Below are positions 1-48,342 of a stretch of DNA of 48,342 nt, in pieces. Origin of the DNA: Candidatus Avigastranaerophilus sp. GTDB taxonomy: Bacteria > Muiribacteriota > Ozemobacteria > Ozemobacterales > Ozemobacteraceae. Numbering within the stretch: position 1 is the first letter of the stretch; the number at the start of each line of letters is the position of its first letter. The translations under genes were made by a program, and so were the position numbers. The stretch lies in contig JAZUDR010000018.1 of NCBI GenBank assembly GCA_045639725.1, forward strand, positions 1-48,342, in the 5' to 3' direction. The notes beneath the pieces are model-generated. The model was not told where the DNA came from, searched no databases, and saw only the letters and a list, made by a program, of their open reading frames with translations.

Positions 1-358
1 AGTAATGGCAGCAGTATTAAATGAGCAAATACCAGAAACCATTATTGATAAAAAAACAATGATGCTAGCTCACGGAATAGCTTTATGGGATGTTATAGCA
101 AGCTGTGAAATAACCGGTTCTTCAGATTCTTCAATAGAAAATGCTGTGCCAAATGATTTATCACCTATTTTTAAATGTGGAAAAATAGAAAAAGTATTTT
201 GCAATGGCTCAAAATCCTTTGAATTATATGAAAAATATACTTTTCCAATAACTAAAATTAAAGCAGAAAAATTGCCTTCTACAAGTCCTGCAAATGCCTC
301 TTGGAGCCTTGAAAAATTAATAAAAGAGTGGAAATCAAAATTAGGAATTAAATTATGA
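1..358 (+). CDS. DNA-deoxyinosine (hypoxanthine-DNA) glycosylase, UDG family 6, 5'-truncated by the window edge
   Basis: Motifs GIALWDVIASC..GSSDSSI, FCNG and LPSTSPANA..W. The family N-terminus is absent and the frame is open to the window start. Confidence 0.85.
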   Translation, partial: VMAAVLNEQIPETIIDKKTMMLAHGIALWDVIASCEITGSSDSSIENAVPNDLSPIFKCGKIEKVFCNGSKSFELYEKYTFPITKIKAEKLPSTSPANASWSLEKLIKEWKSKLGIKL

Positions 359-849
359 AAATTAGAAAATCTACAAAAAATGATATTCCTGAATTATTAG
401 AAATTTTTCAGGCTGCGAGAAATATTATGCGAAAAAGCGGCAACATGCACCAATGGCCTATTGGAACTCCTTCCGAAGATACAGTTTTAAATGATATAAA
501 AAATGGAAATAGCTATATTATTGAAAATAATGATAATAAAATAATAGCTACTTTTGCTTTTATTATTGGCGAAGATCCAACATATGGATACGTAGAAGGC
601 GGAAAATGGCTGAATAATGAACCGTATGGAACTATTCACAGAATAGCTAGTAATGGCACGGAAAAAGGCATTATGGATTTTTGTCTGGATTATTGCTGCA
701 AATATGTTTCAAATATTAGGATTGATACCCACAAAGACAATAAAATAATGCAACATTTATTAGAAAAATTTGGCTTTCAATACTGTGGCGTCATTTACTT
801 GATGAATGGTGAATCGCGTCTGGCATATCAGAGGGCGTATGCTATTTAA
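355..849 (+). CDS. GNAT family N-acetyltransferase
   Basis: 164 aa; IHRIAS..GTEKG acetyl-CoA loop and RIDTH..N..MQ.LL.K.GF.YCG. ATGA overlap with the upstream gene. Confidence 0.85.
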   Translation: MKIRKSTKNDIPELLEIFQAARNIMRKSGNMHQWPIGTPSEDTVLNDIKNGNSYIIENNDNKIIATFAFIIGEDPTYGYVEGGKWLNNEPYGTIHRIASNGTEKGIMDFCLDYCCKYVSNIRIDTHKDNKIMQHLLEKFGFQYCGVIYLMNGESRLAYQRAYAI

Positions 850-864
850 GCAGGTAAATCTCAT

Positions 865-908
865 TCACAACAAAAAGAAGACTCATATGAGTCGGCTTTT
901 TGTTGTGA
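865..908. terminator. Probable bidirectional intrinsic terminator between convergent genes
   Basis: TCACAACAAAAAG..GACTC-ATAT-GAGTC..CTTTTTGTTGTGA inverted repeat with A and T runs. Confidence 0.7.
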
Positions 909-978
909 GTTACTCTCTTGAAAAGTCATAATTACAAAGTAAATGTTGGCAACATGTAACTCAGCTTACAAGTGTCAC

Positions 979-1800
979 TTACTTATAAGTAACATGAGGA
1001 TGTTTTCTTGGAACAGTGCGTAAAAATTTTACAGCAGGATAGCCCACAAGCATGCAAGTCATAACGTCTAGATTTTCTATTCCAAGCCATTGTTGCAGTT
1101 TTTCAGAACTATTAATTACTCTTACCATGAAACCGCTGAAAAGAGCACCAAGCCCCTGAGCATTGGCCATCAATTCCATTGCCTGAGTAGCCATGCCGGA
1201 ATCCCATGGACGGCTGGGCTTTTCTGAAACAACAATAATTAAGCATGGGGCTCCCCAGAACAAAGTTTCATTTTCTTCATTGGTTCCATCGTATTTAACC
1301 GCTTTTGCCAGAATAGAAAAGTTCTTTATTTCGTCTTCACTCATCTTTGATAAATAAATATGGAAAGCTTCCCAGGCTATCTTCTTAAATTCTTCCATCC
1401 TATCCTGAACAATAATAAATTGGTTACTCTGGTAATTTACCGCAGTAGCAGTATAACGACCAGCTTCTATCATTTTTTTTAGCTTTTCTTTTTCAACTTT
1501 CTTCTTGGTATATTGTCTTATGCTTCTTCTTGATTTCAAAGCTTTAAGTAACAAATCTGAGTCTATTTTTCCATAGTTTTCGTCTGTATCCTCTATTTGG
1601 GATAGATCGTATCTTTCGTCAATCATTGAAACAGCATTTACAGGACAAACAGCAATGCAGTGCCCACAGCCCATGCATTTCTTTGCTGTATAGACAGCTT
1701 TTCCATTATCGTTTTTTATAAAAGCTCCCACACATTCTTTGACACAAGCGTTACAGCCAATACATTTATCACTATTTATGTTAATCATTTTTCCCCCCAT
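979..1800 (-). CDS. Nitroreductase family protein with N-terminal 4Fe-4S dicluster domain
   Basis: CIGCNACVKEC and CMGCGHCIAVCP ferredoxin motifs, then SRRSIRQY FMN-binding motif and C-terminal GYP. Confidence 0.9.
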   Translation of the reverse strand: MGGKMININSDKCIGCNACVKECVGAFIKNDNGKAVYTAKKCMGCGHCIAVCPVNAVSMIDERYDLSQIEDTDENYGKIDSDLLLKALKSRRSIRQYTKKKVEKEKLKKMIEAGRYTATAVNYQSNQFIIVQDRMEEFKKIAWEAFHIYLSKMSEDEIKNFSILAKAVKYDGTNEENETLFWGAPCLIIVVSEKPSRPWDSGMATQAMELMANAQGLGALFSGFMVRVINSSEKLQQWLGIENLDVMTCMLVGYPAVKFLRTVPRKHPHVTYK

Positions 1801-1970
1801 GTTTTCTGTGATTGTAACACATTCTTAACGGTAAGCAATCAAAAAATAAGTTTGATTTCATTGAATGACGTATTCTAAACTTAATTTTGGTTTTATAAAG
1901 TGATAAAATAATTTTGGCTAAGTTTTTAGAAGAACACTCATTGTTGGAAAGTATTGTTAAGGATGTATAT

Positions 1971-3011
1971 ATGACTTTATTGAAGAAACTTGGAGAATAT
2001 AGGAAAAAGACTATTACAAGAGCAGAATTAGAGGAATATACTGGGAATATTCCCGATGAAGAACTTTATTCTGAAATAGATATATGTGTTAAAAAAGGGT
2101 ATTTAGAGCCTGTTATATCTTCTAGAACAAATGGAAACAATCTATTTCCTATTCATGATAAATATAAAGTCATTTTACCAGAAAAGGATTATTCTGGTGT
2201 TATAGAAGATATTAAATCTTTACATCCACTGCTGATTAACAATGATTATTTGCTAAGTAAGCCTGATTTGTATTTAAAATATAAAAGTTTTTTTGCATGC
2301 ATAAATTCCTGGTTATTTAATAATTCAAATAAATCTGTTATTGAGATATCTAGAAAAGAAAGAGCTTTTGAAATATTCAATGAAGAGAAGACCTTGGACA
2401 ACAAAAGCTTTTGGCAATTACTCAATTCTATTGGTATAAATAAAACCATATTAAAGTTTTATGATACTCCAGAATATTGCTTTAATGACTATATTCCAAG
2501 AAAAAAAGATAATCTAAATTTAATTATCTGTGAGAATAAAGATATTTGGTTCAACTTGAGAAAACTCATGTTTGAAGAGGGAATAAATTGTTTTTGTGGA
2601 CTTAATTTTGATGGTGTAATTTATGGAAATGGGAATAAAATATCAAAAGAATCAGCATTGACAGAATACACCAGATTCTTAGGTTATGACTTTGATTCAG
2701 TTAGATACTACTATTGGGGTGATATTGATAAAGAAGGTTTTGAAATATTTAACAGAGTCGTGAATGAAAATCAGCGCATTAGTATTACCTTGTTCATTGA
2801 GGCTTATAAACTAATGCTAGACTTAGCTGAAAATAGGATTATTCCTGATAGTGATGATAATCGTAGTCATAATCTGAATTATAATTTTATATATGAATTG
2901 TTTGATGCAGACCACGCTTCAGAATTGAAGAAATATATTGAGGCAAATAAAAGATTACCCCAGGAAATAGTTTCTTATGCTCAGCTTAAAAAGGTAGTTG
3001 AAAAAATATGA
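1971..3011 (+). CDS. jetD: Wadjet nuclease subunit JetD (Toprim / Topo VI-A-like)
   Basis: Toprim motifs IICENKD, IYGNG and YYWGDIDKEG. First gene of an overlapping four-gene SMC operon. ATG 1971 chosen for the AAGGA RBS (ORF track starts at 1914). Confidence 0.85.
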   Translation: MTLLKKLGEYRKKTITRAELEEYTGNIPDEELYSEIDICVKKGYLEPVISSRTNGNNLFPIHDKYKVILPEKDYSGVIEDIKSLHPLLINNDYLLSKPDLYLKYKSFFACINSWLFNNSNKSVIEISRKERAFEIFNEEKTLDNKSFWQLLNSIGINKTILKFYDTPEYCFNDYIPRKKDNLNLIICENKDIWFNLRKLMFEEGINCFCGLNFDGVIYGNGNKISKESALTEYTRFLGYDFDSVRYYYWGDIDKEGFEIFNRVVNENQRISITLFIEAYKLMLDLAENRIIPDSDDNRSHNLNYNFIYELFDADHASELKKYIEANKRLPQEIVSYAQLKKVVEKI

Positions 3012-4549
3012 ACAGTGCAGTAAAAGAAATTCTAAATGGCTTTGAAAAACGAATTAAATTCATAAATGTAATACGCAGGGTATTAGACTATATATGCCCG
3101 AAAGATATTGGTCTGATGTTCGCTGATAGAATGGAGTTAGATAATCTGATTATTGCTGTATTGCTGTATATAAAAGAACGAACATTAGGTAATAATGAAA
3201 ACTGTAAATTATCTGACATAGAGGAATTTATTGAAGAAGTAACTTACGAATGGTTCCCGGATAAATTTCTAGACTGTAAAAGACTAGCAGCATTTATAGT
3301 GGTGACGGCGTTTCAAAATGAAGGTGAAATCAAAACATATGCGAGTTATGACAGTGTTAAAAATGCGTTTGTTAAAATGCCAATTCGATTGCTTGATGAA
3401 GAAGATAATAATTATAGACTTACAGATGATGCATTTGATTTCCTTTTCAGAACAAAAGAAATTGAATCAGAAATAGATTATTCTGTTACCCGCTTTAAAA
3501 TGAAGGAATTCATAAAGCGTGATAATTATTCTGAAGCTCTTGATCAAAGTCGTGAGCTTGTTAGCAGAATAAGAAGTATGAAACAGAGTATGGATAGTTT
3601 TCTACAGCGCTGTAGAGAAAATATTACTGAAATCACAGTAGACGAGTATGAAAAAATAATTAAAAAAATTAGAATTCTACTTGAAGAAGAAGCGAAAGAG
3701 CTTGAAGATATTAGTAAAGAAGCAAAACGCAAGTCAGAAAAGCTTGAAAAAGCTATGATAAATAATGTTGAAAATGCAACTATAGATGCTCCAATAACTG
3801 CTTTGCATCAGGTAATACAGAATATTGAAACTACCATAGAAGAACAAAGAGGCCTAATTAATAAAAGAAGTAATTTATCTGATTCTTATAAAGATATTCT
3901 TGAGGCAAATTTTGCTACACAATCTTTTAAGCGAATGAATTTTGAAAAAGATATAATGCAGGTTTTGCGAACGTGCAAAGGTGACCGGTTGAAGGATGCT
4001 GTTTCGTTCTTGCTATTTCCACTGACAACGCCAGCCTTTGAAAATTTGTTCAGTGTGGAAAATTTTTATGCTATTCAAAATCCTCTAACTGAAGATAAAA
4101 AGCAGATGGGCACAGATTTAGAAGAAAGCGAAGAAACTAAGGAAGATATTGTTGCCAGGAGGAATGAAAGAAATAAAAATATTTGCAAGGCATTATTTGC
4201 TTATTTATGTGATAAAGAAAAAACAGATGTAAAAAGTTTTGTGAATTCTTTGAGTGTTCAGGATTTGCTAGAATTCTGTAACGAAAATGTATTACCTCAG
4301 GCTATGCTTTCGTTATATGGGATGGGTGAAATCCTTATAGAGAACTGGAATAGCGAAAATGGTTTCAATATGAAGCCACAAGGGGAATTTGAATTAGCCT
4401 GGTGGTTGAAGGAAATTCCTGTTGAGCAGCTTAATATGAAAAAAATAATTGTAACAAAGTTAGATGAGGTTTTCCCTATTAGGCTTGTTCTTGGCGATAA
4501 TAACTGCGACATTGAAATGACTAATTTCGAATTGAGGGTAATAAGATGA
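3008..4549 (+). CDS. jetA: Wadjet JetA (kleisin, MksF-like)
   Basis: 513 aa; helical N-terminus, YRLTDDAFDFLFRTKE segment, then coiled coil. ATGA overlaps on both sides. Assigned mainly by size and position. Confidence 0.75.
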   Translation: MNSAVKEILNGFEKRIKFINVIRRVLDYICPKDIGLMFADRMELDNLIIAVLLYIKERTLGNNENCKLSDIEEFIEEVTYEWFPDKFLDCKRLAAFIVVTAFQNEGEIKTYASYDSVKNAFVKMPIRLLDEEDNNYRLTDDAFDFLFRTKEIESEIDYSVTRFKMKEFIKRDNYSEALDQSRELVSRIRSMKQSMDSFLQRCRENITEITVDEYEKIIKKIRILLEEEAKELEDISKEAKRKSEKLEKAMINNVENATIDAPITALHQVIQNIETTIEEQRGLINKRSNLSDSYKDILEANFATQSFKRMNFEKDIMQVLRTCKGDRLKDAVSFLLFPLTTPAFENLFSVENFYAIQNPLTEDKKQMGTDLEESEETKEDIVARRNERNKNICKALFAYLCDKEKTDVKSFVNSLSVQDLLEFCNENVLPQAMLSLYGMGEILIENWNSENGFNMKPQGEFELAWWLKEIPVEQLNMKKIIVTKLDEVFPIRLVLGDNNCDIEMTNFELRVIR

Positions 4550-5259
4550 ATAATAAAACTGGTAAGGTTTTCCATGATTTAATGAAGAAGGGCTGGATTG
4601 ATAGAACAGAGAATCCCATTGCGTGGGAATGTTTTAATGAAGAAGGCGTTGAAGAAGAACTTAAGACACTTGGAGATGAATTAAATTTTGAAACTTATAG
4701 AATGGGCGATAGAATATATATCGTGCCTACTCAGGAAAATGATTTGTTTCTGAAAAATAATATAGATTATCGTCGCGATATTAAGGCAAGCAGTGAAGTA
4801 AGGGCGGCTGATTTATATTTGCTTAATTACTTAGCAGTTTATTTAATATATTTGATATATAAGGGCGAGGGTGATAACCCCAAATGCAGAGATTATATTG
4901 AAAAAGAAAATTTTGTTAAGTTATTTACCGAACATTGTAGAGAAGTTGAAAGCAAGGCCTTAGGCGAAGAAATAGTAAAAGCAGATTATAGTGAAAATTT
5001 TGTTCAGCTTGCAAAAGCATGGTTGCAGAAACCTGATGGAAAGCCGGTTGATAATAAAGCTCTTGATAGTAAATTCGGTATTGTTAATAAAATCCTAATA
5101 AAGCTAAAAGCAGACGGGTTGTTTAATGAAAAAGACGGTAACAAGATAGAACCGACAAGAAAGATGAATGATTTGATGCCATATTTTTTGAAAAAAGAAC
5201 GTATTGCTGCTATACAGAATTTCTTTAATGGAGAAGATGAAAATGCCACAAATTTGTAA
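4546..5259 (+). CDS. jetB: Wadjet JetB (KITE, MksE-like)
   Basis: 237 aa between the kleisin-like and SMC genes; overlaps both neighbours. Confidence 0.75.
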   Translation: MNNKTGKVFHDLMKKGWIDRTENPIAWECFNEEGVEEELKTLGDELNFETYRMGDRIYIVPTQENDLFLKNNIDYRRDIKASSEVRAADLYLLNYLAVYLIYLIYKGEGDNPKCRDYIEKENFVKLFTEHCREVESKALGEEIVKADYSENFVQLAKAWLQKPDGKPVDNKALDSKFGIVNKILIKLKADGLFNEKDGNKIEPTRKMNDLMPYFLKKERIAAIQNFFNGEDENATNL

Positions 5260-8200
5260 ATGTAGAATTGTAAACTTTAGATATAACGGTGGCAAGCGCC
5301 TTATTGCAGATGAATTATTTGATTTTGGTAATGAACTTGGCTTAGGTGCAAATAATGCTTTAATCGACATGGCAAACGGCATTGGTAAGACTGTAATGGT
5401 GCAACTAATGCTTCAGCCTATTATTCCAAATGCTAAGGTGTCTGGCAGAAGAATAGAAAGTTATTTCCAGAGACCAGAAGATCATTGTTTTGTTCTTTTA
5501 GAATGGATTCTTGATAACAGCAATGATAAGCTTGTTACCGGCATTGCAATGGCGGCAGGTGAAGAAATAGATACGGGAACTGATAATGAAAGTTCAGGAG
5601 GAAAGGGCAGGCGAGTAAGATACTATACTTTTTATACAAAGGAATCTGGCTCTTCCGAATATGATATTGCTCATTTACCACTTTCTAAGAAGGAAAAAGG
5701 TGCTTTTGTGCCTGCTTCCTTCAACGATATCAGGGAATTAGCCAAGAGGGCTAGAAATCATATTGCAACTTATTCTGCCGATTCAAACCGTGACTGGGGT
5801 AAAAAGATGGCTGAATTTGGTATTCTTCAAATGGAATGGCATACCGTCATGGAAAAACTCAACGTAAAAGAAGGTGGCATTAGTGACTTCTTTGAAGATT
5901 TTAAAGACTCTGATGATTTGATAGATAAATTATTAATACCAACAATTGAAAGACGTAGCGAAGCCATTAATTCAAGCAATGAAGATAATAGTCTCGAAAC
6001 CATGCTGATGAACCATTCTATTCAATATGGAAAGCAAAAGGAAAATATAGCTGAACGTGATTATTATCAGGAAGCAAGAAATGTTTTACTGAACCTGAAG
6101 AATGAGGCTGATTCTGTTGCTAATATAAATTATGCCTTTGAAACTGTTAACAGTGATATATGGGGTTTTTATCAGGCATTGACGCACCGTAGGGAAGAAC
6201 TACAGAATAAACAGGTCGAACTCAGAAATAAATTTGATTCTATTGTTGAAGAAGAAAGAAATATTTATTGGGAAAAGGCTTCCGCAGAATATTATGCAGC
6301 AGAAAGCAGATTTGAAGAAGTCAATGCTAATTTTAATGCTGCGGTTGAAGCTAGGCAAAGATGTGATAATGAATTAGCTATATCAGAAAAAGAACTGGCA
6401 AAGCTTGATTGTGCAAAAATACTTGGTGAAAAGCTTAATGCTGAAAGTAAAATAAAGGGGTTTAATGATTCTATTAGCGAAAAAGAAGGCGATGAGAAAA
6501 CAAAGAATGATATAAGAAATCTACAATATTCAGTTGCAAAACAACTGTCTACCGCTATTCCTAACAAAAAAGAAGAATTAAACAAATGCGAAAAAGGCTT
6601 AGAATTAAATGAGAAAAAACTAACTGAAGCTGTTGAACGTGAAAATAAATTACTTGAAAAGCAAAAATCCACTCAAAGCAGATATGATATAATCAATGGA
6701 AAGCTTGAATTATTACAGGAAAATAATGATAAACAAATAAATAAACTCGAAATAGAAGCGTTTCGAATGCTAGATGGGACTTTTGACGAATTAACTCTTG
6801 TTAACGCTCAAAAGAAAAAATGCACTGAAAAGGAATCCAGCGAAAAAGAAGTAGAAAAAGCAAAAATAGAATCAAAAACATTAGAAACTAAGTTCTCGGA
6901 CTTAGCTAATTCTATTAGAGATTGCAGTGGTGACCTCAAAGTAAAAGATTCTAAGTTATCTGACTTACAGAAGGAAATCGATGATTTTTATTTAATTGAA
7001 AATAAAATAAAGGATATTTATGGTAAATATTCTTCAGATTATTCACAACGAGCAACAGGAGCATTGAATAATTATATAGAATCAGAAATTAGAAAAGCAG
7101 AAGCTGAGAGAAATAAGATTACTAGAAAACTAGAAAATAGTAATGAAGAGTTAGTTGCTGCCAAAAAAGGTAGTTTGCATATTCCTACTGCTGCAGTTGT
7201 GTTTCTGGAAGAACATAGTTACGAATATGATACTTGCGAAAACTATTTGTTAAAACAAGTAAGAAATGAAAAAATCTCGCAGGAAAAATGTGATGATATT
7301 TTGGCTACAAATGCTTTTATTGCTTATGGTTTACTGATGAGTGAAAAGCAAAGAGATGTTTTGATTAATTCAGACTTGGATTATTGGCTGCCGTTTGGAG
7401 TGCCAATCATAACCTATTCTGAAATAGAAAAAGTATTATCTGGAGAAAATCTGAATAGTAGAATATTGGCTTTGTATTCAAAGAAATATTTTAATGACCC
7501 TTCTGAATTTGTTTTTAAATTGGAACAGGAAATCAATGATTTAAATAATAATCTGATTTTAATAAAATCAAGCATAAATGTTTATAATAGTGATTTGAAA
7601 GAAATTGTTGATTTTGCAGAAAAAGAAAAGAAAAACAAATCAAGATTAGATGAAAAAGTATCTTTGACTAGAGAAAAAGTTTTATTGGAAGATAAAATTA
7701 AAAAACTGGAAGAAGAATCAAATAAATGTAAAATAAAGCAATCGGAAATTAAAATAAAAATTGATAACTTATCTAATGCAATAAAAGACGCAAAATTCTG
7801 GTTAAAGTCATTTGATGAGTTGCTTGCTGGCTTAAAAGAAGAAAAAATATTGAATGAAGAGTCTGATGAATTATACAGCAAGCTAAGTGAACTAGCCATA
7901 GAACTTGCTTCTGTAAAGAAAGCAAAGAATGATTGTGAAAATAAAAAGCATGAACTGATAGAATTACAGTGTTCGTTAAAACGTGATATAGAACTGATGG
8001 AGAATGCTTTTGGTTTTGTAAAAAATGCAACAGAAGGAGATCTTATTGATGGAGAATGGACCAGTCTTTATCAGGAACTTAGGACAAGATTAGATTCTTT
8101 AAATGCAGATATTAAACAATTACGTGAAAGAATTGAAGAACAGAATAAATTCATAGAAAACTATAATAAGCAGTTAAATGAAAAGCATAATGAATATAGA

Positions 8201-9619
8201 ATTTCGATTGAAGATTATGCTGAGATTAATTATTCCGACGGTAAACGTGATATAGCAAAAGAACTTGTTTCCCGCAATAAAAGGGAATTGGAACAAAGCC
8301 GTGACAATCTGACTTTTATAAGTGGTGAAAAGGGCAAGTGTGAGGCTGCTTTTGAAACTTCCAGATTTAAACTGAAAGAATTCGGTAACAAAGCACTTGA
8401 AAGGGACAAAGTTGGTTCTGATTTTGAAAACAGATTGAAGGCAAAAGCAATCGAAAAATCAAAAATTAAATTTGAACAAGAAGAAAATGACAAGACTTAT
8501 TCAGATACAGACAAGGTCTGGGACTATGCTGATAGATTCTTAGACGGTAAACCTAAGCCAGAAAAGATTTCAGTAATAGATTTGAAAACTATCAATATTC
8601 GAAGTGAATATAATAAATTAAATAAAGTTTATGAAAAAGAATCTGATAAACTGAAGGAAGCCGAAAGGCAGCTTTTGATTTCTATCCAGACAAAAGGTAG
8701 CAAAATAAGTGAACAGCTTTCTTTGCTAGGCGATTCTATTTGCAAACTTTCCTATTTAATCACTAACAATCCTGATGGAGACAGATTCTATACTATTTCA
8801 GAGCGCTTAGACAATAATATTGAAAATGTAGATAAATCTATAAATCGTATTAAAAGCGACTTAGAAGACTTTGAAAAGTCTAAGGAGGATTTGATCCGAC
8901 AGTGTGTTCTTCAGGCTAAACGCGTTTATGAAGGTCTTAAAGATATAGTAAATGCTTCTAGAATAAAACTGAATGATGACGTTTCAAAGCATATTCTGCG
9001 TATCGATTTGCCTGAATTTGATGTAGAAATATCTCGTGGAAACATTGCTAGTGAAATTACAAAGGTTACAGAAGAATTAGCCGGCAAAATGGCTAATGGA
9101 GAAGACTGGGCAAAACTTCGGACTCAGGCTGGCAGAATGGTTTCAAGCAACCGCCTTCTTAGAATTTTCTTAAGTAAAGAACATATATCCTTAGAAGCGT
9201 ATAAGGTTGATGCAAATCCTAAGTTCTCAACATATCGCCAATGGGAAAATACTCAAATACAGAATTCTGGAGCTGAAAAGTTCCTGGCATATTTTGCGAT
9301 AATTGTTTCAATAATCAATTATAATCGCACAAAAGCAGGTGGTTTTAATAGTAAGGACCAGCGTTCGGTGCTTATCTTAGATAACCCGTTTGGTCCAATA
9401 TCATCGCCTCACGTTTTGCAGCCTATGTTCGATATGGCTGAAAAGCTTAAGGTTCAACTAATATGCTTCTCGAATATTACAAAAACTGATATTACTTCAA
9501 GATTCAAAGTAGTGATAAAAGCTATTGTTAAGCAGATAGCAGCTTCTAATTCTGAACTGCTGACTCACGAAGGCAATGAGCGGATTGAGCATGGCTACTA
9601 CAAACGTGAGATTTTCTAA
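5243..9619 (+). CDS. jetC: Wadjet JetC SMC-family ATPase
   Basis: N-terminal Walker A (MANGIGKT), about 1000 aa of coiled coil with a central hinge-like region, C-terminal signature SGAEKF and Walker B VLILDNPFG. Start 5243 inferred from the GGAG RBS (ORF track starts at 5204). Confidence 0.88.
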   Translation: MPQICKCRIVNFRYNGGKRLIADELFDFGNELGLGANNALIDMANGIGKTVMVQLMLQPIIPNAKVSGRRIESYFQRPEDHCFVLLEWILDNSNDKLVTGIAMAAGEEIDTGTDNESSGGKGRRVRYYTFYTKESGSSEYDIAHLPLSKKEKGAFVPASFNDIRELAKRARNHIATYSADSNRDWGKKMAEFGILQMEWHTVMEKLNVKEGGISDFFEDFKDSDDLIDKLLIPTIERRSEAINSSNEDNSLETMLMNHSIQYGKQKENIAERDYYQEARNVLLNLKNEADSVANINYAFETVNSDIWGFYQALTHRREELQNKQVELRNKFDSIVEEERNIYWEKASAEYYAAESRFEEVNANFNAAVEARQRCDNELAISEKELAKLDCAKILGEKLNAESKIKGFNDSISEKEGDEKTKNDIRNLQYSVAKQLSTAIPNKKEELNKCEKGLELNEKKLTEAVERENKLLEKQKSTQSRYDIINGKLELLQENNDKQINKLEIEAFRMLDGTFDELTLVNAQKKKCTEKESSEKEVEKAKIESKTLETKFSDLANSIRDCSGDLKVKDSKLSDLQKEIDDFYLIENKIKDIYGKYSSDYSQRATGALNNYIESEIRKAEAERNKITRKLENSNEELVAAKKGSLHIPTAAVVFLEEHSYEYDTCENYLLKQVRNEKISQEKCDDILATNAFIAYGLLMSEKQRDVLINSDLDYWLPFGVPIITYSEIEKVLSGENLNSRILALYSKKYFNDPSEFVFKLEQEINDLNNNLILIKSSINVYNSDLKEIVDFAEKEKKNKSRLDEKVSLTREKVLLEDKIKKLEEESNKCKIKQSEIKIKIDNLSNAIKDAKFWLKSFDELLAGLKEEKILNEESDELYSKLSELAIELASVKKAKNDCENKKHELIELQCSLKRDIELMENAFGFVKNATEGDLIDGEWTSLYQELRTRLDSLNADIKQLRERIEEQNKFIENYNKQLNEKHNEYRISIEDYAEINYSDGKRDIAKELVSRNKRELEQSRDNLTFISGEKGKCEAAFETSRFKLKEFGNKALERDKVGSDFENRLKAKAIEKSKIKFEQEENDKTYSDTDKVWDYADRFLDGKPKPEKISVIDLKTINIRSEYNKLNKVYEKESDKLKEAERQLLISIQTKGSKISEQLSLLGDSICKLSYLITNNPDGDRFYTISERLDNNIENVDKSINRIKSDLEDFEKSKEDLIRQCVLQAKRVYEGLKDIVNASRIKLNDDVSKHILRIDLPEFDVEISRGNIASEITKVTEELAGKMANGEDWAKLRTQAGRMVSSNRLLRIFLSKEHISLEAYKVDANPKFSTYRQWENTQIQNSGAEKFLAYFAIIVSIINYNRTKAGGFNSKDQRSVLILDNPFGPISSPHVLQPMFDMAEKLKVQLICFSNITKTDITSRFKVVIKAIVKQIAASNSELLTHEGNERIEHGYYKREIF

Positions 9620-9695
9620 CATCCCAATGTCTGGACTGGTGTGGTTTAAGGTGCTTTTACACTGTAGGACTGTAGGCCTTTTCGCTTGAATTAGG

Positions 9696-9724
9696 TTGTG
9701 AAAATACGAAGATTGGAGTATATT
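9696..9724 (+). promoter_or_regulatory. Sigma70-type promoter for the GNAT leader
   Basis: TTGTGA-17 nt-TATATT; predicted start near 9731, just before the first hairpin. Confidence 0.6.
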
Positions 9725-9730
9725 GTTTGC

Positions 9731-9904
9731 AACAAAGTCGCGTCAGGTGACTGACGGGCTTGGGCGTTAGCCTAATTTAATTTACGGTGAATGTTGTTTG
9801 AATAACACTTCTAAGATGGATATTGTTCGCTGAACCGGGAGGTTTGCGAATTATATCAAACCTCCTGATTTGCCAAAATAGTCGAACAAACTTAGGAGGA
9901 TAAA
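9731..9904 (+). promoter_or_regulatory. Structured 5' leader, candidate riboswitch or translational attenuator
   Basis: Three 5' hairpins (first CGTCAG-GTGA-CTGACG, GNRA loop) followed by mutually exclusive stems, one of which pairs CCTCCT with the AGGAGG SD. Confidence 0.65.
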
Positions 9905-10531
9905 ATGAAAAACGACTATATTATTCGAAAAGAAACTGAATCAGACTACTTTGAAGTAGAAAATCTTACTAGAGATGCCTTCTGGAATGTATACAGACCT
10001 GGCTGTCTTGAGCACTTTGTTTTACATAGATATCGCAGCTTACCTGGCTTTATTCCTGAATTGAGTTTATGCCTCATTGTAGACGGTAAACTAATAGGTC
10101 ACGTAATGTATGCTCATTCAGAAATAACAACTGATGATGGCAAGCATATTCCGATAATGACATTTGGCCCAATCAGTATTGCTCCGGAGTTCAAACGCAA
10201 GGGCTACGGCACTATTCTGTTGCGGGATTCCATGGAAAAGGCAAAACAGATGGGTGGCAAAGCTCTGGCAATCTGCGGAAATATCAATTTTTACGGCAAA
10301 TCCGGTTTTGTTGTCGCTAGCACAAAAGGTGTTCATTATTATGCTGAACCTAGAGAAAATGAAGTTCCATATTTTCTCATAAAGGAATTGGAAGAAGGCT
10401 TCTTGAGTGACGTCAACGGAACCTACAAGGACCCAGATGGCTACGATTGTGAAGGTGTAGATATCGACTCATTTGATTCGCAATTCCAGCCCAAGCAGAA
10501 ATTGAAGCTTCCTACCCAGATTTTCTCATAA
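9905..10531 (+). CDS. GNAT N-acetyltransferase (YhbS-like)
   Basis: IR.E...D...VE.LTR.AF start, FGPISIAPEFKRKGYG acetyl-CoA motif, G...FY.K.GF. Strong AGGAGG RBS. Confidence 0.88.
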   Translation: MKNDYIIRKETESDYFEVENLTRDAFWNVYRPGCLEHFVLHRYRSLPGFIPELSLCLIVDGKLIGHVMYAHSEITTDDGKHIPIMTFGPISIAPEFKRKGYGTILLRDSMEKAKQMGGKALAICGNINFYGKSGFVVASTKGVHYYAEPRENEVPYFLIKELEEGFLSDVNGTYKDPDGYDCEGVDIDSFDSQFQPKQKLKLPTQIFS

Positions 10532-10534
10532 TCG

Positions 10535-10584
10535 AAATCTATAAAAAAACCGTCTCTTTCGTGGAGGCGGGTTTTTATAGATTT
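10535..10584 (+). terminator. Intrinsic terminator
   Basis: AAATCTATAAAAA..CCGTCTC-loop-GAGGCGG..TTTTTATAGATTT hairpin directly after the stop codon. Confidence 0.75.
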
Positions 10585-10728
10585 GATTACGATAATGTTT
10601 CAAATTGTTTAAGCTTATTCATAAAACCGTGATTGTTAGAAAGATTCTAGTTTGCGAAAGGGTAGATGGTATGATAAATTAAATTTATATTATGGTCATT
10701 TCTCTGTGTTTTGAAAGGTAATAGACGA

Positions 10729-11958
10729 ATGTATTGTTATAAGTGTGGCAAAAGCTGGAAAAATGTTAATGGTACTAACCAGACTAGATTCTGCCCATTT
10801 TGCATGGCTACTTTAATAGGAGAAATACCTGTTGATAAATCAGAGGAACCGTCACAGGTAATAAAAGACATTGCTGAAGGCAAATACGGTGCTTACACTA
10901 TTTATAATCAAGAAAAGTGTAGCAGTTTATTTGCTAATTTAATACATGAGAAAAAAGATCGTAATTTATTGGAAATCCTGCTTAAATTAGGTGTTGCTGA
11001 TAGTTTTAATAAGAATAGTAATGAATTAAGCGATTCTGATAAAGAAAAGCTTATTAAAAGCGTTCGTGATAGTCTTTATAACGATTATTTTTCCGAAAAG
11101 CGCTTAAGCGAAGGTATAAATTGGTTTGCCAAGGCCTTGTTAGACGTTAACGAACAACAGGCAGAAAATGATGATACACAGTCTGAATCTAGCCAAGAAC
11201 AGACTTTGGATCAATTATTTACATTTTTAAAGCAGATTTTTAATATTGAGCTTGTTCTTTGTCCTGCAGGTACGTTTATGATGGGAAGTCCAATAAACGA
11301 ACTCGGGCGTTTTAATTGGGAAATTTATCATAAGGTAACTATTAGCAGTGATTTTTATATTGCTAGATTTCCTGTAACACAAGCTTTGTATAAAGCTGTT
11401 ATGGGGAATAACCCTTCTAAGTTTAAAGGGGATAATTGTCCTGTTGAACGTGTAAACTGGTTTAAGGCAAAAGAGTTTTGTGACAGACTGAATGAACAAA
11501 CCTTTTCAGTAAGACCGTCTGAATACAGATTTGATTTACCGACAGAAGCTCAGTGGGAATATGCCTGCCGCGCAGGCACAACAACCTCTCTGAACAGTGG
11601 TAAAAATATTATAACAGAAACCGGCAACTGCTCTGAACTTGATAGAGTTGGCTGGTATTATTTGAATTCTGGTGATAAGACTCATCAGGTTGGCGCTAAG
11701 AAGCCTAACTCATGGGGTATTTATGATATGCATGGCAATGTGTGGGAATGGTGTCGCGATTGGTATGGCGATTATCCCTCCGGGAACTGTATCGACCCAG
11801 AAGGTCCTGAAACAGGTATCAAACGCGTAGGCCGCGGTGGTGGAAGAGACAGCAGCCCAAGAAACTGCCGCTCTGCAAATCGTAACTATGACTTTCCTGG
11901 AAGTGAAGACAGTCGCCTCGGTTTCCGTCTAGCATTAGTGCCAACATCAAAAAAATAA
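10729..11958 (+). CDS. Zinc-ribbon plus helical domain plus FGE/SUMF1 (FGE-sulfatase) domain protein
   Basis: CYKC..CPFC; C-terminal GTFMMGS, PVTQ, PVERVNW, LPTEAQWEYACRAG, GIYDMHGNVWEWC and GFRL motifs. ATG 10729 preferred over TTG 10711. Confidence 0.88.
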   Translation: MYCYKCGKSWKNVNGTNQTRFCPFCMATLIGEIPVDKSEEPSQVIKDIAEGKYGAYTIYNQEKCSSLFANLIHEKKDRNLLEILLKLGVADSFNKNSNELSDSDKEKLIKSVRDSLYNDYFSEKRLSEGINWFAKALLDVNEQQAENDDTQSESSQEQTLDQLFTFLKQIFNIELVLCPAGTFMMGSPINELGRFNWEIYHKVTISSDFYIARFPVTQALYKAVMGNNPSKFKGDNCPVERVNWFKAKEFCDRLNEQTFSVRPSEYRFDLPTEAQWEYACRAGTTTSLNSGKNIITETGNCSELDRVGWYYLNSGDKTHQVGAKKPNSWGIYDMHGNVWEWCRDWYGDYPSGNCIDPEGPETGIKRVGRGGGRDSSPRNCRSANRNYDFPGSEDSRLGFRLALVPTSKK

Positions 11959-12081
11959 CAATATTATTCCAACAAACCTTCGTAAAGCACAAAACTTCGT
12001 ATAACCTACAAAACCTCTAATAACGAGTAACTTCCTAATCGGCTGTTTGGCCTGCTTTATCCGTTATCATCCTGTTATCCA

Positions 12082-12110
12082 TTGCAAAAATGGCGCCAAA
12101 ATGATAGAAT
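12082..12110 (+). promoter_or_regulatory. Sigma70 promoter with extended -10 for the ABC-F-clpS-clpA operon
   Basis: TTGCAA-17 nt-TAGAAT, with TG one base upstream of the -10. Confidence 0.6.
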
Positions 12111-12122
12111 CACAGCACAATT

Positions 12123-14123
12123 ATGTCACTGCAAATAAACAATTTAACTAAAGCTTTTAGCGTTAGAACGCTGTTTTCTGGGGTAACCTTCTCTGTAAAT
12201 CCGGGCGAATGTGTTGCACTTGTCGGCAATAACGGTACTGGTAAGTCTACTATGATGAAAATCATAATGGGCTTAGAGCATGCTGATACTGGCACTGTAA
12301 CAAGTCCAAAGGATGCTAAGATTGGTCATCTGCCTCAGGAAATTTTTCTGTCAGAAAATGGTCTGTGGGAAACAGAAAAAGAAACCCTGACTCTTTGGGA
12401 ATTAGCAACTCAGGCTTTTGATGGCCTTAAAAAAATAAAAGAACGCATTGAGGCTCTTGAAGCCCAGATGGCTGAAGGCAACATCGAAGAAAAGATTCAC
12501 GAAGAATACGAAAGACTTATTGCCAATTATGAAAAAGAAGGCGGTTATACTTGGCAGGCAAAAACTATCAGATTACTGAAGGGCTTTGGATTTGCTGAAG
12601 ACCGTTTTCACGAACCGCTAAGAAATTTCTCGGGCGGTTGGCAGATGAGAGCTTATTTTGCAAGACTTTTGCTTACAGAACCTGATTACTTGCTACTGGA
12701 CGAACCGACAAACTATCTTGATATTGCTTCCATTGCTTTCTTGGAAGACTATTTGAGCAATTACCAGGGTGGCATTCTTGTTGTCTCTCATGATAGATAT
12801 TTCCTTGATGAATTGGCAACATCAGTTGTAGCAATAGTTCCAGAAGGTTCAAGAACCTTTAGAGGAAATTATTCTGCTTTCCTTGAAGCTCGCGAGGAAT
12901 GGGCTGCAGAAGCCGCTGCAGCGCAGGAACGTCAGGATAAGGAAAGAAAAAGAATAGAACGTTTTGTAGAACGCTTTAGATATAAGGCTACAAAGGCTAC
13001 TCAGGTCCAGAGCCGCATTAAGACTCTGGAAAAGATGACTGAGATTGCCCAGATCCGTTCTTTACCAAAGCTAAGCTTTAGATTTCCTGACTGTGAACCT
13101 AGTGGTGAAGTTGTTCTTCGCGGTGAGCATGTAACAAAAGCTTTCGGAAATCATCAGGTTTTGAAGGATGTCAATTTTGTTATTAATCGTGGTGACAGAG
13201 TAGCAATTATCGGTGAAAATGGGGCTGGTAAGACCACCCTCGTTAGAATATTGGTTGGTGAAGACAATCTTTGGGGCGGTCGTCTTGAAAGCGGGTATAG
13301 AACTCATTTAGGTTATTTCGCTCAGGATGAAGAAATTAGTTTCGAAGGTGAGGAAACCATCGAAGATAGAATGCTTCGCGAAGCACCATTTGACGCTGTT
13401 CCTGAAGTAAGGAATATTTTAGGTGCTTTCCTGTTCTCTGGTGATGATGTAAAAAAGATGGTCAAGGTGTTGTCTGGCGGAGAAAAGAGCAGGTTAGGTC
13501 TGGCTAGAATGATGTTGAGACCCTGTAACGTTTTGATTCTTGACGAACCGACAAATCATCTTGATATTAGCAGCCGTGAGGCTTTACTTAATGCATTGGA
13601 TGATTTCCCGGGTACGGTAATAATTGTATCTCATGACAGATTTTTCCTTGATTCATTAGCAACACGCATTTTGAGTATTGAAAACGGAAAATCAATTTTG
13701 TATGATGGTAACTATAGCCAATACATGTGGGCTAGGGAGCGTCGGCTTGCTGATGAAGCTGATTCTATACAAGCTCAAGGTGTTGCTGGAATAGCTGCTT
13801 CAGTAAAAATTCCTGATGCAAAACAACAGGCTAGAGATACTGTGAAACAACAGAAGCAGCTTTCCAATAAGCTTCAAAAGCTTAAAAAAGATATTGAAGC
13901 CAAGGAAAACGAAATTGCTGAATTGGAAACAAAAATCAGTGAAGTTGAAGGTCAGTTGGCAGCACCACCTGATGGCTGGTCACCTGCTAAGATAGCAGAG
14001 GTTGCACAGCAGCATTCGGTTTTAAATGTTAAGCTTGATGAGGCTATGCAGGCTTGGGAGGATTTGAATTCTGAAAATGAGCAAACCTCCGAAGAATTGA
14101 AAGCGATTAGAGAAGGCAGATAA
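12123..14123 (+). CDS. ABC-F family ribosome-associated ATPase (YheS/YdiF/Uup-like)
   Basis: Two ABC domains (GNNGTGKS, FSGGW, LLLDEPTN; GENGAGKT, LSGGE, LILDEPTNHLD), interdomain linker, C-terminal coiled coil, no TM segments. Confidence 0.93.
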   Translation: MSLQINNLTKAFSVRTLFSGVTFSVNPGECVALVGNNGTGKSTMMKIIMGLEHADTGTVTSPKDAKIGHLPQEIFLSENGLWETEKETLTLWELATQAFDGLKKIKERIEALEAQMAEGNIEEKIHEEYERLIANYEKEGGYTWQAKTIRLLKGFGFAEDRFHEPLRNFSGGWQMRAYFARLLLTEPDYLLLDEPTNYLDIASIAFLEDYLSNYQGGILVVSHDRYFLDELATSVVAIVPEGSRTFRGNYSAFLEAREEWAAEAAAAQERQDKERKRIERFVERFRYKATKATQVQSRIKTLEKMTEIAQIRSLPKLSFRFPDCEPSGEVVLRGEHVTKAFGNHQVLKDVNFVINRGDRVAIIGENGAGKTTLVRILVGEDNLWGGRLESGYRTHLGYFAQDEEISFEGEETIEDRMLREAPFDAVPEVRNILGAFLFSGDDVKKMVKVLSGGEKSRLGLARMMLRPCNVLILDEPTNHLDISSREALLNALDDFPGTVIIVSHDRFFLDSLATRILSIENGKSILYDGNYSQYMWARERRLADEADSIQAQGVAGIAASVKIPDAKQQARDTVKQQKQLSNKLQKLKKDIEAKENEIAELETKISEVEGQLAAPPDGWSPAKIAEVAQQHSVLNVKLDEAMQAWEDLNSENEQTSEELKAIREGR

Positions 14124-14437
14124 TGGCAAAAGCAGCTTATGATAATGATTCTGAAGTGTTAGAAGTAACACGGAATGAAGTTAAGGAACCGTCGAAATAT
14201 AAGGTTTTGATGCTTAATGACGATTACACAACAATGGAATTTGTTATTGATGTATTAAGACAGATTTTTGGTCATTCCGCTGTTAAAGCAACTTCTATTA
14301 TGCTCAGCATTCACAACTATGGCATGGGACTGTGTGGAGTATATACGAAGGAAATTGCGGAAGCAAAAATTAATAAAGTGCATAATGCCGCTCGTGCAAA
14401 AGGCTTTCCGTTGAAGTGTGAAATGGAGAAGGAATAA
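14123..14437 (+). CDS. clpS: ATP-dependent Clp protease adaptor ClpS
   Basis: YKVLMLNDDYTTMEFV, MLSIH..G.G.CGVYT.EIAE.K and FPLKC motifs; directly upstream of clpA. Confidence 0.96.
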   Translation: MAKAAYDNDSEVLEVTRNEVKEPSKYKVLMLNDDYTTMEFVIDVLRQIFGHSAVKATSIMLSIHNYGMGLCGVYTKEIAEAKINKVHNAARAKGFPLKCEMEKE

Positions 14438-14440
14438 GCA

Positions 14441-16768
14441 ATGATTAGTCAGGACTTAGCTATTATTATTCAGGCAGTTATAGAAGAAGCTTCTAATGCA
14501 AACTGCGAATTTATTTCTGTAGAACATTTGCTTTATGGCGTTCTTCATGACGAATATGGTTCAAAGATTCTAGAAAGCTGTGGTTGTGATACCACAAAGC
14601 TTGAAACTGATTTGAAGAAATATTTTAAGGAAGAAATTCCCAAAATAGATCCAATGTCTTCAAATGTTCCTCAGCCGACACCAGGGTTTCAGCGCGTTTT
14701 AGAGCGTATGATGAATAACGTTGCTAGTTCAGGCAGAAATGAAGCTGATGGCAGCGATTTGCTTGTTGCTATTTTCGATGAAGAAGAATCTCACGCTGTT
14801 TATTTTCTGACAAAGCAGAAGGTTAAAAAGCTTGATGTCTTGGAATATATTGCACATGGCGGAAAGAAGAAAAATGCCAGTGGTAAGCGCCGAGGTATCG
14901 GTATTATTGTGGAACAGCACCACATTAGACCGCAAATGGGTGATGATGAAGAGGGGCCAGGAGTTAGCGACAATCCTCTTGAAGCCTATGCGGAATGTCT
15001 AAACGATAAAGCTGCTAAGGGTGAAATAGACCCATTGATAGGTCGTTCCCACGAAGTTAACAGAGCAATAGTTGTTATGAACCGCCGTCGCAAGAATAAC
15101 CTGATTTTTGTTGGCGAACCAGGTGTTGGAAAGACTGCTATTGTCGAAGGCATTGCACTTAGAATCCAACAGGGAAAGGTTCCTGAAACACTGAAAGATA
15201 CAAAAATTTATTCTCTGGATATAGGCTCTATGCTTGCTGGCAGTAAATACAGAGGTGAATTTGAAGCCCGTCTTAAAGGTGTTATGAAAGCTATTCAGGA
15301 AATACCTAATGTAATTCTTTTTATAGATGAAATTCATAATATCATTGGTGCTGGGGCTACTACTGGTGGTTCTATTGATGCCGCCAATATTTTAAAGCCT
15401 GCCTTAGGTGCTGGCAAAATCAGATGTATAGGCACTACAACTTTCGAAGAATACAAAAACTTTGATAAGGATAGAGCATTTTCTCGTCGCTTCCAGAAGA
15501 TAGATCTTTATGAACCTGATTTGATGGAAACAAGAAGAATTCTTTCTGGTTTAGCACCTGTTTATGAAGTTTTTCATAAAGTAAAAATTACAAAAGGCGC
15601 TATTAAGGCTGCAGCAGAGCTTTCTGCAAAATACATAAAAGAATCATTTTTGCCAGATAAGGCTATAGATGTTCTTGATGAAGCAGCTACAATTATCAAA
15701 CTAAAAAAGAACCCGGAAGAACGTATTGTAAAACGTGTTCATATTGAAAAAGCAGTTGCAAAAATAGCTAGGATACCAACTAGGCAGATTTCTTCCTCTG
15801 ACCAGGAAAAGCTTAAGAATCTCGAAGCTGAATTGAAGAGTGTTGTTTTCGGTCAGGATAAAGCTATTGAATCAATCGTTCGCTCAATAAAGATAGCTAG
15901 AGCTGGTATGGCTGGTGCAAACAAGCCGATAGGTTCTTTTCTTTTTACCGGGCCTACTGGTGTTGGTAAAACAGAAGTTGCTAAGCAGTTGGCAAAAGCT
16001 TTGGGCGTAAATTTCCTGCGATTCGACATGAGCGAATACATGGAAAAGCATGCTGTATCAAGATTTATAGGAGCTCCTCCAGGCTATGTCGGTTTTGACC
16101 AGGGTGGGGCGCTTACTGATTCTGTAAGGAAACAGCCTTATTCTGTGCTTTTGCTTGATGAAATAGAAAAAGCTCATCCAGATATTTTCAATATTCTTCT
16201 GCAGATTATGGATTATGCTACATTAACCGATAATGCTGGCAAAAAGGCTGATTTCCATAATATTATTCTTATAATGACGTCTAATGCAGGTGCGAGAGAA
16301 ATGGCCAAGGGGTCTATAGGTTTTTCTAAGGATGCAAAAGATGCTGAATGGAAAGGCAAAGAAGCCATTGAAAAACTTTTCTCACCAGAATTCAGAAATA
16401 GATTAGACGGCATAATCAACTTCAAGCCTCTTTCTGCTGAAAATATCAGAATGGTTGTAGACAAGTTTGTAGGTGAACTTAACGCTCAGCTTGCTGAACG
16501 CAGAGTAAAGATACTTCTTGATGAAGCTGGTCGTGGTTGGCTTGCTGAAAAGGGCTATGACCCGATAAATGGTGCAAGACCACTTGCCAGAGTAATTAAC
16601 CGTGAAATAAAGGATGCCTTAGCTGAAGAAATTCTTTTTGGTAAGCTGGAAAAGGGTGGAACTGTGACCCTTAGCAAGAATGTCAAGGAAAACAAGCTTA
16701 AATTTGTTTATAAAGGTATTGTTAAGCCCAAGAAGAAAGCAGAACCAAAAAGTAAAGTAAAAGCTTAA
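14441..16768 (+). CDS. clpA: ATP-dependent Clp protease ATP-binding subunit ClpA
   Basis: Clp N domain, two AAA+ modules (GEPGVGKT, GPTGVGKT), no long middle domain, IGF ClpP-docking loop, adjacent to clpS. Confidence 0.95.
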   Translation: MISQDLAIIIQAVIEEASNANCEFISVEHLLYGVLHDEYGSKILESCGCDTTKLETDLKKYFKEEIPKIDPMSSNVPQPTPGFQRVLERMMNNVASSGRNEADGSDLLVAIFDEEESHAVYFLTKQKVKKLDVLEYIAHGGKKKNASGKRRGIGIIVEQHHIRPQMGDDEEGPGVSDNPLEAYAECLNDKAAKGEIDPLIGRSHEVNRAIVVMNRRRKNNLIFVGEPGVGKTAIVEGIALRIQQGKVPETLKDTKIYSLDIGSMLAGSKYRGEFEARLKGVMKAIQEIPNVILFIDEIHNIIGAGATTGGSIDAANILKPALGAGKIRCIGTTTFEEYKNFDKDRAFSRRFQKIDLYEPDLMETRRILSGLAPVYEVFHKVKITKGAIKAAAELSAKYIKESFLPDKAIDVLDEAATIIKLKKNPEERIVKRVHIEKAVAKIARIPTRQISSSDQEKLKNLEAELKSVVFGQDKAIESIVRSIKIARAGMAGANKPIGSFLFTGPTGVGKTEVAKQLAKALGVNFLRFDMSEYMEKHAVSRFIGAPPGYVGFDQGGALTDSVRKQPYSVLLLDEIEKAHPDIFNILLQIMDYATLTDNAGKKADFHNIILIMTSNAGAREMAKGSIGFSKDAKDAEWKGKEAIEKLFSPEFRNRLDGIINFKPLSAENIRMVVDKFVGELNAQLAERRVKILLDEAGRGWLAEKGYDPINGARPLARVINREIKDALAEEILFGKLEKGGTVTLSKNVKENKLKFVYKGIVKPKKKAEPKSKVKA

Positions 16769-16807
16769 AAAAGAAAGTTCCAAACAAGCTAGTTTGGGAC
16801 TTTTTTT
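16769..16807 (+). terminator. Intrinsic terminator after clpA
   Basis: AAAGTTCCAAAC-loop-GTTTGGGACTTTTTTT. Confidence 0.75.
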
Positions 16808-16878
16808 ATTGGATAAGTAATCTATTTGAGGTTTTTAACGCTAAGTAATATTTGGCTGAAAAATAACAAAAAAATAGT

Positions 16879-16905
16879 TAAACATTTTTAGACTTCTGTC
16901 GATGA
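16879..16905 (+). promoter_or_regulatory. Candidate sigma28 (FliA/SigD-type) promoter
   Basis: TAAA-15 nt-GTCGATGA versus consensus TAAA-N15-GCCGATAA. Confidence 0.4.
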
Positions 16906-16991
16906 GACGCGTGACGTACTTATACGCCCTTAAAAGGATAGTGTCAAAAAACTGTTCTTTAAGTCTTTCTTGTCTATAAAAGGAGTCTGGT

Positions 16992-18263
16992 ATGAAAAAA
17001 AATACCGCTATAGCTGCTATTGCAGCTGCCTTGCTTATTGGCTCAGGTGCTTTTGCACAGGGCTATTACAACAATAATTCGCAGGCGCAGCTAAGACAAT
17101 ACGGCTTTTCCAACACAGCTCAGTCAGCTGTATACGGAGGAGTGTCTGCTAATTATTCTGCAGTCTCAGCGGACGTTGCAGAAAGCGAAATGCTGCCCCC
17201 TATTACAATGAGCGACTCGTCTAATACGCCGAAACAGATGAGTCTGCCTCCTATTACGGTGTCTGAAAATTCTGGTTCTACAAGAACTAGTAATGTGGCA
17301 AAGCCCGTTGCAGCTAAGAAAAAGACTACTGCAAAGAAGTCTTCGTCCAAGAGCAATGAAATCTATTCCCATAATTCTGTAGCATTACCACCAGTAACAA
17401 CTCTTCCTGTTCCTTCCAGAACTGTTCTTCCACCATTGTATTCTGATACAATGATGACTGTGCCTGTAGAAGAAACTCCGACAAGAGTTCTTGCCTGCAA
17501 TATGGGTGGTTATACCGGTCTTATTGAAACAATTTCTGCTGATGTAAGCAAGGCTGGCTCGTTTAAGCTCGGCTTCCATTCAAGCTGGTATGATGTAGAT
17601 AGAGTATATGACCGCTCACTTTCCAATAATGAAAGCGGTGATATGCTCACAATCCCATTGTATTTTAACTATGCTATAACTGACGACTTGGAAGTTGTTT
17701 ACACAATTCCGATTGTCGACTATACAATTAAATCCAGAATTCTTTGGAAAAACGATATTTCTGAATCAGGTTGCGGAGACTCAACTCTTGGTTTTAAATA
17801 CAAGATTTTTGACAATCCAACTTATCAGACACGTGGTGCAATTGGTCTTGGTTTCAAATTCCCGACAGGTAATGATGACAAAGGCCTGGGAACTGGCGAA
17901 ACAGACTTCACGATTTACACTGCATTTTCAAAGAATTTCGAACGTATTGTTGCTCACCTGAATCTTGGTTACACTATGACCGGTGATCCTAATACCCGAT
18001 ATTATCCAGACGGTCTCGCTGACAAATTTTTCTATAACATTGGTATTGAATATCCTCACACTCATAATGTGACTGTTATGGCTGAAATCGCTGGCGAAGA
18101 CTGGGGTGCAGAAGGTAGTAAAGTAGACGTAATTCCTGGCATCCGTTACAGTCCGACGGAAAACTTCTCTTTTGAAGTCGGCGTTCCGATTGCTGTAACC
18201 AATGACCAGCGCTACGGCTACAATTACCGTCTTGTTCTCGGTCTCAACACTTTCTTCCAGTAA
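16992..18263 (+). CDS. Outer-membrane beta-barrel protein (MetA-pathway/SphA 'transporter'-like) with low-complexity N-terminal region
   Basis: Sec signal peptide ending AFA, Pro/Ser/Thr/Lys-rich linker, then amphipathic strands with G.GD..LG.KY and PTG..D.GLGTG motifs and an aromatic C-terminal strand. Confidence 0.7.
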   Translation: MKKNTAIAAIAAALLIGSGAFAQGYYNNNSQAQLRQYGFSNTAQSAVYGGVSANYSAVSADVAESEMLPPITMSDSSNTPKQMSLPPITVSENSGSTRTSNVAKPVAAKKKTTAKKSSSKSNEIYSHNSVALPPVTTLPVPSRTVLPPLYSDTMMTVPVEETPTRVLACNMGGYTGLIETISADVSKAGSFKLGFHSSWYDVDRVYDRSLSNNESGDMLTIPLYFNYAITDDLEVVYTIPIVDYTIKSRILWKNDISESGCGDSTLGFKYKIFDNPTYQTRGAIGLGFKFPTGNDDKGLGTGETDFTIYTAFSKNFERIVAHLNLGYTMTGDPNTRYYPDGLADKFFYNIGIEYPHTHNVTVMAEIAGEDWGAEGSKVDVIPGIRYSPTENFSFEVGVPIAVTNDQRYGYNYRLVLGLNTFFQ

Positions 18264-18277
18264 AACTCCTTTAATAT

Positions 18278-18323
18278 AAAGAAACACCGCCTCTATTTTG
18301 GGATAGGGGCGGTGTTTCTTTTT
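18278..18323 (+). terminator. Intrinsic terminator
   Basis: AAAGAAACACCGCCTCTAT / ATAGGGGCGGTGTTTCTTTTT long stem. Confidence 0.85.
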
Positions 18324-18341
18324 GCATTTAATCTTTATTTC

Positions 18342-18370
18342 TTGCCTATTTTTGCATGGTACATTATAAT
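18342..18370 (+). promoter_or_regulatory. Sigma70 promoter of the pilin-like operon
   Basis: TTGCCT-17 nt-TATAAT. Confidence 0.7.
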
Positions 18371-18408
18371 CTAAAATAAGAGTTAATCTATCTCTAAGAG
18401 GTTTTATC

Positions 18409-20955
18409 GTGCTTAAAAAGTGGCTTCGCAAAAAAGGTTCGGCATACCTGATGGCCATCGGGGTTCTCGGGGTATTGACTATTGTCGGCGTTATGGTTTC
18501 CAAGATGACCACCTCCGGTCGTTGGAATACTATTTTAACGAGTAATGAAAAACGTGCCGAAGAATGTGCTGAAGCAGCTTCTAATATGGCGTTCAAAATA
18601 GTTAAAGATAACATGAACGACTATAACTGCTTTTGGAAGCTATTTTCGAAGCCTACAGAATTATTGCATAGCTGGTTCTTATATTTCAGATTGCCGGCTA
18701 TGGTTGCTCAGGCTTATTGTGACCCGATTAGCTTTAAAGATGCCAAGGCAAATGGTTTTGACGTTCAGTTAGACCTCTTTAATAATGCTTTGTTTAAGCC
18801 GCTTTACGAAGTAGGGATGACCTATATCTATGATACTGTTTCTCCTGACCCCAAGGCTCCATTGGCACCTCTCAAAAGCATGTGCGAATCAATGGGTGGG
18901 CGTGTAAGAATTACAACCACAGGTAGAATTAAAAAGGCCTTCGGCATTCTTGCTGACGGTCCGGATTACATTGTTGGTGGTGTCGAAGTTCCTTTGCGTA
19001 AGGTTACTGGTTTTCTTAGTAATATTTTTGATAAAGTAAAAATTAAAGGAACTGAAATAACTACTAAGGTTGAAGGTAAGCTCGGAAAAAGCCTTACTAG
19101 TGATGAAAACGAACAGCCTAATATTGACCTTTTAAACTTTTTGCCAGATAAACCACTTTTAAAAGCACCAGATATATCTGATTGGACTGTTATTGTGGAA
19201 GGGTTTCCGGCACCAATCGGTTGGTTGTTGCAACCTCTTCTTGATAAAATTTTTGCAAAAATATGTGAAGCAGCGGACCTTACTCCTCAGGGGCTTGCAA
19301 AGAAAATTTTTAAAGATACATTCCAGTTCAGCATTGACTTCAGTGCTATTACGGACAGAATTGAAGAAGCTATTCATAATTGTCTGCCAGAATGTTTACA
19401 AGCTTTTGCCGGTAACATAAGCTGGGATGTGACAGTTGAAAAACAGGGCGTTTTTGAAATAGAAACAGTTGTTGAATATACTCCTAATTATCCTGATGGA
19501 AAAACAATTGTTAAAAAGCTTATTACACAACGTGAATTCAGAGTTGCAGACATACAGCCTATAGCACCTGATTATACTTTTTTCCTGGCTAATTCAACTC
19601 TTTTGTATGAAAATGCAGGTCTGGAAAATGCTGATAATTGGGCAGGTGATGACGAGATTAGCTGGAATGATGGCAATGGTGACATGGTAATCCATAATAT
19701 GCCGTCATTAAAAGAAATTTGGGGTTCTATAAAAAATCTCTTCTCTTTTGATCTTAAAGAGCTTTGCCGTGAACTTCAACTTCCGGGACTTGTCAGAGTT
19801 AACGGAACCCATAAAATGCCAGTGAAGATTACGATGTTTCCTAAGTTTGCCTTAGACGTTGATATTTTGAAAAAAATGGAAATAGTCAGCCTGCTTTTGG
19901 GGCATAAAGAAGGTAATACAGACTGTCATGGTTCACATCCATCTGACGACAGCGATGATGAACATAATGTTATTCCGGGTATGGATAGTGTTACATATAA
20001 TTTCTTAGCCAAAGGAAAACCATTTGACTGGGGTTATTTCGGTGGTGGTTCTCCTGGTGGGAATGGGTCTTATTGGTTGCCAATACCACCAAGATTTGGT
20101 AGAACTTTATTATTTGGTAATTTCCATTTGGAATTCCCATTCTCTTTACGCACAGAAGGCTATTTAACCAAGGTTTATAGCCACATTAAGATGCTTTTGG
20201 TAAAGATTTACATTCCGCCGATTCCTATTATTGGTTTTCTCGGGATGGATATTCCGATTCCATGGTTCTGGGCTACTGCTCATGAAGAACCATATGGATT
20301 TTGCCGCTATCCTCCATATGAAAAGGAAGATGATGCAAAAGAAGCATGGGACCCCAAAGAAGCCGGTAACCTGCCTGCCAATATTTATTCTCCGGCTCAG
20401 TATCTGAAAAAAGCCAGCTATTTTTATAATTCATCTGCTGAATTCAATAAAGATATTGATAACAGATCTATCGAATATAATGGTCAGAAGACTTTTATAT
20501 GCGATGGTGTTACTTTTGTTAACGATAATCTGAGATTGAAAAAAATGCATGTCATGGGAAGAGGCATGATTATATCGGCTGCCAATATACATATTGACGG
20601 TGATATAACCCGTGAGGATTTCGACAAAGACGGTAATGCGACAATATTCTCTATTGTTGCAAGAAATGGCGCTATTATTAGTGGCTTCTCCAAACGAAGC
20701 ATAACTGCTTGTTGCTTTGCAGACAGAGGGGTTCAGATTCCTATGGGCGGCGGTTTAACTATCCATGGTAACCTTTGTGTAAATAGATTTAATCGTTCTG
20801 ATATAAACGGTGATCTTGATGTATATTATGAATCATGTCACTGTAGGAGTTCATTACTTTCAATGATTAAGCTTATTTCAAAGTATGATCCTACTCGATA
20901 TTATGTAACATTTAGCTCTAAACTGTCTTCTTTCCAGTTTGTGAAACCACATTGA
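18409..20955 (+). CDS. Large PilX/GspK-like minor pilin
   Basis: Class III signal KKG|SAYLMAIGVLGVL lacking Glu5, PilX-like A..CAEAA helix, C-terminal beta-helix-like repeats; 848 aa. Confidence 0.6.
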   Translation: MLKKWLRKKGSAYLMAIGVLGVLTIVGVMVSKMTTSGRWNTILTSNEKRAEECAEAASNMAFKIVKDNMNDYNCFWKLFSKPTELLHSWFLYFRLPAMVAQAYCDPISFKDAKANGFDVQLDLFNNALFKPLYEVGMTYIYDTVSPDPKAPLAPLKSMCESMGGRVRITTTGRIKKAFGILADGPDYIVGGVEVPLRKVTGFLSNIFDKVKIKGTEITTKVEGKLGKSLTSDENEQPNIDLLNFLPDKPLLKAPDISDWTVIVEGFPAPIGWLLQPLLDKIFAKICEAADLTPQGLAKKIFKDTFQFSIDFSAITDRIEEAIHNCLPECLQAFAGNISWDVTVEKQGVFEIETVVEYTPNYPDGKTIVKKLITQREFRVADIQPIAPDYTFFLANSTLLYENAGLENADNWAGDDEISWNDGNGDMVIHNMPSLKEIWGSIKNLFSFDLKELCRELQLPGLVRVNGTHKMPVKITMFPKFALDVDILKKMEIVSLLLGHKEGNTDCHGSHPSDDSDDEHNVIPGMDSVTYNFLAKGKPFDWGYFGGGSPGGNGSYWLPIPPRFGRTLLFGNFHLEFPFSLRTEGYLTKVYSHIKMLLVKIYIPPIPIIGFLGMDIPIPWFWATAHEEPYGFCRYPPYEKEDDAKEAWDPKEAGNLPANIYSPAQYLKKASYFYNSSAEFNKDIDNRSIEYNGQKTFICDGVTFVNDNLRLKKMHVMGRGMIISAANIHIDGDITREDFDKDGNATIFSIVARNGAIISGFSKRSITACCFADRGVQIPMGGGLTIHGNLCVNRFNRSDINGDLDVYYESCHCRSSLLSMIKLISKYDPTRYYVTFSSKLSSFQFVKPH

Positions 20956-20963
20956 GGCGAATT

Positions 20964-21434
20964 ATGAAAACAAAACACGGTGTAACACTTGTTGAAATTA
21001 CGCTAGCTGCACTTATCCTTGTAACAGCTATTATTCCTCTCATTACTATGAGTCATAACGATGCTTCCAAAGCTGTGGAAACCGAAAAGATACAGATGGC
21101 TGAACGTATTCTGGAAAGTGTTAAAAGCGAATTAATGACAACTAAATTTAACACTTTTTATGAACGTGGCGAATTGGAAAACCCTGATAAGAACTATGCA
21201 GGACCTTTTGTTCTCTCAGACGGTTATTTCCCGTCTGCATTATCCGAAGTTGTAAAGGTTCAGCAGCAATATAAGGATTTTGAAGTTATTGGAACCTGGA
21301 GCTATGTTGTTGATGATTCAGGAAAGCCAGATAAAACTATGGTGCAGGCTGAAGTATCATGTAGCTTCTCTCGTCCTGTTCCTGGACATGACCCGATTAT
21401 CAGAAAAAAGGCTTTTTTGATTGTTAAGCCTTGA
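20964..21434 (+). CDS. Prepilin-type N-terminal cleavage/methylation protein (PilV/GspI-like)
   Basis: KHG|VTLVEITLAALIL. ATG 20964 follows GAGG. Confidence 0.8.
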   Translation: MKTKHGVTLVEITLAALILVTAIIPLITMSHNDASKAVETEKIQMAERILESVKSELMTTKFNTFYERGELENPDKNYAGPFVLSDGYFPSALSEVVKVQQQYKDFEVIGTWSYVVDDSGKPDKTMVQAEVSCSFSRPVPGHDPIIRKKAFLIVKP

Positions 21435-21448
21435 TTGGAGACATTGAT

Positions 21449-22609
21449 ATGAGAAAAATAAAAGGCATTACCCTTGTTGAAATAATGGTAACAATTTTTA
21501 TTTTGGGAATTATTTCAGTTCCGATTTATTTCCTGCTAGAGGATTCCAATAAAAAAGCTAATATTGCTGTTGCAAGAGATAATATCAAACAGGAAGCAAA
21601 TAAGGTATTTACTATTCTTGAAAATGATATAACTCAGGCTAGAAAACCAGATGAAGAAGATAGGGATAAAGGGGTAAAATCTCTTACCTTTACAGCTGAT
21701 TCTGTTATTATGCAGGTAAGAAGACCTGAAGCTGAAGAAGAAGAAAAAAAAATCAGTAAAATGTTTACTGGGGTTAAGCAGAATAATGAATTGAAATATA
21801 GATTCATTAAACCGCAATTACACCGCTTCTTAGGCGATAAATGCTGGTTGGTTTCTAAATACGTTGATGAATTTGATATTTCGCCGTCTATTGACGGTTC
21901 TGCTGGTAAATATGTTGTCAGTCTTACCATGAAATCTAACATGATAGGTTTAAAAGATGACGAACAGCCAACCTACCATCAGGAAAAAATAATCGTCTGC
22001 ATGGAAGAAGCGACAGAAAAGAATGACCCATTCTGGCGTGAAGTTGGCGATGTGAATAAATTTTTCGTAACAGAAGGAAATATTCTAGCAGGTTTAAAAG
22101 AAGATGCAAGTCAGTTAATAGAAAATTTTGCTCAGACTTTTGGGGAAGCCTTAGGTGATATTGAGAATATGACTATTGGGCAACTTAGAGAAACTGTAGA
22201 CAGCCTTAAGAAAAATCTCTCTGATGTTAAAACAAATATTGCAGATATCAATAAAGATATAAAAGACCTTGATTGGGAAGCAATGTATGAAAGAAATGGT
22301 GTTATGGGTGAAATAGGTGGATTTTTCACTGGTAATACCAATAAGAAGAAAAGAGAAGCCGCGAACAAGGTAAAGCAAAAAATAGCTAGTTTGTCATCGT
22401 TGGATGACTTCGCCAAAAATTCTTTTGAAAGCATAAAAAGCAGTGCCAAGAAAGGCATGGATGAAACGGCTATTAAAGCTATGTATGATTCTAAGAAGCA
22501 ACTTTATGAAGCAAGATCACAGATATTGGAAAATCTTGAAACTGTGAAATCGCAAACCACAGAAGATTTGGGAATTGGCGATCTTACTGATTTAATCACT
22601 GATTTATAA
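21449..22609 (+). CDS. Prepilin-type protein (PilW/GspJ-like) with long C-terminal helical extension
   Basis: KG|ITLVEIMVTIFIL, pilin-like head, then about 180 aa of coiled-coil / amphipathic sequence. ATG 21449 follows GGAG. Confidence 0.75.
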   Translation: MRKIKGITLVEIMVTIFILGIISVPIYFLLEDSNKKANIAVARDNIKQEANKVFTILENDITQARKPDEEDRDKGVKSLTFTADSVIMQVRRPEAEEEEKKISKMFTGVKQNNELKYRFIKPQLHRFLGDKCWLVSKYVDEFDISPSIDGSAGKYVVSLTMKSNMIGLKDDEQPTYHQEKIIVCMEEATEKNDPFWREVGDVNKFFVTEGNILAGLKEDASQLIENFAQTFGEALGDIENMTIGQLRETVDSLKKNLSDVKTNIADINKDIKDLDWEAMYERNGVMGEIGGFFTGNTNKKKREAANKVKQKIASLSSLDDFAKNSFESIKSSAKKGMDETAIKAMYDSKKQLYEARSQILENLETVKSQTTEDLGIGDLTDLITDL

Positions 22610-22640
22610 AATAATTCTAATATGTTTACAATATGATGAA

Positions 22641-24500
22641 TTATTGCTCCAATAAAAACTCAAGAGCAAGCTTTGCTTTAAATAATTCATTTTCGTCTTC
22701 AAATTTTGGATTAATACCTTGATGGTCTAAGGCTGCTGCAAGAATAGGTGTTGTGGTGGCCATTATGATATCAGAATTGGTTACATCTGTTTCCCCTGTA
22801 TAAATTAAACAGGCTTGATATATTTCCGGATTGGGAGCTTCTCCACCGCCTTTAATCCAAAGAATGCGTGCTTTTTCGTGGTTATTTTCAAATTTCCATG
22901 CATAGCAGGCTGATAAGAAAATAGTGTCATTAAAATATAGATTGTTTTTATTTAGAAATTTTAATTCCTTAATTACAGTCTGCCATTCTTTTATATCCAT
23001 ATATTCGCCTGTAAGAGCGATGTTGGTAAATCCAACTATTTTTATTCTAATTGCCTGCAAATTGATAGGATCTTCGCTTAATACCAGGTTTGACCATAGA
23101 ATCTGTTCTTCATCGTAACCGAGTCTGGAGCAGGCAAATGCATTTAATAATCTGTCTTCCTTCCAAGTTGATTTGTCTGCTGCTTCAAAATAGCTGGAAA
23201 AAGATATAAAACAACAAATAGTAGCTATTATTGCATTTTTTAAATTAATTATTTCGAAAAATTTATATCTGAATACTCCAGAACCCAAGATAACCAATAA
23301 TGGTGTTATTGGAAGTCTAAAGCGAGAACTTACATAAAATGCAATTATTCCCAGACCTAAGAAAAATATGGAAATTAATATTATTTTAAATTTAATTATT
23401 TCATTATTTTCTAATTTAAGATTTGTCAGGCTGATAAATAATAAAATAATTAATATCCCGTAGCAAATAGGATTATAGTGGAGAGCGGGGGTAATTGATT
23501 TGTGAAAACTAAATGTTTTATTGTTATACTGTTCAAAATTATTAAATAAATAGTAAACTTTTTTGGATATTAATTTAATCCAATTTGTTGGATTTGAGGC
23601 TATTTCAGTAATAGTTTTTCTTAACCAGAATTTGTTAAACTCATTTATGTTTAAAGGTGGCTTATTCCCAGTTTCCTTAGAATAAATCAATTCTGCTTCA
23701 AGCCTTGCTGGATTTGTGCCTAGTGCCCTGTCTGGAAGATGAATTGTCTGACGATAATATTTCCCATTAGCGTATGGGCTATTTGCTGAATAAATATTAG
23801 ACGCACCTTGCCATGGTAATAATTTGAATTGGCCAGAATGATTGTAGCAGGCTAGTCCGCCTAATAAAAACATAAATGCTACTGCAAAAATAGATAATAA
23901 TGTATTTTTTAATTCGTTTTTTTGATAAATGGGGTAGGCTATATAGATTATGCCAAAAGGTAATAGGTTGCTGCGCATTAAACCGCCTATGCCCAACAGA
24001 ATACCACTTAAAACAAACCATCTTTTCTCTTGGGTATCAATCGCTTTTAGGTATGTGAATAATGAACCAAGCATAAATGTCATTGAAATTGTTGTGTCTA
24101 GCGGTTCTCCAGCAAAAAATACTGCTGGAGGATACAATCCGTAAATGATAATTGCCATTGTTGCGGCATTATTATTTTTCCATATGTTTTTTACGCATAG
24201 AAAAACAAGAAAAGTACTAATAAAATGGAATAATATTCCAAAAAAGCTAGCTATTAAAAACAGTTCATTTGGATAGTAAAAACCTAGTGAGCATGGAATC
24301 GACAATAAGGCTGGATACAGCATTGAGCGGAAAAATGGCTCTTTGGGTAATGTTCCGGCAGAAATCTGCGTAGCTAGAGTAATATTTTCTGCTCCGTCTA
24401 ATACCGGAGTTTGTCCTAGTGGAGTTCTCCAAAAATAAAATAAATAAAGCAACCCATAAATAATTACAATGATAAATGCAATTTTTATGTGTTGCTTCAT
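22641..24500 (-). CDS. GT-C fold membrane glycosyltransferase (ArnT/PMT-like) with helical C-terminal domain
   Basis: First-loop P.LD motif, PFF..LYP, about 11-12 TM segments, late F...R.R.P motif. Confidence 0.75.
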   Translation of the reverse strand: MKQHIKIAFIIVIIYGLLYLFYFWRTPLGQTPVLDGAENITLATQISAGTLPKEPFFRSMLYPALLSIPCSLGFYYPNELFLIASFFGILFHFISTFLVFLCVKNIWKNNNAATMAIIIYGLYPPAVFFAGEPLDTTISMTFMLGSLFTYLKAIDTQEKRWFVLSGILLGIGGLMRSNLLPFGIIYIAYPIYQKNELKNTLLSIFAVAFMFLLGGLACYNHSGQFKLLPWQGASNIYSANSPYANGKYYRQTIHLPDRALGTNPARLEAELIYSKETGNKPPLNINEFNKFWLRKTITEIASNPTNWIKLISKKVYYLFNNFEQYNNKTFSFHKSITPALHYNPICYGILIILLFISLTNLKLENNEIIKFKIILISIFFLGLGIIAFYVSSRFRLPITPLLVILGSGVFRYKFFEIINLKNAIIATICCFISFSSYFEAADKSTWKEDRLLNAFACSRLGYDEEQILWSNLVLSEDPINLQAIRIKIVGFTNIALTGEYMDIKEWQTVIKELKFLNKNNLYFNDTIFLSACYAWKFENNHEKARILWIKGGGEAPNPEIYQACLIYTGETDVTNSDIIMATTTPILAAALDHQGINPKFEDENELFKAKLALEFLLEQ

Positions 24501-24503
24501 TAG

Positions 24504-26636
24504 TTAGGCTATTTGTTTTACAGAGTTTTCTGCTGTATTTGAGTTATTTACTGTATCAGCTGTTGCACTTTTAAGTAATCTTGCGCTGTTCAATACAACA
24601 AAAACAGGACCAAGATTGTGGGCCACAGCACCAAATATTGGGCTTATAAAACCAGCTGCTGCTAATAACATCATAAAGATACTAAAACCAGAGCCTATGA
24701 GTATATTCTGATTTATTATTCTTCTAGTTAGGCTAGACAGCGTAAACATGGTTGGCAGATTTGCCATGTTACTACCATTAAGGGCGATGTCTGCATTCTG
24801 GATGGCGATGTCCGAGCCACCGTGGGCAATAGCAACACCACAGTCACTAGCTTTCAGGGCCAGAGCGTCGTTGATGCCGTCACCAACAAACATTACTCTG
24901 CGTCCTTCGGCTTTCTTTGCATTGATGTAGTCAAGTTTATCCTGTGGAACACATTCAGCTATGACTTCATCAAAACCAAGTTGTTGGCCTATTGCTTCAC
25001 CAATCTGTTTCTTATCACCTGTTAAAAGAACAAAATGTTTTACGCCAAGTTCTCTGACAGTACTTATTGCGTCTTTCATTTCTGGTCTTGGTTTATCTGA
25101 GAAGAAAATTTGACCGATTATCTGTTTGTTATTAGCTACCCAAACGGAGATAGTGCTATCAGATTCTGAGGCGGCAGGAACAGATGATAAGCCAGCATCT
25201 TCGCATATCCAGGCTTGTTTCCCTAAATAATACTTGAGTCCATCTTTTTCAGTAGTGACACCCTTGCCATGGATTTCCTGCTGACCAGTATGAACTGGTA
25301 TTTCTATACCATTTTTGTGCATATAAGCAATAATAGCTTCAGAAACAGGGTGATGTGAACCACTGGCGCACAAAGCGGCTTGTTTAAGTAGTTCGTCATC
25401 TTCGATGTCAGCTTGTGGAACTATTTTTTCCAGCTCTAATTTCCCTAAGGTAACTGTCCCTGTCTTATCGAATACCATGGTATCAATATCTGCGAGAATT
25501 TCAAGGAATGCAGTATTCTTTATCATGATACCAAATTTTGATGCATGAACAAGAGCAGCAATCATAGCTGTTGGACTAGCTAGAATTAATGCACATGGGC
25601 AACTTAATACAAGTATTGCAACAGCACGATTAATATCACCAGTTACAAAGAGTGTAATTGCTGCAACCATTATGACAAGAGGGAAATAAAGGTCTAAGTA
25701 TTTTTCAATAATTTTAACTATTGGAGCTTTTGATTTTTCAGCGTCCTTTAATAAGGTTACAATTTTGTTGAATACGCTGTCAGAGGATAGGGCAGTGACT
25801 TTTATCAAAAGCTTCCCACTAAGGTTAATTGTGCCTGCAAATACCTTTGAACCTGGAAAAGCGTCAACTGGGAGAGATTCACCTGTGATTGGTGCTTGAT
25901 TTATTGACGAATCTCCTTCGGTAATCATACCGTCTGTTGCTATTGTTTCACCAGGATAGCATACAACAATATCGTCTATCTTAAGTTCAGATAATTCAAC
26001 ATGAACTTCTTTCCCGTCTTTTAATACCGTAGCGTCATGGGAGTTTAACTTTTGAAGTGAAGCAATGGCTTCTTCGATCCCCATAATGCTCTTTTCTTCA
26101 AGAAAGTGTCCAAATACAAGAATAACAGGAATAATTGTTGCTACAACAAAGTCCTTCTGCATCATGGCTGCAAGAATAGCAAGACTGACAAGCTGTTCTG
26201 TCATGAACTTAGATTCTTTGCTGAATAAACCTTCCAGACCACTCCAGAATACTGGTATTGCAACAAATATGGCTGCAATAGCCAGAATTACCTGAGACAT
26301 TTGTTGCTGTTCAGGATAAATAAATTGGTAAATAAGACCGGAAATAAGCAATACTATTGCAAAAATAGAATTGCTTAAACGTAATTTTAGAATATTATTC
26401 AAGCCTACGGAATGTGCATCTTCATGTGAATGTCCATGATGGTGTCCACAATTACAACCAATTATATGCTCATGCTCTTCATGATTGCAACCGCATCCGT
26501 CACTGTGCTCATGATGACAAGAGCATTCATGTTCATGGTCGTGATTGTGTTCATGATTGTGGTGTTCGCAGCCACATTCATGTTTATGGTCATGCTTGCA
26601 GTTTTCTTCGTTGTTAATATGTTCGTGCTTTTCCAT
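24504..26636 (-). CDS. Heavy-metal translocating P1B-type ATPase with His/Cys-rich N-terminus
   Basis: TGES, SCPCAL, FDKTGT, HP, TGD and GDGINDA motifs; His-rich N-terminus with four CxC motifs. Confidence 0.93.
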   Translation of the reverse strand: MEKHEHINNEENCKHDHKHECGCEHHNHEHNHDHEHECSCHHEHSDGCGCNHEEHEHIIGCNCGHHHGHSHEDAHSVGLNNILKLRLSNSIFAIVLLISGLIYQFIYPEQQQMSQVILAIAAIFVAIPVFWSGLEGLFSKESKFMTEQLVSLAILAAMMQKDFVVATIIPVILVFGHFLEEKSIMGIEEAIASLQKLNSHDATVLKDGKEVHVELSELKIDDIVVCYPGETIATDGMITEGDSSINQAPITGESLPVDAFPGSKVFAGTINLSGKLLIKVTALSSDSVFNKIVTLLKDAEKSKAPIVKIIEKYLDLYFPLVIMVAAITLFVTGDINRAVAILVLSCPCALILASPTAMIAALVHASKFGIMIKNTAFLEILADIDTMVFDKTGTVTLGKLELEKIVPQADIEDDELLKQAALCASGSHHPVSEAIIAYMHKNGIEIPVHTGQQEIHGKGVTTEKDGLKYYLGKQAWICEDAGLSSVPAASESDSTISVWVANNKQIIGQIFFSDKPRPEMKDAISTVRELGVKHFVLLTGDKKQIGEAIGQQLGFDEVIAECVPQDKLDYINAKKAEGRRVMFVGDGINDALALKASDCGVAIAHGGSDIAIQNADIALNGSNMANLPTMFTLSSLTRRIINQNILIGSGFSIFMMLLAAAGFISPIFGAVAHNLGPVFVVLNSARLLKSATADTVNNSNTAENSVKQIA

Positions 26637-27709
26637 TAGTCTTCACTTTCATAATAACCGTTTTGAGTGGTTATATTCGTCTGAACAGAACCATTCATAC
26701 CAAGTAGCAGACTGACATTGCCTTTTGCTGCTTTTTCGTCAGGAAATAGAATAACATTACCTGAGTTGGTTATCAGACTCTTGATCGTATTTGTTTTCAT
26801 TTCGTGACTAACTTCATCAGGATTCTGCTGGTAAGCTTTATACATTTTCTCAAATTTGCCTGCTTCGGATTCTGCTTTGGCTAGAAGGTTTTCTCTATAT
26901 GCCATGGCATCATTGATTTGCTTTTCACAATTGCTTTGGGCTTCAGGAAGCTTAGTGGCTTTTAGATTTTTTGCTTTGTTTATGAATTGATGCTGGTCAA
27001 CATAAGCAGACTGAACATCTTCGAAGTCAAATGCTAAGAAAGGTGGCGGCATCATTTCAGATATTTCAAGTGATACTATTTCTAAGCCAGATTCTATGTC
27101 ATCGAGTTTTTTCTGAACCTGCGTCTTAACTTGTTCTGAAAGATCTTTCTTATCCTTGGTTAAAATGCCATCAATTGTAAAACGGCATGAGACACTAGTC
27201 ATTTCGGCTACAACAAGATCGTATAGTAAATCTTCATGAGCGCCAATGTCTGTCCTGAATCGGAAAATCATTTTTAAAGGATCATTGATTTGGTATTTTA
27301 CAATTACGGATGTCTGAAAAATATTTTCGTCACCAGTGATGCAGTAGCCTTCCAAGGTTGGATCAATGGTAGAAATATTACCTTCCTCATCTTTGTGAAG
27401 GTTCTTTTTGGCAGCAAGTTCTTTTATTTCCATCTGAAGAACTTTTTTGGCCGGTAATTTTATAACAGAGTCGAATGGACGTGGTAAAGCAAATATCCAA
27501 CCAGGCTCATGTATCTGGTCAACATTTTCCTGACCTACTATTTTGCCCATACGCATTATTATGCCTATTTCTTCGGGCTTTACTAATGTGATACCTGAGA
27601 AAAGATATGCAATGAAAACAACAACCATAAAGCCTTTGATAAGGCTCATAAAATCGTTAATTGTTTTTAATAACGGAGTTTGAACTTCCGTTTTGTTATT
27701 TTGATTCAT
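26636..27709 (-). CDS. hflK: HflK-like SPFH protein
   Basis: Single TM, SPFH domain (ITGDENI, MPP..FEDVQSA), HflK-type coiled coil. Start uncertain (27709, 27721 or 27733). Confidence 0.75.
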   Translation of the reverse strand: MNQNNKTEVQTPLLKTINDFMSLIKGFMVVVFIAYLFSGITLVKPEEIGIIMRMGKIVGQENVDQIHEPGWIFALPRPFDSVIKLPAKKVLQMEIKELAAKKNLHKDEEGNISTIDPTLEGYCITGDENIFQTSVIVKYQINDPLKMIFRFRTDIGAHEDLLYDLVVAEMTSVSCRFTIDGILTKDKKDLSEQVKTQVQKKLDDIESGLEIVSLEISEMMPPPFLAFDFEDVQSAYVDQHQFINKAKNLKATKLPEAQSNCEKQINDAMAYRENLLAKAESEAGKFEKMYKAYQQNPDEVSHEMKTNTIKSLITNSGNVILFPDEKAAKGNVSLLLGMNGSVQTNITTQNGYYESED

Positions 27710-28586
27710 TTTCTGTTCCATATAGTGCATCAAATGGAGACTGATCGCTTCTTAGAATAAATACAGAATTCTTTTCAGACATTTTTTCAATGGCTTCAAG
27801 ACTCTTTGTAAATTTATAGAAATCTCTGCCTTTTTTATGAGCATTGGCATAAATTTCGGCGGCTTCACGATCGGCTTCACCTTTTATTTCTGCAGATTTT
27901 CTAGTTGCTTCAGCTGTAATTTTGGCGATTTCCAAATCAGTTTCTGAAAGGATTATTGCAGCTTGTTTGCGTCCTTCTGCTCTATATTCAGAAGCATATA
28001 AAGCACGTTCTGCGCGCATTTCCTTAAAGATGGCTTCAATGTTGTTTTCGGGGTAAGCAAGTCGCTTTATGCCTAGGGTTTCAATTCCTATACCGAAGTT
28101 ATCACTTGCTTGTTGTTTTACCGCTTCTAGTATCTGGGCTTCAATTTCAGAAATTTTTAACTGGTCTGGCTTTGTTGAAACTAGATTATTTAGGTCATAA
28201 TTCCCTAATACGTTGTTCTTTGAACTTGATACCATGCCTTCAAGCTTTTCTTCAGCACTTCTAGTATTCCCTACGGCCTGAAGGAATTTTAATGGGTCAT
28301 CAACTTTCCAGATAATGTAAGAAAGCAGAATAATAGACTTTTTATCCTTAGTGAGTGTCTGTGTGAATTTGGTATTATAGACTTTACGGCGGCAGTCGAA
28401 GAAATAGGCTTTGTCGACAGGCCATGGCCATGTTATATAAGGTCCTGCTTCTGTAACTACACGTTCTGGTTTCCCAAAATGAGTTATTACAGCGCTATAG
28501 CCTTCCGGTAACGGTAATACTATTGTTTGGAATAGTATGAGACTGAATAGCAACAGAGCTAGCATTATTCTTAACCAGTAATGCAT
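27696..28586 (-). CDS. hflC: HflC-like SPFH protein
   Basis: TLTKDKK, W.V.DPLKF, MRAER..A..YRAEG and FY.F.KSLEA, as in HflC. Confidence 0.85.
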   Translation of the reverse strand: MHYWLRIMLALLLFSLILFQTIVLPLPEGYSAVITHFGKPERVVTEAGPYITWPWPVDKAYFFDCRRKVYNTKFTQTLTKDKKSIILLSYIIWKVDDPLKFLQAVGNTRSAEEKLEGMVSSSKNNVLGNYDLNNLVSTKPDQLKISEIEAQILEAVKQQASDNFGIGIETLGIKRLAYPENNIEAIFKEMRAERALYASEYRAEGRKQAAIILSETDLEIAKITAEATRKSAEIKGEADREAAEIYANAHKKGRDFYKFTKSLEAIEKMSEKNSVFILRSDQSPFDALYGTENESK

Positions 28587-28596
28587 ATAATCACCT

Positions 28597-30306
28597 TCAA
28601 TTCTGCAGATTTAACATTATGCGGTCGTTGACACGCATAAAGGATTTATCGATAACATAAAGATTTTTGGTTTTTGCCATTTTCTGTAATGAGTCAAGCT
28701 TTAAACGGAACTGTTCCAATTCTGGGTCGGTTTCATAACCGATGATTCGGCTTTCGAAAGATTTGGCTTCACCTATTGCGTTAGCTACAGTAGTTTCTGC
28801 ATAAGCCTTAGCTGTGAGTTCTGTATTTATAGCGAAAGCTTCTTTCATGCGAAGTCTGTTAAGACTTTCGCGTTTTTCTTTCAGGATTAACATCTGTTTG
28901 TCTATCTGGGCGCTGATAACGTCTTCGTATTCTGTTGAAACCTCTAACGGAGGATGTATGGCCAGAATAACTATTTCTACTGCTGTTACGCCAATGTCTG
29001 CTTTGTCTAGTTCTGTCTGGAGATTCTTTCTTAAATCAGAAATAAGTGAGTCTCGATTCAGGCTGACAATACCATCAAAGGTTTGTGATACGGTTGCCTG
29101 GGTAAGTAATTTATAAGTTAATGCTTCAATATATGCTTCGGGATTCTGAATCTTTGTGACATATTTATAAAGGTCATGGACTTTGTAGTAAAGCTGCATG
29201 TCAACAGCTACTATTTCTACGCCGTCGCCTACTAGAAGGAAAAAGTTTTCTTTTGAATGGGCCTTAGACCAGATAAGGTGTTTCTTTTCCGGATCTGGTG
29301 TAAAACCTATGTTCATGGTTTTTACCTGAGCTGGATTATGAAGAACCATCGATTCAAAAGGCCACGGCATTTTGATATGCATACCAGGCTTATAAGCTTG
29401 ACTACCAACTATTTTTCCCATTCGATAGAAAACAGCTTCTTGATCAGGAGGAACAATGACTATGGAAGACAATAACCAGAATATCAGCAAAGCTATGATT
29501 GTTACTGGTTCTATGTGGTCTATGATATAGCCAGCCATTTCTGATTTTGATAAATCAACACCAGAAATCAGTTCAAATGTTTTTATCAGACTGTGTTTGA
29601 AAGAACGGCTTGCAGCAATAATGCTGACAAAGAAAGGAACCTCATATTTGCTGACTTTATTGTTTAAATGTGCAGATAAAATACGATAGTTATCAAGAAG
29701 TCTTTCACATACTAAGCAGAACAGGTATGCTAAAATTACAAAAATTGAATAATCATGAATTACAAATAGTTTGTAAATGTAGCAGGTTTCTTCATCTATG
29801 TAGTTCATCGCTATAAAGTAGAGAGCGAATATAAACTGGTATACAGACAAATACTGAAGCATTCTATACCATTGGGCTTCAGGAATAAGGGTTTTGCTAT
29901 GCTCATCTTTCTGTGTGGACCTTATGCCAAAAACAGAATAGAAATACAGTATTAAATAGGTTCCAGCACAAAATAGTCTGGAATTCAATGGGTCTTCTAC
30001 GCTTAATCCATGACCCGCAGCCAAGCAGATTATTTCTGCGATTAAGCCACCCCAAACCAAGAAAGAAACGAAATATAATACAGATTTTAAATTCTTTTCT
30101 ATCTTTGCTAGTTCATATTTATCTTTGAAGAACTTAGATGTTTGGGTTACCAATTTGGAATCTGTTCTGATACTACCGGCTATGCGATTTAATAGTTCGC
30201 TGCAGACAAGGATTCCTATGTATAGGGTTATTATTAAAAGCTTATCTAGACCAGCAAATATACCCGAGCCTAGTAATATTAGAAGTATAGTATTTGTAAG
30301 AAGCAT
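28597..30306 (-). CDS. Polytopic membrane domain fused to an HflK-like SPFH domain
   Basis: About 6-7 N-terminal hydrophobic segments, then G.H.K.PWPF, LLVGDG and IHPP.EV...YEDVISA. ATG 30306 preferred (AAGGT RBS, promoter upstream) over TTG 30354. Confidence 0.75.
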   Translation of the reverse strand: MLLTNTILLILLGSGIFAGLDKLLIITLYIGILVCSELLNRIAGSIRTDSKLVTQTSKFFKDKYELAKIEKNLKSVLYFVSFLVWGGLIAEIICLAAGHGLSVEDPLNSRLFCAGTYLILYFYSVFGIRSTQKDEHSKTLIPEAQWYRMLQYLSVYQFIFALYFIAMNYIDEETCYIYKLFVIHDYSIFVILAYLFCLVCERLLDNYRILSAHLNNKVSKYEVPFFVSIIAASRSFKHSLIKTFELISGVDLSKSEMAGYIIDHIEPVTIIALLIFWLLSSIVIVPPDQEAVFYRMGKIVGSQAYKPGMHIKMPWPFESMVLHNPAQVKTMNIGFTPDPEKKHLIWSKAHSKENFFLLVGDGVEIVAVDMQLYYKVHDLYKYVTKIQNPEAYIEALTYKLLTQATVSQTFDGIVSLNRDSLISDLRKNLQTELDKADIGVTAVEIVILAIHPPLEVSTEYEDVISAQIDKQMLILKEKRESLNRLRMKEAFAINTELTAKAYAETTVANAIGEAKSFESRIIGYETDPELEQFRLKLDSLQKMAKTKNLYVIDKSFMRVNDRIMLNLQN

Positions 30307-30326
30307 AATTTTGTACCTTGCAAATA

Positions 30327-30354
30327 ATTTTAGCACGAAAAAGAAATTTAGCAA
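30327..30354 (-). promoter_or_regulatory. Promoter of the SPFH-ATPase-GT operon
   Basis: Minus strand TTGCTA-16 nt-TAAAAT with extended TG. Confidence 0.5.
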
Positions 30355-30395
30355 TAAAAAAAGCGACTAAGTTTTGTCTTAGTCGCTTTTTTATT
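30353..30395 (-). terminator. Intrinsic terminator after the SPFH-zinc-ribbon gene
   Basis: AATAAAAAAAGCGACTAAG-loop-CTTAGTCGCTTTTTTATT. Confidence 0.85.
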
Positions 30396-30404
30396 CAGCT
30401 TATT

Positions 30405-31577
30405 TTACATTGCTGTTCCACATTCAGGACAGAATTTACCTTCTACATCAGCGCCGCATTTGGGGCATTTCTTTGATGTTGACTGTGGAGCACCACATTC
30501 AGGACAGAACTTGGCACCAGCTTTAATCTGTGCACCGCATTTTACGCAAGCTACAGTCTGTTCAGAAACGTTTGGTTTTCCGCATTCTGGACAGAACTTA
30601 GCTGTTGCTTTTATTTGGGCGCCACAACCTTTGCAGGCTATCATTTGAACCTGAGGAACCTGTGAAGCCTGTTGTTGCATTGCGCCCATGCCCATATTTA
30701 TGCCACCCATGCCAAAGCCCATACCCATACCAACGCCCATGCCAGCCATACCATTCTGGTTACCGGCAGCGGTATTAAGAGCCTTGAGTTGTTCTACGGC
30801 AGCGAAATTGCTCATACTAGCTTGGTCGATAGTACCAAGATTTTTGATTTTGGCTGCTGCAGCCTTACCTTCAATAGACTGAGTGTTGTAGGTCTTAATC
30901 AGTTCTTTGGTTTCATCGTCAAAATCTGCGCTTTCGATGCGGAAATCTGACATTTCAAAGCCCAAAGAAGAAAATTCTGGGGCAACTAGTTCAGAAATCT
31001 TCTTAGAAAGGTCTACTACATATTTGGCGACCTGGCCATAACCGCACTGGGCTTGAGCAAAAGCTGCAGTCATTGGACCATGTATACGGCTTATGATGTT
31101 TTCTTTTACATCGGCGGCTGTTACTCTTTCTTTGTTGCTAGCGAAGTTGTTTATGAAATTTCTGATGTCGGTAATATGGAAAGAGAAATTACCGAAAGCT
31201 CTCATGTTTACTGTGATGCCATATTTTTCGTCATCGTAGGTGATAGGGGCTTTTGTTCCCCATTTCTGGTTTACAAATTCTGCTGTTCTGACAAAGTAGA
31301 TATTTGCTTTATGTTCAGAAGTGAAATTCTGCATAATATTCTTGATAGTGGTCCAGAAAGGAACGTTACCAGTACCAAGTTCGAATTTGCCAGGATAGTC
31401 GTGAATGGCTTTTATTTCGCCTTCATAAATGAAAACAGCGGCTTGACCAGGATTAACTATGAGTTTAGAACCATTTTTCAACTCGTCGTTAGTTCCGTCC
31501 CAACGCCATATCAATAAATCTTCGGAAGCGTCCTTCCATTCTATAACAGACTTGGTTTGATTAGCCCAAAAACCCAT
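30405..31577 (-). CDS. SPFH-domain protein (YdjI-like) with C-terminal zinc ribbons
   Basis: GSKLIV..GQAAVF...G, KWGT..PI and RAFG.FSF motifs; Gly/Met-rich segment; three CxxC..FCPECG ribbons. Confidence 0.88.
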   Translation of the reverse strand: MGFWANQTKSVIEWKDASEDLLIWRWDGTNDELKNGSKLIVNPGQAAVFIYEGEIKAIHDYPGKFELGTGNVPFWTTIKNIMQNFTSEHKANIYFVRTAEFVNQKWGTKAPITYDDEKYGITVNMRAFGNFSFHITDIRNFINNFASNKERVTAADVKENIISRIHGPMTAAFAQAQCGYGQVAKYVVDLSKKISELVAPEFSSLGFEMSDFRIESADFDDETKELIKTYNTQSIEGKAAAAKIKNLGTIDQASMSNFAAVEQLKALNTAAGNQNGMAGMGVGMGMGFGMGGINMGMGAMQQQASQVPQVQMIACKGCGAQIKATAKFCPECGKPNVSEQTVACVKCGAQIKAGAKFCPECGAPQSTSKKCPKCGADVEGKFCPECGTAM

Positions 31578-31658
31578 AATTTTCCTCCAAAAATAAATGT
31601 AAAAATAATCTCAAAAAGAAGTATAATAGTTTTTTAGAAATATGGCAAGGAGTCTTTA

Positions 31659-32228
31659 ATGAATAAGCTATTAGAAGCATTAAATAAAAATGATGAAATG
31701 TTGGCAGTGGAACTGATTAATAGTGGGGAAGATATTATGGCAACCGACCCAACAGGGGTTACTCCACTGCATTTGGCTTCTAAGCTTGGAATGAAAAAAG
31801 CTACTGCATTATTGTTGGAGAAAGGCGCTGTAGTTGATGCTTTGAATATGGATGGAGTTTCACCGCTTCACTTAACTGCTGCTAGAGAAAAACCAGAAAC
31901 CTTTGCCATGTTGCTTGCTTATGGGGCAGACCCTAAGAAGATTGAACGCGATGGCTGGACACCATTGCATTGGGCTGGCTTCAGAGGATGTGTTCCTGTT
32001 ATAGAACAACTTCTGAAATACGATGTGGAATTAAATCTGCCCGACAATGATGGCTGGACTCCATTACATCTCGCTGCTCAGCAGAATCATCCTGAGGCGG
32101 TAAAGGTTCTCTTAAAGGCCGGTTGTGATTATACAATAAAAAGTGAAGATGGAATGACACCGTTGGATTTGGCTATCTCGCAAGGCAACAAAGAGGTTAT
32201 TGATATCCTGAAGAAAGCTATTTCCTGA
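31659..32228 (+). CDS. Ankyrin repeat protein
   Basis: Five G.TPLH.A-type repeats at 33-aa spacing; AAGGAG RBS. Confidence 0.93.
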   Translation: MNKLLEALNKNDEMLAVELINSGEDIMATDPTGVTPLHLASKLGMKKATALLLEKGAVVDALNMDGVSPLHLTAAREKPETFAMLLAYGADPKKIERDGWTPLHWAGFRGCVPVIEQLLKYDVELNLPDNDGWTPLHLAAQQNHPEAVKVLLKAGCDYTIKSEDGMTPLDLAISQGNKEVIDILKKAIS

Positions 32229-32236
32229 TTCTGTGA

Positions 32237-32494
32237 TCAACAACCTAGCAGATATTGGATGAAGCTAATGAATTGACTGGTGGCAATGCCTAGTAGAAGT
32301 ATCCAAAGTGGTAATCTGTAGTATTTCATGTCTGTGACACTTTGAGGGTCTTCGCGGGCATCTTCGTTTATATTCTGGTTTTCTTCAGAACCGTCGTTAT
32401 ACTCGCTGATTAGCTTAGACCACTTACTGAAACCATAAAACATGAATCCAATAAGTAGTATAAACAAACAGAAATTAAGTATTACTATCCACAT
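32237..32494 (-). CDS. Small two-TM hypothetical membrane protein
   Basis: 85 aa; two hydrophobic helices flanking an acidic loop; AAGGA upstream; follows the deacetylase gene. Confidence 0.55.
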   Translation of the reverse strand: MWIVILNFCLFILLIGFMFYGFSKWSKLISEYNDGSEENQNINEDAREDPQSVTDMKYYRLPLWILLLGIATSQFISFIQYLLGC

Positions 32495-32528
32495 ATTATG
32501 AATTGGTTTCCTTTAGTGGCTTAGCTTC

Positions 32529-33860
32529 TTATGAAGCATGCTTTAATGCTATTAGTTCACTGATGGTTACGAAACGATAACCTTCTGATTTGAAGGCGCG
32601 TATTAGAGTAGGAAGCATTTTGGCTGCACCAGGATGGATATCATGGAATAGAATGATTCCACCTGGTTCAACGGATTTCATTACTCTATACAAAATTACA
32701 TCTGGGTTTTTGTTTTGCCAGTCTCGACTGTCGGAATCCCAAAGAACCTGATGCCAGCCATTTTCTTGTAGCATTGCTTTGACACGGGAGCTTGTTGCAC
32801 CGTATGGTGGTCTTACGATATGACAGTTTTTACCTGTGATTCCAGTTATTACATTCTGGGTTTTGCGCAGTGATTTTAAGCCTGTTTCACTAGAGTTCTT
32901 TGAAAGTGAAAGATGGTTCCATGTATGATTGCCAACATCGTGACCTTCGGAAATCATTTGGCAAAGCAAGTCAGGGTAGGTTTCTGCCCGGTTGCCCACT
33001 ACAAAAAATGTTCCTTTGGCTCCTTCTTTTCTTAGAATTTCAAGAATTTCAGGGGTGAGTGTGTGGTGAGGTCCATCATCGAATGTTATTGCTAGGTATT
33101 TTTTGTTTTCTGGCGCATTCAATGAACGGACTATTTTAACACATTCGTCATAGGTTAAAGGCTTGAATTCTTTTATTGTTTTGTTGGTTTGATTGTATTT
33201 CTTGGTTTTCTTTGTTTGTTCTGCGCCGTCGGTCTGTCCTGAAATACCACTTGGATAAATAGGAGTAAGTTCAATATTTCCATAGTCAACAGGTGGCTTA
33301 TAGTTGCCAAGTGTCATTGTTGGAATATGCATGTTTTTGGCTGATAATTGTTGATAAAACCCTAATTGTTCAAGCTGTTGAATTGCTGGTTGAAAATCTG
33401 GGCACATTAACAGACAGTTTTTAAAGCATTCGGCCGCCTTATTTAGATTCTGGTCTTCTTTTTCCAAGATACCAAGATTATAATAAATGAGATGAGAGCG
33501 TGAATGCATCAAACCAGCTCTGAAAATCATCCTTGCTTCGTCACGTTTGCCTTTTTGTTTGAGCGCGGAACCAAGATTGTTATAAAGATGGATATAGTCT
33601 GGCTTTATTCCAATGCCATATTGCCAAAGTTTAATTGCATCTTCTAATTGACCTGCGTTGGCATAAATAATACCAAGAGAGTTTATTGAGGCTACATCTC
33701 TTGGATTTCGTCTAACTCTTTCTCTAAGGGTATTAAAATCTTTTTGGATGTCGGGAGGTGTATTCTGGTCAAAGCTATTGCGTGAAGCATTCGCAAAACA
33801 ACTTTGGCTTAATATTATTAATAATATTGCTAATAGTAGCTTTTTAATTTTTGCTTTCAT
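32529..33860 (-). CDS. Secreted TPR-containing polysaccharide deacetylase (CE4/NodB)
   Basis: Signal peptide, 3-4 TPRs, intact TFDDGP, NHTWNH, RPPYG, DSRDW and ILFHD motifs. ATG 33860 preferred (ORF track 33872). Confidence 0.9.
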   Translation of the reverse strand: MKAKIKKLLLAILLIILSQSCFANASRNSFDQNTPPDIQKDFNTLRERVRRNPRDVASINSLGIIYANAGQLEDAIKLWQYGIGIKPDYIHLYNNLGSALKQKGKRDEARMIFRAGLMHSRSHLIYYNLGILEKEDQNLNKAAECFKNCLLMCPDFQPAIQQLEQLGFYQQLSAKNMHIPTMTLGNYKPPVDYGNIELTPIYPSGISGQTDGAEQTKKTKKYNQTNKTIKEFKPLTYDECVKIVRSLNAPENKKYLAITFDDGPHHTLTPEILEILRKEGAKGTFFVVGNRAETYPDLLCQMISEGHDVGNHTWNHLSLSKNSSETGLKSLRKTQNVITGITGKNCHIVRPPYGATSSRVKAMLQENGWHQVLWDSDSRDWQNKNPDVILYRVMKSVEPGGIILFHDIHPGAAKMLPTLIRAFKSEGYRFVTISELIALKHAS

Positions 33861-35070
33861 AATAATTCCCATCTAAATACTTAGGATTATTGTATAATAC
33901 TTTTTCAAAACATTTCCATATATTCTTTGCACTGTTTTCTTCTTTTTCTAAGTCATGAAAGATTGGTTGCCGTTCCTGAAATGGTGATATTTTGTTGTAT
34001 ATATAAAGGCACAATGCCCTTATTGCTTCAGATGTCTTACTTTGGATCTGTATGTGACTCTTTATTTCTTCTGTTATTGCTGTTCTTTCATTTGGTGGTA
34101 ACTGATAGCTATATGGAATTCCTGTAAGCAGAGGAAGTTTTTTTATAAATGTATCATTTTTGTGTTTTATTGTTTGTTTTAATAAATTATTTGCTCTTTC
34201 ATTACAATATTGATATTGGGTATTATCTTTTAAATACATACTTTTTTGAAAGACTATTTCATGTAATAACGCTGTTGTTTCTGAAGTAAAAAATGGTTCA
34301 AATATAAAATCTGCTTTTATTTTATTGTTAGTATCTGAAATTATTGCTTTTAAATATTTATTTATTTTTTCACCAGTTTTTACGAAGGTTGTTGGCATAT
34401 TGTCTGATAATAACGCTAATATGTAAGCTGCTGATAAGGTTGTAGAAGTTTTCCCATAGCATGGCTCTTTTTCAAAGAAGAATGAACCATCTTTATTTTG
34501 TAAATTAGTTAAAGAAATAAATAAATTATTAATTACTGTTTTATCTATTTGGAAGCCTTTGGCTTGAGCTGTGTTTATGACTAATGCGGTTGGAATTAAA
34601 GAATGACAGGAAAAGCAATTGTTGTTCATTATGTCGCTATTTTCTTTTTTTATAATTAATAATAAATTGTCCTCAATGTGTTTGGTTTGTGATTGGACTG
34701 CTTTGAAATATGGTGATTGTTCTGGTGCGGCTTCTGTAGAAGAATTTATAGATGTTACTGTTATTGTATTTGTATCTATATTGGGTGCTGATTCTATAAA
34801 AAATAAATAATCTGATTTTTCTTTTCGCGACAGGACATGCTTTTCAGAACCAATTTCCATTACTGCTATATTATGAGAAAGCTCGTTGCCCCAAAAGCTT
34901 GGAGAGTATACGGGTATTCTGATTTCTGAAAAATACCAGTGTTCTTGAAATACTAGCTTTATTTTGTTTGAACTGTGTTTTATTGTATACAGATTTTCCC
35001 CATACCCTGTGAGGCAGAGCATGAAAGCAAACAATAATAAAAATAGTTTTTTCGAAAAATTATTTGTCAC
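33844..35070 (-). CDS. Exported hypothetical protein with prenyltransferase/terpene-cyclase-like repeat
   Basis: Signal peptide; CFSCH motif; L..LQNKDGSF QW-like repeat; overlaps both neighbours. Confidence 0.55.
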   Translation of the reverse strand: MTNNFSKKLFLLLFAFMLCLTGYGENLYTIKHSSNKIKLVFQEHWYFSEIRIPVYSPSFWGNELSHNIAVMEIGSEKHVLSRKEKSDYLFFIESAPNIDTNTITVTSINSSTEAAPEQSPYFKAVQSQTKHIEDNLLLIIKKENSDIMNNNCFSCHSLIPTALVINTAQAKGFQIDKTVINNLFISLTNLQNKDGSFFFEKEPCYGKTSTTLSAAYILALLSDNMPTTFVKTGEKINKYLKAIISDTNNKIKADFIFEPFFTSETTALLHEIVFQKSMYLKDNTQYQYCNERANNLLKQTIKHKNDTFIKKLPLLTGIPYSYQLPPNERTAITEEIKSHIQIQSKTSEAIRALCLYIYNKISPFQERQPIFHDLEKEENSAKNIWKCFEKVLYNNPKYLDGNYYESKN

Positions 35071-36415
35071 TTAAATCTTCTTTGGTAATTTTATATTTTT
35101 TTAATTTGTAATTAAGATTTTGCCTTGTTACACCTAGTAACGAAGCTGCCCTTGAATAATTACCATGAGTAGTTTGAAGGGCCTGATTTATTAGGGCTGC
35201 TTCAACTTTTTCAACTGCTTCAGATAAAGGCAGACCAGTATCTGGAATCATTAATGCAGAGGTATCGTCTGATTCTGTAGGCAGTTTTATGTCTGATGAA
35301 TTTAATTCTTCGCTTTTTCGCATAATAACAGCGCGTTCAATCAGGTTTTCTAACTGTCTGATATTGCCAGGCCAGTTATAATGCTCGAGTATCTCATAAA
35401 AATCTGGGGTTGCGCTTTTTATGTTTCTGTTATGTTTTCTAGAATAATATCCTATAAAATAGTCTGCAAGAGCTTTTATGTCAGATTTTCTCTTGCGTAG
35501 AGGTGGAATTTCTATTTCTACTACGTTAATGCGGTATAGGAGGTCTTCTCTGAAATTACCTTTTTTTACTTCTTCAGAGAGGTTTTTATTGGTAGCACAA
35601 AGAATTCTTACATTTGCCTGTGTTTGAGTTGTTGAACCAACAGCTCGATAGGAGCCGTCTTGTAGAACCCTCAGAAGCTTTGCTTGACTACTTAGAGCCA
35701 AGTCACCAATTTCGTCTAGGAATAAGGTTCCACCTTCTGCTTCTTTGAATAGGCCCTTTTTGTCGGCTATAGCACCTGTAAAACTACCTTTTTTATGACC
35801 AAACATTTCACTTTCAAAGAGAGTTTCAGGAATGGCGCTACAGTTCACAGGAATGAAGGAATTTGCAGCTCGTCGGGACTTACTATGTATGGAATGAGCT
35901 ATCATTTCTTTGCCTGTCCCACTTTCGCCAGTTATTAAAACTGTGCTGTCTGTGTCTGAAATATTGTTTATGAGTTCCTGTATTTGTAATATCTCTGTTG
36001 AATTTCCTATTATTTGAGGACCTGAATTCTGTTGGTTTTCTGCAGAAATGCCAGGCCCTGTTAGTATTTTGCAGACAGAAGCTTTTAATTCTGTCAGCTC
36101 AAAGGGTTTTTGCAAATAATCACTAGCTCCAAGCTTAACTGCTGTGACAGCTGTTTCCATTGATGAAAAAGCTGTCATCAAAATTACTGGTTTCTGTGGA
36201 AATATTGCTCTGACTCGGCTTAACAGATCTAAGCCAGTCATGCCATTCATTCTTATGTCAGAAATAATTAAATCACATTCTCTTATGCTTATGAAATCTA
36301 AACCAGCAAAAGGATCACTAAAATCAAATACTTCATATCCATCTATTTCTAAGGCGCGCTTAATTACCTTTAATAGTTTTATTTCGTCGTCTATTACCAC
36401 AATTTTGCTTTTCAA
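35060..36415 (-). CDS. Sigma54-dependent response regulator (NtrC/AtoC family)
   Basis: Receiver domain (DDE, SDIRM, KPF), GESGTGKE, GSFTGA, LFLDEIG, WPGNIRQLEN and Fis-type HTH. Confidence 0.95.
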   Translation of the reverse strand: MKSKIVVIDDEIKLLKVIKRALEIDGYEVFDFSDPFAGLDFISIRECDLIISDIRMNGMTGLDLLSRVRAIFPQKPVILMTAFSSMETAVTAVKLGASDYLQKPFELTELKASVCKILTGPGISAENQQNSGPQIIGNSTEILQIQELINNISDTDSTVLITGESGTGKEMIAHSIHSKSRRAANSFIPVNCSAIPETLFESEMFGHKKGSFTGAIADKKGLFKEAEGGTLFLDEIGDLALSSQAKLLRVLQDGSYRAVGSTTQTQANVRILCATNKNLSEEVKKGNFREDLLYRINVVEIEIPPLRKRKSDIKALADYFIGYYSRKHNRNIKSATPDFYEILEHYNWPGNIRQLENLIERAVIMRKSEELNSSDIKLPTESDDTSALMIPDTGLPLSEAVEKVEAALINQALQTTHGNYSRAASLLGVTRQNLNYKLKKYKITKEDLSDK

Positions 36416-36417
36416 TT

Positions 36418-38106
36418 TTATTCACCTTCTGTTTCTGGTTTTGCTTTGGGTAAGGAAAAAATGAAACTGGTTTCACTCTTTTCTTCTATACGTTCTGCTC
36501 GGATGGTTCCATGATGACCTTCTATTATCGCCTGACAGATAACAAGGCCGAGACCAGTTCCCTGGGCTTTTGTTGTGAACAGTGGTTCAAATATATGTTC
36601 AGGATCACAACCGAACCCTTTCCCTTTATCTGTTATTGATATTATACAATCGTCATTGTTGGCTTTCGCAGCAACTTTTATTGGTATATTTTCATCGGAT
36701 GAGGCTTCAATAGCATTCTTTATCAGATTATTAAAAACCTGCATCATGGCGTTTTTATCTACTTTTATAAAGCTATTGAAAGAATCTTCAAAACTGAAGC
36801 TAATTTGTTTCATATTATCGGAAAATTGTTGCGATATAATCTTTTTAGAATCTTCAAAAAAATTTTGAAATGAATAACAGATTAAATTAGGTTTGGTTTT
36901 GTGTGTGTAAGTTCTCAGATTTTCAATAATATCACGGCAACGTTTAACTTCGTCTATTATTACGGTTACATCTTCTTGCTCTATCGGAAGTTGGTTCTCC
37001 AAGGATTCTTTAATCATACCTGCCGACATTAATATTGTGCCTAAGGGGTTGTTTATTTCATGAGCTATACCAGCAGAAAATCTACCTAGGGTAGCCATTT
37101 TGTCTTTTGCGGCTAGTTTCTTTTGTGCATCAATAAGGTTTTCTTTTGCTACGGAAAGTTGGTTTATCATCTGATTGAAGCTTTGGGCAACACTTTGGAT
37201 TTCTTGATAACTATTTTCTGTCATTGCCTGTGGTATTTCTTGCCATTTGCCATCTGATACATTATCTATGCTGTCTTGTAACGTCTTTATCGGTGCGAAT
37301 ATTTTTTTTGCCCAAAAATAACCAAGAATTAGAAAACCTACTATTTCCAATAGTGCTAGTTTCAACATCATACTATTGATTTCTGAACGAGCCAGTGTCG
37401 CTACTTGAGCTGAATAACCTGTTATTATATAAAGGTTTGGATTTATAGTGAAGCTTCTAAGTCGGAATAATTCTGTGTCTTGTTTTATTTGTTTTGTGGA
37501 TTCTGAGTCTTTAATTGAGATTAGTTTTTCAACAGCATAGTTGGCTATAAAGCCTTTGGCGGCCAAAAGTCCTTTGTTGTCAAAAATACAATAGATTTCA
37601 TCACCCTGAATTTTTATTTCAGGCTTTTTGGCTATTATGATTTTACTATCTGTGTTTGATTTTATTTTGGACTCTGAAATCAGATATCCTGAATATGATA
37701 GTGGTCCGGCTGGAGCTAGCCGGGTAATATTACCATTTGTTTTTTCTAGGTTGTATGCTACCAGGCTAGGGGAGGTAAGTGGCTTCGAAGAGGTAAATAC
37801 TTCAGCATATTCTAATTGAAGATTTTCTTTTAAAGAAGTAAGAACCTGTATAAACTGCTGATTGTTGATTAGATTGTTTAAACCTAAGGAGTCTATTGCC
37901 TGACTCATTTCGGCCGCTTGATAGTTTAATTTGTTCTGCTGTTCTGCTAGTTGTTTTAATATATGTTTTTTTATGCTTTCAAGATGGATCAGGTCAGAAC
38001 TATCTACAGTGAATCCTAGACTTTGCGCGCCCCAAAAGGAAACTAACGATACGACAATAATCGTTAGTAGCATAAAACCTAAAGCTATTTTCGTTCTGAT
38101 TCCCAT
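36418..38106 (-). CDS. Membrane sensor histidine kinase with HAMP domain
   Basis: Two TMs, HAMP, H-box AHEINNPLG, NLIKNA, D.G.G, F.PLFTTK and GTGLGL. Confidence 0.95.
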   Translation of the reverse strand: MGIRTKIALGFMLLTIIVVSLVSFWGAQSLGFTVDSSDLIHLESIKKHILKQLAEQQNKLNYQAAEMSQAIDSLGLNNLINNQQFIQVLTSLKENLQLEYAEVFTSSKPLTSPSLVAYNLEKTNGNITRLAPAGPLSYSGYLISESKIKSNTDSKIIIAKKPEIKIQGDEIYCIFDNKGLLAAKGFIANYAVEKLISIKDSESTKQIKQDTELFRLRSFTINPNLYIITGYSAQVATLARSEINSMMLKLALLEIVGFLILGYFWAKKIFAPIKTLQDSIDNVSDGKWQEIPQAMTENSYQEIQSVAQSFNQMINQLSVAKENLIDAQKKLAAKDKMATLGRFSAGIAHEINNPLGTILMSAGMIKESLENQLPIEQEDVTVIIDEVKRCRDIIENLRTYTHKTKPNLICYSFQNFFEDSKKIISQQFSDNMKQISFSFEDSFNSFIKVDKNAMMQVFNNLIKNAIEASSDENIPIKVAAKANNDDCIISITDKGKGFGCDPEHIFEPLFTTKAQGTGLGLVICQAIIEGHHGTIRAERIEEKSETSFIFSLPKAKPETEGE

Positions 38107-38116
38107 AGTTAGAATT

Positions 38117-38145
38117 ATTTTACCTCATAAGAATCTAATGTACAA
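38117..38145 (-). promoter_or_regulatory. Sigma70 promoter of the kinase operon
   Basis: Minus strand TTGTAC-17 nt-TAAAAT, 10 nt before the ATG. Confidence 0.55.
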
Positions 38146-38168
38146 GAGTTTGAAGACTAGATATTGCT

Positions 38169-38206
38169 AAAAAAAAATAACCGCTTCTTTGGAGAAGCGG
38201 TTATTT
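38169..38206 (-). terminator. Intrinsic terminator after tpiA
   Basis: AAATAACCGCTTCT / AGAAGCGGTTATTT stem with a long T run on the minus strand. Confidence 0.85.
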
Positions 38207-38215
38207 AAGGTTCAA

Positions 38216-38968
38216 TTAGAACTGAGTCAGCTTAGCAAAAGAATCTGCTTTGAGGCTTGCGCCGCCAACGAGAGCACCGTCAATGCCTTCCTGAGCCATA
38301 TACATCTTTACGTTTTCTGGTTTTACAGAACCACCATAGAGAATGCGAACCTTTTCGGCTGTTTCGCTACCGAAGCGGCTGTGGATGAATTCTCTGATAA
38401 GAGCGATAGTTTCCTTAGCGTCCTTTTCAGAAGCGTTTTTGCCAGTGCCAATAGCCCATACTGGTTCGTAAGCAATAACGATATTCTTAAGATGTTCTTC
38501 AGATACACCCTTAAGGTCGTTTTCGAGCTGATCAACAATGACCTTTTCTGTCTGACCGGCTTCACGTTCTTCAAGCTTTTCGCCTACGCAAAGAACAGGA
38601 ATAAGGTCATGTTCAAAAGCTGAAATAACTTTCTTGTTAATGAGTTCGTCATTTTCACCGAATATCCATCTGCGTTCAGAATGACCGAGAATTACGAATT
38701 CGCAATTAAGGTCTTTGAGCATAGCTGGAGCAACTTCTCCAGTGAAAGCACCTTTTTCTTCGAAATACATATTCTGTGCACCAAGAAGAACCTTGCTGCC
38801 TTCTCTGCCCTGATCAACAGGGTAAATCAGTGGGAATGGAGGACAAACTAATACATCAACATCCTTTAAATCTGCGATTAAAGGAAGAAGTTCTTTCATA
38901 AAATCTTTAGCTTCCTGGGAAACTTTGTGCATCTTCCAGTTTGCTGCGATAAGTGGTCTTCTAGCCAT
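38216..38968 (-). CDS. tpiA: Triosephosphate isomerase
   Basis: ANWKM, GAFTGE, GHSERR, AYEPVWAIGTG, YGGSV and LVGGASL. Confidence 0.98.
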   Translation of the reverse strand: MARRPLIAANWKMHKVSQEAKDFMKELLPLIADLKDVDVLVCPPFPLIYPVDQGREGSKVLLGAQNMYFEEKGAFTGEVAPAMLKDLNCEFVILGHSERRWIFGENDELINKKVISAFEHDLIPVLCVGEKLEEREAGQTEKVIVDQLENDLKGVSEEHLKNIVIAYEPVWAIGTGKNASEKDAKETIALIREFIHSRFGSETAEKVRILYGGSVKPENVKMYMAQEGIDGALVGGASLKADSFAKLTQF

Positions 38969-38991
38969 TATAAAACTCCTGACTATAAAAA

Positions 38992-40164
38992 TTATTTAGA
39001 GAATACTTCGATGCCAGGAAGGGTCTTGCCTTCGAGGAATTCTAAGCAGGCACCGCCGCCAGTAGAAACGTGAGAAACCTTGTTTGCACAGCCCATCTGT
39101 TCGATTGCTGCTACAGAGTCACCACCACCAACTACTGTAATTGCATTAAGAGTGCCAAGGAATTCTGCAATCTTGCGAGTTCCGTTTGCAAAAGCGTCTT
39201 TTTCGAATACGCCCATTGGACCATTCCAAAGAACTGTTTTTGCTTTTTTAAGTTCAGCTTCAAAAGCCTTGATTGTTTCAGGGCCAATATCAACGCCTTC
39301 AGCATCTGCTGGGAGGTCTTTTAGATTATAAGTGCCACATACGGTGCTGAAATCTTTTGTAGCAATTACGTCCTGGGTAAGGAGAAGCTTTTTGCCAAGC
39401 TTTTCTGCTTTTTCGATAAGAGACTTAGCGAGATCCAACTTGTCGTCTTCACAAAGAGACTTGCCAATGTTATAACCCTGAGCTTTGCGGAAGGTGTAAG
39501 CCATACCGCCGCCAATGAGGAGGGTATCAACCTTTTCAAGAAGGTTTTCAATTACAAGAATCTTGTCGCTTACCTTTGCACCACCCATAATGCCTACTAA
39601 TGGGCGTTCTGGAGTCTGTGTTACTTTGCTGAGGTAAGTAATTTCTTTTTCCATAAGGAAACCAGCATATGCTGGAAGAGTGTCAGCAATACCAGCTGTT
39701 GAGGCATGAGCTCTGTGAGCAGTACCGAAAGCGTCGCTTACGAAAATGTCACCAAGAGAAGCAAGAGCCTTTGCAAATTCTGGAACATTCTTTTCTTCTT
39801 CTTTGTGGAAGCGGAGATTTTCAAGAAGTGCTACGTCGCCATTGTTGAGGGCATTAACTACTTTTTCTGCTTCTGGGCCGATACAATCATTAGCAAAAGC
39901 TACTTTTTTGCCAAGAAGTTCGCTCAAGTGAGCGACAACTGACTTCAGAGAATATTTTGCAACAACTTCTCCCTTTGGACGGCCAAGGTGACTCATGATA
40001 ATGAGCTTGCCACCGTTGTCGATGATGTGCTTGAGTGTTGGAACAGCACTTCTCATTCTGGTATCATCAGTAATGTTGAGATTTTCATCCAGTGGAACGT
40101 TGAAGTCAACTCTGACAAGTACTTTTTTACCGCTGACATTAACATCTTTAATTGTTCTGAACAT
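38992..40164 (-). CDS. pgk: Phosphoglycerate kinase
   Basis: RVDFNVP, SHLGRP, LLENLRF, DAFGTAHRAHAS, GGAKVSDK and HVSTGGGA. Confidence 0.98.
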   Translation of the reverse strand: MFRTIKDVNVSGKKVLVRVDFNVPLDENLNITDDTRMRSAVPTLKHIIDNGGKLIIMSHLGRPKGEVVAKYSLKSVVAHLSELLGKKVAFANDCIGPEAEKVVNALNNGDVALLENLRFHKEEEKNVPEFAKALASLGDIFVSDAFGTAHRAHASTAGIADTLPAYAGFLMEKEITYLSKVTQTPERPLVGIMGGAKVSDKILVIENLLEKVDTLLIGGGMAYTFRKAQGYNIGKSLCEDDKLDLAKSLIEKAEKLGKKLLLTQDVIATKDFSTVCGTYNLKDLPADAEGVDIGPETIKAFEAELKKAKTVLWNGPMGVFEKDAFANGTRKIAEFLGTLNAITVVGGGDSVAAIEQMGCANKVSHVSTGGGACLEFLEGKTLPGIEVFSK

Positions 40165-40298
40165 TGTTTTAATTCTCCTGTGTAAAAAAGATGAAACTTG
40201 ATTCTGTAATTTAATTACTTTTACGCTAGTTGGCGTAGTTCATGTTTATTTTTTTTACTTTTTGTTTTGTTAGTGTGAATCTAACTTTGTTTTAAATT

Positions 40299-40336
40299 AA
40301 AAACGGTGCCCCTTATATACTCGGAGCACCGTTTTT
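40299..40336 (-). terminator. Intrinsic terminator after cmk-rpsA
   Basis: AAAAACGGTGC..GCACCGTTTTT inverted repeat. Confidence 0.75.
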
Positions 40337-40368
40337 TGTCAAGCTAATTTCATTATTTTCTCAATCAA

Positions 40369-42357
40369 TTACTTCTTAAGAAGTGATTTGATTGATTCTG
40401 CGTTGAAGAGATCGCCGAGGGTATCAGAGAAACCAGATTCTGATTCAGCCTGATATTTTCTGAGTTCCTTAGCATCGCTGTCCATGTTAGCTTCCTTGAT
40501 GGAGAGTTTCAGTCTGCGATTCTTGCGGTCAAGTTCGAGAACCTTATAGGTTACTTCATCGCCAACCTTAACTGCTTCAGCGGGGTTGTTAACTCTGTTA
40601 GCAGAAAGCTGAGAAATGTGAACAAAACCTGTTACGTTTTCAGCAACTTCTACTTCAGCGCCGTTGTCGAGAAGAGCAGTGATTTTGCCCTGATGAATGC
40701 TTTCTTTTGTATACTTGCGTTCGATTTCTTTCCAAGGATCATCCTGCATTCTGCGGAGTGACAAACCGATTTTCTGTTTGCCCTTGTCGATTTCGTATAC
40801 AACTACAGTTACCTGATCACCAACTTTGAGAACATCTTCTGGCTTTTCTACATCGCCCTGCCAAGAGAGTTCAGATACGTGGAGGAGACCTTCAAGACCG
40901 TTAGCCAACTGAACGAAAGCACCGTAAGAAACGATATTCTTTACAACGCCAGTTACCTGTTCGCCAATCTTGTATTCGTATTCAACCTTGTTCCATGGAT
41001 CGTCAGTAGTCTGCTTGAGACCGAGAGACAATCTGTGGTTAGCTGAGTCGATATTAAGAATCTTTACGCTAACTTCCTGACCCTTTTCAAGGATTTCTTT
41101 TGGATGGTTAACTTTCTTTACCCAATCCATGTCAGAAATATGAAGGAGACCTTCAACACCCTGAGCGATTTCGATGAAAGCGCCGAATTCAGTCATATTG
41201 TTAACTTTGCCCTTAACGATATCACCGATCTTATACTGAGAAGTTACCTGATCCCATGGATGTGGAAGAACTTCTTTGTAAGAGAGAGAAATTCTCTTCT
41301 TGTCTTTATCGATTTCTTTTACTACTACATCGATTTCGTCGCCAGTCTTTACAACTTCGCTTGGGTGCTTAATGTTTCTAGCCCAAGAAAGGTCAGAAAT
41401 GTGAACAAGGCCTTCAACGCCTTCTTCCAATTCTACGAAAGCACCGAAGTCCATAAGGTTCTTAACCTTACCATGATACTTCTGACCAGCTTTGTAGTTG
41501 GTGTCTACAGTTTCCCAAGGATTGTTCTTCTTCTGCTTGAGACCAAGGCTGATTTTGCCCTTTTCTGCATCCATCTTCAAAATCTTGGCTTCTACTTCGT
41601 CGCCTGGATTTACAACTTCGCGTGGGTTAGAAATTACTGACCAGCTGAGGTCGTTTCTGTGAATCAAACCTTCAACGCCGTTGCCGAGGTCTACGAATGC
41701 ACCATATTCAACGATTCTTGCAACAGTGCCTTTGATAACATCATCAACATGATACTTAGCAAAAATATCAGCTTTTGCTTTGTCACGAACTTCATCGAGG
41801 ATAGCGCGTTCTGAAACTACGATGTTCTTGCGCTTGCGGCCGAATTCAGTAACGATCATCTTGAAAGTCTTGCCGATGTTTTCTTTTGCGTTCTTACCGT
41901 GAGAAAGCTGGCTCTGTGGAAGGAATGCTCTGTTACCAAGAACAGTTACATTGTAGCCGCCCTTGATGCGTTCTTTGAGAACGCCTTCTACTGGAGTCTT
42001 GTTCTGGAAAGCCTGGTCGAGTTCATCCCATGAACCCTGTTCCTGAGCTCTGCGATAAGAAAGAAGAATCTGGCCCTGCTTGTCATCGATCTTCTTAACA
42101 TAAACCTTGATTGGGTCACCGACATTATATTTGTCAGCTTCACCAGCATCAAATTCTTCAGATGGAACGATACCGTCAGACTTATAACCTAAGTCTACGT
42201 AAATGCCACTGTTGTTCTTATCGATAACAGTGCCTGTTACGATGGCCCCTCTGGAGATAGGTCGGAACTGTTCGCTTTCGTTAAGTGCCTGTTCCATAGT
42301 CATCTGGTTTTCATTAGCACTTTCTTGTTCCTGTTTTGTATTTTCTAAATCAGTCAT
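40369..42357 (-). CDS. rpsA: 30S ribosomal protein S1, probable internal start within the fusion ORF
   Basis: About seven S1/OB repeats (GAFV.L..GVEGL.HIS.LSW); GGAGG-5 nt-ATG at Met241. Confidence 0.85.
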   Translation of the reverse strand: MTDLENTKQEQESANENQMTMEQALNESEQFRPISRGAIVTGTVIDKNNSGIYVDLGYKSDGIVPSEEFDAGEADKYNVGDPIKVYVKKIDDKQGQILLSYRRAQEQGSWDELDQAFQNKTPVEGVLKERIKGGYNVTVLGNRAFLPQSQLSHGKNAKENIGKTFKMIVTEFGRKRKNIVVSERAILDEVRDKAKADIFAKYHVDDVIKGTVARIVEYGAFVDLGNGVEGLIHRNDLSWSVISNPREVVNPGDEVEAKILKMDAEKGKISLGLKQKKNNPWETVDTNYKAGQKYHGKVKNLMDFGAFVELEEGVEGLVHISDLSWARNIKHPSEVVKTGDEIDVVVKEIDKDKKRISLSYKEVLPHPWDQVTSQYKIGDIVKGKVNNMTEFGAFIEIAQGVEGLLHISDMDWVKKVNHPKEILEKGQEVSVKILNIDSANHRLSLGLKQTTDDPWNKVEYEYKIGEQVTGVVKNIVSYGAFVQLANGLEGLLHVSELSWQGDVEKPEDVLKVGDQVTVVVYEIDKGKQKIGLSLRRMQDDPWKEIERKYTKESIHQGKITALLDNGAEVEVAENVTGFVHISQLSANRVNNPAEAVKVGDEVTYKVLELDRKNRRLKLSIKEANMDSDAKELRKYQAESESGFSDTLGDLFNAESIKSLLKK

Positions 42358-43077
42358 GGTTTCCTCCGTTGGGATCAAAGCGTCCCGAGTGTTTGTTACA
42401 ATTATGATAATCCGATCAATAACCTGTTCAATAGTCATTGCGGTGGTATCCAGCAAGACTGCATCCTTGGCCTGGACCAAAGGTGCTACATCTCTATTGG
42501 AATCAAGCTGGTCTCGTCTGGCGATATCCTGCTTGAGCTGTTCGAGGTCTGCTTCAAAGCCTTTTTCGATTAAATCGCGATAACGTCTTTGAGCTCTTTC
42601 TTCGATTGAAGCTGTTAAGAAAATCTTTGTTCTAGCATTTGGGAAAACAACAGTTCCAATGTCTCTGCCATCTACTACCCATTTGCCGTTATTACCAATT
42701 TCGCGCTGAAGCTTGGTCATAACTTCACGAACTTCCTTAACTGCAGATACTGCAGATACGTTCTTGGAAACTTCAGGAGTTCTGATTTCCTTAGTGACTT
42801 CTACATCTTTAAGAAATACACGTGGTTGGCTAGAATCTTTGCTGTGCTCAAATCTGAGACCGCTTTCTTCTGCGCAGCGTTTGAGCGCCTGATTGTCTGA
42901 AAAATCAATCTTTTCGTTCAGTGCTTTAAAGGTAACTGCACGATACATGGCACCAGTGTCTAGATAACCATAACCAAGCTTGTCAGCAGCTTTCTTTGCT
43001 ACAGTGCTTTTGCCAGCGCCGGCAGGACCGTCTATGGCAACTACTTCACAGAAGTGTTTCTTATTCTGCAATTTCAA
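40369..43077 (-). CDS. cmk: In-frame cytidylate kinase - 30S ribosomal protein S1 fusion
   Basis: aa 1-230 are Cmk (IDGPAGAGKST, DTGAMYR, DGRDIGTVV, RD..DS.R..APL); no stop before the S1 repeats. TTG start after AGGAG. Confidence 0.88.
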   Translation of the reverse strand: MKLQNKKHFCEVVAIDGPAGAGKSTVAKKAADKLGYGYLDTGAMYRAVTFKALNEKIDFSDNQALKRCAEESGLRFEHSKDSSQPRVFLKDVEVTKEIRTPEVSKNVSAVSAVKEVREVMTKLQREIGNNGKWVVDGRDIGTVVFPNARTKIFLTASIEERAQRRYRDLIEKGFEADLEQLKQDIARRDQLDSNRDVAPLVQAKDAVLLDTTAMTIEQVIDRIIIIVTNTRDALIPTEETMTDLENTKQEQESANENQMTMEQALNESEQFRPISRGAIVTGTVIDKNNSGIYVDLGYKSDGIVPSEEFDAGEADKYNVGDPIKVYVKKIDDKQGQILLSYRRAQEQGSWDELDQAFQNKTPVEGVLKERIKGGYNVTVLGNRAFLPQSQLSHGKNAKENIGKTFKMIVTEFGRKRKNIVVSERAILDEVRDKAKADIFAKYHVDDVIKGTVARIVEYGAFVDLGNGVEGLIHRNDLSWSVISNPREVVNPGDEVEAKILKMDAEKGKISLGLKQKKNNPWETVDTNYKAGQKYHGKVKNLMDFGAFVELEEGVEGLVHISDLSWARNIKHPSEVVKTGDEIDVVVKEIDKDKKRISLSYKEVLPHPWDQVTSQYKIGDIVKGKVNNMTEFGAFIEIAQGVEGLLHISDMDWVKKVNHPKEILEKGQEVSVKILNIDSANHRLSLGLKQTTDDPWNKVEYEYKIGEQVTGVVKNIVSYGAFVQLANGLEGLLHVSELSWQGDVEKPEDVLKVGDQVTVVVYEIDKGKQKIGLSLRRMQDDPWKEIERKYTKESIHQGKITALLDNGAEVEVAENVTGFVHISQLSANRVNNPAEAVKVGDEVTYKVLELDRKNRRLKLSIKEANMDSDAKELRKYQAESESGFSDTLGDLFNAESIKSLLKK

Positions 43078-43132
43078 CCCGAATATCTCCTAATTGAGAT
43101 GTCGAAAACTAAGTCCTCGACTGTTGGGCAGA

Positions 43133-43161
43133 ATTGTACACTAAATTGAACTAATATGCAA
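43133..43161 (-). promoter_or_regulatory. Sigma70 promoter of cmk-rpsA
   Basis: Minus strand TTGCAT-17 nt-TACAAT. Confidence 0.65.
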
Positions 43162-43170
43162 CTATATTTT

Positions 43171-44484
43171 TTATTTTTTATGGTTTGGCTTGCCTAGCAT
43201 AATGGCAAGAATCTGGTCATCAGTTTCAACCATACCCTGTGAAGCTATTCTACCAATATTTGCAAGGCTGGTTTCAATATCGTCACCCAAGACTCCGTTG
43301 GTTGTTGGCAATCTCAAACCTTTAATAGCCATCATTGCTGCCTGAAAAGATGAGTCTGCTGCACAGACAAGTTTCATCGCGCAGCCTACCTTAGCACCGT
43401 CACATATTACGCCAGTGATACTGCCAACCATATTATTTATTGCAGCAGTCGCTTGTTCTAAAGTTCCGCCCATCAAATAGGTAATGCTTGCTGTTAACCC
43501 AACGCCAGCGCATACTACACATCCGCACATTGCAGAAAGGGTTCCTGTGTGGTGCTTTATAACGCTTGTAATACCATGAGCAATTGCTAATGCCTCTGAT
43601 AACTTTTTGTCATCGGCTTTGAGTTCTTTGGCTAAGACATAGAGTGGTAGTGAAATTGCTAATCCTTGATTGCCAGAGCCTGCACTTGTCATTACTTGTA
43701 GGTCACATCCTGACATTCTTGCATCAACTGCTGCTGAAGTCAGGGCTTTGGCTTTGTTGATTATATCGTTACCGATTAAGCCCTCTGAAATCATTTCATT
43801 ATAAATATTTCCGATATTAAGGAAGCCTTCGCGATGCAAACCGGCTTCTGCTACCTTTATATTCATTTTGACTCCATCAAGCATAATCTTTCTTATGTCT
43901 TCTGAAAGATTGCCGATGTTATTCCAGATTTCTGTGAAAGAAGCTTCGGACAATGCTTTGCGCTGAGCTAATAATTCGCCGGCTCCATTGTCGCCTGTGG
44001 AATGAGATGAAAATTGAACTGTTCCGTTCTTTTCTAAAAGAATTATGTTTTCATGGCTTCCTGATATTACGCACCTGCCAACGTTATTTAAATCATCTGT
44101 TACAGATACGTCCATATAAAGCCCATGTTTTTCTGCTACAAGGTCAATTTTTATAACGTCGTTCTTTACCAACTCTTGGGCTTTTGACAGCCATTCGTCT
44201 GTCATGTTTTCCAACAGTGTTAAATCCGGATTTATAGCTGGGGAAAGACAGCCTAGAGCCGCTGCAAGTATGATACCTCTTTGCCCACCAGTGCCAGGAA
44301 TGCCTACTTCCATAGCGTTCTTTAAAAGATTGGTAGATAACTTTAACAAGACCTTTGCTATATTACCAGAGGTTTGTCTTTTTGCATGACAAGCGCCAAG
44401 GGCAATGGCTATCGGTTCTGTACAGCCAAGAGCTGCCTTCAGGTCCATTCTTAAAGTTTTTTCTAACACTTCTAAGCTGGTCAT
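43171..44484 (-). CDS. cyuA: UPF0597 family L-cysteine desulfidase / serine dehydratase alpha-like Fe-S protein
   Basis: ALGCTEP, KNAM.VGIP, ARMSG, GSGNQG, LSAMCGC and ICDGAK.GCA.K. Confidence 0.8.
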   Translation of the reverse strand: MTSLEVLEKTLRMDLKAALGCTEPIAIALGACHAKRQTSGNIAKVLLKLSTNLLKNAMEVGIPGTGGQRGIILAAALGCLSPAINPDLTLLENMTDEWLSKAQELVKNDVIKIDLVAEKHGLYMDVSVTDDLNNVGRCVISGSHENIILLEKNGTVQFSSHSTGDNGAGELLAQRKALSEASFTEIWNNIGNLSEDIRKIMLDGVKMNIKVAEAGLHREGFLNIGNIYNEMISEGLIGNDIINKAKALTSAAVDARMSGCDLQVMTSAGSGNQGLAISLPLYVLAKELKADDKKLSEALAIAHGITSVIKHHTGTLSAMCGCVVCAGVGLTASITYLMGGTLEQATAAINNMVGSITGVICDGAKVGCAMKLVCAADSSFQAAMMAIKGLRLPTTNGVLGDDIETSLANIGRIASQGMVETDDQILAIMLGKPNHKK

Positions 44485-44512
44485 TCCTATTCTCCGATTG
44501 TTATTTTATTTC

Positions 44513-47500
44513 TTAGAATGCGTCAAAACCGCCACTAAAACCATCTGAAGATGCTTCACTTGGTTTTTCTGTTGCTTCTGTAGGTTTTGTGTCACTGGCA
44601 GTAGTTGTTTGGGGGTCTACTGTATTATCAGCAACTGTTTCTGCTGGCTTTTCTGCAGAAGCATTTTCTGTAATAGGTTTTTCTTCCTGTGACGCTATGT
44701 TTTCTGTAGAAACAGTAATGCTGGCTGTAGTTTCTTCTGTTTTTGCTGCATTGTCGGATGAAATGGGCTTAGCTTCTGTGGCTGCTGGTTCATTGTCGAA
44801 ATTATCGAACCCACTGCTAGCAGCTGGTTGGTCAGAAGTCTTAGCTTCATTGTCGAGGCTATCAAAACCACCTTCAAAGCCATTGCTTGAAGCAGGCTTA
44901 TCAGCGTCCTTTGACTCATTGTCGAAGCTATCAAAACCACCTTCAAAGCCATTGCTTGAAGCAGGCTTATCAGCGGCCTTTGGCTCATTGTCGAAACTGT
45001 CGAAACCACCTTCAAAGCCATTGTTTGAAGCAGGCTTATTAGCAGCCTTTGGCTCATCGAAACTGTCGAAGCCACCTTCAAAGCCATTGCTTGAAGTTGG
45101 CTTATTAGCAGCCTTAGGTTCGTTACCGAAACCACCAAAACCACTATCAAAACCGCTTGTTGTGGATGTGTTATTGTCATTGAAGCCGTTTGCTGTATTG
45201 TCAGATTTTCTCTTTTCTACGGCTTGTTGAATTTCTTCCTTAGAGGGTTTTAAGCTTTTGAATCTGTCTGGCTTATATTTGTCTGCGCCATTTTTCTTGG
45301 CTCTAAGCATATCTTCATCTGTTGGAAGTATTATGTCTTCTGTTCCAAGCAAAGGATCTTCGTATATGGCACTCGAACGGTTTTTGGAAAATGCTAGGTC
45401 GTCAAGGTCATTGAGACCATGAATTCTTGCATATTCTTTCTTGTAAGTGGTTTCTGTTGGAGCAAAGCCAATAATATCTTGTATTGCTGGCGAATAATTT
45501 ACTGTTAAACCGACCACTACAATAGCAATCATAGTTATAAGCTTAATAAGAATATTGAGTGAAGGAGCAGATGTATCTTTGAATGGTTCACCTACAGTAT
45601 TAGCAACAACTGTTGATTTATGGCATTCAGAACCTTTTCCACCGTATTCTCCGTTTTCAATGAATCTTTTCGCATTGTTCCAGGCTCCACCAGCATTTGA
45701 CATCATAGTTGCCAAGGCGAGACTTGCGATAATGCTACCGACTATCATTCCTACTACACCAGCTACACCAAGGAACAGACCAACCAAAACCGGAATGATG
45801 ATAGCAATTAGGCTAGGAGTTACCATTTCCTTCAGAGAACCATATGTTGAAATAGAAATACAGGCAGAGTAATCTGCTTTGGTTTCACTATTGAACAGTC
45901 CGGCTATGTCTTTAATCTGTTTGCGTATTTCTTCTACTATGTTGTTGGCTGCTTTTCCTACTGCTTTTAGAGAAAGAGCGCTAAATACCAAAACTAGCAT
46001 TGAACCAATTAAAATACCTACAAGAACGATTGGATTCATGAGATTGATATTGTAATAACTCATGAAGTTTTGTATCGTTGCCTTTTCAATAGGAATTCTC
46101 GTGGTTTCTGTTGTGTATATATATTTGCTTAGTTCTGCGCTACTAAAATTAGCTGCTTTGATTAATGACATTCTGATTTCTTCAAAATATGCACATAGAA
46201 GTGCAATTGTAGTAAGAGCAGCAGAACCTATGGCAAAGCCTTTTCCTATGGCTGATGTTGTATTTGCAAGAGAATCAAGTGATGTAAGACGCTTTTGGGT
46301 TTCTGGTGACATGCCAGACAACTGTGCGTTTTTACTTGAATTACCAATTATTGGGCCAAAAGCATCAGTTGCTAAGGTGACACCAAGTGTGGATAACATA
46401 CTTACTGCTGCTATTCCTATTCCGTAAAAACCTATTGCTGAATTTGAGAAACCGTCTGCGAAACCATAGGCTAGTGTGATAGCAAAACAAATTGTTATTA
46501 TTGGTATTGCTGTTGAAAGCATACCAGTAGCTATACCTTCTATAATTACTGTGCCAGGACCGGTTGAAGACTGGTCTGCAATGTAAAATGTCGGTTTGTA
46601 GTTTTCAGATGTATAGTAATGAGTTGACCAATTGATGATTATTCCAGCCATAAGACCAGATATAATTGAACCAAGAAGCTGGAAATGATGAGGCAAAAGC
46701 GAATTTATTAGTGCTATGCTTCCTATTGCTGTGAAAAATCCTGCAAAATTGGTGCCGCGGTTTAATGATTTCATTAATTCGCTTTGAGAAGCATCTTCTT
46801 TTGTATTCACGCAGTAGATGCCAAAGATTGAGAATACAATGCCTACACCGGCTATTGCCAATGGAAGAAGAATTGAATTCAACTGATAACGGAGCAGGTC
46901 CTGAGTGTTGAAGGCTGCTGCGCCAAGGGCTGCTGTCGCGAGGATTGAACCGCAATATGATTCATAAAGGTCTGCGCCAATAGCTGAAATGTCTCCAACA
47001 TTATTACCTATATTGTTGGTTATGACAGCAGGATTACGTGGGTCATCTTCCGTAATATCGGTTTCTGTTTTGGTTATTAGAGTAGCGCTTATGTCTGCAG
47101 CCTTGGTGAATATGCCACCACCAATTCTGGCAAACAATGCTTGAGAAGTTGCACCAATGGCAAAAGTAAGCATTATAGTGGTGATTTCAGTGTAACTATG
47201 TATTGCAAAAATACTATCCTTGAACATGCCTTGGTTTTCAAGAACATAATTTAGGATTTTCCACCATATTGAGATATCAAGAAGACCTAAGCCGACTATA
47301 ACAAATCCGGTTGTTGCAGCGCTCCGGAATGCAAGCTGAAGGGCAGAATTCAAGGATTCTCCTGCTGCTACGGCTGTTCTATTGCTGGCGCTCGTAGCTG
47401 TTTTCAATCCAAGGTAACTTGATAGTGCAGAGAAAATACCTCCCGTAAGGAAGGCTATTGGGGTCCATGGGCTTTGCACTTCTAGGACGAAGGCTAAGAA

Positions 47501-47716
47501 TGCAAAAAAAGCAAAAGCAATAATGAAGAATAAACCAGTAATCTTGTATTGAGCAAATAAGTATGATTTGGTTCCTTCTTGTATATAACCTGCTATTTCC
47601 TGGTTCTTTTCATTACCAGGATTTGATTGCTTCATTAGGGAATAAAAATAATATGCATAAACCAAAGCAAGCAAAGAGCCTGCTGGGGCTAACCAAAACA
47701 GTTGAGCTGCGTCCAC
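44513..47716 (-). CDS. hppA: Membrane-integral pyrophosphatase homologue (HppA/Na+-PPase-like) with degenerate active site and long repeat tail
   Basis: Full TM scaffold with GGGIFTKAAD, EDDPRNP, ADLYESY, KGFAIGSAAL and PFKDTS.PSLNILIK; multiple Asp substitutions; about 325 extra C-terminal aa; GTG start after AAGGAGGT. Confidence 0.88.
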   Translation of the reverse strand: MDAAQLFWLAPAGSLLALVYAYYFYSLMKQSNPGNEKNQEIAGYIQEGTKSYLFAQYKITGLFFIIAFAFFAFLAFVLEVQSPWTPIAFLTGGIFSALSSYLGLKTATSASNRTAVAAGESLNSALQLAFRSAATTGFVIVGLGLLDISIWWKILNYVLENQGMFKDSIFAIHSYTEITTIMLTFAIGATSQALFARIGGGIFTKAADISATLITKTETDITEDDPRNPAVITNNIGNNVGDISAIGADLYESYCGSILATAALGAAAFNTQDLLRYQLNSILLPLAIAGVGIVFSIFGIYCVNTKEDASQSELMKSLNRGTNFAGFFTAIGSIALINSLLPHHFQLLGSIISGLMAGIIINWSTHYYTSENYKPTFYIADQSSTGPGTVIIEGIATGMLSTAIPIITICFAITLAYGFADGFSNSAIGFYGIGIAAVSMLSTLGVTLATDAFGPIIGNSSKNAQLSGMSPETQKRLTSLDSLANTTSAIGKGFAIGSAALTTIALLCAYFEEIRMSLIKAANFSSAELSKYIYTTETTRIPIEKATIQNFMSYYNINLMNPIVLVGILIGSMLVLVFSALSLKAVGKAANNIVEEIRKQIKDIAGLFNSETKADYSACISISTYGSLKEMVTPSLIAIIIPVLVGLFLGVAGVVGMIVGSIIASLALATMMSNAGGAWNNAKRFIENGEYGGKGSECHKSTVVANTVGEPFKDTSAPSLNILIKLITMIAIVVVGLTVNYSPAIQDIIGFAPTETTYKKEYARIHGLNDLDDLAFSKNRSSAIYEDPLLGTEDIILPTDEDMLRAKKNGADKYKPDRFKSLKPSKEEIQQAVEKRKSDNTANGFNDNNTSTTSGFDSGFGGFGNEPKAANKPTSSNGFEGGFDSFDEPKAANKPASNNGFEGGFDSFDNEPKAADKPASSNGFEGGFDSFDNESKDADKPASSNGFEGGFDSLDNEAKTSDQPAASSGFDNFDNEPAATEAKPISSDNAAKTEETTASITVSTENIASQEEKPITENASAEKPAETVADNTVDPQTTTASDTKPTEATEKPSEASSDGFSGGFDAF
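44790..45157 (-). repeat. Coding tandem repeat, 66-69 bp unit (22-23 aa SNGFEGGFDSFDNEPKAADKPAS), about 6 copies including degenerate ends
   Basis: CCACCTTCAAAGCCATTG recurs at 44868, 44937, 45006 and 45072 (spacing 69, 69, 66). Confidence 0.92.
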
Positions 47717-47752
47717 TATGGACCTCCTTGAGTATTCTATCCTCGCTTAGAT

Positions 47753-47786
47753 ATACAATTTTATTGTATCGCACAAGTAAACTCAA
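47753..47786 (-). promoter_or_regulatory. Sigma70 promoter of the PPase homologue with a palindrome over the -10
   Basis: Minus strand TTGAGT-17 nt-TAAAAT; ATACAAT-N3-ATTGTAT at 47753-47769. Confidence 0.55.
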
Positions 47787-47822
47787 GGCAATTATATTTT
47801 TTGTGTCTGTGATTTCTTTTCT

Positions 47823-47856
47823 AAAAACAAAAAGCCTCGCATGAAGCGAGGCCTTT
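47823..47856 (-). terminator. Intrinsic terminator after the DUF805-like gene
   Basis: Minus strand GCCTCGC-TTCAT-GCGAGGC-TTTTTGTTTTT. Confidence 0.8.
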
Positions 47857-47874
47857 CGATTACTTAATTATTAA

Positions 47875-48330
47875 TCAGGCATTTGTCTGTTCTTGCTGAG
47901 CTGGAGTTTCAGTAGTTACAGTTGATGTTGTTGTATCATTATCTTTAGAAGCGAAGCAGCAGAAAACAATAAGAATGATACCACAGATTGTTCCAAGACC
48001 ACCGAGAAGAATTGCTGCAAGACCACTAAGAGCAGCAACAATGGCACCAATAACTGGGATACTAGCAAGTATGGTAGCTCCTAAGCCAATGATACTAGCT
48101 AAAAGACCAGGAACAGCGAGAAAAACTAACCATTTTGAACGGCCAGCATCAATAAGTCTTCTCATGGTTGGGCCAATGCCCATTACTCCTAATGCTATAG
48201 GAGCAATTACATTGATAACAGGAATACAAGCTAATATGCAAGATGCAATTGATAGACCAAATGCATAGGTCCAGAACTTGGTTCTATTTAATTTACCGTC
48301 GAAAACAAAACAATCCTTCAAAACTTCCAT
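47875..48330 (-). CDS. DUF805-like (YhaH/YhaI) membrane protein
   Basis: F.G..NR..FW start, RRL.D.GRS.W motif, several TM helices. Confidence 0.8.
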   Translation of the reverse strand: MEVLKDCFVFDGKLNRTKFWTYAFGLSIASCILACIPVINVIAPIALGVMGIGPTMRRLIDAGRSKWLVFLAVPGLLASIIGLGATILASIPVIGAIVAALSGLAAILLGGLGTICGIILIVFCCFASKDNDTTTSTVTTETPAQQEQTNA

Positions 48331-48342
48331 GAAGTTTGCTTT

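Follow-up and report, generated by a model that had tools for sequence, protein, structure and literature searches.

Does the structured leader upstream of a GNAT N-acetyltransferase gene in Candidatus Avigastranaerophilus sp. bind a small molecule directly, or does it report a ribosome halted on a short open reading frame (ORF)? Both readings, an orphan riboswitch and a ribosome-stalling attenuator, were put forward in a first-pass annotation of the locus, which lies in a 48,342-nt stretch of DNA (the window; features in Table 1). The stalling attenuator finds support in a coding-like ORF with its own Shine-Dalgarno sequence (SD), in three helices and in their geometry; the riboswitch finds none, its putative aptamer part being conserved in sequence within one genus only and without a match in Rfam. 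We regard the leader as probably an erm/cat-type leader-peptide translational attenuator, and the GNAT gene is most likely turned on only upon ribosome stalling on that leader. Attenuators of this kind are the classic bacterial means of switching on resistance genes only under a ribosome-targeting drug. A new and widely spread family of them, represented in three phyla and placed ahead of at least three cargo gene families that are unrelated to one another, would mark its cargo as likely translation-stress responders.

Table 1. Features of the leader and its GNAT gene, with positions in the window.
Feature	Position	Strand	Basis or detail
Putative sigma-70-type promoter	9696-9724	+	-35 TTGTGA 9696-9701, 17-nt spacer, -10 TATATT 9719-9724
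Predicted +1 of leader transcript	near 9731	+	Promoter consensus scan
P1 hairpin, GTGA loop, genus-specific	9735-9761	+	Minimum free energy (MFE) fold
P2 hairpin, 5'-proximal, common to the family	9761-9774	+	MFE fold
SD1 of leader ORF, GGTGA	9786-9790	+	7 nt 5' of TTG start
Leader ORF MNNTSKMDIVR*, TTG start, 11 sense codons + TGA	9798-9833	+	In-frame conservation in 45/85 GNAT loci
Segment 1, codons D-I-V-R; OFF partner is segment 2b	9819-9830	+	MFE fold, swap test
Segment 2a, anti-anti-SD (C-GGGAGG-TTTG); ON partner is segment 3	9836-9846	+	Masked fold
Segment 2b, OFF partner of segment 1, loop of ON hairpin	9846-9857	+	MFE fold, swap test
Segment 3, anti-SD (CAAA-CCTCC-TGATTTG); pairs with 2a (ON) or GNAT SD (OFF)	9857-9872	+	Folds, swap tests
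Segment 4, CAAACTT + AGGAGG; GNAT SD is 9894-9899	9887-9899	+	SD paired in free leader
YhbS-like GNAT N-acetyltransferase, 208 aa	9905-10531	+	Pfam Acetyltransf_1/9/7
Intrinsic-terminator-like hairpin + T-run, 3' of GNAT gene	10550-10579	+	Terminator scan

The transcription unit

A promoter with its start near 9731 had been proposed, and the TTGTGA-17-TATATT arrangement is indeed in place. Taken alone, such a box pair is not above chance, with 3 sites found against 4.7 expected in a consensus scan. By eye, all 6 genus orthologues have -35/-10-like boxes of their own just 5' of the point where conservation begins, in flanks that are otherwise unrelated; the other 5 carry TTGAC(A/T) or TTGCAA and, equally far from P1, a -10-like box. 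The terminator-like hairpin that follows the GNAT gene points to a monocistronic unit. Weak evidence of expression comes from a 175-nt RNA-library contig identical to 9800-9974, which covers the leader and the GNAT start; the RNA runs containing this stretch consist of assembled contigs only and are silent on transcript starts, ends and expression levels.

A short, conserved leader ORF

Leader-peptide attenuators have a short ORF with its own SD, 5' of the regulated gene and on the same transcript. Such an ORF is found here together with SD1, and the RNA contig is weak evidence that ORF and GNAT gene share a transcript. Two tiny upstream ORFs had been annotated in this region. One, MLFE* (9791-9805), lacks conservation: 2 of the 6 genus leaders have its ATG. 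The codons of the other, MDIVR* (9816-9833), are real enough, but they form the last five codons of the TTG-initiated ORF, served by GGTGA, and not a separate frame lacking an SD.

Across loci the leader peptide has the consensus MK(x)NNTLEIVx*, with a conserved C-terminal motif, (L/M)(E/D)IVx-stop. Counting back from the stop, codons -5 to -2 encode Leu in 42/50 leaders, Glu or Asp in 50/50, Ile in 43/50 and Val or Ala in 50/50, and codon -6 is Thr or Ala in 43/50; the window leader and its closest relative have Lys before Met-Asp instead of Thr, Ala or Ser. The N-terminal K, N, N and T are less conserved in Melainabacteria, Fibrobacter and RNHCP leaders. All 53 distinct ORFs are 10 to 12 sense codons long, so that insertions and deletions come in threes. 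The Val codon uses all four synonyms (GTG 19, GTA 8, GTC 8, GTT 6), the stop is TGA in 35, TAA in 14 and TAG in 4, and Leu (TTG/CTG/TTA) and Thr (ACC/ACA/ACT) vary as well. Given the full set of Val codons and stops and the narrow range of lengths, the leader ORF looks translated. Against this count the TTG start of 50 of the 53 ORFs and an SD in the window that is merely GGTGA. In 45/45 leaders the start is preceded, at 5-9 nt, by an SD-like motif (GGAGA, AGGAG or GGTGA), a figure obtained with a regular expression that demanded such a motif. Similarly, the pattern used on metagenomes demanded TTGGAGATTG, which makes the invariance of LEI there circular.

Mutually exclusive helices

The MFE structure of the free leader is the OFF state (-54.9 kcal/mol, z -4.14; 0/200 shuffles as good). 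It contains both stems that had been assigned to that state, 9819-9830 with 9846-9857 and 9861-9872 with 9887-9899, and buries the GNAT SD. The 11-bp ON stem predicted between 9836-9846 and 9857-9867 forms once 9798-9833 is removed from the fold, giving an ON hairpin of -17.2 kcal/mol.

In a swap test, the complementarity of each segment to its own partner was compared with that to the partners of other sequences. For helix H1, between segments 1 and 2b, the energy was -9.9 kcal/mol with the own partner and -6.3 kcal/mol with swapped ones (z -9.9), and H2 and H3, both of which involve segment 3, reached z -5.7 and -8.2; in each case 0/2000 permutations were as good, counts that are not true probabilities because the sequences are related. 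Two control segment pairs gave null results (z -0.8 and +0.6), which argues against a pure lineage effect. Covarying homologues, which the first-pass annotation had named as a check, do exist: H1, H2 and H3 each show partner-specific complementarity. Within the genus alignment, 79.8% of cells are paired, compared with 30-54% when partners are slid, and 6 pairs vary on both sides; helix 4 of that alignment, which involves segment 2b, is 90.5% paired, with 2 such pairs. The first pair of the ON helix past its core is paired in 35/38 sequences and is represented by 4 pair types.

Among homologous leaders it is 2b that varies, both in sequence and in register, against a fixed segment 1, implying a constraint on segment 1 beyond pairing. 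In addition, the gap between the leader stop and the GGGAGG-type box is 2-4 nt in all 42 non-Fibrobacter leaders of the 45 and 6 nt in the 3 from Fibrobacter; in the window, segment 2a begins 2-3 nt after the stop.

A simpler reading holds that the uORF and hairpins do no more than fix a low basal level of translation or the stability of the mRNA (or serve as a thermometer), without any specific arrest. Default sequestration of the SD, the common role of 5' hairpins as stabilisers and the lack of a known inducer would all fit. However, a simple damper needs neither a conserved peptide motif nor a 2-4-nt spacing from stop to anti-anti-SD, nor three mutually exclusive helices retained by covariation across phyla, and the module is placed before three unrelated gene families. 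We consider a signal-independent leader unlikely.

Ribosome position and exposure of the GNAT SD

The effect of a ribosome on the leader was modelled by masking. In the free leader the GNAT SD is unpaired with a mean probability of 0.22 (n=45; 0.11 in the window). With the masked 3' edge -3 to +3 nt from the leader stop, the value rises to 0.53-0.59 (n=45; 0.98 in the window), and with the edge at +9 to +27 it falls to 0.03-0.07 (n=45; 0.00-0.03 in the window). Beyond +36 nt the SD is open again. The ribosome footprint is 12-13 nt as judged by unwinding. Nuclease digestion gives 16-18 nt (PMC12121999). The model assumes such a footprint, and the choice moves the predicted P site by 1-2 codons; with that tolerance, the GNAT SD is predicted to open only when a ribosome stands on the Thr-Leu-Glu-Ile codons, and a terminating ribosome locks it shut. 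Two hallmarks of an attenuator can thus be described: the regulated SD is sequestered in the uninduced state, as seen in the MFE fold, the unpaired probabilities and the H3 swap test, and an alternative pairing frees it under a ribosome on the leader, as seen in silico in the masking, the ON hairpin and the H2 swap test.

The same range of opening would also accommodate an attenuator of hungry codons, in which scarcity of a charged tRNA (e.g., under branched-chain limitation or a tRNA-synthetase inhibitor) pauses the ribosome at the single Leu, Glu/Asp, Ile or Val codon and frees the SD. A ribosome paused with one of these codons in its A site does lie inside the SD-opening range, the conserved residues are Leu, Ile and Val, and some GNATs (MccE/RimL) detoxify aminoacyl-adenylate analogues. 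Yet each kind of codon occurs once, with no tandem regulatory run, and the cargo (GNAT, RNHCP, nitroreductase) lies outside amino-acid biosynthesis. Where most leaders have Glu, 9/50 have Asp, a substitution that a single tRNA species would hardly explain. The likeness to the trp/his/leu/ilv attenuators of amino-acid operons is equally limited: their runs of regulatory codons are replaced by single Leu, Ile and Val codons, and of their terminator/antiterminator pair with its U-tract nothing is seen, the scan having called no terminator-like site from the leader ORF to the start of the GNAT gene. The hungry-codon reading is rather unlikely. The ON hairpin was also considered as a transcription terminator and rejected, since most members have no U-tract; by eye, a U-rich stretch follows it in four genus members only and is absent in Firmicute leaders.

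The reopening of the SD when masking passes +36 nt raises one more reading, a sensor of stop-codon read-through, in which miscoding drugs would carry ribosomes past the leader stop and unwind the helix between anti-SD and SD. In many leaders the stop is TGA with a C after it, a context that is leaky in E. coli. The next in-frame stop, however, shows no fixed position in the 45 leaders. In 20 of them it comes after the GNAT start and in 14 it falls on the SD or the start codon; 7 have it in the interval from anti-SD to SD, and 4 have it ahead of the anti-SD. This distribution is no better than that of the other two frames. The read-through sensor was rejected on these grounds, and we give it hardly any credence.

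The 5' hairpins and the question of an aptamer

The hairpins annotated at the 5' end, P1 (9735-9761) and P2 (9761-9774), are both present in the MFE fold. A third, P3 (9792-9807), fared less well: the pairing can form, but at merely -4.0 kcal/mol (z -1.1), and as a conserved hairpin it was rejected, with a mean z of -0.33 across 41 distinct homologous leaders. It overlaps the start codon of the leader ORF.

If P1, P2 and the linker were a ligand-binding aptamer, they could drive the SD-sequestering platform with no need for leader translation, and parts of this picture are attractive. The leader is strongly structured and its expression platform is genuine. The loop of P1 is of the GNRA type, and among the 6 genus sequences P1 varies on both sides at 2 of 11 pairs (AU/CG, UA/AU); a 20-nt linker is invariant in all 6. 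However, that linker contains SD1 and the initiation region of the leader ORF, and the variation of the leader is codon-like. An aptamer would be expected wherever the element occurs, and no P1 was found in the homologous leaders of other taxa; conservation of the P1, P2 and linker sequences stops at the one genus, whereas ORF and platform are retained in three phyla. What the other taxa keep 5' of SD1 is a generic hairpin of unrelated sequence. A hairpin within 44 nt 5' of the leader SD is in fact general (mean z -2.3; z < -1.5 in 31/44 distinct leaders), and P2 is probably a 5' stabiliser or insulator.

Nor does the leader match a described RNA family; the first-pass annotation, too, had been unable to assign it to one in Rfam. 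Rfam 15 has zero matches at gathering thresholds over the whole window, and a permissive search of 9600-9960 returned noise only (best E-value 3.7); in 8 Firmicute loci nothing was found in the leaders, the sole match being a tRNA elsewhere in one of them (L025). A riboswitch is therefore very unlikely. A note of caution follows for similar cases: a strongly structured leader with covariation may resemble a riboswitch and yet be explained by a TTG-initiated mini-ORF.

Proposed mechanism and comparison with known systems

In the attenuator that we propose, the transcript would open with one or two 5' hairpins and ribosomes would read the 11-codon leader ORF. By default, segment 1 would pair with 2b and the anti-SD with the GNAT SD, leaving the GNAT gene untranslated. 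If a ribosome were arrested with one of the Thr/Leu/Glu/Ile codons in its P site, it would cover segment 1 and leave 2a (GGGAGG...) free; 2a would then capture the anti-SD, the GNAT SD would be released and GNAT would be made. Upon reaching the stop codon, a ribosome would instead cover 2a, erase the ON helix and reset the switch to OFF. The arrest site is presumably the LEIV motif. The trigger would be a small molecule that acts on ribosomes, a translation inhibitor being the likeliest kind, and the regulated genes would counteract it.

Among the closest known attenuators is that of ermC. It has four segments, in which the ORF-internal segment 1 pairs with 2 and segment 3 with the SD-holding segment 4; when a ribosome stalls on 1, segments 2 and 3 can pair and the SD becomes free. 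The present leader shares the short ORF with its own SD, the location of segment 1 inside that ORF, the 1:2 and 3:4 pairings and the 2:3 alternative. The beta-branched hydrophobic motif of ErmCL, IFVI, resembles the C-terminal LEIV of the present leader. The ErmCL stall lies at Ile9 (PMC12121999). In contrast, the leader here has 10-12 codons against 19 in ErmCL, the peptides are unrelated, and the cargo is a YhbS-like GNAT, RNHCP or nitroreductase gene and not an rRNA methylase. Unlike in ermC, the stop here lies directly before the anti-anti-SD, so that the terminating ribosome would reset the switch.

The chloramphenicol-inducible cat86/cmlA leaders run to about 9 codons, fold the SD into a hairpin and control an acetyltransferase that inactivates a drug. 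In common with the present leader, they are very short, sequester the SD, precede an acetyltransferase gene and have Thr, Ser or Ala before the presumed stall residue. What differs is that cat uses one hairpin where the present leader has a three-way switch, that CAT enzymes lie outside the GNATs, and that the window leader has Lys at codon -6. The vmlR and msrD leaders of Firmicutes, which precede ABC-F resistance genes, reportedly work by leader-ORF-dependent, ribosome-inhibitor-induced and mainly terminator-based transcription attenuation. Dependence on a leader ORF is thus shared, and terminators set them apart from the switch described here, most members of which have no U-tract terminator.

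Another parallel is toiL of the E. coli topAI-yjhQP operon. As described in PMC12121999, this uORF pairs with a downstream SD that is unmasked by stalling in the uORF, and it senses several classes of ribosome-targeting antibiotics with cargo of no obvious resistance function. The short uORF, the unmasking of an SD by stalling and the nature of the cargo are features that our leader shares; toiL differs in its Rho termination, its direct pairing of uORF with SD in place of an anti-anti-SD relay, its unrelated peptide and its restriction to enterobacteria.

Distribution of the family

Within the genus, 6 of 7 genomes have the leader as a single copy, always 5' of the GNAT gene, and in the genome of the window the leader DNA occurs once, with no repeat found. 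With genus sequences as its sole input, a covariance model recovers it 5' of GNAT orthologues in 29/79 other loci. A regular expression for the full architecture matches at least 45 of the 85 GNAT loci, namely 6 from Melainabacteria, 36 mostly from Clostridia and Negativicutes and 3 from Fibrobacter. Oscillibacter valericigenes, a cultivable carrier, has two copies (loci L029 and L030). One strict leader motif has an estimated ~240 exact matches in a metagenome collection, and distinct leaders number about 100 in all. Judged from these genomes, ORF and platform are conserved in three phyla and the family is widespread in gut bacteria. In a sample of Oscillospiraceae, the sixteenth pattern match (L121) is spaced differently.

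The covariance-model search of Gastranaerophilaceae matched 0/44 genomes from outside the genus, so the leader has not spread vertically in this family. Together with the 75% identity of the GNAT to that of Clostridia metagenome-assembled genomes (MAGs), this suggests that the GNAT gene and its leader were acquired together. The full-text literature that could be searched contains no description of a leader peptide before such a GNAT and none of RNHCP proteins; subscription-only papers (e.g., the original Term-seq study) lay outside its reach.

Cargo genes and candidate signals

The GNAT itself has only sub-threshold matches to Eis and RimI in NCBIfam. Its AlphaFold model (pLDDT 93.5) best matches E. 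coli YhbS (4rs2, TM 0.73/0.83) in the PDB, followed by AAC(2'), Eis and NATs, a likeness of general fold only. Beyond that fold, NCBIfam and the fold search detected no link to known resistance enzymes. Sequence matches in the PDB are acetyltransferases without names, the Atlas label is merely 'GNAT family N-acetyltransferase', and a plasmid search found distant or megaplasmid copies only, annotated N-acetyltransferase. Patterns for this GNAT match ~2500 stored stretches in species-representative genomes, and one distant homologue is a fusion with RsgA, a GTPase of 30S assembly.

Metagenome contigs reveal other cargo. The leader also precedes RNHCP-domain genes, with PF12647 confirmed by Pfam for 4 and 8 more recognised by eye, as well as one nitroreductase-family gene. 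No RNHCP gene was found in the genome of the window, which is 97.8% complete. That GNAT, RNHCP and nitroreductase genes share the leader argues for a portable translational attenuator of the erm/cat type, and the leader offers a way into the function of RNHCP proteins and of the YhbS-like GNATs, a large family.

The inducer is probably a translation inhibitor. A more specific proposal, which we advance tentatively as possible but doubtful, is that the LEIVx-stop leader is a portable ribosome-borne sensor for one class of translation inhibitors from anaerobic gut communities, with cargo that forms an unrecognised inducible resistance or ribosome-repair regulon. In that case, the regulon would comprise the YhbS-like GNAT, the RNHCP zinc-ribbon protein and the nitroreductase, and the GNAT would be a new drug-inactivating or ribosome-modifying acetyltransferase. 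As a compact natural sensor, the leader can be placed in a reporter and its inducer screened for. With an acetyltransferase and a nitroreductase both among the cargo, a chloramphenicol-type nitro-aromatic drug that binds the peptidyl-transferase centre is one candidate signal.

Leader ORF and probable attenuator class

The leader of the GNAT gene (see table) probably functions as an ermC-type leader-peptide translational attenuator. The first-pass annotation had proposed either an orphan riboswitch or a ribosome-stalling attenuator, and the latter option is favored by a conserved leader ORF of coding type and by the presence of all features of the class that can be examined in sequence. As judged from sequence and in silico folds, the element would work like the four-segment attenuator of ermC, and it bears a looser likeness to the cat/cmlA leaders and to the toiL leader.

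Features of the GNAT locus and its leader
Feature	Position	Strand	Remarks
JetC-like gene, 1471 aa, coiled-coil	5204-9619	+	PADLOC JetC (Wadjet type III, DUF3584), end to end, E 4e-102
Intergenic leader of the GNAT gene	9696-9907	+	between JetC-like gene end and GNAT start
Promoter-like site	9696-9724	+	consensus scan
P1 hairpin	9735-9761
P2 hairpin	9761-9774
SD1 (leader-ORF SD), GGTGA	9786-9790	+	7 nt before TTG
P3 hairpin	9792-9807
Leader ORF MNNTSKMDIVR*	TTG 9798 to TGA 9831-9833	+	frame homologous to leaders outside the genus
GNAT gene, 208 aa	9905-10531	+	Pfam Acetyltransf_1/9/7
Terminator-like hairpin, 3' of GNAT	10550-10579	+	site scan
FGE-sulfatase (SUMF1-like) protein, 415 aa	10711-11958	+	C-terminal domain E 8e-41; N-terminal Cys-rich zinc-ribbon-like stretch
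ABC-F ATPase, 666 aa	12123-14123	+	two ABC_tran domains, ABC_tran_Xtn linker, ABC_tran_CTD

The window belongs to a Melainabacteria MAG, and GNAT orthologs of 78-89% identity occur in five of the six other genus genomes. A covariance model built from six genus leader sequences matches 6 of the 7 genus genomes, once each, and none of the family's 44 other genomes. In species-representative genomes, the 80 closest GNAT loci are 52-89% identical and come mostly from Oscillospiraceae and other Clostridia, with some from Fibrobacter; the genus-only model places a leader directly 5' of the GNAT gene in 29 of 79 non-genus loci (E <= 0.05). These leaders have an AGGAGA-type SD, 6-9 nt, a TTG, and a 10-11-codon frame running into the MDIVR* frame. 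Of 85 loci, 45 match a regular expression for the full set of elements, namely SD1, ORF, purine box 3' of the stop, anti-SD, and the GNAT-gene SD (SD2) with its start codon; 6 of these are from Melainabacteria, 36 mostly from Clostridia/Negativicutes, and 3 from Fibrobacter. Since loci L053, L072, L073, L079, and L094 show the architecture by eye but fail the expression, the number of leaders is at least 45.

Coding analysis combined these 45 leaders with 14 from a sample of Oscillospiraceae, a pool of 59 in which 53 different ORF sequences occur. All 53 have 10 (n=13), 11 (n=36), or 12 (n=4) sense codons, so that each change in length is a multiple of three. Starts are TTG (50) or ATG (3), and stops are TGA (35), TAA (14), or TAG (4). 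Synonymous codons are common: Val at codon -2 is written GTG 19, GTA 8, GTC 8, and GTT 6 times (the remainder is Ala), Leu at -5 is TTG 36, CTG 4, and TTA 2 times, and Thr at -6 is ACC 31, ACA 6, and ACT 3 times. The consensus is MK(x)NNTLEIVx*, in which (L/M)(E/D)I(V/A) is nearly universal; Fibrobacter leaders encode MLFSKSWFIV* and relatives, with Val immediately before the stop. The MDIVR* uORF recognized in the first-pass annotation thus has a conserved frame but is no separate, SD-less uORF, being the end of the 11-codon TTG ORF with its GGTGA SD. The other proposed uORF, MLFE*, has its ATG in only 2 of 6 genus leaders and hence is not conserved.

The riboswitch reading is not supported. 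P1 is restricted to the genus, the genus-invariant "linker" is the leader's own SD and initiation region, nothing resembling a conserved aptamer is left, and the Rfam search gave no match. P3 is weak and unsupported (mean z -0.33 over 41 leaders). A hairpin just 5' of SD1 is general (mean z -2.3; below -1.5 in 31 of 44 leaders) and is often preceded by a -10-like hexamer, 37-50 nt 5' of SD1. This hairpin probably marks the mRNA 5' end, and a stabilizing role can be proposed for it.

Switch helices and ribosome geometry

The predicted fold of free 9731-9915 RNA (-54.9 kcal/mol; z -4.14; 0 of 200 shuffles as good) is exactly the OFF state of the first-pass annotation, with P1 and P2 present: 9819-9830 (segment 1) pairs with 9846-9857 (segment 2b), and 9861-9872 (in the anti-SD) pairs with 9887-9899, burying the AGGAGG. 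Deletion of 9798-9833 in silico yields the 11-bp ON hairpin 9836-9846/9857-9867 with a free SD, and deletion of 9798-9842 brings back the anti-SD:SD helix. These stems are therefore real. In the genus alignment, the OFF structure is 79.8% paired versus 30-54% for slid partners, and six pairs, two of them in P1, have changed on both sides.

The 42 non-Fibrobacter leaders all share one order: the stop, a spacer of 2-4 nt, a GGGAGG-type box (the anti-anti-SD), a stretch that varies, an anti-SD of the CCTCC type, a loop, and the downstream gene's GGAGG SD. In the three Fibrobacter leaders, the spacer between stop and box is 6 nt. Pairing was assessed from duplex energies, those of true partners being compared with those obtained when a segment was given a partner from another sequence. 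Own partners are better for segment 1:2b (-9.9 against -6.3 kcal/mol swapped; z -9.9), for the ON helix (-13.0 against -10.9; z -5.7), and for the OFF helix (-11.2 against -8.9; z -8.2). For each, 0 of 2000 permutations was as good, counts that are not probabilities because the sequences are related. Two control segment pairs gave z -0.8 and +0.6, which speaks against lineage or composition as the sole cause. Complementarity is partner-specific in all three helices. Of 38 distinct sequences, 35 also pair at the first ON position outside the GGAGG:CCTCC core (TA 14, CG 12, TG 8, GC 1). One Oscillospiraceae leader (L111, G151:C141), in which 10 N stand for withheld or masked bases between anti-anti-SD and anti-SD, was excluded from the structure statistics. 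Segment 1, the E-I-V-x codons, is nearly fixed, while its partner 2b varies among lineages in sequence and even in register, as expected if the peptide as well as the pairing constrains segment 1.

To represent the ribosome, the 45 leaders were masked up to a moving 3' edge, whose position is counted from the stop codon's first base, and the probability that the downstream SD is unpaired was calculated. The mean is 0.22 in free RNA (window 0.11), 0.53-0.59 with the edge at -3 to +3 (window 0.98), 0.03-0.07 at +9 to +27 (window 0.00-0.03), and above 0.55 at +36 and beyond. Counted from the first P-site base, the ribosome edge is at 12-13 nt if defined by unwinding. PMC12121999 puts the edge of the nuclease footprint 16-18 nt from that base. 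With these distances, the positions that open the SD correspond to a P site within the conserved motif, on its Thr, Leu, Glu, or Ile codon. A ribosome at the leader stop would cover the anti-anti-SD and force the OFF state; ribosomes finishing the leader would in this way reset the switch, which may explain why the stop always lies just before the anti-anti-SD. A read-through sensor is not supported: the position of the next in-frame stop is not conserved, and this stop falls between anti-SD and SD in only 7 of the 45 leaders, a result that does not exceed those of the other frames.

Other genes behind the leader

A strict leader pattern gave 16 matches in 401 sampled Oscillospiraceae genomes versus 0 for a reversed control; a GNAT gene lies 101-122 nt downstream in 15 of the 16 (locus L121 left out) and in 3 from named genomes. 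In metagenomes, a strict pattern spanning the leader end and anti-anti-SD provided 120 loci from an estimated total of ~240, a set in which LEI invariance proves nothing since the pattern fixes it. A GNAT gene comes next in 71 of the 120, with 3 more truncated GNAT starts by eye. In 12, the next gene encodes an RNHCP-domain protein (PF12647) of about 142 aa, behind a LEIVx-stop leader and a three-segment switch that are the same as those of the GNAT gene. Pfam confirmed the domain in four loci (L125, L132, L196, L198); six others (L135, L139, L165, L187, L199, L231) share the leader sequence of L132 and, in five of six, its protein, and L186 and L214 were recognized by N-terminus by eye. RNHCP leaders, such as MKLSRELEIVR* and MKTIIGALEIVA*, differ in their N-terminal halves. 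One locus has a nitroreductase-family protein next (PF00881; L170:127-738, minus strand), and its leader encodes MKKNNTLEIVG*, a peptide also found among GNAT leaders. About 27 matches have no leader feature and are probably due to chance.

Our best guess for the inducer is a translation inhibitor. Full-text searches of the literature turned up no description of the leader, its peptide motif, or the RNHCP proteins, nor is the leader in Rfam.

GNAT protein and genomic context

For the predicted GNAT model (pLDDT 93.5), the top structural match is E. coli YhbS (4rs2; TM 0.73/0.83), with generic GNATs including AAC(2') and Eis next, and the sequence libraries searched offered no specific name. 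A 30% identical homolog is the N-terminal domain of a 527-aa protein annotated RsgA on a Roseburia sp. 831b replicon (L242:2600-4566). This fusion hints at a link between the GNAT clade and the small ribosomal subunit. By eye, the leader of the rsgA-annotated gene has a 22-codon ORF, MNKKMAIVR..., and then a terminator-like hairpin with a T-run.

The proposed promoter with +1 near 9731 does exist as a site, but by itself it is at chance level (3 promoter-like sites observed versus 4.7 expected). Upstream flanks of the genus GNAT loci are unrelated, and ~175 nt before the start codon are conserved; by eye, conservation starts a few bases 3' of each locus's own -35/-10-like boxes, which supports a transcript start near 9731. 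A 175-nt RNA-library contig is identical to 9800-9974 and covers the leader and GNAT start, although DNA carry-over is possible and such contigs carry no information on transcript ends.

The GNAT unit lies directly 3' of a Wadjet-type defense gene, as the upstream 1471-aa protein matches JetC; this protein has no match in Pfam. The ABC-F ATPase gene sits 1.6 kb 3' of GNAT; among ABC-F proteins are resistance factors that protect the ribosome. Compared with DNA contigs from three other samples, which are 95-99% alike, the only differences listed within 9734-9904 are at 9767, 9768, and 9783, with zero in the leader ORF or switch. Differences are concentrated in 10183-10246, 64 nt of the GNAT gene that may represent a recombination patch or else a variable segment facing the substrate.

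Follow-up and report, generated by a model that had tools for sequence, protein, structure and literature searches.

A membrane pyrophosphatase homologue with an altered hydrolytic centre: a candidate pseudoenzyme in Candidatus Avigastranaerophilus sp.

The locus and the encoded protein

The window analysed here, a stretch of 48,342 nucleotides of DNA from Candidatus Avigastranaerophilus sp., carries an intact reading frame that runs from a GTG at 47716 to a stop at 44513 and encodes a 1067-residue protein in which a membrane pyrophosphatase (mPPase) domain is followed by a C-terminal tail (Table 1). The initial annotation had recognized an intact frame at 45495-47716; this span covers the enzyme domain only, and the true frame is longer. 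The Shine-Dalgarno sequence reported there, AAGGAGGT, is present at 47729-47722, 5 nt from the GTG. The 'good promoter' claimed with it is not borne out, because the region holds nine sigma-70-like matches when 8.9 are expected from shuffles; such matches, including two overlapping ones upstream of the frame, are therefore not evidence of a promoter. A terminator-like hairpin lies behind the upstream DUF805 gene, and the frame thus has its own 5′ region. Four short contigs in metatranscriptome library X19 match the gene and cover 8/30 bins; they are a weak sign of expression, as they could stem from DNA carry-over.

The protein belongs to the mPPase family: Pfam PF03030 (H_PPase) matches residues 15-734 over the entire profile (1-645 of 645; E 1.5e-214, 714.8 bits), and HMMER matches to solved enzymes include the H+-PPase of Vigna radiata (4A01; E 1.3e-120) and TmPPase of Thermotoga maritima (E 8.9e-111). 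It passes the cutoff of one NCBIfam sodium-translocating pyrophosphatase equivalog, NF001960 (712.8 bits, cutoff 546), so annotation pipelines would still call it an active enzyme, and databases label it an active sodium pump. The best-scoring model, NF001954, is missed (818.4 versus a cutoff of 894), as are 11 other equivalogs. In the AlphaFold2 model, residues 1-770 mostly have pLDDT values of 80-93, which drop below 50 from residue 771, and Foldseek gives target-normalised TM-scores of 0.86-0.92 to all solved mPPases, consistent with the 16-helix fold; this model leans on homologues and the match is thus expected.

The tail contains GF(D/E)-type repeats; an acidic linker motif around residue 800 is conserved, and the C-terminus reads GGFDAF. 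The copy number of its tandem repeat varies by strain, with proteins of 1044, 1067, 1090 and 1113 residues. It has no match in Pfam, its motifs occur in 1/8628 ORFs of at least 80 residues in its own genome (the gene itself), and a Protein Atlas search with the tail, without a usable match, pointed to no partner or function. We infer that the tail is located in the periplasm. Additions after helix 16 also occur in mPPases with C-terminal OmpA-like extensions (PF00691 with PF03030), which, according to excerpts of PMC11210485, fit a periplasmic C-terminus. In contrast to the disordered acidic repeats found here, the OmpA-like additions fold into peptidoglycan-binding domains, and the enzymes that carry them appear normal. 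One contig of sequencing run X2 skips 299 nt (45367 to 45667); it is a single contig with a depth of 6 and 90% likeness, possibly from another organism.

Table 1. Features of the mPPase-like gene, in window coordinates
Feature	Position	Strand	Description
Whole ORF	44513..47716	-	1067 aa, GTG start; mPPase domain and C-terminal tail
mPPase domain, residues 1-745	45482..47716	-	16-helix membrane core (AlphaFold2 and Foldseek)
Helices 5-6, residues 205-253	46958..47104	-	Changed: D212T, D234N, D238N, G210S, P222T and others; kept: K205, D208, K216, D242 and gate residues D249, E252, S253
Codon 208 (Vigna D253)	47093..47095	-	GAC in the window, AAC (Asn) in the X2 contig
Helices 11-12, residues 451-492	46241..46366	-	Changed: D458G, G462K, R474Q, D478T, A488S; kept: D451, D481, N485, K492
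Helices 15-16, residues 676-725	45542..45691	-	Changed: D680N, K684R, D706N, D710E; kept: K683, K713, D714, N721 and gate Lys K725
C-terminal tail, residues 746-1067	44513..45481	-	About 320 aa, predicted disordered, acidic
69-bp tandem repeat	44847..45151		4.5 copies of 23-aa units, within the tail
Shine-Dalgarno AAGGAGGT	47722..47729	-	5 nt upstream of GTG
Two overlapping sigma-70-like matches	47758..47791	-	9/12; weak evidence
Terminator-like hairpin	47828..47858	-	Downstream of the upstream DUF805 gene

The hydrolytic centre and the ion gate

We aligned 147 sequences, 140 of which are canonical rows that show 100% conservation of 16 listed Asp columns; the Vigna enzyme (4A01), the best-scoring solved relative, served as the reference for numbering catalytic residues. 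Eight of these 16 Asp are replaced in the present protein (D212T, D234N, D238N, D458G, D478T, D680N, D706N and D710E), leaving the Mg2+/PPi hydrolytic centre without the complete Asp set of a competent mPPase, and K684R, A488S, G462K and R474Q are further changes. The initial annotation had described the loss of about seven Asp, four of them to Asn; the loss is real and the four Asn are as described, with the count corrected to eight. Each altered motif that it quoted was found as written, both in the HMMER alignment to 4A01 and in the alignment to relatives, although the Arg of AWNNAKR stands for the second Lys, the first being unchanged; the ADLYESY, KGFAIGS and SLNILIK motifs are all retained.

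These replacements are concentrated at the catalytic site. The protein keeps 206/258 invariant columns overall, but the key Asp are changed more often (8/16) than the other invariant columns (44/242; Fisher p 0.006), and changed invariant columns are more frequent in the motif regions of helices 5-6, 11-12 and 15-16 (32/110) than elsewhere (20/148; p 0.002), with just 1/29 changed in residues 251-425. No new acidic residues were found near the altered site; one Lys has been gained within it, and the net charge of the domain has shifted from -13 to -6.

The Lys residues of the centre (Vigna K250, K261, K694 and K730) are kept as K205, K216, K683 and K713, and so are D242 and D714, which we take to be the Asp pair that holds the nucleophilic water. 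The ion gate is that of a Na+-PPase: E252 (6.53), D249 (6.50), S253 (6.54) and K725 (K16.50) match the signature of a gate Glu at 6.53 with D6.50, S6.54 and K16.50 given in excerpts of PMC9408878 and PMC5150537. The gate Glu lies four residues before its position in the Vigna enzyme, which differs in having this residue one helix turn further (6.57) and all catalytic Asp intact. Position 12.46 is Ser488, versus Ala in the 140 canonical rows, and 12.49 is Gly; by the rule that 12.46 Ala (with 12.49 Gly/Ala) denotes K+ dependence, as stated in excerpts of PMC10897367, the protein lacks the K+-dependence signature, whereas its canonical relatives have A12.46 and carry that signature. TmPPase (4AV3/5LZQ), which is K+-dependent and of the Na+ type, resembles the protein in full-length homology, TM-score (0.86-0.89) and gate residues, and differs from it in that here eight Asp are lost, a Lys is gained, 12.46 is Ser and a tail of about 320 residues is added.

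Could the protein still work as a pyrophosphatase and pump, or on a related phosphoanhydride, with Asn, Glu and the new Lys replacing some of the Mg2+ ligands? Because Asn remains able to ligate metals, some activity, perhaps of an altered kind, may persist; D710E is conservative, the centre Lys, the presumed nucleophile-holding Asp and the whole gate are retained, and the domain is under strong purifying selection (below). We nevertheless consider a working enzyme unlikely. Eight Asp found without exception in the 140 canonical sequences have been lost together, one strain (X2) has lost a ninth catalytic Asp through D208N, and the K+-site residue at 12.46 is changed. In plant and bacterial mPPases, replacing any one of several of these Asp is enough to abolish activity.

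Strain agreement, recency and selection

The substitutions are shared among strains and independent assemblies. Because the gene comes from a fragmented, metagenome-type assembly, sequencing errors, chimeric assembly or a hypermutated clone could be suspected. However, all six members of the 90% cluster, each on a separate contig, have the same residues at 26 inspected positions, and contigs from runs X2, X4 and X12 (three other studies) span the whole gene, with the altered codons unchanged among the differences listed and no indels seen. This agreement excludes the sequencing error that had been raised in advance as an objection. Gene order is the same as in relatives, and the ratio of A<->G to C<->T changes at codon positions 1-2 is normal (72:21, versus 32:9, 43:11 and 47:11 in canonical pairs), which leaves the chance of an artefact close to nil. 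Strand-specific hypermutation as the source of the D-to-N changes was rejected on the same ratio.

The changes are recent and restricted to this gene and this domain. We interpret the gene as orthologous to the K+-dependent, Na+-type mPPase with a tail that occurs in a Riflebacteria-like family. Its counterpart in the sister species G006 (P0003) has 80% domain identity and shares its neighbourhood, tail and N-terminus, but is fully canonical (34/34 inspected positions) and has a 13- to 39-fold shorter branch. The sister pairing has an SH-aLRT of 100, with end branches of 0.30 for this gene and 0.0078 for the canonical copy; parsimony assigns 131 changes to the former and 10 to the latter, and the acceleration on the present branch is 8- to 39-fold. 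Genome-wide fast evolution was rejected as an explanation: the adjacent SDH_alpha-like gene shows 95.5% identity with that of the sister (dN 0.031), and the tail evolves symmetrically, with a dN of 0.115 on this branch and 0.119 on the sister's and an omega of 0.135 versus 0.143 in a canonical pair.

Selection on the domain has continued despite the acceleration. A three-taxon NG86 analysis gives a dN of 0.098, a dS of 0.54 and an omega of 0.18 on this branch versus an omega of 0.024 on the sister branch, and LWL85 gives 0.21 versus 0.04; these branch values are approximate because dS approaches saturation, at about 1.05 between the sisters and about 2 to the outgroup. Among strains, with counts taken from assembled contigs, the 24 domain SNP places listed from the three other studies comprise 18 synonymous and 6 non-synonymous differences, against a neutral expectation of 76% non-synonymous (binomial p 1.8e-7 for the SNPs listed); four further differences lie beyond them. 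Strain omega (pN/pS) is about 0.10 in the domain and about 0.35 in the tail.

These values bear on the possibility that the gene is dying, its function recently lost and its frame still unbroken. The 8- to 39-fold acceleration would suit such a gene, as would the AT-biased pattern of substitutions and the fact that formerly invariant columns (52/258) have changed about as often as variable ones (79/487), and soluble pyrophosphatases (below) would make the mPPase dispensable. Even so, a dying gene is very unlikely: the branch omega is 0.18 and not 1, the listed strain SNPs are mostly synonymous, no indels are seen in the contigs of the three studies, and the tail has kept its rate. In a neutral simulation, 0/300 frames were open at 0.1 substitutions per site, so a neutral frame this long would not persist. 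The proposal in the initial annotation that catalysis was selectively lost rather than the gene decaying is thus supported by the canonical sister, the domain-specific acceleration, the omegas of about 0.18 and 0.10 and the open frame, and, as to the check proposed there, the same substitutions stand in all six cluster members and the branch omega is below 1. Canonical relatives together with neutral divergence had been foreseen as an outcome against that proposal; the relatives are canonical, but the divergence is not neutral.

What does not stand is the description of the D-to-N changes as 'systematic' disarming. The changes are real, but substitutions on the branch are AT-biased (G>A 55 versus A>G 9), and because such mutation yields Asp-to-Asn changes at released sites, the pattern is not evidence of directed disarming; it fits AT-biased drift at sites freed from constraint.

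Relatives and the role that may be retained

A different species of the same genus, G001, carries a syntenic, intact orthologue of 1112 residues in the other subclade (support 96) with a different, overlapping set of losses. Here too 8/16 key Asp are changed (p 0.004), with a branch omega of 0.19; G001 and the present gene (G000) share 22 changed invariant columns versus 10 expected (p 1.3e-5). A search with the G001 protein returned no close degenerate relative, its best matches being canonical at 74%, and judged from these comparisons the loss in G001 is independent of the one described here. The G001 protein has Lys at both D458 and D680; a different set of losses is as expected for an unused site, which further argues against a working enzyme, and the same state with an intact frame in a second species argues against a dying gene.

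With half of the Asp lost and the rest of the protein under selection, the protein probably has a job other than PPi splitting. The reading that we favour, and hold to be the probable one, is a natural pseudo-mPPase that retains a non-hydrolytic role. The Mg2+/PPi-binding centre would have been released from selection in one species and would then have drifted; the 16-helix core, the gate residues and the C-terminal tail remain under purifying selection. PPi hydrolysis and PPi-driven pumping would have been lost, with PPi removed by soluble enzymes. The genome encodes two family II soluble pyrophosphatases, a 558-residue DHH-CBS-DRTGG-DHHA2 enzyme and a 361-residue protein, both of which pass NCBIfam cutoffs; family I (PF00719) was found in none of the five genomes searched and therefore plays no part. 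The protein would be kept for a PPi-independent role that requires both the folded membrane core and the tail.

This role would most likely be that of a membrane scaffold presenting the conserved tail in the periplasm. The suggestion in the initial annotation that the protein anchors its tail gains support in that the tail rate equals that of the canonical sister and the tail motifs are kept in older degenerate paralogues; the tail is common to canonical and degenerate copies of the family, and its short motifs persist in all degenerate copies, including much older ones. A core that serves solely as an anchor fits imperfectly, because the core (pN/pS about 0.10) is more constrained than the tail (about 0.35). 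As a second possibility, the intact gate may bind or conduct ions, either passively or under regulation.

Pseudoenzymes are defined, in the abstract of PMC10211241, as conserved proteins with an enzyme fold that lack the conserved catalytic motifs. By such a sequence-based definition the present protein would qualify, with its predicted enzyme fold, lost motifs and a gene kept by selection. We found no published example of a pseudo-mPPase, the excerpts of the review PMC11210485 included. Membrane pyrophosphatases are regarded as primary ion pumps that form a uniform family. A selected mPPase without its hydrolytic centre would show that the membrane core is useful apart from pyrophosphate, and as a natural 'uncoupled' variant it would help the study of the gate and the dimer without catalysis. 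Genome-based metabolic models may be in error where they credit these gut and sediment bacteria with PPi-driven sodium pumping.

Older degenerate paralogues occur at loci of G008, G014, G016 and G017 (P0122, P0123 and P0242). They resemble the present protein in their tail motifs, degenerate hydrolytic centre and largely kept gate, but their divergence is much greater, with 105-184 of the 258 invariant columns intact; they group apart on long branches, and each occurs together with a canonical copy in the same genome. In the window gene, by contrast, it is the main orthologue that has undergone the loss, recently and independently. With the most diverged of them (L037) as query, a word-based search added a single relative, P0123, at more than 30% identity. 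Degenerate mPPase-like proteins are also seen outside this family, P0339, P0322 and P0259 being examples. Their pairing with canonical copies could suggest that degenerate proteins act as non-catalytic heterodimer partners that regulate an active mPPase through half-of-the-sites communication, and mPPases are dimers with inter-subunit communication (PMC10897367, in excerpt). For the present gene we regard such a partnership as extremely unlikely. The hppA paralogue or active partner envisaged in the initial annotation finds no support, with a single PF03030 match and no second gene in its own genome (97.8% complete, 365 contigs, in which a paralogue could be missed); G001 likewise has one such gene in a 78% complete genome, where a paralogue could also be missed.

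A second species and a clade of older paralogues show the same outcome, which thus concerns more than one odd gene. We suggest, tentatively and as a possibility short of probable, that on at least three separate occasions a tail-bearing Na+-PPase of members of the Riflebacteria-like family became a membrane protein independent of PPi, with the catalytic funnel abandoned and the gate, dimeric core and periplasmic tail kept. If true, the resulting proteins would make up the first natural pseudo-mPPase class, in which sole-copy forms (this gene and that of G001) would be ion-binding, ion-conducting or tail-presenting units and the older paralogues would be non-catalytic partners of the active copy. 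The gate persists across the six degenerate lineages (D6.50, E6.53 and S6.54 in 5/6 each, K16.50 in 6/6), while most of the Mg/PPi Asp are kept in only 0-2/6.

A degenerate hydrolytic centre in an intact gene

The frame of the mPPase-like gene is open, as the initial annotation stated, but the coordinates proposed there (45495-47716) cover just the first ~740 of its 1067 residues. The Pfam H_PPase profile matches end to end (residues 15-734, E 1.5e-214), and the protein scores above the cutoff of one NCBIfam 'sodium-translocating pyrophosphatase' equivalog (NF001960) but below those of the other twelve, the best-scoring model among them. An AlphaFold2 model built from 30 sequences is confident at residues 1-770, has pLDDT < 50 in the tail, and superposes on every solved mPPase (TM-score to target 0.86-0.92). 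The gene has its own 5′ region, because the DUF805 gene upstream of it ends at a strong terminator-like hairpin; the 'good promoter' claimed for it was not borne out, with 9 sigma-70-like matches in the 5′ region versus 8.9 in shuffled sequence. In 4/4 relatives examined (G001, G002, G005 and G006) the SDH_alpha-like gene is next to the mPPase gene, and G006, the sister-species genome, was the only one with a match to the flanking DUF805 gene (85% identical). The cytidylate kinase-S1 fusion is conserved in G001 and G002.

Features of the mPPase-like gene and its surroundings, in window coordinates
Feature	Position	Strand	Remarks
mPPase-like ORF	47716 (GTG start) to 44513 (stop)	minus	
AAGGAGGT	5 nt upstream of GTG	minus	Shine-Dalgarno stretch
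C-terminal tail	44513-45481		disordered, acidic, GF(D/E) repeats abundant
Tandem array, 69-bp unit	44847-45151		within tail; copy number strain-variable (1044-1113 aa proteins)
SDH_alpha-like protein, 437 aa	43171-44484	minus	flanks mPPase-like gene
DUF805 membrane protein, 151 aa	47875-48330	minus	flanks mPPase-like gene
Cytidylate kinase + six-domain ribosomal protein S1 fusion, 902 aa	40369-43077	minus	Pfam Cytidylate_kin + 6 x S1

A HMMER alignment to the V. radiata (Vigna) enzyme and an alignment of 147 relatives confirmed each altered motif described earlier. Eight of the 16 listed Asp, all 100% conserved in the 140 rows that serve as canonical reference, are replaced: D212T, D234N, D238N, D458G, D478T, D680N, D706N and D710E (respectively Vigna D257, D279, D283, D507, D527, D691, D723 and D727, counted from the HMMER alignment). 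In plant and Streptomyces enzymes activity is reportedly lost when single Asp of this set are replaced, and the nucleophilic water is held by Vigna D287 and D731. Further changes are K684R, R474Q and A488S (position 12.46), a new Lys lies at 462 within the catalytic site, no acidic residues have been gained near the site, and the net charge of the domain has gone from -13 to -6. The four Lys of the hydrolytic centre are kept, as are D208, D242, D451, D481 and D714. Also kept are the gate residues D249, E252, S253, N721 and K725, and the gate Glu lies four residues before the Vigna position, at 6.53, where sections of PMC9408878 and PMC5150537 place it in Na+-PPases.

The six proteins of the 90%-identity cluster come from separate contigs; all have the same residues at 26 checked positions, and their domains differ from that of the window's protein by no more than 4 substitutions. 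Contigs from three other studies (runs X2, X4 and X12, animal gut or faeces metagenomes according to the run records) cover the entire gene without indels, and none of the listed differences falls at an altered codon. This agreement rules out sequencing error, and the probability that the changes are an artefact is negligible. The strain in X2 has lost an additional catalytic Asp (D208N), as would be expected of a site no longer in use. One contig of X2 (depth 6) joins across 299 nt in the helix 16/linker region of the gene (window 45367-45667); it may reflect a variant with a deletion, a different organism or faulty assembly.

Timing of the loss and selection on the gene

Names on close homologues put the organism among Candidatus Riflebacteria, and the mPPase gene is present in 41/41 related genomes searched. 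Outside the species, the G006 orthologue (P0003) is the closest relative; it shares 80% identity in the domain and is canonical throughout. A 29-row maximum-likelihood tree joins the two as sisters (SH-aLRT 100), with an end branch of 0.30 for the window's gene versus 0.0078 for G006, and parsimony places 131 changes on the former versus 10 on the latter. The acceleration is confined to the enzyme domain of this gene: the two genomes share 95.5% identity in the adjoining SDH_alpha-like gene (dN 0.031), and tail dN is evenly split (0.115 versus 0.119 on the sister branch).

The sister pair has a pairwise dS of ~1.05. A dN/dS below 1, proposed in the initial annotation as a check, was found in a three-taxon analysis: omega is 0.18 (NG86) or 0.21 (LWL85) on the window-gene branch (dN 0.098, dS 0.54) versus 0.024 or 0.04 on the sister branch (dN 0.012, dS 0.51), values that are approximate because dS to the outgroup is saturated. 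When the window was compared with the contigs of the three other studies (40 of 44 SNP places listed, 24 of them in the domain), the listed domain SNPs comprised 18 synonymous and 6 non-synonymous changes (neutral expectation 76% non-synonymous, binomial p 1.8e-7; pN/pS ~0.10) and the listed tail SNPs 7 and 9 (pN/pS ~0.35). Neutral simulations from the sister's coding sequence left 0/300 frames open at 0.1 substitutions per site. Given the branch omega, the SNP counts and these simulations, selection maintains the gene after and despite the loss of catalytic residues, and plain decay is quite improbable.

Canonical sequences have 258 columns with conservation of 99% or more, and the window's protein keeps 206 of them; the 52 changed ones concentrate in the helix 5-6, 11-12 and 15-16 motif regions (32/110 versus 20/148 elsewhere, p 0.002), and residues 251-425 have 1/29 invariant columns changed. 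The 129 nucleotide changes run strongly towards A/T (G>A 55 versus A>G 9; GC>AT 81 versus AT>GC 28), with a purine to pyrimidine transition ratio (72:21) that matches canonical pairs (32:9, 43:11 and 47:11) and on that ground speaks against hypermutation. This direction and ratio suggest that D-to-N, V-to-I, G-to-S and A-to-T are the product of the organism's mutation bias at sites freed from constraint. The 'systematic' disarming described earlier thus gives way to a D-to-N pattern that fits A/T bias, with no evidence of directed disarming. The pseudo-enzyme reading itself stands: the replacement of invariant Asp in a gene that stays under selection suggests that this is most likely a natural pseudo-mPPase, a main orthologue whose hydrolytic centre would no longer be under selection. 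Residual or altered catalysis is unlikely. Among the papers listed by literature searches, none combined mPPase with a pseudoenzyme, non-catalytic or catalytically inactive/paralog description, and the word 'inactive' is absent from a 2024 review (PMC11210485).

Degenerate copies in relatives and soluble PPases

The same-genus species G001 has a syntenic, intact orthologue that degenerated independently (L032/L044 on contig C229, a minus-strand ORF of 1112 aa). Its place is in the genus's other subclade (support 96), where its branch measures 0.41 versus 0.035-0.088 for its neighbours; the branch omega is ~0.19 by arithmetic. Changes affect 8/16 key Asp versus 42/242 other invariant columns (p 0.004), and 22 invariant columns are changed both here and in the window's gene, versus 10 expected (p 1.3e-5). 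The recurrence of substitutions that the initial annotation had proposed to look for is partial: this sole-copy orthologue is degenerate too, but its losses form a different set (D253N, D269N, D283N, D500G, D507K, D527E, D691K and D723N, Vigna numbering). A search with the G001 protein found no close degenerate relative of it. The GC content of the G001 gene is 0.324, well under its neighbours' 0.36-0.39.

The check for a canonical paralogue returned one PF03030 match each in the window's own genome (97.8% complete, 365 contigs) and in G001 (78% complete). The proposed role as regulatory partner beside an active PPase is therefore without support for the window's gene, and we give it a very slim chance. 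Family I soluble PPase was not found in the five genus genomes searched. The own genome, like the canonical sister, encodes two family II PPases, one of 558 aa (DHH-CBS-DRTGG-DHHA2; NF011443, 366 bits versus cutoff 335) and one of 361 aa (NF003877, 288 bits versus cutoff 283). The cell can thus do without membrane-bound hydrolysis, which does not explain the gene's retention.

Four genomes of the family hold far older paralogues that bear the tail and whose hydrolytic centre is destroyed (L033 in G008, L034 in G016, L037 in G014 and L038 in G017); each of these genomes also has a canonical copy. The older paralogues keep 105-184 of the 258 invariant columns and cluster on long branches, because of which their exact placement is unsure. 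Across the six degenerate lineages, gate residues are kept in 5-6/6 and most Mg/PPi Asp in 0-2/6 only, and D507 has become Lys or Arg in three. Two older paralogues (P0122 and P0123) are publicly annotated as sodium/proton-translocating pyrophosphatase. The family-type copy of G014 is the degenerate one, ~66 kb along the same contig from the canonical copy (L030, G014:C22:399249-401537), which falls in a different mPPase clade, near another family of the phylum.

Outside the family, one old paralogue was used to query 1.8 billion representatives in a full HMMER search, and 268 further proteins were then scanned; this yielded ~10 full-length mPPase-like proteins with 6-13 of 14 core residues changed, although the scan is query-biased and also caught broken fragments. 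Some of the proteins lack a long tail (P0339, P0322, P0259, P0280 and P0317); these five, P0243 and P0246 are full-length metagenome representatives in which the changes affect 7-11 of the 14 core catalytic residues.

The tail and the retained role

A long disordered acidic C-terminal tail with GF(D/E) repeats is common to all mPPases of this bacterial family (protein lengths 819-1240 aa). Canonical and degenerate copies alike retain two short tail motifs, an acidic linker motif shortly past helix 16 and a C-terminal GGFDAF-like end, and no other ORF of the own genome has them. The tail would lie in the periplasm, since mPPases have 16 helices (PMC5150537, in part) and OmpA-like domains are fused to the same C-terminal end in other bacteria (sections of PMC11210485).

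Once the hydrolytic centre was released, the membrane core, gate and tail would still be needed. The retained role is most likely that of a tail-presenting membrane scaffold, which we favour because the tail still evolves under its former regime and its motifs have outlived the enzyme signature in old paralogues. The main alternative is an intact ion gate with a role in binding or passive conduction. The core is under stronger constraint than the tail, which argues that it is more than a passive anchor.
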